A stretch of 64,000 nucleotides of DNA from Anaeramoeba ignava BMAN (Eukaryota > Protista > Anaeramoebae). The notes under the pieces were generated by a model, which did no database searches, was not told where the DNA came from, and saw nothing but the letters and a program-made list of their open reading frames with translations. The position numbers and the translations under genes are program-made. This document shows, one piece after another, positions 1-64,000 of this stretch. Numbering within the stretch: the stretch's first letter is position 1; every line of letters starts with the position of its first letter. Where the stretch lies: contig JAPDFW010000071.1 of assembly GCA_028826165.1 (NCBI GenBank), positions 62,001 to 126,000 on the forward strand. The letters are read 5' to 3'.

Positions 1-3000
1 CGTTTATTCTTAGAAGGAAGATACATAAAGGCTTCACATGAAATTTCTTGAATAAGTTCATTATTTGGAAAATTATTCATTGCTTTAATAATTGATTCAA
101 TTCCTTTTAATTCTCTTATTTCATTTTGATTTCCTTTTTGATTTTTATTTTTTAAAGAAATAAATTGATTTTTTCTTTAATATTCAAATTATTTCTTTAT
201 TGTTATTTACTTTTATTATGATAAGCGAGATTCATTAAAGCTTCACATGCATTTCTTTGCATAGTTTCATTATTTGGAAAATTATTCATTGCTTTAATAA
301 TTAACTCAGTACCATTTAATTCTGGAATTTTATTTTGAATTTCTTTTTTATTTGAATTTTGAATATTTAATTTGAATATTTAATTTGAATTTTGAATATT
401 TAATTTGAATATTTGATTTTAATTTTAATTTGAATATTTAATTTTGATTTGAATATTTAATTTTAATATTTAATTTTAATTTTAATTTTAATTTTGATTT
501 TAATTTTGATTTTAATTTGAATATTTGATTTGAATATTTGATTTGAATATTTAATTTGAATATTTAATTTTAATTTGAATATTTGATTTGAATATTTAAT
601 TTGAATATTTAATTTGAATATTTAATTTTGAATATTTAATTTTGAATATTTAATTTCGAATATTTAATTTTAATTTGAATATTTAATTTGAATATTTAAT
701 TTGAATATTTGATTTGATTACCTTCATCCTCAGGAAGATTCATTAAAACTCCACATGCATTTTCTTGAATATCTTCATTATTTGGAAATTTATTCAATAT
801 TGCAATAAGCTTTTCTACACCTTTTAACTTTTTAATTACATTTCTATTCACTTTTATTTTTTTGTAGAAAATAATTTATTTAAGAATTTATTTAAGAATT
901 TATTTAAGAATTTATTTAAGAATTTATTTAAGAATTTATTTAAGAATTTATTTAAGAATTTATTTAAGAATTTATTTAAGAATTTATTTAAGAATTTATT
1001 TAAGAATTTGAATCAGTTTATTTACATTCATTATTAGCTAAATTCATTAATACTTTGCATTCAGCTATTTGTATCTCTTCGTTATTTGGAAAATTATTCA
1101 TTGCTTTAATAATTAATTCAATTCCTTTTAATTTTCTAATTTCATTTTGATTTTCTTTTTGATTTTTATTATTTTTATTTTTTATTTATATTATTCAGTT
1201 AATTTTTGGATATTTTTTTGTATTTATTTACCAGCATCAAGACAAAGATTTGATAAAGCTAAACTTCCAATTTTTTGAATATTTTCATCATTTGGAAAAT
1301 TATTCATTGCTTTGATAATTAGTTGAATTCCTTGTAATTCTCGAATCATTTTTATATTTTCTTTTTTTTTTGTAAATAAATAAATTTTGATTAATTATCA
1401 TTGATTCAAATAGAATGTTTTAATCTTATTTATTTACTTTCATTTTGAATAGCTATATTGATCATAACTTCACATGCATAATTTTGAATATTTTGGTTTT
1501 TTGGAAAATTATTCATTGCTTGAATAATTGATTTTATTCCATTTAATTCTCTGATTTTATTTTGATTTTCTATTTTTTAAAATTTTTGGAATTAATTTTT
1601 GAATCAATTTTTTGAATCAATTTTGAATTTTTTGAATTACTTCCAAGATTCACAAAAATTCTTTTTAATAATCCATCTTCTTTTTCCTGTATAGATTTTT
1701 GTTTTGTATTATTTTTTGGGTTTACAACTATTGCAATTTCTTGTACTTGTGCATTTTTTTTTTGATTTTGTCTATTTTGAAATATTCCTATTTTTTTTTG
1801 GTGAATAAATTTTTTTTTTGGAAAATCCAATAACTAAATTGTTTATTTACCCTGATCCATATTGAATATTTTCGATAAAGTTTTGAGTGAATTGATTTGA
1901 ATATTTTCGTTTTTTGGGGAATTATTCATTGATTTGATAATTGTTTCAAGTTCTTGTAGATTTGTTGTTTTGTTTTGATTTTCATTTTCATTTTCATCTT
2001 GAAATTGATTTTGATTTTGATTTTGGATTTGATTTTGATTTTGAATTTGAATTTGATTTTGATTTTGATTTTGATTTTGATTTTGATTTTGATTTTGATT
2101 TTGAATTTGATTTTGATTTTGATTTTGATTTTGATTTTGATTTTTATTTTCATTTTCATTTTGATTTTTATTTTGATTTTGATTTTGATTTTGATTTTGA
2201 TTTTGATTTTGATTTTGATTATTTTCGTCTTCATTTTCATCTTCATCTTCATCATATTCGTCTTCATATTCATCTTCATATTCATCTTCATATTCATCTT
2301 CATATTCATCTTCATATTCATCTTCATATTCATCTTCATATTCACTTTCAGATTTAGTTTCACTTTCAGATTTAGTTTCACTTTCGTTTTGATTTTTATT
2401 TTCATTTTGATTTTGATTTTGATTTTGATTTTGATTTTGATTTTGATTTTTATTTTTATTTTGATTTTGATTTTGATTTTGATTTTTTGATTTTGATTTT
2501 GATTTTGATTTTGATTTTGATTTTGATTTTGATTTTGATTTTGATTTTTATTTTGATTTTGATTTTCATCTTGAATTTGATTTTGATTTTGATTTTGATT
2601 TTGATTTTCATTTTTGATTTTTGGTTTGCGATTTTGGCTTCTAATGTTTTGTTTCCAGTTATTTTGTTTTTCTTTTCGATTTTGTTTTCGTTTTGGATGC
2701 TTTCCATTGTAATTCTGTTTGTTTTCATTCTGATTTCGATATGGATTTTTTTTTGGAAGTTGAATTTGAATTGGAATAGGATTTTGATTTTGATTTTGAT
2801 TTTGATTTTGATTTTGATTTTGATTTTTATTTTGATTTTGATTTTGATTTTTATTTTGATTTTGATTTTGATTTTGATTTTGATTTTGATTTTGATTTTG
2901 ATTTTGATTTTGATTTTGATTATTTTCGTCTTCGTCTTCATATTCATCTTCATCTTCATCTTCGTATTCACTTTCGCTTTCATCTTCATCTTCATCTTCA

Positions 3001-4212
3001 TCTTCATCTTCATCTTCATCTTCATCTTCATCTTCATCTTCATCTTCATATTCATATTCATCTTCATCTTCATCTTCATCTCGATATTGATTTTGATTTC
3101 CAAATGCATTTGCAAAAGGATTTCCTTCATTTAAATGAATAAAGACAGAATCAAATAATCGAATAATTAAATGATTTAATGAATTTTTAATTGTAAATTT
3201 GAATTTGATTTTGATTTTGATTTTGAATTTGATTTTGAATTTGATTTTAATTTTGATTTTTATTTTGATTTTGATTTTGATTTTGATTTTGATTTTGATT
3301 TTGATTTTGATTTTGATTTTGATTTTGATTTTGATTTTGATTTTGATTTTGATTTTGATTTTGATTTTGATTTTGATTTTGATTTTGATTTTGATTTTGA
3401 TTTTGATTTTGATTTTGATTTTTGAATTTGATTTTAATTTTGATTTTGATTTTGATTTTGATTTTGATTTTGAATTTGAATTTGATTTTGATTTTGATTT
3501 TGATTTTGATTTTGATTTTGATTTTGATTTTGATTTTGATTTTGAATTTGATTTTGATTTTAATTTTGATTTTAATTTTATATTTTGATTTTGATTTTGA
3601 ATTTGATTTATAATTTGATTTTGATTTTGATTTTGATTTTGATTTTGATTTTGATTTTGATTTTGATTTTGATTTTGATTTTGATTTTGATTTTGATTTT
3701 GATTTTGATTTCGATTTTGATTTTAATTTTGAATTTAATTTTGAATTTGATTAACTGAAAAGAATGAATAAAATAAAGAGTAATTTACCTTGTTGTAAAT
3801 CTGGGATTGCACTTGAAAGCATTTGAAAAAATTGTTGAGCAAGCATTCCTAATTGAAGATCTCTAAATTCTGATTCTGATGTTGATTCTGATTCTGATTC
3901 TGATTCTGATTCTGATTTTGATTTTGAATTTGAATTTGAATTTGAATTTGAATTTGAATTTGAATTTGAATTTGAATTTGAATTTGAATTTGAATTTGAA
4001 TTTGAATCTGTTTTTATTTCTTCTATTTTTGGTCTTTGTTTTTTTTTTAATTCTTCAAGTTCTTTTTCAAGTGTTTCTTTTTCTTTTTGAAGTCGATTTG
4101 TTTCTTCCTTTGTTTTTTCTTTTGATAATTCATTTGATCGAATTTTTGGTTTATCCTTTTGAAATTTTTTTCTCATAAATTTTTTTTTGCCTCTTTTACT
4201 TCTTTTTGACAT
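1..4212 (-). CDS. Armadillo-repeat protein with basic/low-complexity (N/Q, D/E) N-terminus; one ARM repeat per exon; 3' end runs off the window
   Basis: Exon 1 is 4212-3789 (MSKRSKRG...LQQG). Exon 2 is ~3124-1851 (GNPFANAFG, DE and NQ tracts, first ARM; frameshift in the microsatellite near 2485). Further GT-AG phase-1 exons at 1569-1438, 1360-1232, 1154-1026, 850-722, 342-211 and 133-2 each encode a variant of 'EIRELKGIE.IIKAMNNFPNNE.IQ..AC..L.NL'. Confidence 0.75.
875..1008. repeat. Perfect 12-bp tandem repeat (TAAGAATTTATT)n in an intron
   Basis: About 11 consecutive copies directly visible between ARM exons. Confidence 0.9.
3195..3750. repeat. (GATTTT)n hexamer microsatellite filling intron 1 of the ARM gene
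   Basis: Directly visible; it generates the spurious ILIL/DFDF ORFs. Confidence 0.9.
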
Positions 4213-4302
4213 TTTTTTGAAAAGAAAAAAAATGAAAAATGAAAAAAATAATTTTTAATTTTAATTTTAATTTTAATTTAAATTTTAATTTTAATTTTGA
4301 TA

Positions 4303-6152
4303 TTAATTTTGATTATTAAATTTGATAATTAATAAATCAAATAAATTTGGATTTGTTTGATTTAATTGAAAATAATCAATTCCTGTTTCTAATTCATCGA
4401 TTATTTCTTGTGTAATTTGAATTTCTTCTTTGATTTGATTTGAATAAATCCAATATTCAAATATTTGAAATGATTTATTACTTAATTCACTATAATCTGT
4501 AACTTTATTAGATTTATCTTCTGTTACGGATAAAAACATTCCTCGATATAATTCACTTCTCATTATTAATATTAATTTTGGAAATTTATATTGTTTTTCT
4601 TTTCTTTCAATTATAAAATCTTTTTCATTTTCATTTTCATTTAAATAAATTCTTTTCATTGTTTCTTCAATTTTTTCATTTGAATTTATAATTTCTTTAA
4701 TTTCAGAATATAATTTTGGATTTATTATTCTGTTTGAATAAATCATTTCAAATATTTGATTTGATTCTTTAATTGATTTTGTTGAAATAATTTCTTGAAG
4801 TTTTTCAATTTCATTTTCATTTTGATTTAATCTATATTTCAATATTAATTTATGAGCTTCAATTATTTCTCCATTTTCTGTTTTAAATGAAATATTGCAA
4901 AATTCTTTTCTTCTAAATAGTTTTATCAAATCTTCTTCAAGATTGGAAAAAGAAGAAAGAAAAGGAGAATAATAAAGAAATGAATTTTGATATCCACAAG
5001 AAATATGATAATTAGAAATATTTTCATTGAATCTTAATTTAGGAAGTTCAATTTGAATTGGAACTTTTTGATATTTTGTATCTCCAGTTCCTAATTGACC
5101 ATATTTATTAGCACCAAATCCTATCAATTTTGAATTAGATGTTAAAATCAAAGTATGAGATTCACCAACAGAAAAATCAAGAATATTATTATCATTTTCA
5201 AATAAAGATGATTTGATTTCAGTAAATTCATTAGTATCTTCATTTTTGCCAAGTCCATTGTATTTAAAATCTCCACATGAATAAAGTTTTCTTTTTGGAT
5301 TTTCATTTTGATTTTCTTCTTCAATCAACATTATTGAATGATAACTTCCAAATTGAATATCAATTATTTTGCCTTTTGGAATATTTTGAATTTTGGTTAA
5401 TTTTTTGATATTTGTTTCTTTTTTTCTTGATTCTCCTAATCCAAGTTGACCATAATAATTCCAACCGCATCCAAATAATTCTTGATTTGAATTTAAAAGG
5501 AAAACAGATTGTGAAGAACTTCCTGAAAATATTTTAGAAACATTTTTCATCATTAAAATTGGTTTTTCTGTTTTTTTAAGTGTTTTAGAATCAAAAGCAA
5601 GTTCACCAGAATAATTAGAACCAATTCCATAAACATTTTGATTTGAAGTTAATAAGTAAAATGAATTCCAAGCAGAAACAATATCTTGAATTATTATATC
5701 ATTTGTATCTTCAATTAATGATGAAATATTGATAAATTCTTTTGGATATTTTGGATTGATATATTCTCCTTTGGCAAATACGTTTCCTTCTTTTGTTAAA
5801 ATAGCTTCATTTTGATAACCAACAGTTACTTTTTGAATATTTTCTTCAATTTGGATTTTTTCAGGATTTTGATTTGAATTTTGCAAATATTCTATTGCTT
5901 TTCCATTTTTAAAAAGGAAAATTGTTGAATAATTTCCTGATGAAATTTGTTTAATTTGTTTTTCATTTTCATTTTCATTTTCATTTTCATTTTCATTTTC
6001 ATTTCATTTTCATTTTGATTTTCATTTTCATTTTCATTTTCATTTTCATTTTCATTTTCAAATTTAAATTGAATTGGTTTTGTTATTGTACCTGGTTCAT
6101 TTTTGATAAGTTTTGGATATTGATTCCAACCAAAAAATAAACAATCATTCAT
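4303..6152 (-). CDS. RCC1-repeat + BTB/POZ protein, copy 1 (frameshift in ENEN microsatellite near 6001)
   Basis: ORFs 5892-6152 and 4303-5886 join after a 1-nt correction in the (ATTTTC)n tract. RCC1 motifs (GxNxYGQLG, SVGESHTL) are followed by BTB-like segments (FCNISF...AHKLILK; FPKLILIMRSELYRGMF). Intronless. Confidence 0.8.
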
Positions 6153-6341
6153 TTTTGAAAAGAAAAAAATGAAAAAAATAATTTTTGAATTTTAATTTTA
6201 ATTTTAATTTTAATTTTAATTTTGATTTTAATTTTAATTTTAAATTTAATTTTAATTTTAATTTTAATTTAAATTTTAATTTTAATTTTAATTTTAAATT
6301 TAATTTTAATTTTAATATTAATTTTAAATTTAATTTTAATT

Positions 6342-8117
6342 TTAATTTTGATTATTAAATTTGTTAATTAATAAATCAAATAAATTTGGATTTGTTTGAT
6401 TTAATTGAAAATAATCAATTCCAATTTCTAATTCATCAATTATTTCTTGTGTAATTTGAATTTCTTCTTTGATTTGATTTGAATAAATCCAATATTCAAA
6501 TAATTCAAATGATTTATTACTTAATTCACTATAATCTGTAACTTTATTTGAAGTATCATTTGTTACAGATAAAAACATTCCTCGATATAATTCACTTCTC
6601 ATTATTAATATTAATTTTGGAAATTTATATTGTTTTTCTTTTCTTTCAATTATAAAATCTTTTTCATTTTCATTTTCATTTTCATTTAAATAAATTCTTT
6701 TCATTGTTTCTTCAATTTTTTCATTGGAATTTATAATTTCTTTAATTTCAGAATATAATTTTGGATTTATTTTGGAATTATTTGAATAAATCATTTCAAA
6801 TATTTGATTTGATTCTTTAATTGATTTATTTGAAATAATTTCTTGAAGTTTTTCAATTTGATTTTCATTTTGATTTAATCTATATTTCAATATTAATTTA
6901 TGAGCTTTGATTATTTCTCCATTTTCTGTTTTAAATGAAATATCACAAAATTCTTTTCTTCTAAATAGTTTTATCAAATCTTCTTCAAGATTGGAAAAAG
7001 GAGAAAGAAAAGGAGAATAATAAAGAAATGAATTTTGATATCCACAAGAAATATGATAATTAGAAATATTTTCATTAAATCTTAATTTAGGAAGTTCAAT
7101 TTGAATTGGAACTGATCGACTCATTGTATCTCCAGTTCCTAATTGACCATAATTATTATCTCCAAATCCAATTAATTTCCCTTTGGATGTTAAAATCAAA
7201 GTATGAGAACTTCCAACAGAAAAATCAAGAATATTATTATCATTTTCAAATAAAGATGACTTAATTTCAGTAAATTCATTAGTATTTTCATATTTGCCAA
7301 GTCCATTTCTTTGCCGATATCCACATGAATAAAGTTTTCTTTTTGGATTTTGATTTTCAATTTCAATTTCAATCAACATTATTGAATGCCAATTTCCAGA
7401 TTTAATATCAATTATTTTGCCTTTTGGAATATTTTGGATTTTTGTTTTTTTTCTTGATTCTCCTAATCCAAATTGACCATGATAAATATCACCGCATATA
7501 AATAATTCTTGATTTGAATTTAAAAGAAAAACAGATTGTGAAGAATTTCCTGAAAATATTTTAGAAACATTTTTCATCATTAAAATTGGTTTTTCTGTTT
7601 TTTTAAGTGTTTTAGAATCAAAAGCAAGTTCACCAGAATAATTAGAACCAATTCCATAAACATTTTGATTTGAGGTTAATAAGTAAATTGAACCGTGTCC
7701 AGAAATAATATCTTGAATTATTCTATCATTTTTATCTTCAATTAATGATGAAATATTGATAAATTCTTTTGGATTATTTGAATTAATATTATATCCTTTG
7801 GCAAATACATTTCCTTCTTTTGTTAAAATAGCTTCATTTTGATAACCAACAGTTACTTTTTGAATATTTTCAATTTGGATTTTTGAAGAATTTTGATTTG
7901 AATCTTTTTCTCTTAAATATTCTATTGCTTTTCCATTTTTAAAAAGGAAAATTGTTGAAAAAAAACCTGATGAAATTTGTTTAATTTCATTTTCATTTTC
8001 ATTTTCATTTTCATTTTCATTTTTAAATTTAAATTGAATTGGTTTTGTTATTTTATATGGTTTATTTTCGATAATAATTGGTTTTTCATTTTGACCAAAA
8101 AATATAATTTCATTCAT
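6342..8117 (-). CDS. RCC1-repeat + BTB/POZ protein, copy 2
   Basis: Intact 591-aa ORF with RCC1 repeats and two C-terminal BTB-like regions; close paralogue of its neighbours. Confidence 0.9.
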   Translation of the reverse strand: MNEIIFFGQNEKPIIIENKPYKITKPIQFKFKNENENENENENEIKQISSGFFSTIFLFKNGKAIEYLREKDSNQNSSKIQIENIQKVTVGYQNEAILTKEGNVFAKGYNINSNNPKEFINISSLIEDKNDRIIQDIISGHGSIYLLTSNQNVYGIGSNYSGELAFDSKTLKKTEKPILMMKNVSKIFSGNSSQSVFLLNSNQELFICGDIYHGQFGLGESRKKTKIQNIPKGKIIDIKSGNWHSIMLIEIEIENQNPKRKLYSCGYRQRNGLGKYENTNEFTEIKSSLFENDNNILDFSVGSSHTLILTSKGKLIGFGDNNYGQLGTGDTMSRSVPIQIELPKLRFNENISNYHISCGYQNSFLYYSPFLSPFSNLEEDLIKLFRRKEFCDISFKTENGEIIKAHKLILKYRLNQNENQIEKLQEIISNKSIKESNQIFEMIYSNNSKINPKLYSEIKEIINSNEKIEETMKRIYLNENENENEKDFIIERKEKQYKFPKLILIMRSELYRGMFLSVTNDTSNKVTDYSELSNKSFELFEYWIYSNQIKEEIQITQEIIDELEIGIDYFQLNQTNPNLFDLLINKFNNQN

Positions 8118-8169
8118 TTTTGAAATGAAAAAAATGAAAAAAATAATTTTTGAAATTTTGATTTTGATT

Positions 8170-9939
8170 TTAATTTTGATTATTAAATTTGTTAATTAAT
8201 AAATCAAATAAATTTGGATATGTTTCATTTAATTGAAAATAATCAATTCCAATTTGTAATTCATCAATAATTTCTTTTGTAATTTGAATTCCTTCTTTGA
8301 TTTGATTTGAATAAATCCAATATTCTAATATTTGAAATGATTTATTACTTAATTCACTATAATCTGTAACTTTATTTGATTTATCTTCTGTTACAGATAA
8401 AAACATTCCTCGATATAATTCACTTCTCATTATTAATATTAATTTTGGAAATTTATATTTCTTTTCTTTTCTTTCAATTATAAAATCTTTTTCATTTTCA
8501 TTTTCATTTTCATTTAGATAAATTCTTTTAATTGTTTCTTCAATTTTTTCATTTGAATTTATAATTTCTTTAATTTCAGAATATAATTTTGGATTTATTT
8601 TGGAATTATTTGAATAAATCATTTCAAATATTTGATTTGATTCTTTAATTGATTTTTTTGAAATAATTCCTTTAAGTTTTTCAATTTGATTTTGATTTTG
8701 ATTTAATCTATATTTCAATATTAATTTATGAGCTTCAATTATTTCTCCATTTTCTGTTTTAAATGAAATATCACAAAATTCTTTTCTTTCAAATAATTTT
8801 ATCAAATCTTCTTCAAGATTGGAAAAAGAAGAAGGAGAATAATAAAGAAAAGATTTTTCAAATCCACAAGAAATATGATAATTAAAAATATCTTCTTTAA
8901 ATCTTAATTTAGGAAGTTCAATTTGAATTGGAATTTTTTGATATTCTGTATCTCCAGTTCCTAATTGTCCATGTTCATTAGCACCAAATCCAATTAATTT
9001 CCCTTTAGTTGTTAAAATCAAAGTATGAGAATCTCCAACAGAAATTTCAAGAATATAATCATTTTCAAATAAAGATGATTTGATTTCAGTAAATTCATAA
9101 GTGTTTTCAGTTTTGCCAAGTCCATTAAATCCAGAATATCCACATGAATAAAGTTTTCTTTTTGGATTTCGGTTTTGATCTTCAATCAACATTATTGAAT
9201 AAATATTTCCAAATTGAATATCAATTATTTTGCCTTTTGGAATATTTTGGATTTTGGTTAATTTATATATTTTGGTTTCTTCTTTTCTTGATTCTCCTAA
9301 TCCAAGTTGACCATGATAATCCCATCCGCATCCAAATAATTCTTGATTTGAATTTAAAAGAAAGACAGATTGTGAAGAACTTCCTGAAAATATTTTAGAA
9401 ACATTTTTCATCATTAAAATTGGTTTTTCTGTTTTTTTAAGTGTTTCAGAATCAAAACCAAGTTGACCTTTTTGATTAGAACCAATTCCATAAACATTAT
9501 GATTTGAAGTTAATAAGTAAATTGAATATTCTGTAGAAACAATATCTTCAATTATTCTATCATTTGTATCTTCAATTAATGATGAAATATTGATAAATTC
9601 TTTTGGATTATTTGAATTAATATTAAATCCTTTGGCAAATACATTTCCTTCTATTGTTAAAATAGCTTCATTTCCAGATCCAACAGTTACTTTTTGAATA
9701 TTTTCAATTTGGATTTTTTCAGAATTTTGATTTGAATCTTTTTCTCTTAAATATTCTATTGCTTTTCCATTTTTAAAAAGGAAAATTGTTGAAAAATTTC
9801 CTGATGAAATTTGTTTAATTTCATTTTCATTTTCATTTTCAAATTTAAATTTAATTTTCATTGGTTTTGTTATTTTATATGGTTTATTTTTGATAATAAT
9901 TGGTTTTTGATTTTGACCAAAAAATATAATTTCATTCAT
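8170..9939 (-). CDS. RCC1-repeat + BTB/POZ protein, copy 3
   Basis: Intact 589-aa ORF with the same architecture. Confidence 0.9.
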   Translation of the reverse strand: MNEIIFFGQNQKPIIIKNKPYKITKPMKIKFKFENENENEIKQISSGNFSTIFLFKNGKAIEYLREKDSNQNSEKIQIENIQKVTVGSGNEAILTIEGNVFAKGFNINSNNPKEFINISSLIEDTNDRIIEDIVSTEYSIYLLTSNHNVYGIGSNQKGQLGFDSETLKKTEKPILMMKNVSKIFSGSSSQSVFLLNSNQELFGCGWDYHGQLGLGESRKEETKIYKLTKIQNIPKGKIIDIQFGNIYSIMLIEDQNRNPKRKLYSCGYSGFNGLGKTENTYEFTEIKSSLFENDYILEISVGDSHTLILTTKGKLIGFGANEHGQLGTGDTEYQKIPIQIELPKLRFKEDIFNYHISCGFEKSFLYYSPSSFSNLEEDLIKLFERKEFCDISFKTENGEIIEAHKLILKYRLNQNQNQIEKLKGIISKKSIKESNQIFEMIYSNNSKINPKLYSEIKEIINSNEKIEETIKRIYLNENENENEKDFIIERKEKKYKFPKLILIMRSELYRGMFLSVTEDKSNKVTDYSELSNKSFQILEYWIYSNQIKEGIQITKEIIDELQIGIDYFQLNETYPNLFDLLINKFNNQN

Positions 9940-10036
9940 TTTTGAAAAGAAAAAAATGAAAAAAAAATATTTTGAATTTTGATTTTTAATTTTTCATTTT
10001 TTTTTCATTTTTAAAATTAATTAAATAAAAAAATAA
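9940..10036. promoter_or_regulatory. 97-bp divergent promoter region with oppositely oriented TTTCATTTT initiator-like motifs
   Basis: AAAATGAAAA near 9955 lies ahead of the minus-strand ATG at 9939; TTTTCATTTT near 9991-10010 lies ahead of the plus-strand ATG at 10037. Confidence 0.55.
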
Positions 10037-12572
10037 ATGAGTTTTAAAAGGATTTCAAAACTTTTAAAACATTATTCTTCAACAAACCAGTTAAAAGGAC
10101 ATAAAAAAAATGTACATTATCTTGCTTGGAATTTATCAGATAAACTTGGTATTTTAATTTTTATAAAAAAATTGAAAATGAAAAAATTTCAAAAATATTT
10201 ATTTAAATTTTTATTTTTATAAAAAGCATCTGGAAGTGGAGATTTAACAGCAAGAATTTGGGCTCCAGATTCTTCTAGATATGTAAAAAATGAAAATAAA
10301 ATGGAATATTCTTTTATTCTTTTATTCTCTTTTTTTTTTTTGGAATCAAATTTACAATTCCAAAAATGAAACAAATCCATTTAGAATCAAAAATATATTT
10401 AATTTAGAAATAAATCAAAAATATATTTAATTTATAAATAAATCAAAAATGGATTTAATTTATAAATAAATTAAAAATATATTTAATTTATAAATAAATC
10501 AAGAATGGATTTAATTTATAAATAAATCAAAAACATATTTAAATTATAAATAAATCAAAAATATATTTAATTTATAAATAAATCAAAAATATATTTAATT
10601 TAGAAATATATTTAATTTAGAAATAAATCAAAAATATATTTAATTTATAAATAAATCAAAAAAATATATTTAATTTAGAATCAAAAATATATATTTAATT
10701 TATAAATGAATCAAAAATATATTGATTTTATAAATAAATCAAAAAATATATTAAATTTATAAATAAATCAAAAATATATTTAATTTATAAATAAATCAAA
10801 AATATATTTAATTTATAAATAAATCAAAAATGGATTTAATTTAGAAATAAATCAAAAATATATTAAATTTATCAAAAAATAAATCAAAAATGGATTTAAT
10901 TTATAAATAAATCAAAAATATATTTAATTTATAAATAAATCAAAAATATATTTAATTTAGAAATCAAAAATATATTAAATTTATAAATAAATCAGAAATA
11001 TATTTAATTTATAAATAAATCAAAAATGGATTTAATTTAGAAATAAATCAAAAATGGATTTAATTTATAAATAAATCAAAAATATATTTAATTTAGAAAT
11101 AAATCAAAAATATATTTAATTTATAAATAAATCGAAAATATATTTAATTTAGAAATAAATCAAAAATATATTTATTTTAGAAATAAATCAGAAATGGATT
11201 TAATTTAGAAATAAATCAAAAATATATTTAAATTATAAATAAATCAAAAATGTATTTAATTTATAAATAAATCAAAAATGGATTTAATTTAGAAATAAAT
11301 CAAAAATGGATTTAATTTAGAAATAAATCAAAAATGGATTTAATTTAGAAATAAATCAAAAATGGATTTAATTTAGAAATAAATCAAAAATGGATTTAAT
11401 TTAGAATCAAAAATATATTGATTTTATAAATAAATCAAAAATATATTAAATTTATAAATAAATCAAAAATGGATTTAATTTATAAATAAATCAAAAATAG
11501 ATTTAATTTAGAAATATATTTAATTTAGAAATAAATCAAAAATATATTTAATTTATAAATAAATCAAAAATATATTGATTTTATAAATCAAAAATGGATT
11601 TAATTTAGAAATTAATTTATAATTGTATTCAAAATTGAAAAAAAAAAACACAAATTCTTTTTATAAGGTTTGCAATCTAGTTCTTGAAGGTCACGAAAAT
11701 AGTGTAGACCAGCTTTGTTGGTCACCAATAGAACTTGATCTTCTTGCAACAGCATCAGGAGATAAAACAGTTCGAATATGGGATACACGAACTGGAAAAT
11801 CAAATTGTGTTATTCCAACAACTGGAGAAAATATCAATATAACATGGAGTCCTGATGGAAAAAGTATTGCAGTTGGAAATAAATCTGATGTTATCAGTTT
11901 TATCAATGTGGAAATGCAAAAAATTACAAAAAACACAAGATTTCCTTTTGAAGTTAATGAGATTTCATGGGATAAATCAGGCCAGTATTTTTTCATCACA
12001 ACTGGAAGAGGAACAGTTGAAATTTTCCGTTGGCCTTCTTTGGAAAAGGTTATGGTTCTTCAAGCACACACTTCAAACTGCTTTTGCATTGATTTTGATC
12101 CCACTCAACAATATTTCGCTGTAGGAAGTGCTGATTCGTTGGTTAGTTTGTGGGATCTTAACGAGTTGATTTGTCTCAGAACAATTCCTCGTTTGAAATG
12201 GCCTGTAAGAGCTGTTAGTTTTTCTTATGATGGAAAATTGATTGCATCTGGATCTGAAGATAAATTTATTGATATTGTAAATTTAAAAGCAAAAAAAAAA
12301 AAAGTTCTCATTTTTAAAAATTTGAACTAGCAAATATTTATATAAATTTTTTTTTTTGTTTTTTTTTTTAAATTTAGTCTTGGGTTGAAAATGGAGAATT
12401 TGTTACTTCAATTCCTCTTGAAGGTGGAATGAATTCTATTGCTTGGCATCCTAATAAATATATTCTTGCTTATGCTGGAGAATCTTATGAACAAGGAGGA
12501 GTTATTCAACTTTATGGAATTTTTGATCAATACAAAAATAAACATTCAAATTCACGTTCTGAAAAAAAATAA
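10037..12572 (+). CDS. THOC3: THO complex subunit 3 (WD40)
   Basis: Spliced exons 10037-10148, 10227-~10282, ~11669-12276 and ~12378-12572 give GHKKNVHYLAWN...LASGSGD, GHENSVDQLCWSP, GENINITWSPDG, AHTSNCFCIDFDP...AVGSADSLVSLWD and AWHPNKYILAYAG, typical of THOC3/TEX1. Confidence 0.9.
10380..11615. repeat. ~26-bp degenerate minisatellite (AAATAAATCAAAAATATATTTAATTTAT/G) filling THOC3 intron 2
   Basis: Dozens of imperfect tandem copies visible. Confidence 0.9.
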
Positions 12573-12652
12573 ACAATTCAATAAAATAATAAAATACAAA
12601 AAAAATTTTTTTTTCCTTTTTTTTTTTTCTAAAATTCATTTTTTTTCTTTTT

Positions 12653-12691
<39 letters not shown>

Positions 12692-12695
12692 CTTC

Positions 12696-15600
12696 ATGTC
12701 TAATCCTAAACATCCATTACAAATTGAAAATACAATAGAAAAATCCAAATCAAAATCCAAAGAAAAATCAAAAGAAAAATCAAAAGAAAAATCAAAAGAA
12801 AAATCAAAAGAAAAATCAAACAATCAAGGAGATAATATCAAAGTTTTATTAAGAATACGACCCGTAATTCCACGGGAAGTGCAATTAGGAGTTGAAAAAT
12901 GTGTTGAAACAGATACAGAAAAAAATCTAATTATTTTTCATGGAAAAAAAGAAGAGAAATTTTATTTTGATTGTATTGGGCCTGAAAATACGACCCAAGT
13001 GGAAGTATTTGAAATGGCAGGAAAAGGAATATCAGAATCATTTGTAGAAGGATATCATGGAACAATATTTGCTTATGGACAAACAGCATCAGGAAAAACA
13101 TTCACAATGACGGGGCCAGCAATACCGTCAGTAAATATGGCGAAGAAAAACCCCGAAATGTTTGAATTGCGAGGACTTATTCCTCGAATGGTGGAATATA
13201 TATTTGATTTAATTGAAAAGGAAAAAATCACGTTTCTGCAAAAATATCCTGATGGTCAAATTTTTCACACAATAACTTGTCAATATTTTGAAATATACAA
13301 TGAAATCATCACCGATTTATTGAATCCCCATTTAACAAATCTTCATATCAGGGAAAATATTATGTATGGAGGAACTTATGTTGAAGGAATAACCCAAATC
13401 ATTGTTAAATCACCCGGTGATATTTATAATATTTTGGAGCGTGGTGGCGAGAACCGCACTGTTGGGGAAACATGTGCGAATAAAGAAAGCTCAAGATCAC
13501 ACAGTTGTTTTACAATTGTTCTTGAGCATAAAGAAGTGGAAGTCAATGGATTAACTCGAATGAGAAGTTCCCAATTAAATTTGATTGATCTTGCTGGTTC
13601 AGAACGACAAAAAATCACAAAAGCCACAGGTCAACGGCTCAAAGAGGCTGGGAACATCAACCGTAGTTTACTTACTTTGGGAAATGTTATTTCCGCTCTT
13701 GTTGAAAAATCTACTATTAATAAGGGCCGTTTTATTCCTTATCGTGATTCTAAATTGACTTTTTTGCTCAAGGAATCTTTGGGTGGAAATAATAAAACTT
13801 TTATTATTTGTAATGTTTCTCCAAATCATACTTCAAGACTGGAAACTTTTTCTACTTTGCAATTTGCTCAACGTGCAAATAAGATTCAAAATTTATCAAA
13901 GATTAATGAATCTACAACTGGTTCTTTTGAAGAATTGAAAAAAGAAATTGCGAGATTGAAAGCGAAGATTAAGGGTTTTTATTTAATATTAATTTTGAAT
14001 TTAATTTTAATTTTGAATTTAATATTGAATTTTGAATTGAATTTTGAATTTAATTTTGAATTTAATATTGAATTTAATTTTGAATTTAATTTTGAATTTA
14101 ATTTTGAATTTAATATTGAATTTAATATTGAATTTTGAATTTTGAATTTAATTTTAATTTTGAATTTAATTTTGAATTTAATATTGAATTTAATTTTGAA
14201 TTTAATTTTGAATTTATTATTAAATTTTGAATTTAATTTTGAATTTAATTTTGAATTTAATTTTGAATTTAATATTGAATTTTGAATTTAATTTTGAATT
14301 GAATTTTAAATTGAATTTAATTTTAAATTGAATTTTAAATTGAATTTAATTTTGAATTCATTTCTTTTTAGAACTTCAAGCTCAACTCGCTTCTCGTCGT
14401 CCAAATGTAAGAGAGGAAATGAAACAAATTTTACTTCAAAAAGATCAAGAAATTAAAAATCTTCAAAATCAACTTGCTGAAATGACAGAAATTAAAAATA
14501 CACTTTCTCAAAAAGTTTCTCGATCTCAATCTGAATCTCAATATCCTTCTCAATTTTTTTCAAATGAAAATCAAAATGTAAGAAAAAAAAATAATAGAAA
14601 AGATAAAAATTTTTTCTTTTATAAATTTACTAATTCAATTTTTTTTTTGTTCCACTTTTTTTTTCCAATTTTTTAATTTTTTTAAATTTTTTAAAAGATT
14701 TTAGAAAAAACAAAAGAAGAAAACTTAAATTTAAATTTAAATCAAAATGAAAATGTAAATCAAAATGAAAATCAAAATGAAAAATTTTAATTTTGATTTT
14801 TTAAATTGAAAAAACATTTTAAATAGAAAAATTTAAATCTTGATCTTAATCCTCAAATCCTCGAAATTGAAAATTCAAAATTACAAGAAGAGATACAAAA
14901 ACTTTCTGAAGAAAAAGAGGATATTGAAAAACAATTAGAGAAACAAAAAGCAACCAATTCAAAAACGGAATTTGAATTATCAGAACAAAAACAATCATAC
15001 GATAATTTATTAACAGAAAATGAACTTTTACAAAAGAAAATTGCAAAACAAAGACAAGAATATAATTCTATGAATGTGACACTATCTGAATCTAAATCCA
15101 AATTAGCAGAAAAGAATGAAATTGTAAACAATCAAAAGAAACAGATCAAAAAACTTCAAACGGAAATTCAATCCAAAACAAAATATGACAAAGCAGTACT
15201 TCTAAAGCAAATATCACAAATGCAAGAAGAAAAAGAAAATCTACAACAAGATTCAGATGCATTACAAAAACAGCTGATCCTTCGAATTCGGGAAAATGAT
15301 GATCTCATAGAGAGATTTCGAACCACAGAGAGTTCTTTACAAACTTCACAAGCAGCAGTTGAAAAATTAAATCACATAAATTTCGAGCTCAAAAAATCTC
15401 TCAGAAGAACTCAGCGTGAATTGAGTAGATATAAACGAAGTGGAATTGCAGACTCTGGAAATCTTGATTTTTCTGATTCAAGTTCAATTGACTCTTCTGA
15501 ATCACAAGATTCTTTTACAACAGAACTTAATTTTGAGCTCACTTCTCAAAAATCTTTTCGAATTATCCCAAAAGCCACTCCCCAAACTTCGCATAAATCC

Positions 15601-17383
15601 GAATCAAAATCGGATGACGAAACAACTTCTAATCTCGAAGTTGATATTCAAGTTCCTGAAAATGAAAAACATCAAATTCAACTTGATTTTCCAAAAAATG
15701 AGAAAAAAGATTTTAATAAAAAAGATTTTATTGAAAATTGGGTTTCCAATCAAAATGGCAATTCAAAAAACCATGAACAAACAAACCAAGACAGCAAACA
15801 ACCAGAAAAGAATTATGTGGATTTAACTAATAGCGTAAATGAGAATTTATCTTATCATGGATTGGAAGAAATTGAGAATATTGTTGAAGACTCAAAAGAT
15901 CAACCAAAAGAAAATAATGAGAATCAAAACCAGAATCCAGAAGTTTTTCCTGAAGATTCTGTTTTATTTGAAGAAAATCCAGAACAAATCACGCGGCAAA
16001 ATGAAATTATGCGAATTGAATTAGAAAAAAAACTTCAACAAGCAACAGAACTTTTTACATTGCAATCCAAAATTGAATTAGAAAGAATTCTTCTTGAAAG
16101 AACCATTTATTTTGATTTCCATATTACTCCTTCAGGATATCCTTTAGGAGCTTGCACTTTGTTTAAATTCATGAAGGATAATTCAGCTTTTGAATCTGAA
16201 AATTATAGAATTCTTGAAGTATTTATTGAATCAATGGAATTATTATTTAATTCATTTCGTCGTGAATCAAATGATTGTATCAAGTTTATTTCAAATATTT
16301 CATTTATTTTGGCCTTGATTTCTCAATATATTCCTGAAAATCAACTCAATGCTGATTACAACAAGAAATTTTATAATGAATTAGTTTCTCTTTTATCTCA
16401 AGCTTTATCAAAATTTATTGATGAAACAACTTCTTCAATGAGAATTGTTATTACAATTGCTTTTTTACAACAAAAACATAATATTGTTCTTGATAGTTCT
16501 CATATTTTCCGTGAATCTAGAAAGAGATCTGATGATGTTTCTCCAACTGAAATTGTTTCTCATCTTCAAAAGATTTATAAAATTTTAGATTTGCATCAAA
16601 TTTTTAAAATTATTCAAATTTATATTTTTGATAAAATTGTTGCATTTATTAATTCTTCATTAGTTGAAGATATGATTTCTAAATCTGTTTTATGTACAGC
16701 TCATAATGCACTTCAAATTAAGGAAGCTTTATCAAATCTTGAGTTATGGTTTTCACAAATTGGAATGAATTCATTGAAGTAAATTTAAATTATAATTTCA
16801 ATTTTAATTTTAATTTTAATTTTAATTTTAATTTTAATTTTAATTTTAATTTTAATTTAAATTTTAATTTTAATTTTAATTTTAATTTTAATTTTAATTT
16901 AAATTTGAATAGACAAAAAATTTATGGAATTAGAGAATCTTGTGATTGTTTAATACTTAATAAAGGAATTATTCGAGATCAAAAAAATGGATATAATTTT
17001 TGTTTTGAAATTTGTCCACATTTAAAACCTCAACAAATCCTTTCAATTTTATCAAATTTTAGACCAGATGAGTAAATAAATAATTTTTCTATCATAAAAA
17101 AAAAAATTTAAATAAGAAAATTAATTAATTAATTTATTATTATTATTTAAATTATAGATTTGATGATCAACCAATTCCTCCTTATCTTTTAAAGATTTTC
17201 CGACAATCTTCTTTTTTCAAAACTGGGAATACCACTGAAGATCAAAAAGAAGATTTAGATGAAAATAATCTTGAAATAGATTTTAAACAAATTTACACAA
17301 AAGAATGGTATAAACTTTCAGCTCCAAGTTTAATTTCTTCAGTTAAAGATTTTATGACTTTTTTTTCAGAAAAACAGAATTAA
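12696..17383 (+). CDS. Kinesin (KIF15/kinesin-12-like motor) with coiled coil and C-terminal myosin V/XI-like globular tail (DIL) domain
   Basis: Exons 12696-13974, 14372-14577, 14698-14754, 14827-16778, 16913-17071 and 17158-17383 are all GT-AG and frame-consistent (~1292 aa). Motor motifs: AYGQTASGKT, NKESSRSH, DLAGSE, IPYRDSKLT. Tail: GYPLGACTLFK...AFESE, LCTAHNALQIKEALSNLELW, ICPHLKPQQILSILSNFRPDEFD. Confidence 0.85.
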
Positions 17384-17545
17384 CTTTCTTTTTATTTCTT
17401 TTTATTTCTTCTTTTTATTTCTTATTTTTTTTTAAAATAAAAAAAAAAAAGTGGAATTGAGGAAAAAAAAATTATTTTTTACTTTTTTTTGATTATTTTT
17501 AAAAGAAAAGAAAAAAAGTGGAATTTAAAAAGAAAAAAAAAAATT

Positions 17546-20500
17546 TCATTTATGTTTCCAAATTTTAATTGAGTTTTCAATACTTGCGACAATATTTTTA
17601 TTCTCACGATCCCAAGCAACAAATTTAGCAGGTTTATCAGTTTTCAAATTTGTTTTATTTTTTTTAGCTAAAATATCCCAAATAAACAAAGTATTTTGAC
17701 AACTTGAAATAACATAATTTTGACAAGGAGAAAAAACTGCATTTTTACGAGTTGGAGAAATTTCTGCACTTGGAGGTTTAAATTCTGCAAGTGGTTGAGT
17801 AGTATTATAAACATCGAATATTTTGAATGAACTTTGAGTTGTGATTAAAAGTTGGAGATTATCAGGAGAAAGAGAAATTGATAGTATTTGTGAGTCTTGT
17901 TCCGGGAATTCATCAATAACTTTTCTTGTATTTAAATTCCACACTTTTATTTTCCCATCAACATGTGATGATAAAAATTCTCTTTGATTTCTAACTGCAA
18001 TTGATATGCATGGACTTGATGTTTCAAGTGTTGTTGTTTTTTGATTTTCTATGTTATATAATATTAAGTTATTCTCCATTCCTCCTGATATAAAAATAGT
18101 TCCATCATCAATAAATTTTGCATCTGAGATACTTTTGTTTGTAATTGATTTATAAAACTTTCCATGAAAAATTTTAAATCAATTTTCAATTTTAAATCAA
18201 TTTTAAATTTTAAATCAATTTTCAATTTTCAATCAATATTAAATCAATTTTAAATCAATATTTAATTCAATATTAATTCAATATTTAAATCAATATTTAA
18301 ATCAATATTTAAATCAATATTTAAATCAATTTTAAATCAATTTTAAATCAATTTTCAATTTTAAATCAATTTTAAATCAATTTTAAATCAATTTTCAATT
18401 TTAAATTTTAAATTTTAAATCAATTTTAAATCAATTTTAAATCAATTTTAAATCAATTTTAAATTTTAAATTTTAAATCAATATTTAAATCAATTTTAAA
18501 TAAATTTTAAATCAATTTTAAATAAATTTTAAATCAATTTTAAGTTTTAAATTATTTTTTTTTTAGGGAAAAAAGTTCCTGATTTTTTTTTTTGCTTTTT
18601 TATTTATTTCCTTACAATGTGTTTTAATTGATTCATTTCGACAATACTAACAGATCCTTGATCAGTTGTAGATAATAGATAATTATCATTTTTAGTAAAA
18701 TCAAATGAACGAATTCCATAACTTTTTCCAAATTTTATCGATTTATGTAACTAAAAATTTAAATAAAAATTTTAATTGAATTTTGATTTTAATTTTAATT
18801 TTAATTTTAATTTTTTCAAACTTTTGCTAACTGTGAATCCCATAAATTAATTCTTCCATCATGATCTCCTGTTGCAATGATGTTTCCTGAATGATTTAAA
18901 CAAAGTGAACTTATAAAATGTTTGTGAACATCCTTTTTGTTTTGTTTTTAAAAAAGAGAGAAAGAAATCATTTTATAAAATTAATTTTTAAATTAAAATA
19001 AATAAACCAACCTTTATTTTTTTAGTTTGATTCCAAGATACAGAAAGTGAATCTATTTTTGGAGTTGTTTTTTTCCTTTTTTTTTTAAAAAACATACGAA
19101 TTTAATTTATAATTTAATATTGAATTTAATTTATAATTTAATTTATAATTGAATTTAATTTATAATTTAATATTGAATTTATTATTAAATTTAATTTATA
19201 ATTTAATTTATAATTTAATTTTGAATTTAATTTATGATTTATAATTTAATTTATAATTTAATTTTGAATTTAATTTATAATTTAATTTATATTTTAATTT
19301 ATAATTTAATTTTGAATTTAATTTATAATTTAATGTTGAATTTAATTTTGAATTTAATTTATAATTTAATTTATAATTTAATTTATATTTTAATTTATAA
19401 TTTTAATTTATAATTTAATTTATAATTTAATTTATAATTTAATTTATAATTTTAATTTATAATTTAATTTATAATTTTAATTTATAATTTAATTTATAAT
19501 TTAATTTATAATTTAATTTATAATTTTAATTTATAATTTAATTTATAATTTAATTTATAATTTAATTTATAATTTAATTTATAATTTTAATTTATAATTT
19601 AATTTATAATTTAATTTATAATTTAATTTATAATTTAATTTGAATTTAATTTATAATTTAATTTATAATTTAATTTATATTTTAATTTATAATTTAATTT
19701 ATATTTTTAATTTATAATTTGATTTATAATTTAATTTATAATTTGATTTATAATTTAATTTTGAATTTATATTTTAATTTATAATTTAATTTATAATTTA
19801 TTATTGAATTTTATAATTGAATTTATAATTTAATTTAATTTATAATTTAATTTTATAATTTAATTTTATAATTTATTATTGAATTTAATATTGAATTTAA
19901 TTTATAATTTAATTTATAATTTATTTTATAATTTATTATTGAATTTAATATTGAATTTAATTTATAATTTAATTTATAATTTAATTTTTGAATTTAATTT
20001 TGAATTTAATTTTGAATTTAATATATAATTTTATTTATAATTTAATATATAATTTAATTTATAATTTAATTTATAATTTAATTTATAATTTAATTTTGAA
20101 TTTTATTTATAATTTAATTTATAATTTAATTTTGAATTAAATATTGAATTTATTTTATTAATTTATTTTATAATTTAATTTATATTTTAATTTATAATTT
20201 ATTATTGAATTAAATATTGAATTTAATGAATACAAATCTTTCATATTTTCAATTTCATTTGAAAGTTGAGCAAATCTTTGATTTAATTCTTTTTCATTTT
20301 TTTCAATTTCCGCAATATTTTGTTGAAATTTTGAAATTTCGACTTGATATCTATTTGTTTCTTCTAAAACAGTTTGAAGTTCCCTTTGAATTTTTTTAGC
20401 ACCTGAAGTAAAATAATTTATATTTTCTTCAAATAAAAGTTTTTTTGTATTTAATTCTCTAATTTGGTTTTCAGTTGAATCATTTTCTTTCGTTAATCTT

Positions 20501-20812
20501 GAAAGACTTAATAAAGTATTGTGTGTTTTTTGATATTGAGTTAAAACTCCCATTAAGTTTTCCATTTGTTTTTTCATAAATTGAATATTATCTGGATCTA
20601 TATTTAAATTTTTAATTCTTGAAAATTCTTCTTCTAAATCCCTTTTTTGTTGATATTTTTTTTGATTCGTTATTTCTGCTTTTTTTATTTTCATTTTTGT
20701 TTTTTTTGTTTCAATTTGATATTTTTGGATCATTTGAATAATTTTTTGACAGCTAATTTCTTGTTCATTTCTTTCAATAAGTTGGATTTTGAATAATTTT
20801 TATGAAATCCAT
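17546..20812 (-). CDS. Coiled-coil + WD40 protein, ATG16L-like
   Basis: The N-terminal exon (QLIERNEQE..., long coiled coil; 1-nt frameshift near 20790) splices via small GT-AG exons (~19075-19012, ~18932-18822, ~18750-18616) to the WD40 exon ~18158-17546 (SSHVDGKIKVWN, SISLSPD, AVFSPC). The architecture matches ATG16L; orthology is not certain. Confidence 0.6.
19100..20230. repeat. AT microsatellite (TTTATAA/TTTAA units) filling an intron
   Basis: Directly visible. Confidence 0.85.
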
Positions 20813-20899
20813 TTTATTATTTCTTAATAAAAATAAAAATAAAAAATGAAAATAAAAAAATGAAAAAAAATTTTTTAATTATTTTTTTAGAATTTTTGA

Positions 20900-21710
20900 A
20901 ATAAAATTTATTTTAAATTTCTTTTAAATTTCTTTTAAATTGTTTTAAATTTCTGTTTTAAATTCTCTTTTAAATTCTCTTTTAAATTTTATTTTAAATT
21001 TCTGTTTAAATTTCTTTTAAATTTTATTTAAAATTTTGTTTTAAATTTGTTTTAAATTCTGTTTTAAATTTCTGTTTTAAATTCTGTTTAAATTTCTGTT
21101 TTAAATTGTGTTTTAAATTGTGTTTTAAATTTCTGTTTTAAATTTCTGTTTTAAATTTTGTTTTAAATTTCTGTTTTAATTTGTGTTTTAAATTGTCTTT
21201 TAAATTTCTGTTTTAAATTGTGTTTTAAATTGTGTTTTAAATTTTATTTTAAATTTTATTTTAAATTTTATTTTAAATTTTATTTTAAATTTTATTTTAA
21301 ATTTTATTTTAAATTTTATTTTAAATTTTATTTTAAATTTCTTTTAAATTTTGTTTTAAATTTTGTTTTAAATTCTGTTTTAAATTGTGTTTTAAATTTC
21401 TGTTTAAATTGTGTTTTAAATTGTGTTTTAAATTCTCTTTTAAATTGTTTTAATTTCTTTTAAATTGTTTTAAATTTCTGTTTTAAATTCTGTTTTAAAT
21501 TCTGTTTTAAATTTTATTTTAAATTGTGTTTTAAATTTCTTTTAAATTCTGTTTTAAATTGTGTTTTAAATTGTGTTTTAAATTTCTGTTTTAAATTTTA
21601 TTTTAAAATTCTTTTAAATTGTGTTTTAAAATTCTGTTTTAAATTGTGTTTTAAAACTGTTTTAAATTGTTTTAAAGTTTAAATTGTTTTAAAGTTTAAA
21701 ATTGTTTTAA
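20900..21710. repeat. Intergenic 12-13 bp degenerate repeat (TTTTAAATTGTG / TTTTAAATTTTA)
   Basis: Directly visible. Confidence 0.85.
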
Positions 21711-21713
21711 AGT

Positions 21714-24700
21714 TTAAATTTGGAAATGTTGTGGAATCTTTAATTTTGATTCTTCAGTTTTTGCTGCATCAATTAAATCTTTCATAGTTAACTTCTGATT
21801 TTCTTTTCTCCAAGCAGCATGAGTACAAGCACGAAAAACAGCATTTTGAATATTACTACCAGTAAAAACAAAAGCATTAGCAAGTTGAGAAAAATCAATA
21901 TTATCATCACGAGGAGTTTCTTTGGGAATATGAAACTTCCAGATTTGCTCTCTTAATTTTGGCTCAGGAACTTGGAATTCAATAACATAACTCATTCTTC
22001 TAAAAAACGACTTATCAATAGCATTTGGAAGATTTGTACAAAGAATAACAATTCCGTTGAATCTTTCCATGTGATATAAAAGCAATCCAACATCAATATT
22101 TGCATATCTTTCAGTTGAGTTATTAGCGTTTTCAATGCGTTTTCCAAAAATTCCTTCTGCTTCGTCAAAAACAATTAAATATTCGTTTTTTTCTGCTTCT
22201 GTGAAAAGAAGATCAACATTTTTTGCTGTATCACCAACAAACTTAGAAATCAATTCAGAAACATTAACAATTTTCAACGACTTTCCCAATTCATAACCAA
22301 TTGATTGAGCTGTTAAAGTTTTTCCAGTTCCAGGAGGACCAGAAAACATGACTGAAATACCCTTTCCGAAGCCATTTTTTTCTTCGAATCCCCAACTACT
22401 TAAGACTCTTCGAGCCTTTTCAAATTGTACAATTTCCTGGATCAGTTTTTTCTGGTTCTCGGGAAGAACAACAGAATCTAATCCTCTTGTTGGAACAATT
22501 CTTCGATGGAAACTTGTCATTTGTAATTTTCCTGTCATTTGGAATTTTGCTCCTTGAACAAGATCTTCTTGTCTTAAAACAACATCATTTGGACCGTCTC
22601 TTGAAACAGCCAAACTAAGTGCACTTATAATTGCGTTTTTAATTAATCCGCCTGTTAATTCAAATTTCATTGCTAATTTGGATAAATTAACGTTTTCTGC
22701 TAATTTCAGTTTTTTTGGTAAATGTGTTTGCCATATTTTTTCTCGTAAATATGGATCAGGTCGCATGAATTGAACAGATAGTGTTATTCTTCTGTACATA
22801 GCCTCGTCAAGATCATATGGTCGATTTGTTGCAAGAATTACAACTCCATCATATCGTTCAATTTCGGTTAATAATTGATTGATTTCTAATGATTTTCCAT
22901 GTTCTCTTGTTTCGAATAAACTTTCGCATTCATCAAAGAAGACCAATGCTGATTGAACTTTTGCTTCTCTCTATATTTATTTAAATATTTTAATATTTAT
23001 TTTAAATATTTTGAATATTTAATATTTATTTTAAATATTTATTTTAATATTTTAATATTTTAATTTATTTTAATATTTATTTAAATATTTAATATTTATT
23101 TTAAATATTTTAATATTTATTTTGAATATTTATTTTAATATTTATTTTAATATTTATTTTAATATTTTAATATTTATTTTAATATTTATTTTAATATTTA
23201 TTTTGAATATTTTAATTTATTTTAATTCTTACAAAAATAAATCTTAAATTTTCACCAGCTCTAATTCCACCTAATTTGGGAAAATTAACAAGCATAATCT
23301 TTCTATTCAAAATATTTCCAAGTGCATTTGCCATCATAGTTTTCCCTAAAATAATTTTAAATAAAAATTTAATAATCCAAAAAAAAATATTTGAAAATAT
23401 ATATAAATATATATATAAATATAAACCTGTTCCTGAAGCTCCAAAAAATAACATTACAACACCACCAGCACTTCCAATAACTTTTTCCAACTTAATTTTC
23501 TTTCGACAAATTTGGAATTGATCGAAATTCTGAACAGTATTAATAATCAAATCTTTTGTTTCTTGAGGTAAAACAACTTGATCCATGGAAACCTTACTTT
23601 TATATAAATGAGAACCTTCAACAAGTTCATCCATTTCAGTTTCCAATCCAAGAACAAAATCAAGCATTTTATAATCCAAACTTATCATTAAAGCATCTAA
23701 AGTTGATTCAAAATCCATCCAAGTTCTTGAATTTCCTTGATGAGCCAAAATAAATCCATCTTGAATCAACTTGGAATTTTTATAAAAATATTTTCTGAGT
23801 TGAATTTCTTGAATTAAACTCTCTGCAAAAAATCCAATCAATTGTGATGCTTGAATTTCTGAATAATTTCCCCATGTAAAACTTTGTACTTTATAAGAAA
23901 TATTCATTCCAACTAAACAAACTAATAATTTCTTTTCAAAATCATCTAATTTTCTACGATCCATTAATTTTTCCAGTCTTGGATACCATTTTCCAGCTTC
24001 TTTAGTTAATTTCAATCTTTTTGTTAGTTTTCTTTCATAAGTTTTTTCTTCTGCTTCACTTTGTCTATCATAAGATGTAGCAATAAATGGTCTATCTGTA
24101 TATCTATTCATACCTCTTTTTCTTGATGAATTTGTCATTACAGCATGAATCCAATCAAATCTATCTTCCAAATATTCGAGGTCATTAGAATAGGGTTTAA
24201 GAATTTTTTTTTCTTCATCTTTATCATCATCTTTATCAATATCTTTATCAATTTCATCATCTTTATCATCATCTTTATCATCTGTTTTGATTTCATCTTC
24301 TTTTTTAATTTCATCATCTTTATCAATTTCATCATCTGTTTTAATTTCATCATCTGTTTTAATTTCATCTTCTTTTTTATCAATTTCATCTTCTTTTTTA
24401 ATAATTTCATCTTCTTTTTTAATTTCATCTTCTTTTTTAATTTCATCTTCTTTTTTAATAATTTCATCTTCTTTTTTATCAATTTCATCTTCTTCTTTCA
24501 TTTCTAAAGGAATTTCTAACTTAATTTCTTGCTCAGAAAAACGATGTAAAAGCTTCATTCTTTGATCTTCTCCAATTTCACCTTCGGGATATAATTGATC
24601 TTCAAAATTTTTTTGATTCTTTAATTCATTTGTAATATATTCATATAAATCATAATCTTCATCAAGTTCTGAACGAATTCTGTTTAATTTCCCAATTTCA

Positions 24701-26558
24701 CTTTGTTCTGATTCATCCATATCATCATAATCATGAACACCTTGAAAAAGAATCTTAGCTAAAACTGTTCCAGATAGTTTCATTTTTTGAACAGGTGTCA
24801 ATTTGGCTCCAGCAACAGAATATATAAATTCTGGTGAAATATTCAAATAAACATTATAAGGATTGTTATAATAATATCCCATATCATCAAGAACTCCATC
24901 TTTAATATGTTCTCTTTTAATATTAATAAATTTAATAACATCATCCCATTCCATTCCAACTATTCTCATCATATCATGAATATCATCAAGATAAAAAGGC
25001 ATGTAATGTGAATAATAAAACCAATCATCCCAATTTTTACTTGAAATTTGATGCACTTTTTCTCGATTTGGATTCTAAATTAAAAATTATTAATTTTAAT
25101 TTATATTTTTAATAAAAAAAGTAATTTTACAGAAACAGATTGCATAATTTTATCAATAACAATGAAATGTAATAATCTAGATTCTTTTTCTGTTAATTTA
25201 TATGCTTCGCAAGCTTGAACAATTAAGGGTTTTTCCTATAAAGAAAATTTAAAATTTAAAATTAAAATTTAAAATTAAAATTAATATTAAAATTAAAATT
25301 AAAATTAAAATTTAAAATTAAAATTAAAAATTTAAATTAAAAATTTAAAATTAAAATTAAAAATTAAAATTAAAATTAAAATTAAAATTAAAATTAAAAT
25401 TAAAATTAAAATCAAAATTTAAAATTAAAATTAATTTAAAATTAACATTAAAATTAAAATTAAAATTAAAATTAAAATTAAAATTAAAAATTAAAATTAA
25501 AATTAAAATTAAAATTAATATTAAAATTAAAATTAATATTAAAATTAAAATTAAAATTAAAATTAAAATTAATATTAGAATTAAAATTAAAATTAAAATC
25601 AAAATTAAAAATTTAAAATTAAAATTAAAATTAAAAATTAAAATTAAAATTAAAATTAAAATTAAAATTAAAATTAAAATTAAAATTAAAATTAAAATTT
25701 AAAATTAAAAATTAAAATTAAAATTAAAATTAAAATTAATTAAAATTATTAAAATTAAAATTAAAAATTAAAATTAAAAATTAAAATTAAAAATTTTTAT
25801 TTAATTTGTTCTGTAAAAATTATTATTTTTATTAAAATTAAAATTAAAATTAATAAATAATTAAAATTAAAATTATTAAAATTAAAATTAAAAATTAAAA
25901 TTAAAATTAAAATTTAAAATTAAAATTAAAATTTAAATTTAAAATTAAAATTTAGAATTAAAATTATAATTAATATTAAAATTAAAATTAAAATTAAAAT
26001 TAAAATTAAAATTTAAAATTAAAATTAAAATTAAAATTAAAATTAAAATTAAAATTAAAATTTAATATTAAAATTAAAATTAAAATTAAAATTAAAATTA
26101 GAATTAAAAATTTTTTATTTATTTACAGTTTGTTCTGTAACTTCAAGTCTTTTATTAATTTTGTTTTGGATAAGAACAATAAGTCTTTCACAAGATTCAA
26201 TAAATCTAGTTGTTAATTCAAAACCTTATTAAATTTAAATTAAAAAAAAAAATTTAAATAAAAATTAAATTAAGTTCCAAATTAAAAAAAATTAATTAAA
26301 AAATTTTGTTTTTGTTTTTGTTTTTGTTTTATTATTTTTACTCCAATTTTCTGTACAATCAACTAATAATTTAGGTACTCTAAATGGTGTTGATTTTGCA
26401 TAAATTGAAAGGACTAAAATTTCTCTATAAAAAATGAGATAGTCATCGTTACTTTTTAATGGATCTGTATCTTTTGATTCAAAAAGTGAAATAATATTTT
26501 CATTGAATACGTATTTCATTTCATTACAATATTCTACTATTTCTTCAATAACTTCCAT
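21714..26558 (-). CDS. Tandem (two-domain) AAA+ ATPase of bacterial-like type
   Basis: Six exons with GT-AG introns. AAA1 has Walker A GASGTGKT (intron-split) and Walker B FFDECE. AAA2 has GPPGTGKT, VFDEAE, ERYANIDV and the SRH TNLPNAIDKSFFRR. An acidic (EIKKED)n insertion lies N-terminal to AAA1. Confidence 0.85.
25250..26110. repeat. (AAAATT)n microsatellite in an AAA gene intron
   Basis: Directly visible. Confidence 0.9.
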
Positions 26559-26973
26559 TTTAATAATTTTTTCCAATTAAAGCAAAAGAAAAAATGAAAA
26601 AAAAAAATTAATTAAAAAAAATTTTTCGTTTTTTTTTTGTTTTTATTCTATTCCCTTTTTAATTTTAATAATAAATTTATTTTAATTTTAATTTATCTAA
26701 CAATTTCCAAATTATTTATTATTTTTAGATTATTTCTATTTTTTGACCCAAATTGATCAAAAAAAAAATTAATTCAAAAAAATTTCTTCTTTTTCTTCTT
26801 TTTCTTCTTTTCTTTTTGGAAATAATTTTAATTTAATTTTAATAATAAATTTATTTTAATTTTAATTAGTTTTCAATGTCAAATTTATTATTTTTATTTT
26901 TTATTTTAGTTTTTGTTTCAATTTGATCAAAAAAAAAATGTTTTTTTTTCATTTTTTTTCTTTTAAAAAAAAA

Positions 26974-27348
26974 ATGTTTTCAAAATGGAAAAAACCAAAT
27001 CTTTTTAAAAAAATTTTTGGAAAATCTACTCAACAAAATAATTGGTTTTCATTCAAAAAAGAAAAATTCCAAAAAGAAAATAATTTAGAAATTGTTCTTT
27101 CTGATCTTTGTTTAGTTTATGAAAATAATGAATGGAAAATAAATCAAAATCAAAATCAAAATCAAAATCAAATTCAAATTCAAATTCAAAATCAGAATGA
27201 AATTGAAAATCATAAAAAAATAATTAAATCTCTTGAAAATCAAATTGTTTTGTTAAATTTAAAAATTGAAATTTTGATTGATCTTTTAATTCGCGAAAAA
27301 ATATCAAAAGAAAATCAAAATCAAAAAGAAAATCAAAAAGAAAATTGA
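26974..27348 (+). CDS. Chibby-like small coiled-coil protein
   Basis: LSDLCLVYENNEW and LENQIVLLNLKIEILIDLL resemble the two conserved Chibby blocks (L.GQSLKFENGQW; LEEENNLLRLKVDILLDML). TTTCATTTT motif ~25 nt upstream of the ATG. Confidence 0.6.
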   Translation: MFSKWKKPNLFKKIFGKSTQQNNWFSFKKEKFQKENNLEIVLSDLCLVYENNEWKINQNQNQNQNQIQIQIQNQNEIENHKKIIKSLENQIVLLNLKIEILIDLLIREKISKENQNQKENQKEN

Positions 27349-27616
27349 TAAAAAAAACAAAACAAAACAAATTGAAAACAAATTGAAAAAAAATTGTTTG
27401 TTTTTGATTTAAATTTAGATTTTATTTTGATTTTTGTATTTGTATTTTTAATTGTAATTATCGACTTTTTAATTGTATTTTTCTGATAATTCTTTTCGAG
27501 TTATTATTATGAAAGAAATTAAAAAAAAAAAGATGAAAGAAAGAAAATGAAAAAATGAAAAAATGAAAAAAAAAGAGAGAGAAAATGGATATCTAAAAAA
27601 GAAAAGGAGGATAAAA

Positions 27617-28940
27617 TTAATTGTCGATAACAAATCCTTCATATTTTGTTTGAAACCATTTAATGGCATCATTTCGTGTGACTTTTTGTTTGTTTCCCAT
27701 TTTATTCTTTCTACGTTTTCTATTCTTAACTCTTTTTCCGGGTCTTTCAAGAACAACAAAGAAATCCATTCCATAAATTCCAATTGTTGGATCATATCTT
27801 AATCCAAGATCAATATGTTCATCAACTCCAAAACCAAAAGAACCTTGGTCTGTGAAACATTTTTTATTTAATTCAAATTCTTTAACTTTTAAACCTTTTT
27901 CTAAAATTTCTTCTGCTTTTTTTCCTCTAACTGTAACATGACAGGCAATCTTTTCATTTCTTCTAATACCAAATCCACGAATTGTTAATCTTGCTAAAAT
28001 ATTTATCAATTCAATATAAATAAAATTATAAATAAAATTATAAATAAAATTATAAATAAAATTATAAATAAAATTATAAATATAAAATTATAAATATAAA
28101 TTATAAATAAAATTATAAATAAAATTATAAATTATATTATAAATAAAATTATAAATAAATTAAATTATAAAATTAAAATTATAAATTAAATTATAAAATT
28201 AAAATTATAAATAAATTATAAATAAATAAAAATAAATAAAATTATAAATATAAATATAAATAAAAATATAAATAAATAAAATATAAATAAAAAATTATAA
28301 ATTAAATATAAATTTAAAAAAATTATAAATTAAATAAATTGAGTATAAATAAAAATTATAATTTAAATTATAAATTATAAATAAAATTATAAATTAAAAT
28401 TATAAATAAAATTATAAATTAATTAAAAATTAAATAAATATAAAACAAAATTATATAAATAAAATTATAAATTAAAATTATAAATAAAATTAAATTAAAT
28501 ATAATTATAAAATAAATTATAAAATAAAATTATAAATTAAAATTATAAATATAAAATTCAATTTTAAAATATAAATTCTCATTTGTAATAAATTAAATTC
28601 ATTTGAAAATTATAAATTCATTTGTAATTATAAATTCATTTGTAAATTAAATTATAAATTCATTTGTAAATGTAAATTCATTTGTAAATTCATTTGTAAA
28701 TAGAATTATAATTTAAATAGATATTATTTTTATACATTTTGAAAGAACTGGAGTTTGGTCAGTTAATTGTTCTAAAACTTTTGCAGCTCTTGTTAATCTA
28801 TCACCAGATTCACCAACTCCAATGTTTAAACAAAGTTTTTCAATTCTAACTTTTTTCATTGGATGTGTTTCTTCTTGTTCTTTTTCAATTTCTTGATTGT
28901 CTTGGTCTTGTTCTATTGGTTTTTTTTCTTTATCTGACAT
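27617..28940 (-). CDS. RPL11: 60S ribosomal protein L11 (uL5)
   Basis: Exons 28940-28736 and 27993-27617. Motifs [62 protein letters not shown]. Confidence 0.97.
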
Positions 28941-29203
28941 GATTTTATAACAAAGAGAAAAGAAAAATAAGAGAAAAAAAATGAAAAAAAAAAATTTAAA
29001 AATTAATTAAAAAAAAAAAGAAAAAAAAATTTTTTTTTAATTAAAATTTTTTTTTTATTATTGTGGGCAAAAAAGAAAAAAAAAGAAAAAAAAGAAAAAA
29101 AATTTTTTAATTTGCAATTCGATTCTTAGGAAAAGATATTATTTTTTTTTAATTAATTTTTTTTTAATTAATTTTTATTTATTAATTTTTTTTATTTTAA
29201 ATT

Positions 29204-30391
29204 TCAATTAAAAATTGCAACAACAGTCATTAAAGTAAAACCAAGAATTCCAAAACCAATTTTTTGAGTTGGTTTTTCTCCATCAATTACATTTTTAAAT
29301 TCATAAGAAGCAGCAAATAAAAACGTTCCACTTGCAAGAGCAACAAAAAAAGAACAAATAACAGGACTATTATAATTATAAATAGCAATTCCAGTAATAA
29401 TTCCAATAGGAGAAGCTGTTCCAAAAATAATAAGATACAAAATAACAGTTTTTCTATTGGATCGATAAGCCCGAATCAAACTGGTTCCAATAGCGAATGC
29501 GCCAATCCATTTGTGGGCAATAATTGCAATTCCGATTCCAAGTGCTTGATGGAAATTTGTGGCTACACCAAGTGCCAATCCTTCAAGAAAACCATGGAAA
29601 CTAAGTGTAATAAATAACACAATTGAAATGATCCGAAAAGAAATTGTTTCTTGCTTTAAAAAAACTTCAGGATCAGGTTGAAACTCTTCAGCTCCTGAAG
29701 ACAGAATTTCCGTTTTTTCATTTTTGGGTTTTTCCGGCATATTTTTGGGGGGGTCTTTATTATCTTCACTTGTTTCTGACAGCTGGTGATCTTTATTAAA
29801 ATTTTCCTTTTGAACCAAATTATCTTCTTCTTGTGTTTTTTCATTTTCAATAAGATCTGGATCGAAAAATGAAAAACTGCTACTTGGTAAGTTATGTCTT
29901 TTTTTGATAATGGGTCCTAATATATTTTCAATTATTAATGTAATGAAAAACCCTCCTCCACAACAAAGCATTGTGTAAGGGAAATATAAACCATGTTGGA
30001 TTAAGATTTTTTCTGATCCATGAAGCATATGAATTAATGATCCTCCTAAAAATACTCCTCCTGTTTGAGTTTTTTTTGAATATTTTTCATTTGAGATTTT
30101 TCATCAAATTTATTTTTTATAATTTCGATAGTAAGTTTTTATTTATATTTCATCCGAAAGTTATTGGGAATTTTGTTTAATTTTTGATTAAGATGAAAAA
30201 TTAAAAAAAAATTTTTTTGGTTGTTGTTGTTTTTTTTTTTATATAATAAAAATTTCACCAGCCATTGCTTCTGCATAACGAACTACCATTCCTTTTGAAC
30301 TTGTAAATCTGTAAGGAAGAAGTCCGCTTGATAAAGCAATAAAAAGTATAAGCAGAAGAGAAATTACTTTAATCAAAAGAATTTCATCCAT
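29204..30391 (-). CDS. ZIP-family zinc/iron transporter
   Basis: Two exons (30391-~30259, ~30060-29204). AGGVFLG in TM2, signature FHGFLEGLALG and AHKW, hydrophobic helices with a long hydrophilic loop. Confidence 0.9.
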
Positions 30392-30474
30392 TTATTTAAA
30401 AAAAAAATGAAAAAAAAAAAATGAAAAAAAATTGAAAAAAAAATTAAAAAAAATTTCCGTTTTCTATTTTTTGA

Positions 30475-32637
30475 TCAATTCAAATTTTCTTCTTTTTTTC
30501 TTTTTTTTTTAATTTTTCTAAATCTTTTTTTATGTTTCATTGATTTTAAATGGGAATTCCATTCATTAATTCCATTTAACATTTTGGAACAAATTTCACA
30601 ATAATATTTTTTCCATTTAATTTGAGGTTGATTTTGTTTATTTTGGAATTTAACTAAATAATTTTTTGGTAATTCATTTCCTTTTAGGAATTGTTCTGTA
30701 ATTTGGATAGCTGGTTCAATAACTTCTTTTGAAAATGTTTCTTTTTTTGTCCATTTAAATTGAAAAATTTGAAAATTACGAGCAAGAAATCTATTTACGA
30801 TATAAGTTCTTTGTTTTCTTGCGTATTTTCTTGTAATTTGTTTATGTTTTTGGATAGCTTTTTTGAATTCATTTTCCAATTCATTTTCATTATTTTGAAT
30901 ATTTTGAATATTTTGATTATTTTTATTAATTTGATTATTTTCCAATTCATTTTCAATATTTTGAATATTTTGAATATTTTGATTATTTTTATTAATTTCA
31001 ATATTTTGATTATTTTGAATATTTTGATTATTTTGAATATTTTGATTATTTTGATTATTTTGAATATTTTGATTATTTTGATTATTTTGAATGATTATTT
31101 TGATTATTTTGATTATTTTGAATATTTTTATTATTTTGATTATTTTGATTATTTTGAATATTTTGAATATTTTGATTATTTTGAATATTTTGATTATTTT
31201 GAATATTTTCATTATTTTGATTATTATTTTGATTATTTTGATTATTTTGATTATTTTGATTATTTTGAATATTTTGATTATTTTGAATATTTTGAATATT
31301 TTGAATATTTTGAATATTTTCATTATTTTGAATATTTTGATTATTTTGATTATTTTGAATATTTTGAATATTTTGAATATTTTGAATATTTTCATTATTT
31401 TGATTATTTTGATTATTTTGAATATTTTGAATATTTTGAATATTTTCTTTTCCAAATTCCTCTTGTTGATTATGTTGATTATGTTGATTATGCTGAATAT
31501 TTTCTTTTCCAAATTTCTCTTGTTGATTATGTTGATTATTTTGATTCTCTTGATATTTATCATAAACTTCTAAATATTTCTTAAATTCTTTAAATCCAAT
31601 AGCTTGAAATAATCCATCTGAAAAATCAACTTCCTTCTCATTTTCCTTAATTTTATTATGCATAAAAAGTATTTCGTTTTGTAAACCAGAATCAACCATT
31701 TCATCAACTCTTGAATCCAAATGAAAATCCAAAATTTTTTGTTCACAATCAACCCAAAGAAACAAACAATCAAATCTAAAAGAAGGAACATCTGAATTTA
31801 ATTCCTTTTGAACATCACTAAGTTTTTTCCGATTTTGTTGATAAAATTCAAGACCTCTTCTAATTTTACGAGAATCTTTCGGATGAATTTTATTAGCAAG
31901 TTCAGGATCAATTTTTGTTAAAAGAGAATATTCAATATTTGAAATAAAATCTTTTTCTTGATTAAAATTAATTTCTTTTTTTAATTCTTCAATATTTAAA
32001 TTTGGTTTTTTATTGAATTATCTTTTTCCTCAATAAGTTTATTTTGAAGAACTATTGCTTCAATATAATAATTAGTTCCCCCAACAAGAATTGGAATTTT
32101 GTTTCTATTATGAATTTCTTCAATGTATTTTTTTTTTGGAATGAAAATGAAGAGAAAAGTTTATCAAGAAAAATAAACTTAATTTAAATAATTTTAAATA
32201 ATTTTCTTTCTTTTTTTTTTTTAAATTTAAAATGATTAAATTAAAAAGGATATAATTTTTAAAGCATCTTGTTGAAATTCTTTAACTGTATAATGCTTAT
32301 GTGATAAAGGATCAAGAAATCCAATTAAATGATGAGGAATATTTTGAGATTCTTTGTCTAAAATTTTATTAGTAGCAATATCAAGTCCCTTTTCAAATTT
32401 TTTGAAATAAATTAATTTGAAATGAATTTGAAATTAATTTTGAAATAAAACCTGATAAATTTGTTGAGAATCTGCATTTATTACTTCTCCATTTAATTTT
32501 TTAGCTAAATAAACTCCAAGTTTTGATTTTCCTTTTAAAATTTTAATTTTAAATGTAAATTTTAGTTTGTAAATTTAAATTGTAATTTAGAAAATACCAG
32601 TTCCAGTTAAACCAAGAACAACAATTAATTTTTTCAT
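30475..32637 (-). CDS. TRIT1: tRNA dimethylallyltransferase (TRIT1/MOD5-like) with C-terminal zinc finger, an AT-AC intron and a large N/Q/I insertion
   Basis: MKKLIVVLGLTGTGKS, EVINADSQQIYQGLDIATNK, PHHLIG, PILVGGTNYYIEA, IHPKDSRKIRRGLE, QAIGFKEF, TRKYARKQ, CEIC...HLKSMKH. Two apparent 1-nt frameshifts (~32015, ~31090). Confidence 0.9.
32125..32253 (-). other. U12-type (minor spliceosome) AT-AC intron
   Basis: 5' end ATATCCTTTTT, 3' end ...AAATAC. Removal joins QQDALKI to IEEIHNRNKIPILVGG in frame, whereas the unspliced sequence hits TAA at its sixth codon. Confidence 0.85.
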
Positions 32638-32751
32638 AAATTATTTGAAAAAAATAAAATGAAGAAAAAAATGAAAAAAATAAATTTGATTTTTTTGATT
32701 TATTCTTCAAAATAAAAAAAAAAAAAGAGAAGAAGAAGAAAAAATAAATTT

Positions 32752-35476
32752 TCAAACCAAAGATTTGTTCAAAAAGTGGATCAAAAGATTAACATTCAAA
32801 ATAACATGCTCAATTTCATAAAGAGGTTGAGAATTATGTTGAGATTCAAGAAGAGATTCCATATAAATATGAGTTGAATATAAAGGTTGAGGTTTGTTTT
32901 TATAAAATAAAGAAATTTGGAAAATTCCTGGTAAATCAGTTGTAGAAAACTCAAAGAAAACAAATCGTTGTCTAAAAAAAAGAAAAGAAAAGAAAAGATA
33001 AATTTCATGTTAATTGAAAAATTTTGATTAAAAATAATTATTATTAATAACCTTTCTTGAGGAACTTCAGATTCTGAAATGACACCTTTCTTTGTTAATT
33101 CAGTATGTGATAATCGAACAGCTTTCTTCTTAATTTTTGTTTTTGAATCGGACTTTTTCTTTTTATTATTATAAGCTAAAGATCTAACATTATCCAGATA
33201 TTCTTGATAAACAGAAATTTGCTTTTTCAAATATTCGCGATGAACCATAACATTTTCACGAACTGTTTTCAATGTTTTGAAATCACCCAAAACCTTTTCG
33301 TGATATTTGTCTCTTTGACGAAGATGATGTTCGACATCTTCTCTAAATTGTCGGAAATTATTATCTTTCGAAATGATTCCTTCTTTGACAAGAGTTTTCA
33401 TGTTGAATAAAATTCTTTTGATTTTGTGATTTGCTTTGCTGTTCTTGTTTTTTTTCATTTGGTTCCGGAAATTTTGGAGTTCAGTCACAATATTCATTTG
33501 ATCGATTTCTTGGTCTGTTTTTCCATTTATCATGTTTTGATATAATCCGGAAATCATTTGCTTAAGATTATTATATAAAACTGTAAAATTTGTGTTTTGG
33601 TTCAAAGATTCACTGAATTCATTCAGCAATTTCAATTGAACAACAAAGTTTTTTGGTTTTTCTACATCTTTTGGTGGTTCACCCAATTTGACTAAGCTTT
33701 CCTTTAGTATTTCAAGATCGCTTTTATTAACAGTTGATGGGATGTTATCAATTTTGTCATCAAATAATCTGTGCATGAAATAAATCTCGTTCAATGTGAT
33801 TCTTAAAGAAACAACTTTTTCTGAAAGATTAATAAAGTTGTCAATTTCTTGGTCAACAATCAGATCGTCGACTTGAATCACCTTTTCAAAAAAGGAAACG
33901 AGCACTTTTTTCTTTTCTTGCATGAAATCTTCAAGAACTTTCATGTAATCTTCTTTTTTTCCAAAAATATCAACCATATTGGACAAAACCTGAAGTAATT
34001 TCGCTAACAAAGTCAGATTTCTTCTTGCTTTTGGTTTTAATTTTCCATCAACAAGATGATAAGCTGTTGGTGTTACTATTGCTGGATTGAGAAATCGAAG
34101 AACAAAAAATCCTCCAATAAGCGCTGATCTATCATATTGATTTGCTTGAGGAAAGTATTCTTGTGTTAATGTTGCAATTTTTTTGCAGATTAAACGAATA
34201 CCATAAGGAATTAAATCAATATTAGATGTAATAATTGAAAAAACCTTGAAATTAAAAAAAGAAATTCAATTTAGATTTAGATTTAGATTTAGATTTTTTG
34301 AAAAAAAAAAATATATATATTTACTTTATCGAAGATATCTTTAATACTTTTCAGTCTTTTATTCAAAGAATTTTTAACTTCGGGAATTGATAAGGATTCT
34401 TCATAAGTAATTTTCTTTTTCAAATTTGAAACTTCACCCAATTCACTTTCCTTTTCATTAATAAAATTTTCATAAATTCTGACAGGATTGATTTCAAGAT
34501 CAAGATCATCATCGTTAGCGATTTCTTGTAAGGGAGAAGAAAGGAGATTTTTCAAGTAAAGTTGCCCAGGACCGCGTCTTGTATAAGTAAATAAAAGTTT
34601 AGTTATTGGAGTATTTGCCCTTAACAAGACATTTAAATGAGAGCATGAACTGAACTCTGAATTAAGAGCATATTCAAATAGCATCAATATTAATTTTTCT
34701 TCTTTTTCATCATAATGATTTCCATAAATAGTGAACATCACTAATTGAAGAACTTTTTCACATTCTATTGGATTTAGTTGTCTTAGAACTGAAGCGATGA
34801 ATTGTGGTTTGTAAAATAAAGTATGGAAAAATCTTCCATAATTTTCGTTCCATTTTGTGTCTTTTATAAAAGTTGGTTTTGCTTCTTGTTCTTCAATTTG
34901 GATTTCTTCTACATCTTTTGGTGGGATTTTTTGTTTGATTAATAAAGCTATTTTTTGGTCTAAAGATTTGATTTCTTTTTCTAATTGAAAATTTCTTCTA
35001 CTTAAAGTAGAAATTTCATTTTTTAAAGATTGTAACTTATCGACATCTTTATAAATGAATTTAAAATTTTTATAAATGAATTTAAAATTTTTATAAATGA
35101 ATTTAAAATTTTTATAAATGAATTTAAAATTTTTATAAATGAATTTAAAATTTTTGGATCGTTAGTTCTTAAAAAAAAATACCCTCTTGATATTGAGCTT
35201 CTGTTTTAATTTGAGAAAAATGAAAAGATTTTGTCATTCTGTTTTGTTGATTTTGTTGAAAATTAGATTGAATTTCTTAATTAAAAAAAGAGAAAAAAGA
35301 AAAAAAAAATTTAAATAAAAGAAAATGAAAGGAATTTTTTTAAAAAGAAAAAAAAAAAAAAAGAAAAAACCTTGAACTTTCTGTTCATCTAATAAAAAAT
35401 CTACTTGAATTTCATTTGTTTGATTTTCATTTTCCAAATTAGATTTTGATTGAGTTAAATTATTTTTTTGGTTCAT
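32752..35476 (-). CDS. IQGAP-related RasGAP + RasGAP_C protein (Gap1/GAPA-like)
   Basis: MFTIYGN...EEKLIL, LLRANTPITK, YTRRG, DLEINP, IPYGIR, GGFFVLRFLNPAIVTP, RRNLTLLAKLLQ and C-terminal NVNLLIHFLNK; multiple GT-AG introns. Confidence 0.88.
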
Positions 35477-35690
35477 TTAAATAAAGAAATAAAAAGAAAA
35501 AAGCAAAAAAAAATAAAAGAATAAGAAAGAGAAAAGAAGAAAAATGAAAAAGAAAAAAATGAAAAAAAAAAAATTTATAAAATAAAAAGAATAAAAGAAG
35601 AATTGAATTTGCCTGCAAAATTATAAATAAAATTATAAATAAATTTTAAATAAAATTTTTCATTTTTTTCTTTTATAAATAAAATTAAAA

Positions 35691-36882
35691 ATGAATTTTA
35701 AAATTTCTAATTTAAATATTTGGCAAATTAATCAAATTTTATCATTTTTAGATTTATTTCAATTTCAAAATAATTTTCCGATTATAAATTTTGCAAAATT
35801 AAATAAATTTCAACTTAATTTCTTAATTAAATCAAAAAATTCAATTCAAAATTCTTTAAAACAAATTGAACCAGAAATAACATTTGAATTGAAAGAAAAT
35901 GAAAGAAATTATAACATTGGAAATGAAATCAAATGAAACTAAAGAAACAATAAACTGGGAAAACTTTGAAAAATTATTAAAAACCATTGAAAATCATTTA
36001 AAAATTGAAAAATCATTTGATTATTTAGGAATTGGACAAAAATTATTAGAAAAACTGAAAGAAATTACACTTAGTTTATTTGATTATTTCAATAAAGAAG
36101 AAATCAACAAAATTGTAATTGAAAGAAATTATGGATTTGGTGAAGAATGGTCAAAATCAATTGATTTATCATTTGAATCTGGTGCAAATTTTGGAAATTC
36201 AATAGCAATTCCAATAGCATATGAATTTAAGCCATTTTTGATTGATTTTTGGGATAAGGAATTGGCTTCAAAGCCTGGAAGGATTTTTAGAGATTATATG
36301 TTCAGAACTTATCTTGCAATTCCCCATGAATTTGTTCATTGTCTCCAATCAAAAACAAAACAACTTGATAAATCACCCCAAAATTGGATTGCTGAACATG
36401 ATGCTTGTTATTTGGGAGTTGCGTTTCTAAATTGGATGCATAAAAATCTTCCTGTTGAAACGAAAAATCAATTATTTCCTATTGATGGTTTTTTTGAGGA
36501 ATTAATTTTGTATTCTCTTGATTTGGCTGTTGGTTTATTCAATAATTTTGGCAACAATAATACTGATTTTTTATATAAAAATTGGAGAGATTCTTTTGGA
36601 TTTGATTATCCTAATGATGATGATCCAAATGTTGTTGAAGGTGTTCCTTTTTATTTCAAATCGAGACTTGGAATTGAAGCTTTTTTCGATGAAACAAATT
36701 TATTTCAAACTCAAATTAATATTTGTTTTAAAAATAGAACAGGTGTTTTACAAGAGCAAAAAATGAATATTCCAAAAGAAATTTTGATTGATTCTTCAAA
36801 ATCAGATCTTCCAATTTTGATTTCTAGTTTAAAAGAAGAAGAATTAAAAGATTTTTATAAACAAATAAAAAATGAAATTTAA
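35691..36882 (+). CDS. Hypothetical HExxH zinc-metallopeptidase-like protein (intronless; 1-nt frameshift near 35932, or start at 35899)
   Basis: IPHEFVHCLQ at 36319-36348 is followed ~15 aa later by WIAEHDA (gluzincin-like third ligand). The initiator-like motif sits before ATG 35691. Confidence 0.55.
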
Positions 36883-37180
36883 AAGAAATTTAAAAGAAAT
36901 TTAAAAGAAGATTTAAAAGAAGTTTAAAAGAAATTTAAAAGAAATTTAAAAGAAATTTAAAAGAAATTTAAAAGAAATTTAAAAGAAAAGAAATTTAAAA
37001 CAAATTTAAAAGAAATTTAAAAGAAATTTAAAAGAAATTTAAAAGGAATTTAAATGAAATTTAAAAGAAATTTAAAAGAAATTTAAAAGAAATTTAAAAG
37101 AAGTTTAAAAGAAATTTAAAAGAAATTTAAAAGAATTTAAAAGAAGTTTAAAAGAAGTTTAAAAGAAATTTAAAAGAAGA
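36880..37180. repeat. 12-bp repeat (AAAGAAATTTAA)n between convergent genes
   Basis: Directly visible; begins at the stop codon of the upstream gene. Confidence 0.9.
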
Positions 37181-37328
37181 AGAATTAAAACATTTTTATA
37201 AATAAACAAGAAAGGAAATGAAATTTTTTTTTAGGGAATTTTTATTTTGATTTTGCATTTTTAATCGAATCCAAAAAAAATGCAAATTTAAGAAAAAGAA
37301 AAAAAAAAAAAAGAAAATAAAATGAGAA

Positions 37329-40300
37329 TTAGGGCCAAACTCCAAGAGACAAATAAGTTGAAGCAATTTTTGAAATTCCATGAATATAAGCTGCTAATCT
37401 TAAATTAACTTTATATTTTTTTGCTACTTCATGAATATCTTGGAAAGACATCATCATTGCTTGTTCAAGTCCAGAAAGAACCAAATCTTTTTCTGTTGCA
37501 CCATGAATAACTGTTTCTCTTTCATCTGGAGAAAAAGTTTTTTGGAATTTTTGTTCCAAAAAGTTAAGCAATCTTGTATTATTGTATTCTTCCCATTTTT
37601 CAGTCTAAATTTTTGAAATAAATTTTTAAATTAAATTTTTAAATTAAATCTTTTAAATTAAATCTTTTAAATTAAATCTTTGGAATTTTTAAAATAAATC
37701 TTTTAAATTAAATCTTTTAAATTAAATTTTTTAAATTAAATCTTTTAAATTAAATTTTGAATTAAATTTTTGAAATTTTTGGAATAAATCTTTGGAATAA
37801 ATTTTTGAAATAAATCTTTGAAATTTTTGAAATAAAATCTTTTAAATTAATTTTTGAAATAAATCTTTGAAAATTTTAAATTAATTCTAAATTAAATCTT
37901 TTAAATTAAATCTTTTAAATTAAATTTTTAAATTAAATCTTTTAAATTAATTCTTTTAAATTAATTCTTTAAATTAAATCTTTAAATTAAATCTTTTAAA
38001 TTAATTCTTTAAATTAAATCTTTTAAATTAAATCTTTTAAATTAAATTTTTAAATTAAATCTTTTAAAATAAATCTTTTAAATTAATTCTTTTAAATTAA
38101 ATCTTTTAAATTAAATCTTTTAAATTAAATCTTTTAAATTAAATCTTTTAAATTAAATCTTTTAAATTAAATTTTTGAATTAAATCTTTTAAATTAAATC
38201 TTTTAAATTAAATCTTTTAAATTAAATTTTGAAATAAATCTTTTAAATTAAATCTTTTAAATTAAATCTTTTAAATTAAATCTTTTAAATTAAATCTTTT
38301 AAATTAAATTTTGAAATAAATCTTTTAAATTAAATCTTTTGAAATTAAAATCTTTTAAATTAAATTTTTAAATTAAATCTTTGAAAATTTTAAATTAAAT
38401 CTTTTAAATTAAATCTTTTAAATTAAATCTTTTAAATTAAATTCTAAATTAAATCTTTGGAATTTTTAAATTAAATCTTTTAAATTAAATTTTTGAAATA
38501 AATCTTTGGAATTTTTAAATTAAATCTTTTAAATTAAATCTTTTAAATTTTTAAATTAAATCTTTTAAATTAAATCTTTTAAATTAAATCTTTTAAATTA
38601 AATCTTTTAAATCTTTTAAATTAATTTTTAAATTAAATCTTTTAAATTAAATCTTTTAAATTAAATCTTTTAAATTAAATCTTTAAAATTAATTCTTTTA
38701 AATTAAATTTTGAAATAAATTTTTGAATTAAATCTTTTAAATTAAATCTTTTAAATTAAATCTTTTAAATTAATTCTTTTAAATTAAATCTTTTAAATTA
38801 AATCTTTTAAATTAATTCTTTTAAATTAAATCTGAAATAAAATCTACCATTCTTCCAAATTTAACATGTGAAAGATTCTTTAACCATTCAACATAACTAA
38901 TAACAACACCTCCACAATTTGCATAAATATCAGGAATAACAAGAACACCTCTTTTTTCAAGAAGAAAAGAAGCATCATAAGTGCAAGCAGCATCAGCAGC
39001 TTCACAAATAACTCTAGCTTGAATTTTATCACAATTTTCTTTAGTAATTTGAAGAGCGACAGAAGCAGGAATTAAGATATCAGCAGGTTTAAACATAACC
39101 TAAAAAATCATTTAAATAATCAATTAATTAAAAAATAATCAATTTAAAAAATCAATTTAATAATTTTAAATAATTAATTTAAAAATTCAATCTAAATAAT
39201 TTTAAAAAATCAATTCAATAATCAATTCAAATAATTTTAAAAAATAATCAATTTTAATAATTAATTCAAATAATTTTAAAAAATCAATTCAAATAATTTT
39301 AAATAATTTTAAATAATTAATTCAAATAATTTTAAATAATTAATTTAATAATTTTAAAAATTTAATCCAAAAAATCAATTTAATAATTTTAAAAATTTAA
39401 TCCAAAAAATCAATTTAATAATCAATTTAAATAATTTTAAAAAATCAATCCAAAAAATAATCAATTAATTACATCATCAGGATTGAGAATATCTTCAGCT
39501 CCATAAAATCCAAGAAGAGTTCCATTTGCCTTTTTATATTCATAAAGTTTATCAATATCAAGACCATCAGGATTATAAACAGCACCATTATACTCACTAA
39601 CACCAACAATCTTACACTTACCAAAATCAACAAAACTTTTAGCTGACCAATAACCAGTATTACCGAATCCAGTAACAATAACGGACTTGCCTTCAGGCCC
39701 GCCTATTATTCCAGCATTCTTAACATATTCAGGATGTTTCATTGCTTCGCGAAGTGCAAAATATACTCCTAATCCTGTTGCTTGCTCTCGTCCTGCAATT
39801 CCTCCTTGATTCACTGATTTCCCTGTTACTGTTGCTGTGTGATGAATGTTCGTCGGATTGTAGGTTTGTGCAGTGTGTAATATCCATCCCATCTCTCTTG
39901 CTCCAGTTCCATAATCTGGTGCTGGTACATCTATTGCTGGTCCAATGTATTTCTTCTTCATTAATTCAATCGCAAATCTTCTAGTAATTTTTTCAAGTTC
40001 TTTTACTGTGAATTTTTTTGGATCAATTTTAATTCCTCCTTTTGCTCCTCCTTTTTTTTATCAATAAAATACAATAATTAAATATAAATATAAATATTAA
40101 TATAAATATAAATATAAATATAAATATAAATATAAATATAAATATAAATATAAATATAAATATAAATATAAATATAAATATAAATATAAATATAAATATA
40201 AATATAAATATAAATATAAATATAAATATAAATATAAAATAAATATAAATATAAATATAAATATAAATATAAATATAAATATAAATATAAATATAAATAT

Positions 40301-41539
40301 AAATATAAATATAAATATAAATATTATAAATAATATAAATATAAATATAAATATAATTATAAATATAATTATAAATATAAATATAAATATAAATATAAAT
40401 ATAAATATAAACATAAAATAATATAAATATAAACATAAATATAAACATAACATAAATATAAATATAAATATAAATATAAAATATAAAAATCATAAAATAT
40501 AAATATAAACATAAACATAAATATAAAAATAAAAATATAAAATATAAAAATAAAATAAATATAAAATATAAAAAAAAAAATATAAATATAAAATATAAAT
40601 ATAAATATAAATATAAATATAAATATAAAATAAATATAAATATAAATATAAATATAAATATAAATATAAATATAAATATAAATATAAATATAAATATAAA
40701 TATAAATATAAATATAACTAAATATAAATATAAATATAAATATAAATATAAATATAAATATAAATATAAATATAAATATAAATATAAATATAAATATAAA
40801 TATAAATATAAATATAAATATAAATATAAATATAAATATAAATATAAATATAAATATAAATATAAATATAATATAAATATAAATATAAATATAAATATAA
40901 ATATAAATATAAATATAAATATAAATATAAATATAAATATAAAATATAAATATAAATATAAATATAAATATAAATATAAATATAAATATAAATATAAATA
41001 TAAATATAAATATAAATATAAATATAAATATAAATTAATTTAATCCACATTTTCCATATAATTCAATTCAAATAGAAAAGATACCAAAAGGAACATCAGC
41101 ACAAGCACATTTAAAAGTCATAAGACCAGCTAAAGCTTGAATCTAAAAAAAAAATTTAAGCAATTAAAAAAATCAAAAAAAATCAAAAAAAATCAAAAAT
41201 TACTCGTTGAAGATTAATCTCTTCACTATAACGAACACCGCCTTTTGTTGGTAATTTGTGATGAGAATGCTGAACTCGATAAGCCTCAATAATTCTATAA
41301 TCTTTTTTTCCATTTGTTTGAATTTCCATTGGGAAATTTACTAAAAGACTTGTTCTGCTTTTTTTAATTGAAGTTAAAAGTCCAGATGGAAATGTTGTAT
41401 ATGATGCTGCATTATCAAAAAACTTCTCAAATTGCTCATATAATGTTAGTTCTGGTTTTTGTGTTGAAAATAATTTTACTAAATTTGTTGGAAATAGTGT
41501 CGGTTTCGCTTTTTTGATTGGAAAATTTTTTGATAACAT
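37329..41539 (-). CDS. GDH: Glutamate dehydrogenase (GLUD/ELFV family) with putative mitochondrial/hydrogenosomal presequence
   Basis: [98 protein letters not shown]-terminus [26 protein letters not shown]. Five exons. Confidence 0.93.
37610..38840. repeat. ~14-bp minisatellite (TTAAATCTTTTAAA) filling the last GDH intron
   Basis: Directly visible. Confidence 0.9.
40075..41040. repeat. (ATATAA)n microsatellite filling GDH intron 2
   Basis: Directly visible. Confidence 0.9.
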
Positions 41540-41649
41540 TTTTTCTTTATTTTTTTAAAAAGAAAAAAAATGAAAAATAATGATTTTTTGGAATTTTTTT
41601 TTTCTTAATTTTATTTAGGAATTACTTTCATATTTAATTTAATAATTAA

Positions 41650-42120
41650 TTCCATGTTTAAAATAATAATTTACTGTTTTAGATTTAAATATTTTATTAT
41701 TTCAATATTTATCATATAAATATAAAAAATGAGAATAAGTTTAATTTAATATTCAATTTATAAATCAATTTAAAAACATAATTTAATATTTAATTCCATG
41801 TTTAAAATAATAATTTAATGTTTTAGATTTAAATATTTTATTATTTAAATATTTAACATAAAAATATAAAAAATAAGAATAGATTTAATTTAATATTTAA
41901 TTTAAAAATTAATTTAAAAATATAATTTAATATTTAATTTTATGTTTAAAATAATAATTTAATGTTTTAGATTTAAATATTTTATTATTTCAATATTTAA
42001 CATAAAAATATAAAAAATAAGAATAGGTTTAATTTAATATTTAATTTATAAATTAATCTAAAAATATAATTTAATATTTAATTTTATGTTTAAAATATTA
42101 ATTTAATGTTTTATATTTAA
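41650..42120. repeat. 144-bp tandem repeat, ~3.3 copies, intergenic
   Basis: ATGTTTAAAATA anchors at 41654, 41798, 41942 and 42086. Confidence 0.85.
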
Positions 42121-42683
42121 ATAAATTAATTAAAATATTTTATCAATTTTATTTAATTTTTGGGAATTATTTTATATTATTTTAAATAAAGAAATGTTGA
42201 TAAAATATATAAAATAGAATTAATTCCAAATTTAATTATTTAATATTCTTTATTCCATTTTTTATTTTTTTTTTCATTTTTTTCTTTTCAAAAAAAAACA
42301 AAATTTAAAATTAAGTAAATATTTTTTTCTTAAATTTTAAAAACAAAAAACAAAAATAAAAATAAAATTTAATAATAATAAATAATATAAATATAAAATT
42401 TAAATGGAATTAAAACAAAATAATTGTTAATTACTTATTAATTTATTATTATTTCAATAAACAAAAAAAAAGGAAAAATAAATTTCCAAATTAAATTTTA
42501 TTAACAAAAAAATTATCAATAAAAAATTTAAATTTAAATTTAATTGAAAATAAAAATGAAAAAGAAATTATTTTTATTATTGATTTATTATTATTTCATA
42601 AATATTTATTTTATTTATTCCATTAAAAAATAAATTTTCCTTTTTTTGTTTTAAAAAAAAATAAAATTAAAAAAAAGAAAAAA

Positions 42684-45600
42684 ATGAGTGATTCTTCAAA
42701 AGAAATTGATTCAAATCAAAAATCAAATAAGAAATCCAATCAAAAATCAAATCAAAAATCAAATAAGAAATCTAATAAGAAATCCAATAAAAAATCAAAT
42801 AAGAAATCAAATCAAAATCAAAAATCAAATAAGAAATCAAATCAAAAATCAAATCAAAAATCTAATAAGAAATCAAAAAAGAAATCTAAATCAAAATCAA
42901 ATCAAAATGAAAACCAAATCCAAAAAATTTCATTTCAAGAAATTTATTCAAAAGAAAAATCACAAAAAATCCAAATATCAAAATTATATCAATTTCCTCC
43001 TCAAGAACTTAATAAATTTTTAATTTGTGAACTTCTTTCAAATTATAAAAAAATGTTTCAAAATGAAGAAAATTGTGATTTTATAATTTATGCTGGAAAA
43101 AATAATCAAAAAATTCCTTGTCATAAATCAATTCTTAATTCAAGATCAAGATTTTTTTATGAAAATCATCATGAAAAATCAGAAATTGAAGAATTATATC
43201 TTCCACAATTTGAATATGATATTGTTAAATCAATCATCTCATTTCTTTATGATTCAGAATTTAAATTTGATTTAAACAAATTTGAAAAATATTTTCAACT
43301 TTCAAAAGATTTTAAATTAACAAGTTTAACAATCAAAATTGAAAAAGAAGTTTCAGAACAAATTAATAAAAAAAATGTTATTCCAATTTATTTCAAAAGT
43401 ATTTCCATTGAATCAAATTATCTTTCCAATATTTGTGAAAATTTTATTAAAGAAAATATTAATAAGATTATTGAAGAAAAACAAATTGGATCAATTAATA
43501 ATAAAGAATTAACAGAAATTATTCAAATTATTCAATCAACACCAAAAGAAAACAGAATAAATTTAATTTGGAAATTAGCACAAGATTGGAAAAATAAATT
43601 CAAACAAAGCAATAAAAATTTAATAAATAAAGAAAAATATATTGATCCAATTCAAATTCAAGAAATCAATAATGAAATTCAAGATTTTCATTTAATTATT
43701 GATAATATTAAAAATGAAGGATTTATTTTAAATTATTCAAGAACTCAAAATAATCCAATTTTACCTCCAACTGATCAACTTCAATTAATTAATCAAAAAA
43801 ATGAAGAATTAAATCAAGAAAACAAAAAACTTAAAAAAAAAATTAAAAGACAAGACAAAATAATTCAACAAAAAGATAAAGAAATAAATCAACTAAAACA
43901 AACTATTAAACAAAAAGATAAAGAAATTAATCAACTTAAACAAACTATTCAAACAAAAAGATCAAGAAATTAATCAACTTAACCAAACTATTCAACAAAA
44001 AGAAAACAAAATTCAAAAACAAAGAAATAAGATCAAAGAAATCAAACCAGAATTAGAAATTTTTGAATCAGAAATAAAGGCTCACAAAACTTTAGAAGAT
44101 TTTATAAATCAAATTTCAAATTTAAATGAAAGTAAATTGTTTTAAATTTTAAATTATTAAAAAATTATTTTGAAATTTAAATTCAAATTTAAAAACAAAA
44201 TTAAAAAGAATTCTATTGAAGAAACAATAAAATATATGAAACAATGCCCAAATAATCAAAAAATTCAAGAAAATGGATGTTTTATTTTACAAAAATTTGC
44301 AAACAAAAATGAAGGTAAAAATTTTATATCTTTTTATTATTTTCCAAAATTAAAATTTAAATGAAAATTACTTTTTTTTTGCTTAATTTTTAATTCTGAA
44401 AAAAATTCAAAATCAATATTAAAACTCAATACTTAAAGATAATCGAAATAAACTCAAAAATTTAAAAGGAATAAAATGTGTTATTAAATCAATGAATAAT
44501 TTCCCAAATAATCAAGATATTCAATATAAAGGATGTGGAGCTTTACAGAATATTGGTGTTAATAATGGTAAATAAAAAATTAAAAATTTCCAAATAAATA
44601 AAAATTAAATCAAAAATACCAAAAATTACAATTTTAAATCAAAATTAAAAAATTATTTTAATCCATTATTTATTATTTATTATTAATTATTAATTTTAAA
44701 TCAAAAAAAAATTAATCAATTTCAAATTTATTTTCAAAAATAAAAATATTAAAATAGAAAACCAAATTGAAATAAGAAATTTAAAAGGAATTGAACCTAT
44801 TATTAAATCAATGAATAATTTCCCAAATAATCAAGATATTCAAGAAAATGGATGTGGAGCTTTAATGAATATTGCTGCTAATAATAATGGTAAATAAAAA
44901 ATAAAAAATAATTATTTTCCATTTTTTTTTTGAAATTCAAAATTAAAAATTAAATCAAAAAATACAAAAAATAATTACAAAAAATAAATTAAAATTAAAT
45001 AAATTTACAAAATAATAAATAAATAATTATTAATTATTAATTAAAATCCAAAAAAAAAATTAATCAATTTCAAATTTATTTTCCAAAAATAAAAATATCA
45101 AAAATAGAAAGCAGAATTGAAATAAAAAATTTAAAAGGAATTGAACTTATTATTAAAGCAATGAATAATTTCCCAAATAATCAAGATATTCAATATTGTG
45201 GATGTGGAGCTTTACAGAATATTGCTGCTAATGATGGTAATAAAAAATAAAAATTATATATTTTCCATTTTTTTTTTTGAAATTCAAAATTAAAAATTAA
45301 ATCAAAAAATACCAAAAAATAATTACAAAAAATAAATTAAAATTAAATAAATTTACAAAATAATAAATAAATAATTATTAATTATTAATTAAAATCCAAA
45401 AAAAAAATTAATCAATTTCAAATTTATTTTCCAAAAATAAAAAATATTAAAATAGAAAACAAAATTGAAATTAGAAATCTAAAAGGAATTGAACCTATTA
45501 TTAAATCAATGAATAATTTCCCAAATAATCAAGATATTCAATAAAATGGATGTGGAGCTTTACAGAATATTGCTGCTAATAATAATGGTAAATAAAAAAT

Positions 45601-46806
45601 AAAAAATAAAAATTATATATTTTCCATTTTTTTTTTTTGAAATTAAAAATTAAAAATTAAATCAAAAAATACCAAAAATAATTACAAAAAATAAATTAAA
45701 ATTAAATAAATTTACAAAATAATAAATAAATAATTATTAATTATTAATTAAAATCCAAAAAAAAAATTAATCAATTTCAAATTTATTTTCCAAAAATAAA
45801 AAATATTAAAATAGAAAACAAAATTGAAATTAGAAATCTAAAAGGAATTGAACCTATTATTAAATCAATGAATAATTTCCCAAATAATCAAGATATTCAA
45901 GAAAATGGATGTGGAGCTTTAAAGAATATTTCTTTTAATAATGGTAAATAAAAAATAAAAATTTCAAATAAATAAATTGAAAAAATTATTTTAATCCATT
46001 ATTTTCCATTATTTATTATTAATTATTTATTATTAATTTTAAATCTGAAAAAAATAAAAATATTAAAATAGAAAACAAAATTGAAATAAGAAATCTGAAA
46101 GGAATTGAACCTATTATTAAATCAATGAATAATTTCCCAAATAATCAAGATATTCAAAAATATGGATGTGGAGCTTTACAGAATATTGCTGCTAATAATA
46201 ATGGTAAATAAAAAATAAAAAATAAAAATTATATATTTTCCATTTTTTTTTTTGAAATTCAAAATTAAAAATTAAATCAAAAAATACAAAAAATAATTAC
46301 AAAAAATAAATTAAAATTAAATAAATTTACAAAATAATAAATAAATAATTATTAATTATTAATTAAAATCCAAAAAAAAAATTAATCAATTTCAAATTTA
46401 TTTTCAAAAATAAAAATATTAAAATAGAAAACGAAATTGAAATTAGAAATCTAAAAGGAATTGAACCTATTATTAAAGCAATGAATAATTTCCCAAATAA
46501 TCAAGATATTCAATATAAAGGATGTGGAGCTTTACAGAATATTTCTTTTAATGATGGTAAATAAAAAATAAAAAATAATTTAATCTATTTTTATTTATCA
46601 AAAATTAATCAAAAATTAATCAAAAATTAATCAAAAAATTTAATTTCAAATTTATTTTGCTAAAAAATATTAAAATAGAAAATCAAATTGAAATAAGAAA
46701 TTTAAATGGAATTGAATCTATCAAAAAAGCAATGAATAATTTCCCAAATAATCAAAAAATTCAAGAAAATGGAAAATGGGCTTTAGGAAGATTACAAAAA
46801 AATTGA
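42684..46806 (+). CDS. BTB/POZ + coiled-coil + armadillo-repeat protein with exon-per-repeat cassette array (possibly lesioned)
   Basis: Exon 1 42684-44131 (CDFIIYAG...IPCHKSILNSRSRFF; 1-nt frameshift near 43952). ARM exons ~44209-44314, 44439-44567, 44758-44889, 45108-45236, 45456-45587 (TAA at 45542), 45815-45943, 46072-46203, 46428-46556 and 46679-46806. Probable 5'UTR intron 42315-42677. Confidence 0.75.
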
Positions 46807-46909
46807 ATCACTTTTTCATTTTCTTTTTGATTTTTCTTTTATTAATCATTAATAAAAAAAAAAAATCAAAATCAAATTATTTTCATATTTAAAAATTTTA
46901 TTAAAATAG

Positions 46910-47033
46910 AAAATCAAATCAAAATCAAGAAATTTGAATGGAACTGAATCTATCAAAAAGCAATGAATAATTTCCCAAATAATCAAGAAATTCAAGAAAA
47001 TGGAAAATTAATTAAGAACCAATCAAAAATTGA
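46910..47033 (+). pseudogene. Degenerate duplicate of the terminal ARM exon
   Basis: TAG acceptor followed by a frameshifted copy of ENQI.I.NLNG.ESIKKAMNNFPNNQ.IQENGK. Confidence 0.6.
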
Positions 47034-47129
47034 ATCAATAAATCAATCAATAAATCAAAATTCAGCCAAATAAAGCAAAAAAAATTCAAAAATAAAAATT
47101 ATTTTAAATTTTAAATTAAATCAAATCAA

Positions 47130-47740
<611 letters not shown>

Positions 47741-48146
47741 TAAATAGAAAATTAAATAGAAGATTAAATAGAAGATTAAATAGAATTTGGTTTAAAAAAG
47801 ATTGAATTTATTTTTGCTTTTTTCTTGTTTGTTTTTTAATTGAAAAAAAAAATCATCAAAATTATGAAATTTTTGATTTGATCAAAAAAAAATAAAAAAA
47901 ATTTTTTTTATTTAAAATAAAAGAAAAAATAAAAAAGGAATAAAAAATCATAAAAAAAACAAATTTTAATACAAAAAAAACAAAAAAATAATTAAAATTA
48001 TAACAAAAAAAATGTGTTTATAAAAAAAAAAGAAAAAAAAATAATTGATCATCACTTTTCTTTAAACTATTTTCGAATTATTATTTTTTTAAACAATTCA
48101 AAAAACAAAATTAATTAAACAAATTAATTCAATTAATTAGAAGGAA

Positions 48147-51100
48147 ATGAAAAACCCAAAATTAATAATATTTTTTGGAATAACTTTAATATTTACAATA
48201 TGTTCAATTACAACTTCAGCAACAGTTTCAAATAATATTGAAGATGCGATAAAATTAGAAAGAATATTAGCAAATTATAAATTTGATGATACAAGTTATA
48301 CATGTACAAAATACATTGCTCAATCATTTGGAAATGATGGTAATAATTGTGAATCATATGAAACTGCATGTGCTACAATCGAAAGAGGATTATCAGTTAG
48401 TGGAAATAGTGATACTGTTTGTGTTTATCCTGGTCATTATTATCTTTCTCAAACAATAGATAGATGGGATGCTTGGTGGTATATTGTTTCTGTTGGAGGA
48501 CCTGATGTAACTATTTTAGATGGAGGAAATGCAAGACAATGTATGTATGTTTATGATTCAAGTTCACCTTTAGTTGATGGATTTACTTTCCAAAATTGCA
48601 ATAGTGATAAAGGTATTTAATTTGATTTAATTTGATTTAATTTAATTTAATATTGATTTGATATTGATTTAATATTAATATTGATTTAATATTGATTTGA
48701 TTTAATATTGATTTAATATTGATTTAATATTGATTTAATTTGATATTGATTTGATTTAATATTGATTTAATTTAATATTGATTTAATATTAATTTAATAT
48801 TGATTTAATTTTAATTTAATATTGATTTGATTTAATATTTGATTTAATTGATTTTTAATTTGATTTAATATTGATTTTTAATATTGATATTGATTTGATT
48901 TAATTTGATTTAATATTGATTTGATTTGATTTGATTTTATTTAATTTAATTTAATTTAATATTGATTTAATTTTAATTTAATTTAATATTGATTTAATTT
49001 GATTTAATATTAATTTGATTTAATATTGATTTAATATTTGATTTAATATTTAATTTAATATTGATTTAATTTGATTTAATTTAATTTAATATTGATTTTG
49101 AATTTGAATTTGATTTTGATTTGAAAATAGGAGGTGCAATTCGATTCTATTGTATAATTAGGGATTGGTATCCAAAACTGAGAAATAATATATTTGTGAA
49201 TAATCGAGGAAATAAAGGAGGAGCAATTTATAATGGATTATGTTCAACAGAACTTACAAATATATTAATCAAAAACAATTATGCTTCTTCATCTGGTGGT
49301 GGTTTATATTGCAACAGAGATTTAGGATTGCTTGATCCTAAACTTAGTTGGACAAATGTTGTTATTGTTGATAATACTGGAAGTGGTCAAAAAAATATAT
49401 ATGAGAATTCATGTCAATATAATGGAAATGGAATGTCAAGTTGTAACGACTGTTATAATGGAGGAAATTGCCAACCAAACGGACAGTGTGTTTGTCTTCC
49501 TGGCTCATCTCTTCCAACTCCAACTTGTCCATTTTGTACTGCAGGAACATATTCAACATCAGTAAATGCTGGATCATGTACTCAATGTAGTCAAAACACA
49601 TACAATACTGGAACAGGAAATACAGGATGTAGTTCATGTCCAGGAGGCACAACAAATTCAGGAACTGGCAACACAGAATGTACTCCAACTCAAATGTCAC
49701 AACCTACTTTTGATTCACAAACCCCAACTTCATTCAGATTATTATGGGGAACTCCTCCTAATTTTTCAGTTCTTGGATATAAAATGAGATATAAACCTTA
49801 TGGAGGAACTGATTGGACTGAAGTTACTCTTGCTGGAGATGTTCATCAATACACAATTAGTAATTTATATTCAGGAAATTATATAACACAAGTTGCTGGA
49901 TATAATAATGAAGGTATTGATTTAATTTTATTTGATTTTAATTTTATTTGATTTTGATTTTGATTTTATTTAATTTTAATTTGATTTAATTTTATTTAAT
50001 TTGATTTTGATTTTGATTTTGATTTTAATTTTAATTTTAATTTGATTTTGATTTTGATTTTAATTTTAATTTTAATTTTAATTTTGATTTAATTTAATTT
50101 TATTTGATTTTATTTAATTTTGATTTTGATTTTGATTTTGATTTAAAAATAGGAACTGGTGTTTGGACACTTGAAACTGCTGCAAGTACTTTAAGTGCTG
50201 TTCCTCCTTCTCCTCCTCCAATTTCTGAAGATGGATCTTGGAAATCTTCAACTTCATTTGGTGTGACTTGGGGAACTGGTTCGAATGGAGGATCTCCTTT
50301 GATTGGATATGATCTTTGGTTTCATAAAGCTGATAATCAAACTTGGAATATTTACAGCTTTGGAGTTGATGTTCATTCATTCCATATTACTTCAATCATT
50401 TCTGGTGAATATATTCTTAAAGTTAGAGCAAAAAGTCAATTGTTTATTGGAGATTTTTCATCAGATTTTTCAATTTGGACTGATCCAGCAACTTGTCCTT
50501 CTGTGATTTCATCGTTAAATGAAATTAATCATACTGGTGATTCAATTTCTATTAGTTGGTCAGCTCCTGCTTCAAATGGTGGGAAAGCATTAACAAATTA
50601 TCAAATTGCCTTTTTGCAAATTCCAGCAACAACTTGGAGTTATCAACTTGTTTCTCCTGATGTTCTTGAGGCAACAATTCCTAATTTGATTTATGCAAAT
50701 TACACAATAGCTATTCGTGCTTTGAATACAATTACTCCTGAAGCTAGTTTGAGTGCTAATTTAACCGTTGAAACTAATCCATCAACAATTCCGTCACCAG
50801 TTACTTCAATTTCACAAACTGGAAAAACTTCATCTTCAATTTCAATTTCTTGGGTTAAACCGCCAAATGGAGGTGCAATCATTCTTGGATATAGAATTTG
50901 GTACAGATATGAAAACGCAACACCTGCCGAAGATTTTTACTCTATTGATCTTTTCAGCACAAATCTTTATTATACATTAACTTCGTTACTTTCAGGAACT
51001 TATACAATCAAAATGCAATCAAACAATTCAGTTGGATTTTCAAATAACGGAACTGAATTTATAATGGATACTAATCCTCCTTCTCCACCAGGAGTTATGG

Positions 51101-53676
51101 ATAAACCTTATAAAATTTCAGGTTCGCCGACTTCAATAACATTAGGATGGTTTATTCCCAATGATCAAGGAGGAGATGAAGTTAAAGCTTATCAAATTCA
51201 ATACAAATTAAGTACTGACCAATACTTTTTTGATGTAGTTAACATAATGAATACATCATTAACTTGCACTATTGGAGGACTTGAAGCTGAGACATCGTAT
51301 GATTTTGAAATCAAAGCATATAATGATGCTGGATGGTCTTATTATTGGAGTGCTATTGCAACAATTTCAACTGATGATTCAACTGTTCCAGATAAAGTAT
51401 CAATTCCATCACTAATTAGTTCAACATCAACATCATTAGGAATTGAATGGGGGAAACCAGGAGATGGAGGAAGTGATATTACTTCTTATAATTTGTATTA
51501 CAAATTAACAAGTGAAATGTTTTGGAATGAAATCTCAATTGATTTAGGAGGGAATCCATCACCTTCAACAAACGATTATGTTCTTAATGATATCTATTCA
51601 GGAAATTACAGTATCAAGATCTCAGCAACAAATCAAAATGGCGAAGGAGCAACAAGTGATGTTGTTGTTTTTGAAACTTTGCAACCAACTCCACCTTCTC
51701 CAATCTCCAATCTTTTGTTTATCAATTCAACATCAACTTCCATTTATATGAGTTGGAATGAACCAACTTCAAATGGAGGCAGAGAAATCTCGAATTTCTT
51801 AATCCAATATAATGGATTGAGTTCTAATGGATCAAATGGAAACATTTCAACAAACGAATTTGTATTAGAATACAATTTAACAAATTTACTTTCAGATTCC
51901 TATAATATTACAGTTTATGCAGTTAATTCTATTGGAGAATCAGAAGGAGTTTTAGTTCAGATGACTACATTATCACCAGATATTCCAGATATAATTACAG
52001 GATTAACCCAAATTTCAGCAACATCAACTTCAATTACAGTTAAATGGGATAAACCAAATGATAATGGAAGAAGAATATTAAACTATATTTTTTCCTTTAC
52101 TCCATATTCAACAAATGTTACACAATTTATCCAAATTGAACCACCAACAAGTGGATATCAATATCAATTTAGCTCACTTTTATCAGGAACATTTGATATT
52201 GCAATTTCAGCAATCAATGAAATGGGACAATCAAATTATTCAGAAGTATTAATTGCATCAACTTCACAACCAACAACACCAAATCAGATGGAACAAGTTG
52301 AAGCAACAACATTAAGCTCAACATCAATCAAAGTAAATTGGAAAAAACCAAACAATGGAGGATTAAATATCACTTCTTATATCCTTTCGTACAGATTTTC
52401 CAATTTAAGTATTGAAAACTCAACACAAATCCAAATTAGTTCAACAGAAAATGAATATAATATCACTAAATTAATATCAGGAGAATATTCCATTGCAATG
52501 AAAGCAGTTAATCCAAAAGGAGAATGCAATGAATGGAGTGAAGATAAAAACATTTCAACATTTGAAGCTGAAGTACCACATAAAGTTGAAGAATTAATTC
52601 CAATCGAAATTAGAAGAACTTATTTAATTTTAAGCTGGAATGAACCTAATAACGGAGGAAGATATATTGAAGGATATAATGTTGTTTGCACTGAAGTCAA
52701 CAATCCAACAAATTCAATTCAAATTCAAGTTGATACAAATCAAGGATCATTTTATAATTTAACAACACAAACAGATTATACAATAACAATAACACCATTT
52801 AATTCAATTGGATTTGGAAACTCATCAAATTTTTCAATAAGCACACAAACATTTGCACCTTCAAAAGTTGAAGGAGTATTTTTGAAAAATCTTGAACCTT
52901 ATTCAGCAGTTGTTGGATGGCAAAATTTGGATGATCCAGATATTACAACTTACACAGTTCTTCTTGATACAGGATTTAATGGAACCAATTTTGTCTCAGA
53001 TCTGTTTTCATTTGATAATTTAATTCCATTTACAAATTATTCAGTTAAAGTTCGAGCAGAAATTAATGAATATCTTGGAGAATGGAGCCAATCATTTAAA
53101 TTTGAAACCAATAAAACAGTTCCAGAAATAATTGATCAATTATACAACACACAAAAATCTTATAATTCATTAAGTATTGGATGGAATAAACCAAGAATTA
53201 ATGGAGAATCAATAATTCAATATGAATTAAGAGCAATCAAAAATGAAAATGAAAATGAAACAAGTGAGACATTCACAACAAGTAATGGAGGAGTTCTTGC
53301 AAATTTAACTTCAGAAACAAACTATTCTGTTGAAGTTAGATCAAGTAATGAAATTGGATATTCAAGTTGGAGTAGTAAATTTTATTTCAAAACAGATGCA
53401 GAACAAGGCCCAACATCTAAAGCAGGATTATATTCAGGACTTGGAGCAAGTGTTGGTGCATTGGCTGTTGTTGGAGGAGTTGCATTTTATTGGTATAAAA
53501 AAAGAAAAGTAGTCAAAGTAACTCCATCAGTTACTGTTTATTCGGTTAATGATCTTGATGAAGATGAAAATGATATGAAAGAACAAGGAGATATTGATGA
53601 TATTGTTATGGAAACTGTTAAAACTGAGAAAGATTTATATTTACAAAGTATTGAAGAAAACACTTCCAAAATGTGA
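48147..53676 (+). CDS. Type I transmembrane protein: signal peptide, beta-helix-like (GGAI) domain, EGF/Cys-rich segment, ~12 FN3 domains, TM helix, acidic tail
   Basis: Exons 48147-48612, 49131-49913 and 50153-53676 (phase-1 GT-AG). Motifs CATI..GL, PGHY, GGAI, CYNGGNC...CVC, CTAGTYS, repeated W..P..GG..I..Y / A.N..G, and TM GLGASVGALAVVGGVAFYWY followed by KKRK. Confidence 0.88.
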
Positions 53677-53807
53677 TTAATCAAAACAACATTTTCAAAC
53701 TCAATTTTCTTTTTCAATTTTTCTTTTTCTTTGATTCAAATCCAAAAAATAAAAGAAAAAATCAAAATTGGAATTTATTTTTTTAATTTTGATTTTATTA
53801 ATTAAAA

Positions 53808-55535
53808 TCATTCAAATTCATTCCCAAAAATACTAATCCGATACAAACAAGTATAATCTCCTCCATAATTATCAATAAATTCAAACAATAAAAATTGAAA
53901 TTTTTCATTTTCATTATTAATTTGGAAAACTTGTAAAACTTGTAATTTTTCAATATCATAATAAAATTCACCCAATAATTTAAATGAGAAATCATCATTT
54001 TTATGAATTCCATAAACACGAAAATTTTTGGGAGCTGAATGAATACTTGGAATAACATTTTTTGGAATATGATAAAGACCAACTGAAGTAACTTTGATTG
54101 GTTGATTTAGCTTAATTGTAATATTTCCTTTTTTTCCTTCAAAAGGCCAACAATCCCCAATATCAAGACTTCTTTGTATTACTAATTCTGGGAATTTGTG
54201 AATATTTTTACTTGAAAATTTTGAGACAATTTTTTGGAAAATTTTGCCGAAAATATTCTTCTTTTCAATTGAAGTTTTTGTAAATGTTTTTGATGTAAAT
54301 CCTTTTTCATAAACAATTCTTCCTCCGTTACTTTCAAGAGCAAAATCAATATTTTGGGAAAATTTTGGTTGTGAAATAATTTCTTGAATTTTCTCTTGAA
54401 TTTCATCTTGAATTAAAATTTTTTCTTTTTGTTCCAAATCTTTTATACTTTGAATTATATTTTCAATTGAATTTGTTTTCAAATATTCTTGAGTTTTTTC
54501 ATCAATAAAAGAGTTCATTGTTTGTTGATTTTTGTTTTGGATTTCTGTTATTTGTGATTGAAATTCTTGTGAATTGATGATTGATCTAAAAAAAAAAGGA
54601 AAAATTTCTTTTAATTTATTGATTAAAGTTTTTTTTTTTTTTGTTGATAAATTACAATAATTCTTCTTCATTTTTTGTCAAAAATTCTCTGAAAATTTTT
54701 TGATAAAACGCAAGATTATTTTTTGGAATTTGATCCATTTCATTTTCCATTTGTTTGATTTTTTGAGTGAGAAAATCAATCTTCTTATTAAATTCTATTT
54801 GGAATTCGTTATTTTTAGTTTCAATTTCGTTTTTCAATTTTGATAGTTTTTGTTCCAAATTTTGGAAATCAAAATCAAAATTGGTAATTTTTGATAAATC
54901 TTGAAATTGGAGATCTAAATTTTGAAGAGATTGATTTGAATGAGAAATAAAACTGATTAAATTTTGAGTGTGAAGATTTTGTTCTTGATTTTTTGAAATG
55001 AAAAGATTAATTTTTTGAGAAATTTTTTCATCTTTTAAAAGATTATCTAAAAAATGGGATAATTCTTGTTGATTTAATGAAAATTGAGTATCAAATTTTT
55101 TTTGAATAAAAGGATTTAATAAAACGATTAATTTTTTAATTTGAGTTAAAGTAAGAGAATCTTTGAAGTTTTTAATAAGATAATGAAATAAATTTTCATC
55201 TAATTGAATTAAATCTAAAAATTAAATTAAATTAAATCCAAAATTCAATTCAATTCAATTCAAAATTAAATATTATTTAATTTACTTTCTTCTTCATCTC
55301 CTTTTTCATATTTTATTAAGAGAATTATTGTTGAAATTATTAAAAAAAATGTAAAAATTGAAGTAATTTTAATTTTGTTTTTTTGTAATTGATTTTGAAT
55401 AAAAAAATTTATTGTTGAAATAAAATAAAGTAACGAAAATAAAGAAAAATAAATAAACCAACAAAATTCTGCAATTTTAATAATAAAGAATTGAAATTTT
55501 TTAAAGAAATTAAATTGAGAAGAGTTTTTATTCAT
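53808..55535 (-). CDS. SUN-domain nuclear envelope protein
   Basis: N-terminal TM segments, coiled coil, and C-terminal SUN motifs DFALESNGGRI, CWPFEG, SAPKNFRVYG, NYGGDYTCLYRISIFG; three exons. Confidence 0.88.
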
Positions 55536-55595
55536 TTTTTAAAAAAAGAAAAAAAATGAAAAAAATGAAAAATGAAAATTTTTTTTGGAATATTT

Positions 55596-56795
55596 TTAAT
55601 CTTGTTTTTTTTCTTGGAAATCAATTGGCTTTGTTGTTTGGATTTCATGAGAACAATAGGGACATTTTCCATAAATAGTTCCAAATTCATCAGAAGATTG
55701 AAATTTTAAATACAAATACAAACAGGAATTATGAAAAGGTCGAGCACACTGAATATTTGAACAGAAAATATCAGGGCTTTTCCCATCGTTTTGATATCCA
55801 AAACATATTCCACATTCGGGTCCAAAGTCGTTTAAGGATGAACTTGTTTTTTTTGGGAATTCAATCTTTAGAATTTCTTCCAAGTTTTTTCGAACTAGAT
55901 TTTTTGGATCCCATTTATTTATATCTTTTTTTAGAAGTTCTTTCAATGGAAGAATAATAGGATCTGATCCAAAAAACTTAATTGAAGGAACAGATCTTGG
56001 GAATTTAATGTTAAAAACTATTTGAATTGAACAATGTTTCCCAAAAAGAATTTTTCTTGATGGTTCTAAAAGTGTGGGATTTTCTGGTTCAATAACACAA
56101 GTATTAGAATCGAAGTCATCGAGATTATCCCATAAATCTTGGTATTTATCAAATTCTCTTGTTATTTTATTTATCACTTTTTGAAATGAACCTTTATAAT
56201 TTTGATTTTTTGTGATTTTTTCATTTCGCGTATTTTGTTGGTTTTCCTCCTCCATCTCTTCATCATTTTCAAAAGAAACCGGGAAAGGTGCTTCAATAAT
56301 TGGCTTTGCAAAGGGGAATTCTGGAGGTATTTGTGCAAATATTGGGATTGTTCTGTTTTTTGAATCCTTTAAATTAATTTGAATTTTTGACAAGTTTTCA
56401 TCAATCAATTGAATTTTTTCCCATCCAATTTCATTAATTTCATCAAATAAAAACTGGAAATAAATTGGGTTTTTTGGTTGAAAAGATGTATTGATTTCAT
56501 TTCTTAAAACAGGTTCAATTTTTTGCTGGATAATTTGAGAAAATTCAAGTAAAAATGAATTTAAGTTTTCACTTTCTTTCAATCTTTTAGAAATTATTTC
56601 TTTTGAATCAATAAGAAGATTTTCTAATTCTTTATTACATTGAATTTTTGCAGTTGATATTTTTTGAGGATTTTTCATTGAAATTCTAAAATTAAAAGAT
56701 TTGTTATAAATTTGAATAAAACCAGAAAATTTTGTTAAAGTTTGATCTTCAGGAATTAATAAAGGAAAAAGTTTTAAATTTGAAAAATTATTCAT
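55596..56795 (-). CDS. FANCL: FANCL E3 ubiquitin ligase
   Basis: Intronless. EIGWEKI, DFDSNTCVIEPENP, PRSVPSIKFFGSD, W......RKNLEEIL, and C-terminal RING CGICF...C...C.RPFH..CL...GKCPYC. Confidence 0.9.
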   Translation of the reverse strand: MNNFSNLKLFPLLIPEDQTLTKFSGFIQIYNKSFNFRISMKNPQKISTAKIQCNKELENLLIDSKEIISKRLKESENLNSFLLEFSQIIQQKIEPVLRNEINTSFQPKNPIYFQFLFDEINEIGWEKIQLIDENLSKIQINLKDSKNRTIPIFAQIPPEFPFAKPIIEAPFPVSFENDEEMEEENQQNTRNEKITKNQNYKGSFQKVINKITREFDKYQDLWDNLDDFDSNTCVIEPENPTLLEPSRKILFGKHCSIQIVFNIKFPRSVPSIKFFGSDPIILPLKELLKKDINKWDPKNLVRKNLEEILKIEFPKKTSSSLNDFGPECGICFGYQNDGKSPDIFCSNIQCARPFHNSCLYLYLKFQSSDEFGTIYGKCPYCSHEIQTTKPIDFQEKKQD

Positions 56796-56869
56796 TTTTT
56801 TAAAAAAAAGAGTAAAAAAAAAAATGAAAAAAAAAAGTGGAACAAAAACAGAGAGAAAAAAAAAATAAT

Positions 56870-59800
56870 TCATTTATATTTTGGACGAATTCCAAGTTCA
56901 GCAAGTTTTTTAATTTGTTCTTTAATTTTATTTTCCCAATCTTTTTTTTGTTCTTCATTGTCACAATAAATAGTGTAACCTTTTTTACTTCCTGAAGGAA
57001 AAATTTGGAAAGCGAATTCTAGAAAAACAAATATAAAAATTTGAATTAATTTGAATAAAAATTTGAATAAAAATTTGAATTAATTTGAATAAAAATTTGA
57101 ATAAAAATTTGAATTGAATTTGATTTGAATATTGATTTAATTTAATTTAATTTAATTTAATTTGATTTGAATATTGATTTAATTTAATTTAATTTAATTT
57201 AATTTGATTTGATTTGATTTGATTTGAATTTAATTTGATTTAATTTAATTTGATTTGATTTGAATTGAATTTGAATATTGATTTGATTTGATTTGATTTG
57301 ATTTGATTTAATTTTATTTAATTTGAATATTAATTTGATTTAATTTGATTTAATTTAATTTAATTTAATTTAATTTAATTTTAATTTAATTTGATTTGAT
57401 TTAATTTGATTTAATTTGATTTAATTTGATTTAATTTAATTTAATTTGATTTGATTTAATTTAATTTGAATTGAATATTGAATATTGAATATTGATTTGA
57501 TTTAATTTAATTTGATTTAATTTAATTTAATTTGATTTGATTTAATTTGATTTGATTTGATTTAATTTGATTTAATTTGATTTAATTTAATTTAATTTAA
57601 TTTAATTTGATTTAATTTGATTTGAATATTGATTTAATTTGATTTGATTTGAATTGATTTGATTATTGATTTGAATATTGATTTGAATATTGATTTGATT
57701 TGATTTAATTTAAATTGATTTAATTTGATTTAATTTGATTTAATTTGATTTAATTTGATTTGATTTGAATATTGATTTGATTTAATTTAATTGAATTTGA
57801 TTTGATTTAATTTGATTTAATTTGATTTAATTTGATTTAATTTGATTTAATTTGATTTAATTTGATTTGAATTTGATTTGATTTGATTTAATTTGAATTG
57901 AATATTGAATATTGAATATTGATTTGATTTAATTTAAATATTGATTTGATTTAATTTGATTTAATTTAATTTGATTTGATTTGATTTGATTTAATTTAAT
58001 TTGATTTGATTTAATTTGATTTAATATGATTTAATTGAATTTGATTTAATTTGATTTAATTTGATTTAATTTAATTTGATTTAATTTGATTTAATTTAAT
58101 TTGATTTGATTTAATTTGATTTGAATTGAATTTGAATATTGATTTAATTTAAATTAATTTAATTTAATTTAATTTGATTTAATTTGATTTAATTTGATTT
58201 AATTGAATTTAATTTGATTTGATTTGATTTGATTTGAATATTGATTTGAATATTGATTTAATTTGATTTAATTTAATTTAATTTAATTTAATTTGATTTG
58301 ATTTAATTTAATTTGATTTAATTTAATTTGATTTAATTTGATTTAATTTGATTTAATTTAATTTAATTTAATTTAATTTGATTTGATTTAATTTAATTTG
58401 ATTTAATTTAATTTGATTTAATTTGATTTGAATTGAATTTGAATATTGATTTGATTTGATTTAATTTGATTTAATTTAATTTGATTTAATTTGATTTAAT
58501 TGAATTTGAATATTGATTTGATTTAATTTGAATATTGATTTGATTTGAATATTAATTTAATTTGATTTGATTTGATTTAATTTAATTTAAATATTGATTT
58601 GAATATTAATTTAATTTAAATAAAAATTTGAATTAATTTGAATAAAAATTTGAATTGAATTTGATTTGAATATTGATTTAATTTGAATATTGATTTGATT
58701 TAATTTAATTTGAATTGATTTAAATTGATTTGATTTAATTTTATTTAATTTAATTTAATTTGATTTGATTTAATTTAATTTAAATATTGATTTAATTTAA
58801 TTTAATTTGAATTTGATTTAATTTGATTTAATTTGATTTGAATTTGAATATTGATTTAATTTAATTTAATTTAATTTGATTTAATTTAATTTGATTTGAT
58901 TTAATTTGAATATTGATTTGATTTAATTTAATTTAAATATTGATTTGAATTTGATTTAATTTAATTTGAATTGAATTTGATTTAATTTAATTTGATTTGA
59001 TTTGATTTAATTTAATTTAATTTGATTTGAATTGATTTAAATTGAATTGATTTGATTATTGATTTGAATATTGATTTGAATATTGATTTGATTTAATTTA
59101 ATTTGAATTTGATTTAATTTAATTTAATTTGATTTAATTTGATTTAATTTGATTTGAAGATATTTTACCTTCAGATGAAATTTCTCTCACAAAAGCTTCA
59201 GCAAGATATAAATGCCCTTTATATTGATACTTCTTTTTTTTTGAAGTCCAAGACAATTTCCCATAAACAATAACATCACTAAATAACCAAAATTGCCTTT
59301 CTTGAATTCTACGAACAGATTTCTTTTTCAAAGTAGCTTCTTGAATAAATTGTCTTGTTGGTTGAACAAGCTCAAATGATTTTGGAATACCTGCAAGTCT
59401 TGTCAAAATTTCAACAACAACCATTGATTGCTCTGCAGAACGTTGTCGTTCATTAACATATTCAGCAACATTATAAAGAGCTTGATACGCCTTAAACAGG
59501 TCTTGATAGTCAGGATAACTTGAATGAGTTCCTTTTAATAATTCTTTGAATAATAATGGATATTTGCATATTCTTTGTATTGGTTTGATGAGGAAATCCA
59601 GAATTCCTAATCCACCACATTCCTTTACATTCTCCTTTTGATGCTGAATGAAATTCTCAAAGTTTTCTTTCTTGCTGTATTTCGCAACAATGCTCATTGA
59701 TTGGGAGTGATTTGAGCAATATTGAGTGTATATTTTTAAGAAATCTACATATTTTTGAAATATTTTGCCAACATTCAATTCAGAAACCTTTTCGGGATCT

Positions 59801-62800
59801 TTTGGAAACTCTTGTTTTAATTCCTTCAAAATATTTGAATTCACACCAAAAATTGTTTCTATTGAAGAAAACATGATTGAAATATCGTTTTTGGGAACGA
59901 TCCCATTTTTCTTCAAAGGATTAAGATAAAATTCAATAATTATATTTAAATCCATCACATATTTTTCTTCTGTTTGAACGAGTTCGTGAATAACATTTGA
60001 TCTGACTGTCATATTTGTGGTTTTTCCTTGTAAATCTTCTGATTGCAATATTGTTTTGGGTTGTTGCGCTGGGTTGTTATTTATTAGCAATTCCTTTCTT
60101 TTCTTGATAATTTCCTCTGTTGTTTGTGCTGTTTTGTTTGTTTCCTCAACTCCAATACCAAGTTTTGATGTGATTTTGTTCCAAAATTCCGTTTTAATTT
60201 TCTCAGATTCAAAACAGCAAATAAATCTTTCTGGATTATCTTCAACAAGAAATTCAACCGCATTTTGGATTTGTCCCTTTTTGTCATCAAGCAAATTGCG
60301 GATTTTTGATTTGGAATAAAATATGCAAATATCATATGATAATTGGTGACTTTTTCCTTTTTGTTTTGTCAATAAAACCATGTCACTAAACATAAAATAT
60401 TGTCCTTGATAATTTTTAGTTCTTGAAACTCTTTTAAAATTTCCTTGATTTTCTAGCAATCGTGTTGCTTCGAAAAGATATATCGATGAATTGCCTAATT
60501 GCTTTTGGATATGTAATAATTGGGTTCTTTTCTGGAATATTAAAAAAGTGGAATTTGTTTCATCAATAATTTTGTTGATCAAATCAAATGTTTTGGATAA
60601 TTTTGATTGAATTGAATTATTTGATTCATTAAAAGATGAAATTTGTTTTAAATTTTCTGTGATTTCACGAATATGGAAAAAGGGAATGATTAAAATTTGA
60701 AAGAAGTCTTGACCTCCGCAATCATGTGTGCATTTAATTAAAGTTGAACGAAATGATTCATTGTGTCTTTCAAATTCAGTAATGGCATTATTAACAATTA
60801 TGATTTGCTTATTCCATTGACGATAGATATCCTGATTTATTAATACAAAGCAATCAAGTATTGTTTCTGGTTTTGTTTGTTTTTGAATATTTAATGTTTG
60901 ATTTAATTTTTCTGAGAATTGTTTTGATTGAGTAATAAAACGGTTTGCAAGAGCAAATATTTTTTCCAATTCTTCTTTTTTTTCGAGAATCGATAATAAA
61001 TGGACTTTCCAAAACTTGAGTCAAAAAAAAAATAGAAGAAAACAAATTAAAAATTCAATATTAAAAATTAAATATTTCAATATTTCAATATTTTTTACAT
61101 TAATAAGTTCTTCAAATTTTTTCTCATATTTCTTTTCATTTTCTAAAATCAATATAAATGTTATTTGAGTTTTGTTTTCATCTTGGTTAATATCCATATT
61201 AAGATTAGGATTAAGATTAAGATTTTTTGTGGATTGAATATTTTGGTCATTTTGTGAATTTGATTTTTGTTCATATTTTTGATTTTGGAAAGAGGATATT
61301 TGTTTATTATCTTGAGTTATTGGATTTGATAATCTTGTTTGATTATTTTGTGATAAGTTTCTTGATGTGAATTTTTGTGGATTTTTTTGTGAAATATTTT
61401 GACTGTTAGATAAATAATTTTTTCTTTGGAGATTTGGGTTCATTGAAGAATAAGAGTTAGTATTTGTTTTGAATGTTTCTGAGTGTGATTTTGTCAGGTT
61501 ATTTTTATTGAATCGATTAAATTGATTATTTTTATTATTTTGATTATTTTGATTATTTTGATTATTTTGATTATTTTGATTATTTTGATTATTTTGATTA
61601 TTTTGATTATTTTGATTATTTTGATTATTTTGATTATTTTGATTATTTTGATTATTTTGATTATTTTTGTTATTTTGATTAAATCGGTTAAATTGATTTG
61701 TATTTCTTGGATTATTTTGGTTTTGATTATTTTGATTAAATCAGTTTAAATTGATTTGTTTTTTTGGATTATTTTTTTTGATTAAATTGATTTCCTTTTT
61801 GGTGTTTCATTAGAATTAATTTTGATAATTTAACTGATAAATCAGAATGTATTGAAGGATTTTTCATTTTGAAAATTGTTTCTTTTCTTGATTGAAATTT
61901 ACTTTTTTGAAAAATAGATTCATTTGAATTATTTTGATTCGATTTTGAAAAAGATTGTTGAGAATTTGATTTAATTGGTGATTTTGAAAAAGATTTTTGA
62001 GAATTTGATTTAAATATATTTTGACTTTGATTTTGATTTTGATTTTGATTTTGATTTTGATTTTGATTTTGACTTTGATTTTGATTTTGATTTTGATTTT
62101 GATTTTGATTTTGATTTTGATTTTGATTTTGATTTGAATTAATTGGTGATTTTGAAAAAGATTTTTGAGAATTTGATTTAATTGGTGATTTATTGAATCT
62201 ATTTTGATTCGAATTAATTGGTGATTTATTTGATTTTGAAAAAGATTGTTGAGAATTTGATTTAAATATATTTTGACTTTTATTTTGATTTTGATTTTGA
62301 TTTTGATTTTGATTTTGATTTGAATTAATTGGTGATTTTGAAAAAGATTGTTTGAGAATTTGATTTAATTGGTGATTTATTGGATCTATTTTGATTTGAA
62401 TTAATTGGTGATTTTGAAAAAGATTTTTGAGAATTTGATTTAATTGGTGAATTGAATCTATGATTTTGATTTTTGAAAAAAATTGATTTGATTTTGATTT
62501 GGATTTAATTGGTGACTTATTGAATCTGATATTGATTTTGATTTTGATTTTGATTTGGATTTTGATTTTGATTTTGGTTTTGGTTTTGATTTGGATTTGA
62601 ATTTGATTTAATTGGTGATTTTGATTTAAATATATTTTGATTTTGATTTTGATTTTGATTTTGATTTTGATTTTGATTTTGATTTGGTGATTTGTTCCAA
62701 TAATTTCTTTCTTGATAATTCCCAAAATTTTTCTTTGATGAATCTTGATTAAAATTATGAGAAAACGAAGGTTTATTAAATTGACTTGTAATTCGCTTTT

Positions 62801-63149
62801 TTAAATTATCACTTGTTGTTTTTGCATTTGTATCTCTATTAAGAACAACACGACCTTTTGAAACTGAGAATTTACGGTTTGGAGAAGAAGATTTATATTC
62901 TGGTTCTTTTCTTTGTTGAGGAAAATTATGAAGATTTTTTTCTTGAATTTGAAAATTTTTTTTATTAGAATTATTTGAATTTTTTAAATTATTTCCAAAT
63001 TGATTTTTTGGAGATTTTTTTTCAAATTGTTTTGAAGAAGAAAAATGATTGGAATTTTTTGAAAAATTTGGAGATTTTTTATGTGTTATTGATTTTGAAT
63101 AAGATTTTTTAAGTTTATTAATTCTTTCTTTTTTTTCCAAAAGATTCAT
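56870..63149 (-). CDS. RhoGEF with tandem DH-PH modules and long N/Q/S low-complexity N-terminus
   Basis: Second DH: VIHELVQTEEKYVMDL, YTQYCSNH, FLIKPIQRICKYPLLFKELLK. First DH is degenerate (LIIPFFHI). PH: FWLFSDVIVYGK. Last exon ~57018-56870 follows a ~2.1-kb intron; frameshifts occur in the N-terminal repeats. Confidence 0.85.
57040..59160. repeat. Pentamer microsatellite (ATTTG/ATTTA)n filling a RhoGEF intron
   Basis: Directly visible, ~2.1 kb. Confidence 0.9.
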
Positions 63150-63295
63150 TTTAAATTTTTTAATTTTAATTTTTATATTTTTTTTTGTAAATAAAAAATA
63201 AAAAAAGAAAAAGAAGAAAAATGAAAATTTTTTTTTCATTTTTTTTTTCTCATTTTTTAATTATTTTTTTAATTATTTTTTTAATTATTTTTAAA

Positions 63296-64000
63296 ATGAC
63301 AAAAATATATCAAAATTTTTCTCAACTCTCAAATGATTTAAATAAATTACTTAAAGAAGAACAAGAATATTCAGATTTTGAAATTATAGTGAATTCACCT
63401 GAAAATATTAAATCAATATTTAGATGTCATCGAGCAATATTATCATCAAGAACACAATATTTTCGCGGATTATTTCGCAGCAGAATGAAGGAATATCAAG
63501 AAGGAAAAGTAGAATTCGATAACATTTCACCTGAAATCATGTTGCAAATACTTCAGTTTATTTACAACGGAAAAATCGAAATCAATCAAGAAAATGCAAT
63601 TGAACTTCTTATTCATTCACAAAAATTATTACTATTTGATTTGGAGCTTTTTCACTATTTGGATCAATTTATCATGGACAACATTTCAGTCGAAAATGCG
63701 ATTGATATACTTAATATTTCTGTGCGCCACCACCGTACAGATCTATACCAGTTCTGCTTAGAATTTATAACAGAAAATTTTGATGAAATTCTTGATTGTG
63801 GATTTTTTTATCATCTCAAAATTACAGAATGGAACACTCTCTTGAAACGCCATGATCTCTGGGTTCAAAAGGAGATCAAGGTTTTTGAGTCTATTATTAA
63901 ATGGGCGCAATTCCACAACAATTTGACTTTTGATATCGATTGGCTTTCCGATCAAACAGACACTGAAAATGATGACAAAAAGGATGAAGTCGCAAGTAAA
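63296..64000 (+). CDS. BTB-BACK domain protein (3' end outside the window)
   Basis: Open from ATG 63296: YSDFEIIV...FRCHRAILSSRTQYFRGLF..MKE, ILQFIYNGKIEI, ENAIDIL, CLEFITENFDEI, EIKVFESIIKW. Confidence 0.9.
   Translation, partial: MTKIYQNFSQLSNDLNKLLKEEQEYSDFEIIVNSPENIKSIFRCHRAILSSRTQYFRGLFRSRMKEYQEGKVEFDNISPEIMLQILQFIYNGKIEINQENAIELLIHSQKLLLFDLELFHYLDQFIMDNISVENAIDILNISVRHHRTDLYQFCLEFITENFDEILDCGFFYHLKITEWNTLLKRHDLWVQKEIKVFESIIKWAQFHNNLTFDIDWLSDQTDTENDDKKDEVASK

Follow-up and report, generated by a model that had tools for sequence, protein, structure and literature searches.

A putative kinesin-12 motor joined to a myosin V/XI-type cargo-binding tail in the metamonad Anaeramoeba ignava

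Introduction

The kinesin-12 members studied so far have their main role in organising the spindle or the phragmoplast rather than in moving vesicles. The tails known in this family form extended coiled coils containing regions for targeting to the spindle or phragmoplast, and in KIF15 a C-terminal leucine zipper binds TPX2/Ki-67. These spindle and phragmoplast roles count against reading a kinesin-12 protein as a vesicle transporter. The tail of myosin V has already been put on a kinesin artificially by engineers; in nature, the actin and microtubule systems have rarely exchanged cargo tails, KCBP being the textbook case. KCBP is a kinesin-14 that carries a MyTH4-FERM tail of the myosin type and has thereby gained new functions (PMC4574192). 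A kinesin-related protein may also be coupled to a myosin V tail by binding, as FaSmy1 binds the tail of FaMyo2B (PMC4839718). The picture that metamonads have lost all myosins was drawn from Giardia and Trichomonas (PMC3942036).

The gene described here lies in a stretch of 64,000 nucleotides (the window) from the genome of Anaeramoeba ignava. An annotation made from the letters alone (the original prediction) had proposed a kinesin motor fused to a myosin V/XI-like globular tail (DIL) domain and had guessed at a metamonad as the source, which A. ignava is. The genome paper of this species reports expanded Rab1, 2, 5, 8, 11, and 14 families; its main text contains no mention of kinesin, myosin or DIL. 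A published description of a kinesin-DIL protein was not found either, and the protein searches made with single exons covered lengths of 0.55-1.75 times the query, which stay below a full protein of ~1,290 aa.

Results

Gene structure

The gene is located on contig C72 at 74,696-79,383. In window coordinates (as in Table 1), it is flanked by a THOC3-like gene whose end is at position 12572 and by a convergently oriented WD40 gene with its end at 17546. All of its pieces lie on one strand between these two neighbors, and their splice phases fit. The joined reading frame of the six-exon model is open across 1,292 aa, and the encoded protein has a length of ~1,273-1,292 aa, depending on whether exon 3 is left out or included. 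GT..AG borders were found in 5/5 introns, which are 72-397 nt long with an A+T content of 88-97% (pooled 91.6%; the published value for A. ignava introns is 91.86%, genome paper of the species). The GC content is 3-12.5% in the introns and 23-32% in the exons other than exon 3. Stop codons make up 8.6% of the codons in the window. Chance frames are excluded by the probabilities of finding 650 open codons (exon 4, P ~4e-26) and 426 open codons (exon 1, P ~2e-17). The Lys/Ser/Glu-rich, low-complexity N-terminus encoded by exon 1 includes a 12-nt repeat at 12727-12820.

Exon 3 is doubtful. Its GC content of 12.3% is intron-like, unlike that of the other exons, and it lies partly within a 6/12-nt microsatellite at 14733-14783. 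When it is skipped, 14578-14826 becomes one 249-nt intron, and this five-exon model is equally in frame because the end of exon 2 and the start of exon 4 are both in phase 0. The gene may thus have five exons, not the six originally predicted, whereas the predicted continuity of the frames and the GT-AG junctions were found as described.

Table 1 Features of the kinesin-DIL gene (window coordinates)
Feature	Position	Strand	Description
Gene	12696-17383	+	GT-AG spliced
Exon 1	12696-13974	+	Low-complexity N-terminus, kinesin motor, neck; ends in phase 1, GT donor
Kinesin motor domain	12852-13886	+	Pfam Kinesin
Intron 1	13975-14371	+	GTTTTT...TTTTAG; 9% GC; ~32 copies of a 12-nt minisatellite
Exon 2	14372-14577	+	Neck helix continues (ELQAQL...); in frame with exon 1; ends in phase 0
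Exon 3 (doubtful)	14698-14754	+	57 nt, 19 codons
Exon 4	14827-16778	+	650 codons; stalk, linker, first two thirds of globular tail; ends in phase 2
Helical stalk	~14827-15450	+	Exon 4
Acidic Ser/Asn-rich linker	~15450-15980	+	Exon 4
Tail, first two thirds	from ~15982 to exon 4 end	+	Structure model
DIL domain, first half	16624-16767	+	Pfam profile positions 2-49, 27.0 bits, exon 4
Intron 4	16779-16912	+	GTAAAT...GAATAG; 3% GC; (AATTTT)n; splits DIL domain
Exon 5	16913-17071	+	Second DIL half; ends in phase 2 after ...FRPDE
Exon 6	17158-17383	+	C-terminal end of tail; stop TAA at 17381-17383

Motor domain and stalk

An exon-by-exon Pfam search matched residues 53-397 of exon 1 to the full Kinesin profile (PF00225, positions 1-327) with 338 bits. 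The P-loop (GQTASGKT), switch I (SSRSH), and switch II (DLAGSE) are canonical, so that the motor is intact, as had been proposed. The best PDB match of the motor was KIF15 (308 bits), followed by the next family at 232 bits (a margin of 76 bits), and the best 120 database proteins (234-745 aa) were named KIF15, KIN-12 or POK wherever they carried a name. By best match, the motor is kinesin-12/KIF15-like. A DIL domain was present in none of these 120 best motor relatives listed (proteins up to 745 aa), and metagenome scans yielded no relatives of the motor.

The N-terminal motor is followed by the neck motif INESTTG...LK.EI..LK. In Pfam, exon 2 cross-matched coiled-coil families weakly and nothing else, and no exon of the gene matched Myosin_head or IQ. 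A long helix precedes the tail in the AlphaFold2 model; the prediction of a stalk homodimer (14827-15441, two copies) reached a score of 0.28, the mark being 0.32.

Globular tail

DIL was the sole Pfam family matched by exons 4-6. Its second half was found on exon 5 (profile positions 62-104, 24.8 bits), and both halves exceed the Pfam cut-off (gathering score) of 24 bits. Intron 4 falls in the gap between the profile positions 49 and 62. The three tail segments on which the original prediction had relied are present in the translation, and the first of them aligns to the start motif GF..GKP.AA..IY.CL..W..FE of a flax myosin XI tail (alignment A1).

The AlphaFold2 model of 15982-16776 comprises the first 265 aa of the tail, the part encoded by exon 4 and followed by a further 126 aa from exons 5-6, and has a pLDDT of 83.4. 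The best 30 Foldseek matches of this model (TM 0.67, probability 1.0) were all cargo-binding domains of myosin Va/Vb/Vc or XI-K; the Myo2-GTD-Smy1 complex (6ixq) was also among the structural matches. Superposition with VIA-align gave Z scores of 17-18.4 for Myo5a/b/c and MyoXI-K (rmsd 2.3-3.2 over 211-229 residues) and lower scores for yeast Myo2 (Z 15) and CATCHR tethering proteins (Z 9-14). The sequence identity to myosin V/XI tails is 13-16%. Judged by profile matches and the modeled fold, the tail has the sequence signature and the fold of a myosin V/XI globular cargo-binding tail, in agreement with the initial DIL assignment.

The three tail exons are collinear with uninterrupted annotated homologues. 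Exon 5 alone aligns to residues 601-651 of protein P0003, directly past the residues 321-596 matched by the exon-4 tail, and in P0017 the match of exon 6 alone covers residues 645-712, immediately past the exon-5 match (598-643). No kinesin domain was present in the 14 tail matches obtained with phmmer against 1.84 billion representatives, a search with the tail among proteins of 357-1137 aa gave no match, and a search with the tail of P0002 returned only P0002 itself and two bird MYO5B proteins. Atlas searches led to generic kinesin, DIL or CATCHR clusters only. The tail phylogeny is a star tree without resolution, which favors neither one nor several fusions.

A tail of this fold could also serve a real fusion protein in another way. 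It might target the protein to the spindle, the cortex or a site of organelle tethering, or act as an autoinhibitory or CATCHR-like module, with the motor keeping a mitotic or microtubule-organising role and the tail having no part in Rab or vesicle adaptor binding. Such an arrangement would suit the kinesin-12 relatives, whose names (KIF15, POK, KIN-12) refer to functions at the spindle and phragmoplast, and the lack of any other kinesin-12-type locus among the three motors of this gene family and one further kinesin locus classified. The fold is common to CATCHR tethering subunits and the MUN domain of Munc13 as well (Z 9-14), and the myosin Va tail folds back onto its motor when autoinhibited (PDB 7yv9, among the structural matches). 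However, myosin V/XI tails outscore the CATCHR proteins (Z 17-18 vs. ≤14), the Pfam DIL matches exceed the cut-off, and the huge expansion of the tail family beside the Rabs suits a diversity of cargo better than a single mitotic role. We therefore regard a tail devoid of adaptor function as improbable.

Continuity of motor and tail

The genome contains three kinesin-DIL genes, namely the gene in the window and its paralogs C58 and C2, all with the order kinesin-12 motor, stalk, and DIL domain. Three intron positions with their phases are common to the three genes; the position and phase of intron 1 (phase 1) and of intron 4 are the same in both paralogs. Exon 2 of C2 opens with the same ELQ residues, and exon 6 has its homologue in the final exon of C58. 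The motor is 56% identical to that of C58 and 39% to that of C2, the tails 20-25%. The reading frames, the splice phases, and the three paralogs together suggest that motor and tail probably belong to one gene.

The alternative would be that a short kinesin-12 gene and, next to it on this strand, a gene for a coiled-coil protein with a DIL domain were wrongly joined in silico. Retention of intron 2 would lead to a stop at 14676 and a motor-only product of ~530 aa. Tail-only genes do exist (e.g., P0001, 402 aa), most DIL genes of this genome start with the non-motor NT-C2 domain, and the public annotation of a related species sometimes splits such genes. At C58, an ATG is located three codons past the acceptor of the large exon, so that a separate tail gene is possible there. 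In contrast, order, orientation, and intron phases have been kept at three old paralogous loci, and the pieces of the gene are separated by just the short, A+T-rich introns described above. In exon 4, 81 coding-like codons are open ahead of the first ATG (P ~7e-4). Annotated proteins with the motor of the window gene or of C58 (234-745 aa) or with the tail of the window gene (357-1137 aa) were not found; public gene models, if there are any, are therefore neither motor-only nor tail-only in these length ranges. Two misjoined genes are thus unlikely, slightly more so than a fusion with a non-adaptor tail.

A decaying or non-functional gene copy is scarcely credible for the window gene, because despite the frequency of stop codons every exon frame is open, the catalytic motifs of the motor are all canonical, and the exons are clearly richer in GC than the introns, whereas the motifs of the C2 paralog are degenerate (P-loop GDKYSGKS, switch I SSLSH, switch II DLGDSQ).

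DIL and myosin genes in the genome

About 24 DIL loci were detected in the genome, and about 18 genes combine NT-C2 with DIL. NT-C2 (PF10358) was found neither on the exons of the window gene nor on contig C72. The DIL intron is placed alike in the NT-C2+DIL genes, since at most of the DIL loci the two halves of the profile match separately. About six myosin loci are present, of which 4 have the class I composition of head, IQ, and TH1. In a whole-genome profile search, no myosin head adjoined any DIL locus. Because none of the myosins carries a DIL domain, A. ignava lacks a myosin V/XI.

The original prediction had set the fusion against the lack of myosins in well-studied metamonads (Giardia, Trichomonas) and had proposed a check for myosin V/XI. 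A. ignava does have myosin loci, but no myosin V/XI. This absence strengthens the point of the original prediction.

Discussion

In the explanation that we consider probable, the locus is one gene for a chimeric protein, in which a kinesin-12 motor with a myosin V/XI-type tail hauls Rab or organelle cargo on microtubules; the cargo part is inferred by analogy with the myosin tails. As in other kinesins with an N-terminal motor, movement would be directed toward the plus ends of microtubules, and the protein would probably be a dimer held together by its stalk. The tail could pick up vesicles or organelles marked by Rab GTPases, either directly or through adaptors. Since a kinesin carries the myosin V/XI tail, cargo usually hauled on actin may travel on microtubules, and in this amoeboid, anaerobic protist with its strongly expanded Rab8, Rab11, and other Rab families, such transport would replace or supplement the short-range movement along actin that myosin V provides.

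A broader scenario is tentative and rather less likely to be true than not to be. Anaeramoeba may have lost or never had myosin V/XI, and the ancestral tail module may have moved onto kinesin-12 (three genes) and onto NT-C2 membrane anchors (~18). Transport specified by Rabs would then run on microtubules, possibly including the positioning of hydrogenosomes and the traffic by which the bacterial symbiosome is built and supplied. In this scenario, a single cargo-adaptor system would have changed its motor in nature.

If the chimeric motor is real, it represents a natural counterpart to the engineered kinesin with a myosin V tail. In a lineage without myosin V, the module recognizing Rabs or adaptors would be independent of the track. 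The gene would provide a handle on long-range traffic in a metamonad that is amoeboid and has hundreds of Rabs. Two aspects concern the ancestral motor set of eukaryotes and its fate in metamonads: the DIL tail survives in this group even without DIL-bearing myosins, and Anaeramoeba retains class I myosins, against the picture of a total loss of myosins.

Among the known systems, the tails of class V/XI myosins (Myo5a/b/c, Myo2p, MyoXI-K) have the same DIL signature and, over the 265 aa modeled, the same helical two-lobe fold. They occupy the same C-terminal site behind a long helical stalk, and the start motif of plant myosin XI tails is common to both. In the protein from A. ignava, however, this tail of low identity follows a kinesin motor, where the myosins have a head and IQ motifs. 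In sequence, the tail is closest to the NT-C2+DIL proteins of Anaeramoeba (e.g., KAJ5074139.1, KAJ5068018.1; 24-28% identity), which have an N-terminal membrane-binding C2-type domain where the window protein has its motor. With kinesin-12 (KIF15/Hklp2, plant KIN-12/POK/PAKRP), the protein shares the type of N-terminal motor and neck and apparently that of the helical stalk; it differs in ending in a DIL tail. The yeast Smy1-Myo2 and the kinesin-1-myosin Va pairs likewise couple a kinesin-family protein to a myosin V tail, yet they consist of two separate proteins together with a myosin motor, whereas here the tail appears to be covalently attached and the genome has no myosin V. KCBP resembles the predicted protein in being a natural kinesin whose tail module is elsewhere characteristic of myosins. 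Its motor is C-terminal and minus-end-directed and its MyTH4-FERM tail is of the myosin VII/X/XV type, in contrast to the N-terminal motor of the plus-end-directed type and the myosin V/XI tail encoded in A. ignava.

Structure of the predicted kinesin–DIL gene

The predicted gene on contig C72 of the A. ignava assembly encodes a motor of the kinesin-12 type followed by a helical stalk and a myosin V/XI-type tail, in a genome without myosin V or XI. Spliced together, the exons form an open reading frame of 1,292 codons, and all introns are of the GT..AG type. The region has a G+C content of about 20%, and 8.6% of the codons in the window are stop codons, too many for frames of 426 and 650 codons to stay open by chance. 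The G+C content of the exons is 23–32%, except for E3 (12.3%), and that of the individual introns 3–12.5% (pooled A+T 91.6%; published A+T values for A. ignava are 80.65% for the genome and 91.86% for introns, PMC11550330). Intron 1 consists almost entirely of a minisatellite (13989–14358, (TTAATTTTGAAT)x32), as does intron 4 (16782–16910, (AATTTT)x21). The 5' flank carries (TTTC)x13 (12640–12691), and similar arrays occupy matching positions in the introns of the kinesin–DIL paralogs. Six exons joined in frame had originally been predicted. Of this description only the number of exons is less certain: E3 is also partly overlapped by a 6/12-nt microsatellite. Since the end of E2 and the start of E4 are both in phase 0, a five-exon model omitting E3 is just as consistent with the sequence.

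Coordinates of the kinesin–DIL gene (C72), its neighbors, and related loci in A. ignava
Feature	Position	Strand	Remark
THOC3-like WD40 gene	window 11623–12572	+	upstream neighbor; Pfam 303 bits, slightly below 305 cut-off
E1	window 12696–13974	+	kinesin motor exon
E2	window 14372–14577	+	ends in phase 0
E3	window 14698–14754	+	G+C 12.3%, partly within microsatellite
E4	window 14827–16778	+	begins in phase 0; first part of DIL
E5	window 16913–17071	+	second part of DIL
E6	window 17158–17383	+	stop TAA 17381–17383
WD40-repeat gene	window 17546–18079	-	convergent downstream neighbor
Kinesin–DIL paralog	C58 384868–388622		DIL behind kinesin motor, same strand
Kinesin–DIL paralog (L022, G000:C2:118500–127000)	C2 121033–125174		motor L022:5578–6720 (-)
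TH1-tailed myosins (L013–L017)	C117:73845–76115, C93:378561–382260, C56:117098–121058, C61:409025–411664		
NT-C2 + DIL (L003)	C115:869294–873467		
NT-C2 + DIL (L007)	C60:294698–299060		
NT-C2 + DIL (L005)	C123:135826–140407		

Motor and tail exons very probably belong to a single predicted gene, because all pieces lie on one strand with consistent phases, are separated by only 72–397 nt of intron-like sequence, and are tightly enclosed by the neighboring genes (intergenic spacers of only ~120–160 nt). In addition, the E4 frame is open for 81 codons 5' of its first ATG (P ~7e-4), and three paralogs have a common layout. In a database containing many other A. ignava proteins, neither the C72 motor nor that of C58 (56% identical) was matched by any annotated protein of motor-only size (234–745 aa), and the C72 tail was matched by none of 357–1137 aa; this also argues for one gene. 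When E5 and E6 were searched individually against uninterrupted homologues, the alignments started directly after the match of the preceding exon. In the database protein P0003, the exon-4 tail match (321–596) is followed by that of E5 (601–651), and in P0017 the E5 match (598–643) is followed by that of E6 (645–712), which supports both 3' junctions.

Identity of the motor and the tail

The N-terminal motor is intact, as had been proposed: E1 encodes the full kinesin domain (Pfam 338 bits, profile 1–327) with canonical P-loop, switch I, and switch II motifs, and the motor is predicted to be active. The best solved structure was KIF15, a kinesin-12 (308 bits; next family 232). In a search of 5.8 billion proteins, the named ones among the best 120 matches (234–745 aa) were KIF15, KIN-12B/E, or POK, with 42–53% identity. 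Because these proteins lead both searches, the motor is assigned by best matches to the kinesin-12 type.

The C-terminal DIL domain was confirmed by Pfam scans of the single exons. It is divided exactly at intron 4, and both parts exceed the cut-off of 24 bits (profile 2–49 on E4, 27.0 bits; 62–104 on E5, 24.8 bits). Compared by phmmer with 1.84 billion representatives, the exon-4 part of the tail (265 aa) yielded only 14 matches, and all of those scanned carry DIL. Three database proteins matching the tail are NCBI entries of A. ignava, 98.5–99.6% identical to loci of the assembly. In the alignment of the phmmer matches and the paralogs of the same genome, the start of the C72 tail is aligned to 'GF..GKP.AA..IY.CL..W..FE' of a flax myosin XI, as originally noted. 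With this alignment as input, AlphaFold2 predicted an all-helical structure with good confidence (pLDDT 83.4, pTM 0.76). Its 30 best Foldseek matches were without exception cargo-binding domains of myosin Va, Vb, Vc, or plant myosin XI-K (TM 0.62–0.68, probability 1.0). In VIA-align, MyoXI-K (Z 18.4) and Myo5a/b/c (Z ~17; rmsd 2.3–3.2 over 211–229 residues for both groups) ranked before yeast Myo2 (Z ~15) and, further down, CATCHR tethers and the MUN domain of Munc13 (Z 9–14); an Atlas shape search returned the same CATCHR relatives. The modeled 265-aa exon-4 part thus has the fold of a myosin V/XI-type globular tail.

By analogy with N-terminal-motor kinesins, the protein would move along microtubules toward the plus end, probably as a dimer, and the tail, like those of myosin V/XI, may recruit it to vesicles or organelles that carry Rabs. 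In A. ignava, the Rab1, 2, 5, 8, 11, 14, and other families are described as greatly expanded (PMC11550330). Rated next is a reading that accepts the fusion as real but in which the tail would serve targeting, tethering, or autoinhibition instead of Rab-cargo transport.

Kinesin–DIL paralogs

Scanning the 42.8-Mb assembly in six frames detected three DIL loci (C72, C58, and C2) that are preceded on their own strand by a kinesin motor. In the gene models of C58 and C2, motor, stalk, and tail follow each other as in C72. Three introns agree in position and phase among all three genes: a phase-1 intron behind the neck and two phase-2 introns, one within DIL and one behind the F..DE motif. KIF15 is also the best structural-database match of the C58 and C2 motors. 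The motors of C72 and C58 are 56% identical and C2 shares 37–39% with either, whereas the tails share only 20–25%. Because order and introns are common to three such diverged paralogs, the arrangement is old and maintained; the tail phylogeny is compatible with a single fusion as well as with several. The C2 motor has degenerate motifs (P-loop GDKYSGKS, switch I SSLSH, switch II DLGDSQ) and is probably an ATPase-dead pseudo-motor that retains its tail.

DIL, myosin, and kinesin genes of A. ignava

The same scan revealed about 24 DIL, 6 myosin-head, and 12 kinesin loci. The original prediction had called for a search for myosin V/XI; no myosin head was found near any of the ~24 DIL loci. TH1 tails are present at four of the ~6 myosin loci, two of which were shown to have head, IQ, and TH1, that is, class I. 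The presence of myosins is at odds with surveys, based on Giardia and Trichomonas, according to which metamonads lost all myosins (PMC3942036).

At about 18 of the 24 DIL loci, an NT-C2 domain lies 2–4.5 kb upstream on the same strand; this NT-C2 + DIL family is greatly expanded in A. ignava and contains the closest relatives of the C72 tail, which are not myosins. Three further DIL loci encode, respectively, a tail-only protein (402 aa), a DIL preceded by an extremely long coiled coil, and a DIL with an uncharacterized N-terminus. The database protein P0002 (KAJ5067834.1), annotated with 1,400 aa, shows DIL alone in Pfam; an NT-C2 match lies ~3.9 kb upstream of G000:C115:873195–873467 on the same strand, and the public model may lack the first exon(s). 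In A. flamelloides, the annotation of one NT-C2/DIL-type gene differs between strains, with two adjacent proteins in one and a single protein in another.

Two kinesin motors (L026, G000:C93:351500–354500; L027, G000:C27:34000–37500) contain an in-frame insert of ~290–360 aa that separates the P-loop region from the remaining motor, consistent with inteins, which have been reported for Anaeramoeba (PMC10710043). A further locus (L028, G000:C110:46000–48500) encodes a KIF3B/OSM-3-like kinesin-2 motor, the type serving intraflagellar transport.

Comparison with known systems

Kinesin, myosin, and DIL go unmentioned in the main text of the A. ignava genome paper (PMC11550330), and the kinesin–DIL proteins presumably sit uncommented in the public proteome. 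We found no paper on a DIL or globular tail attached to a kinesin. The closest parallels include engineered kinesin–myosin tail chimeras. KCBP is likewise a kinesin that gained a myosin-type tail, but it is a kinesin-14 with a MyTH4-FERM tail (PMC4574192). In Smy1–Myo2, a kinesin is partnered with a myosin V tail, but non-covalently (PMC4839718); 6ixq is among the structural matches of the C72 tail.
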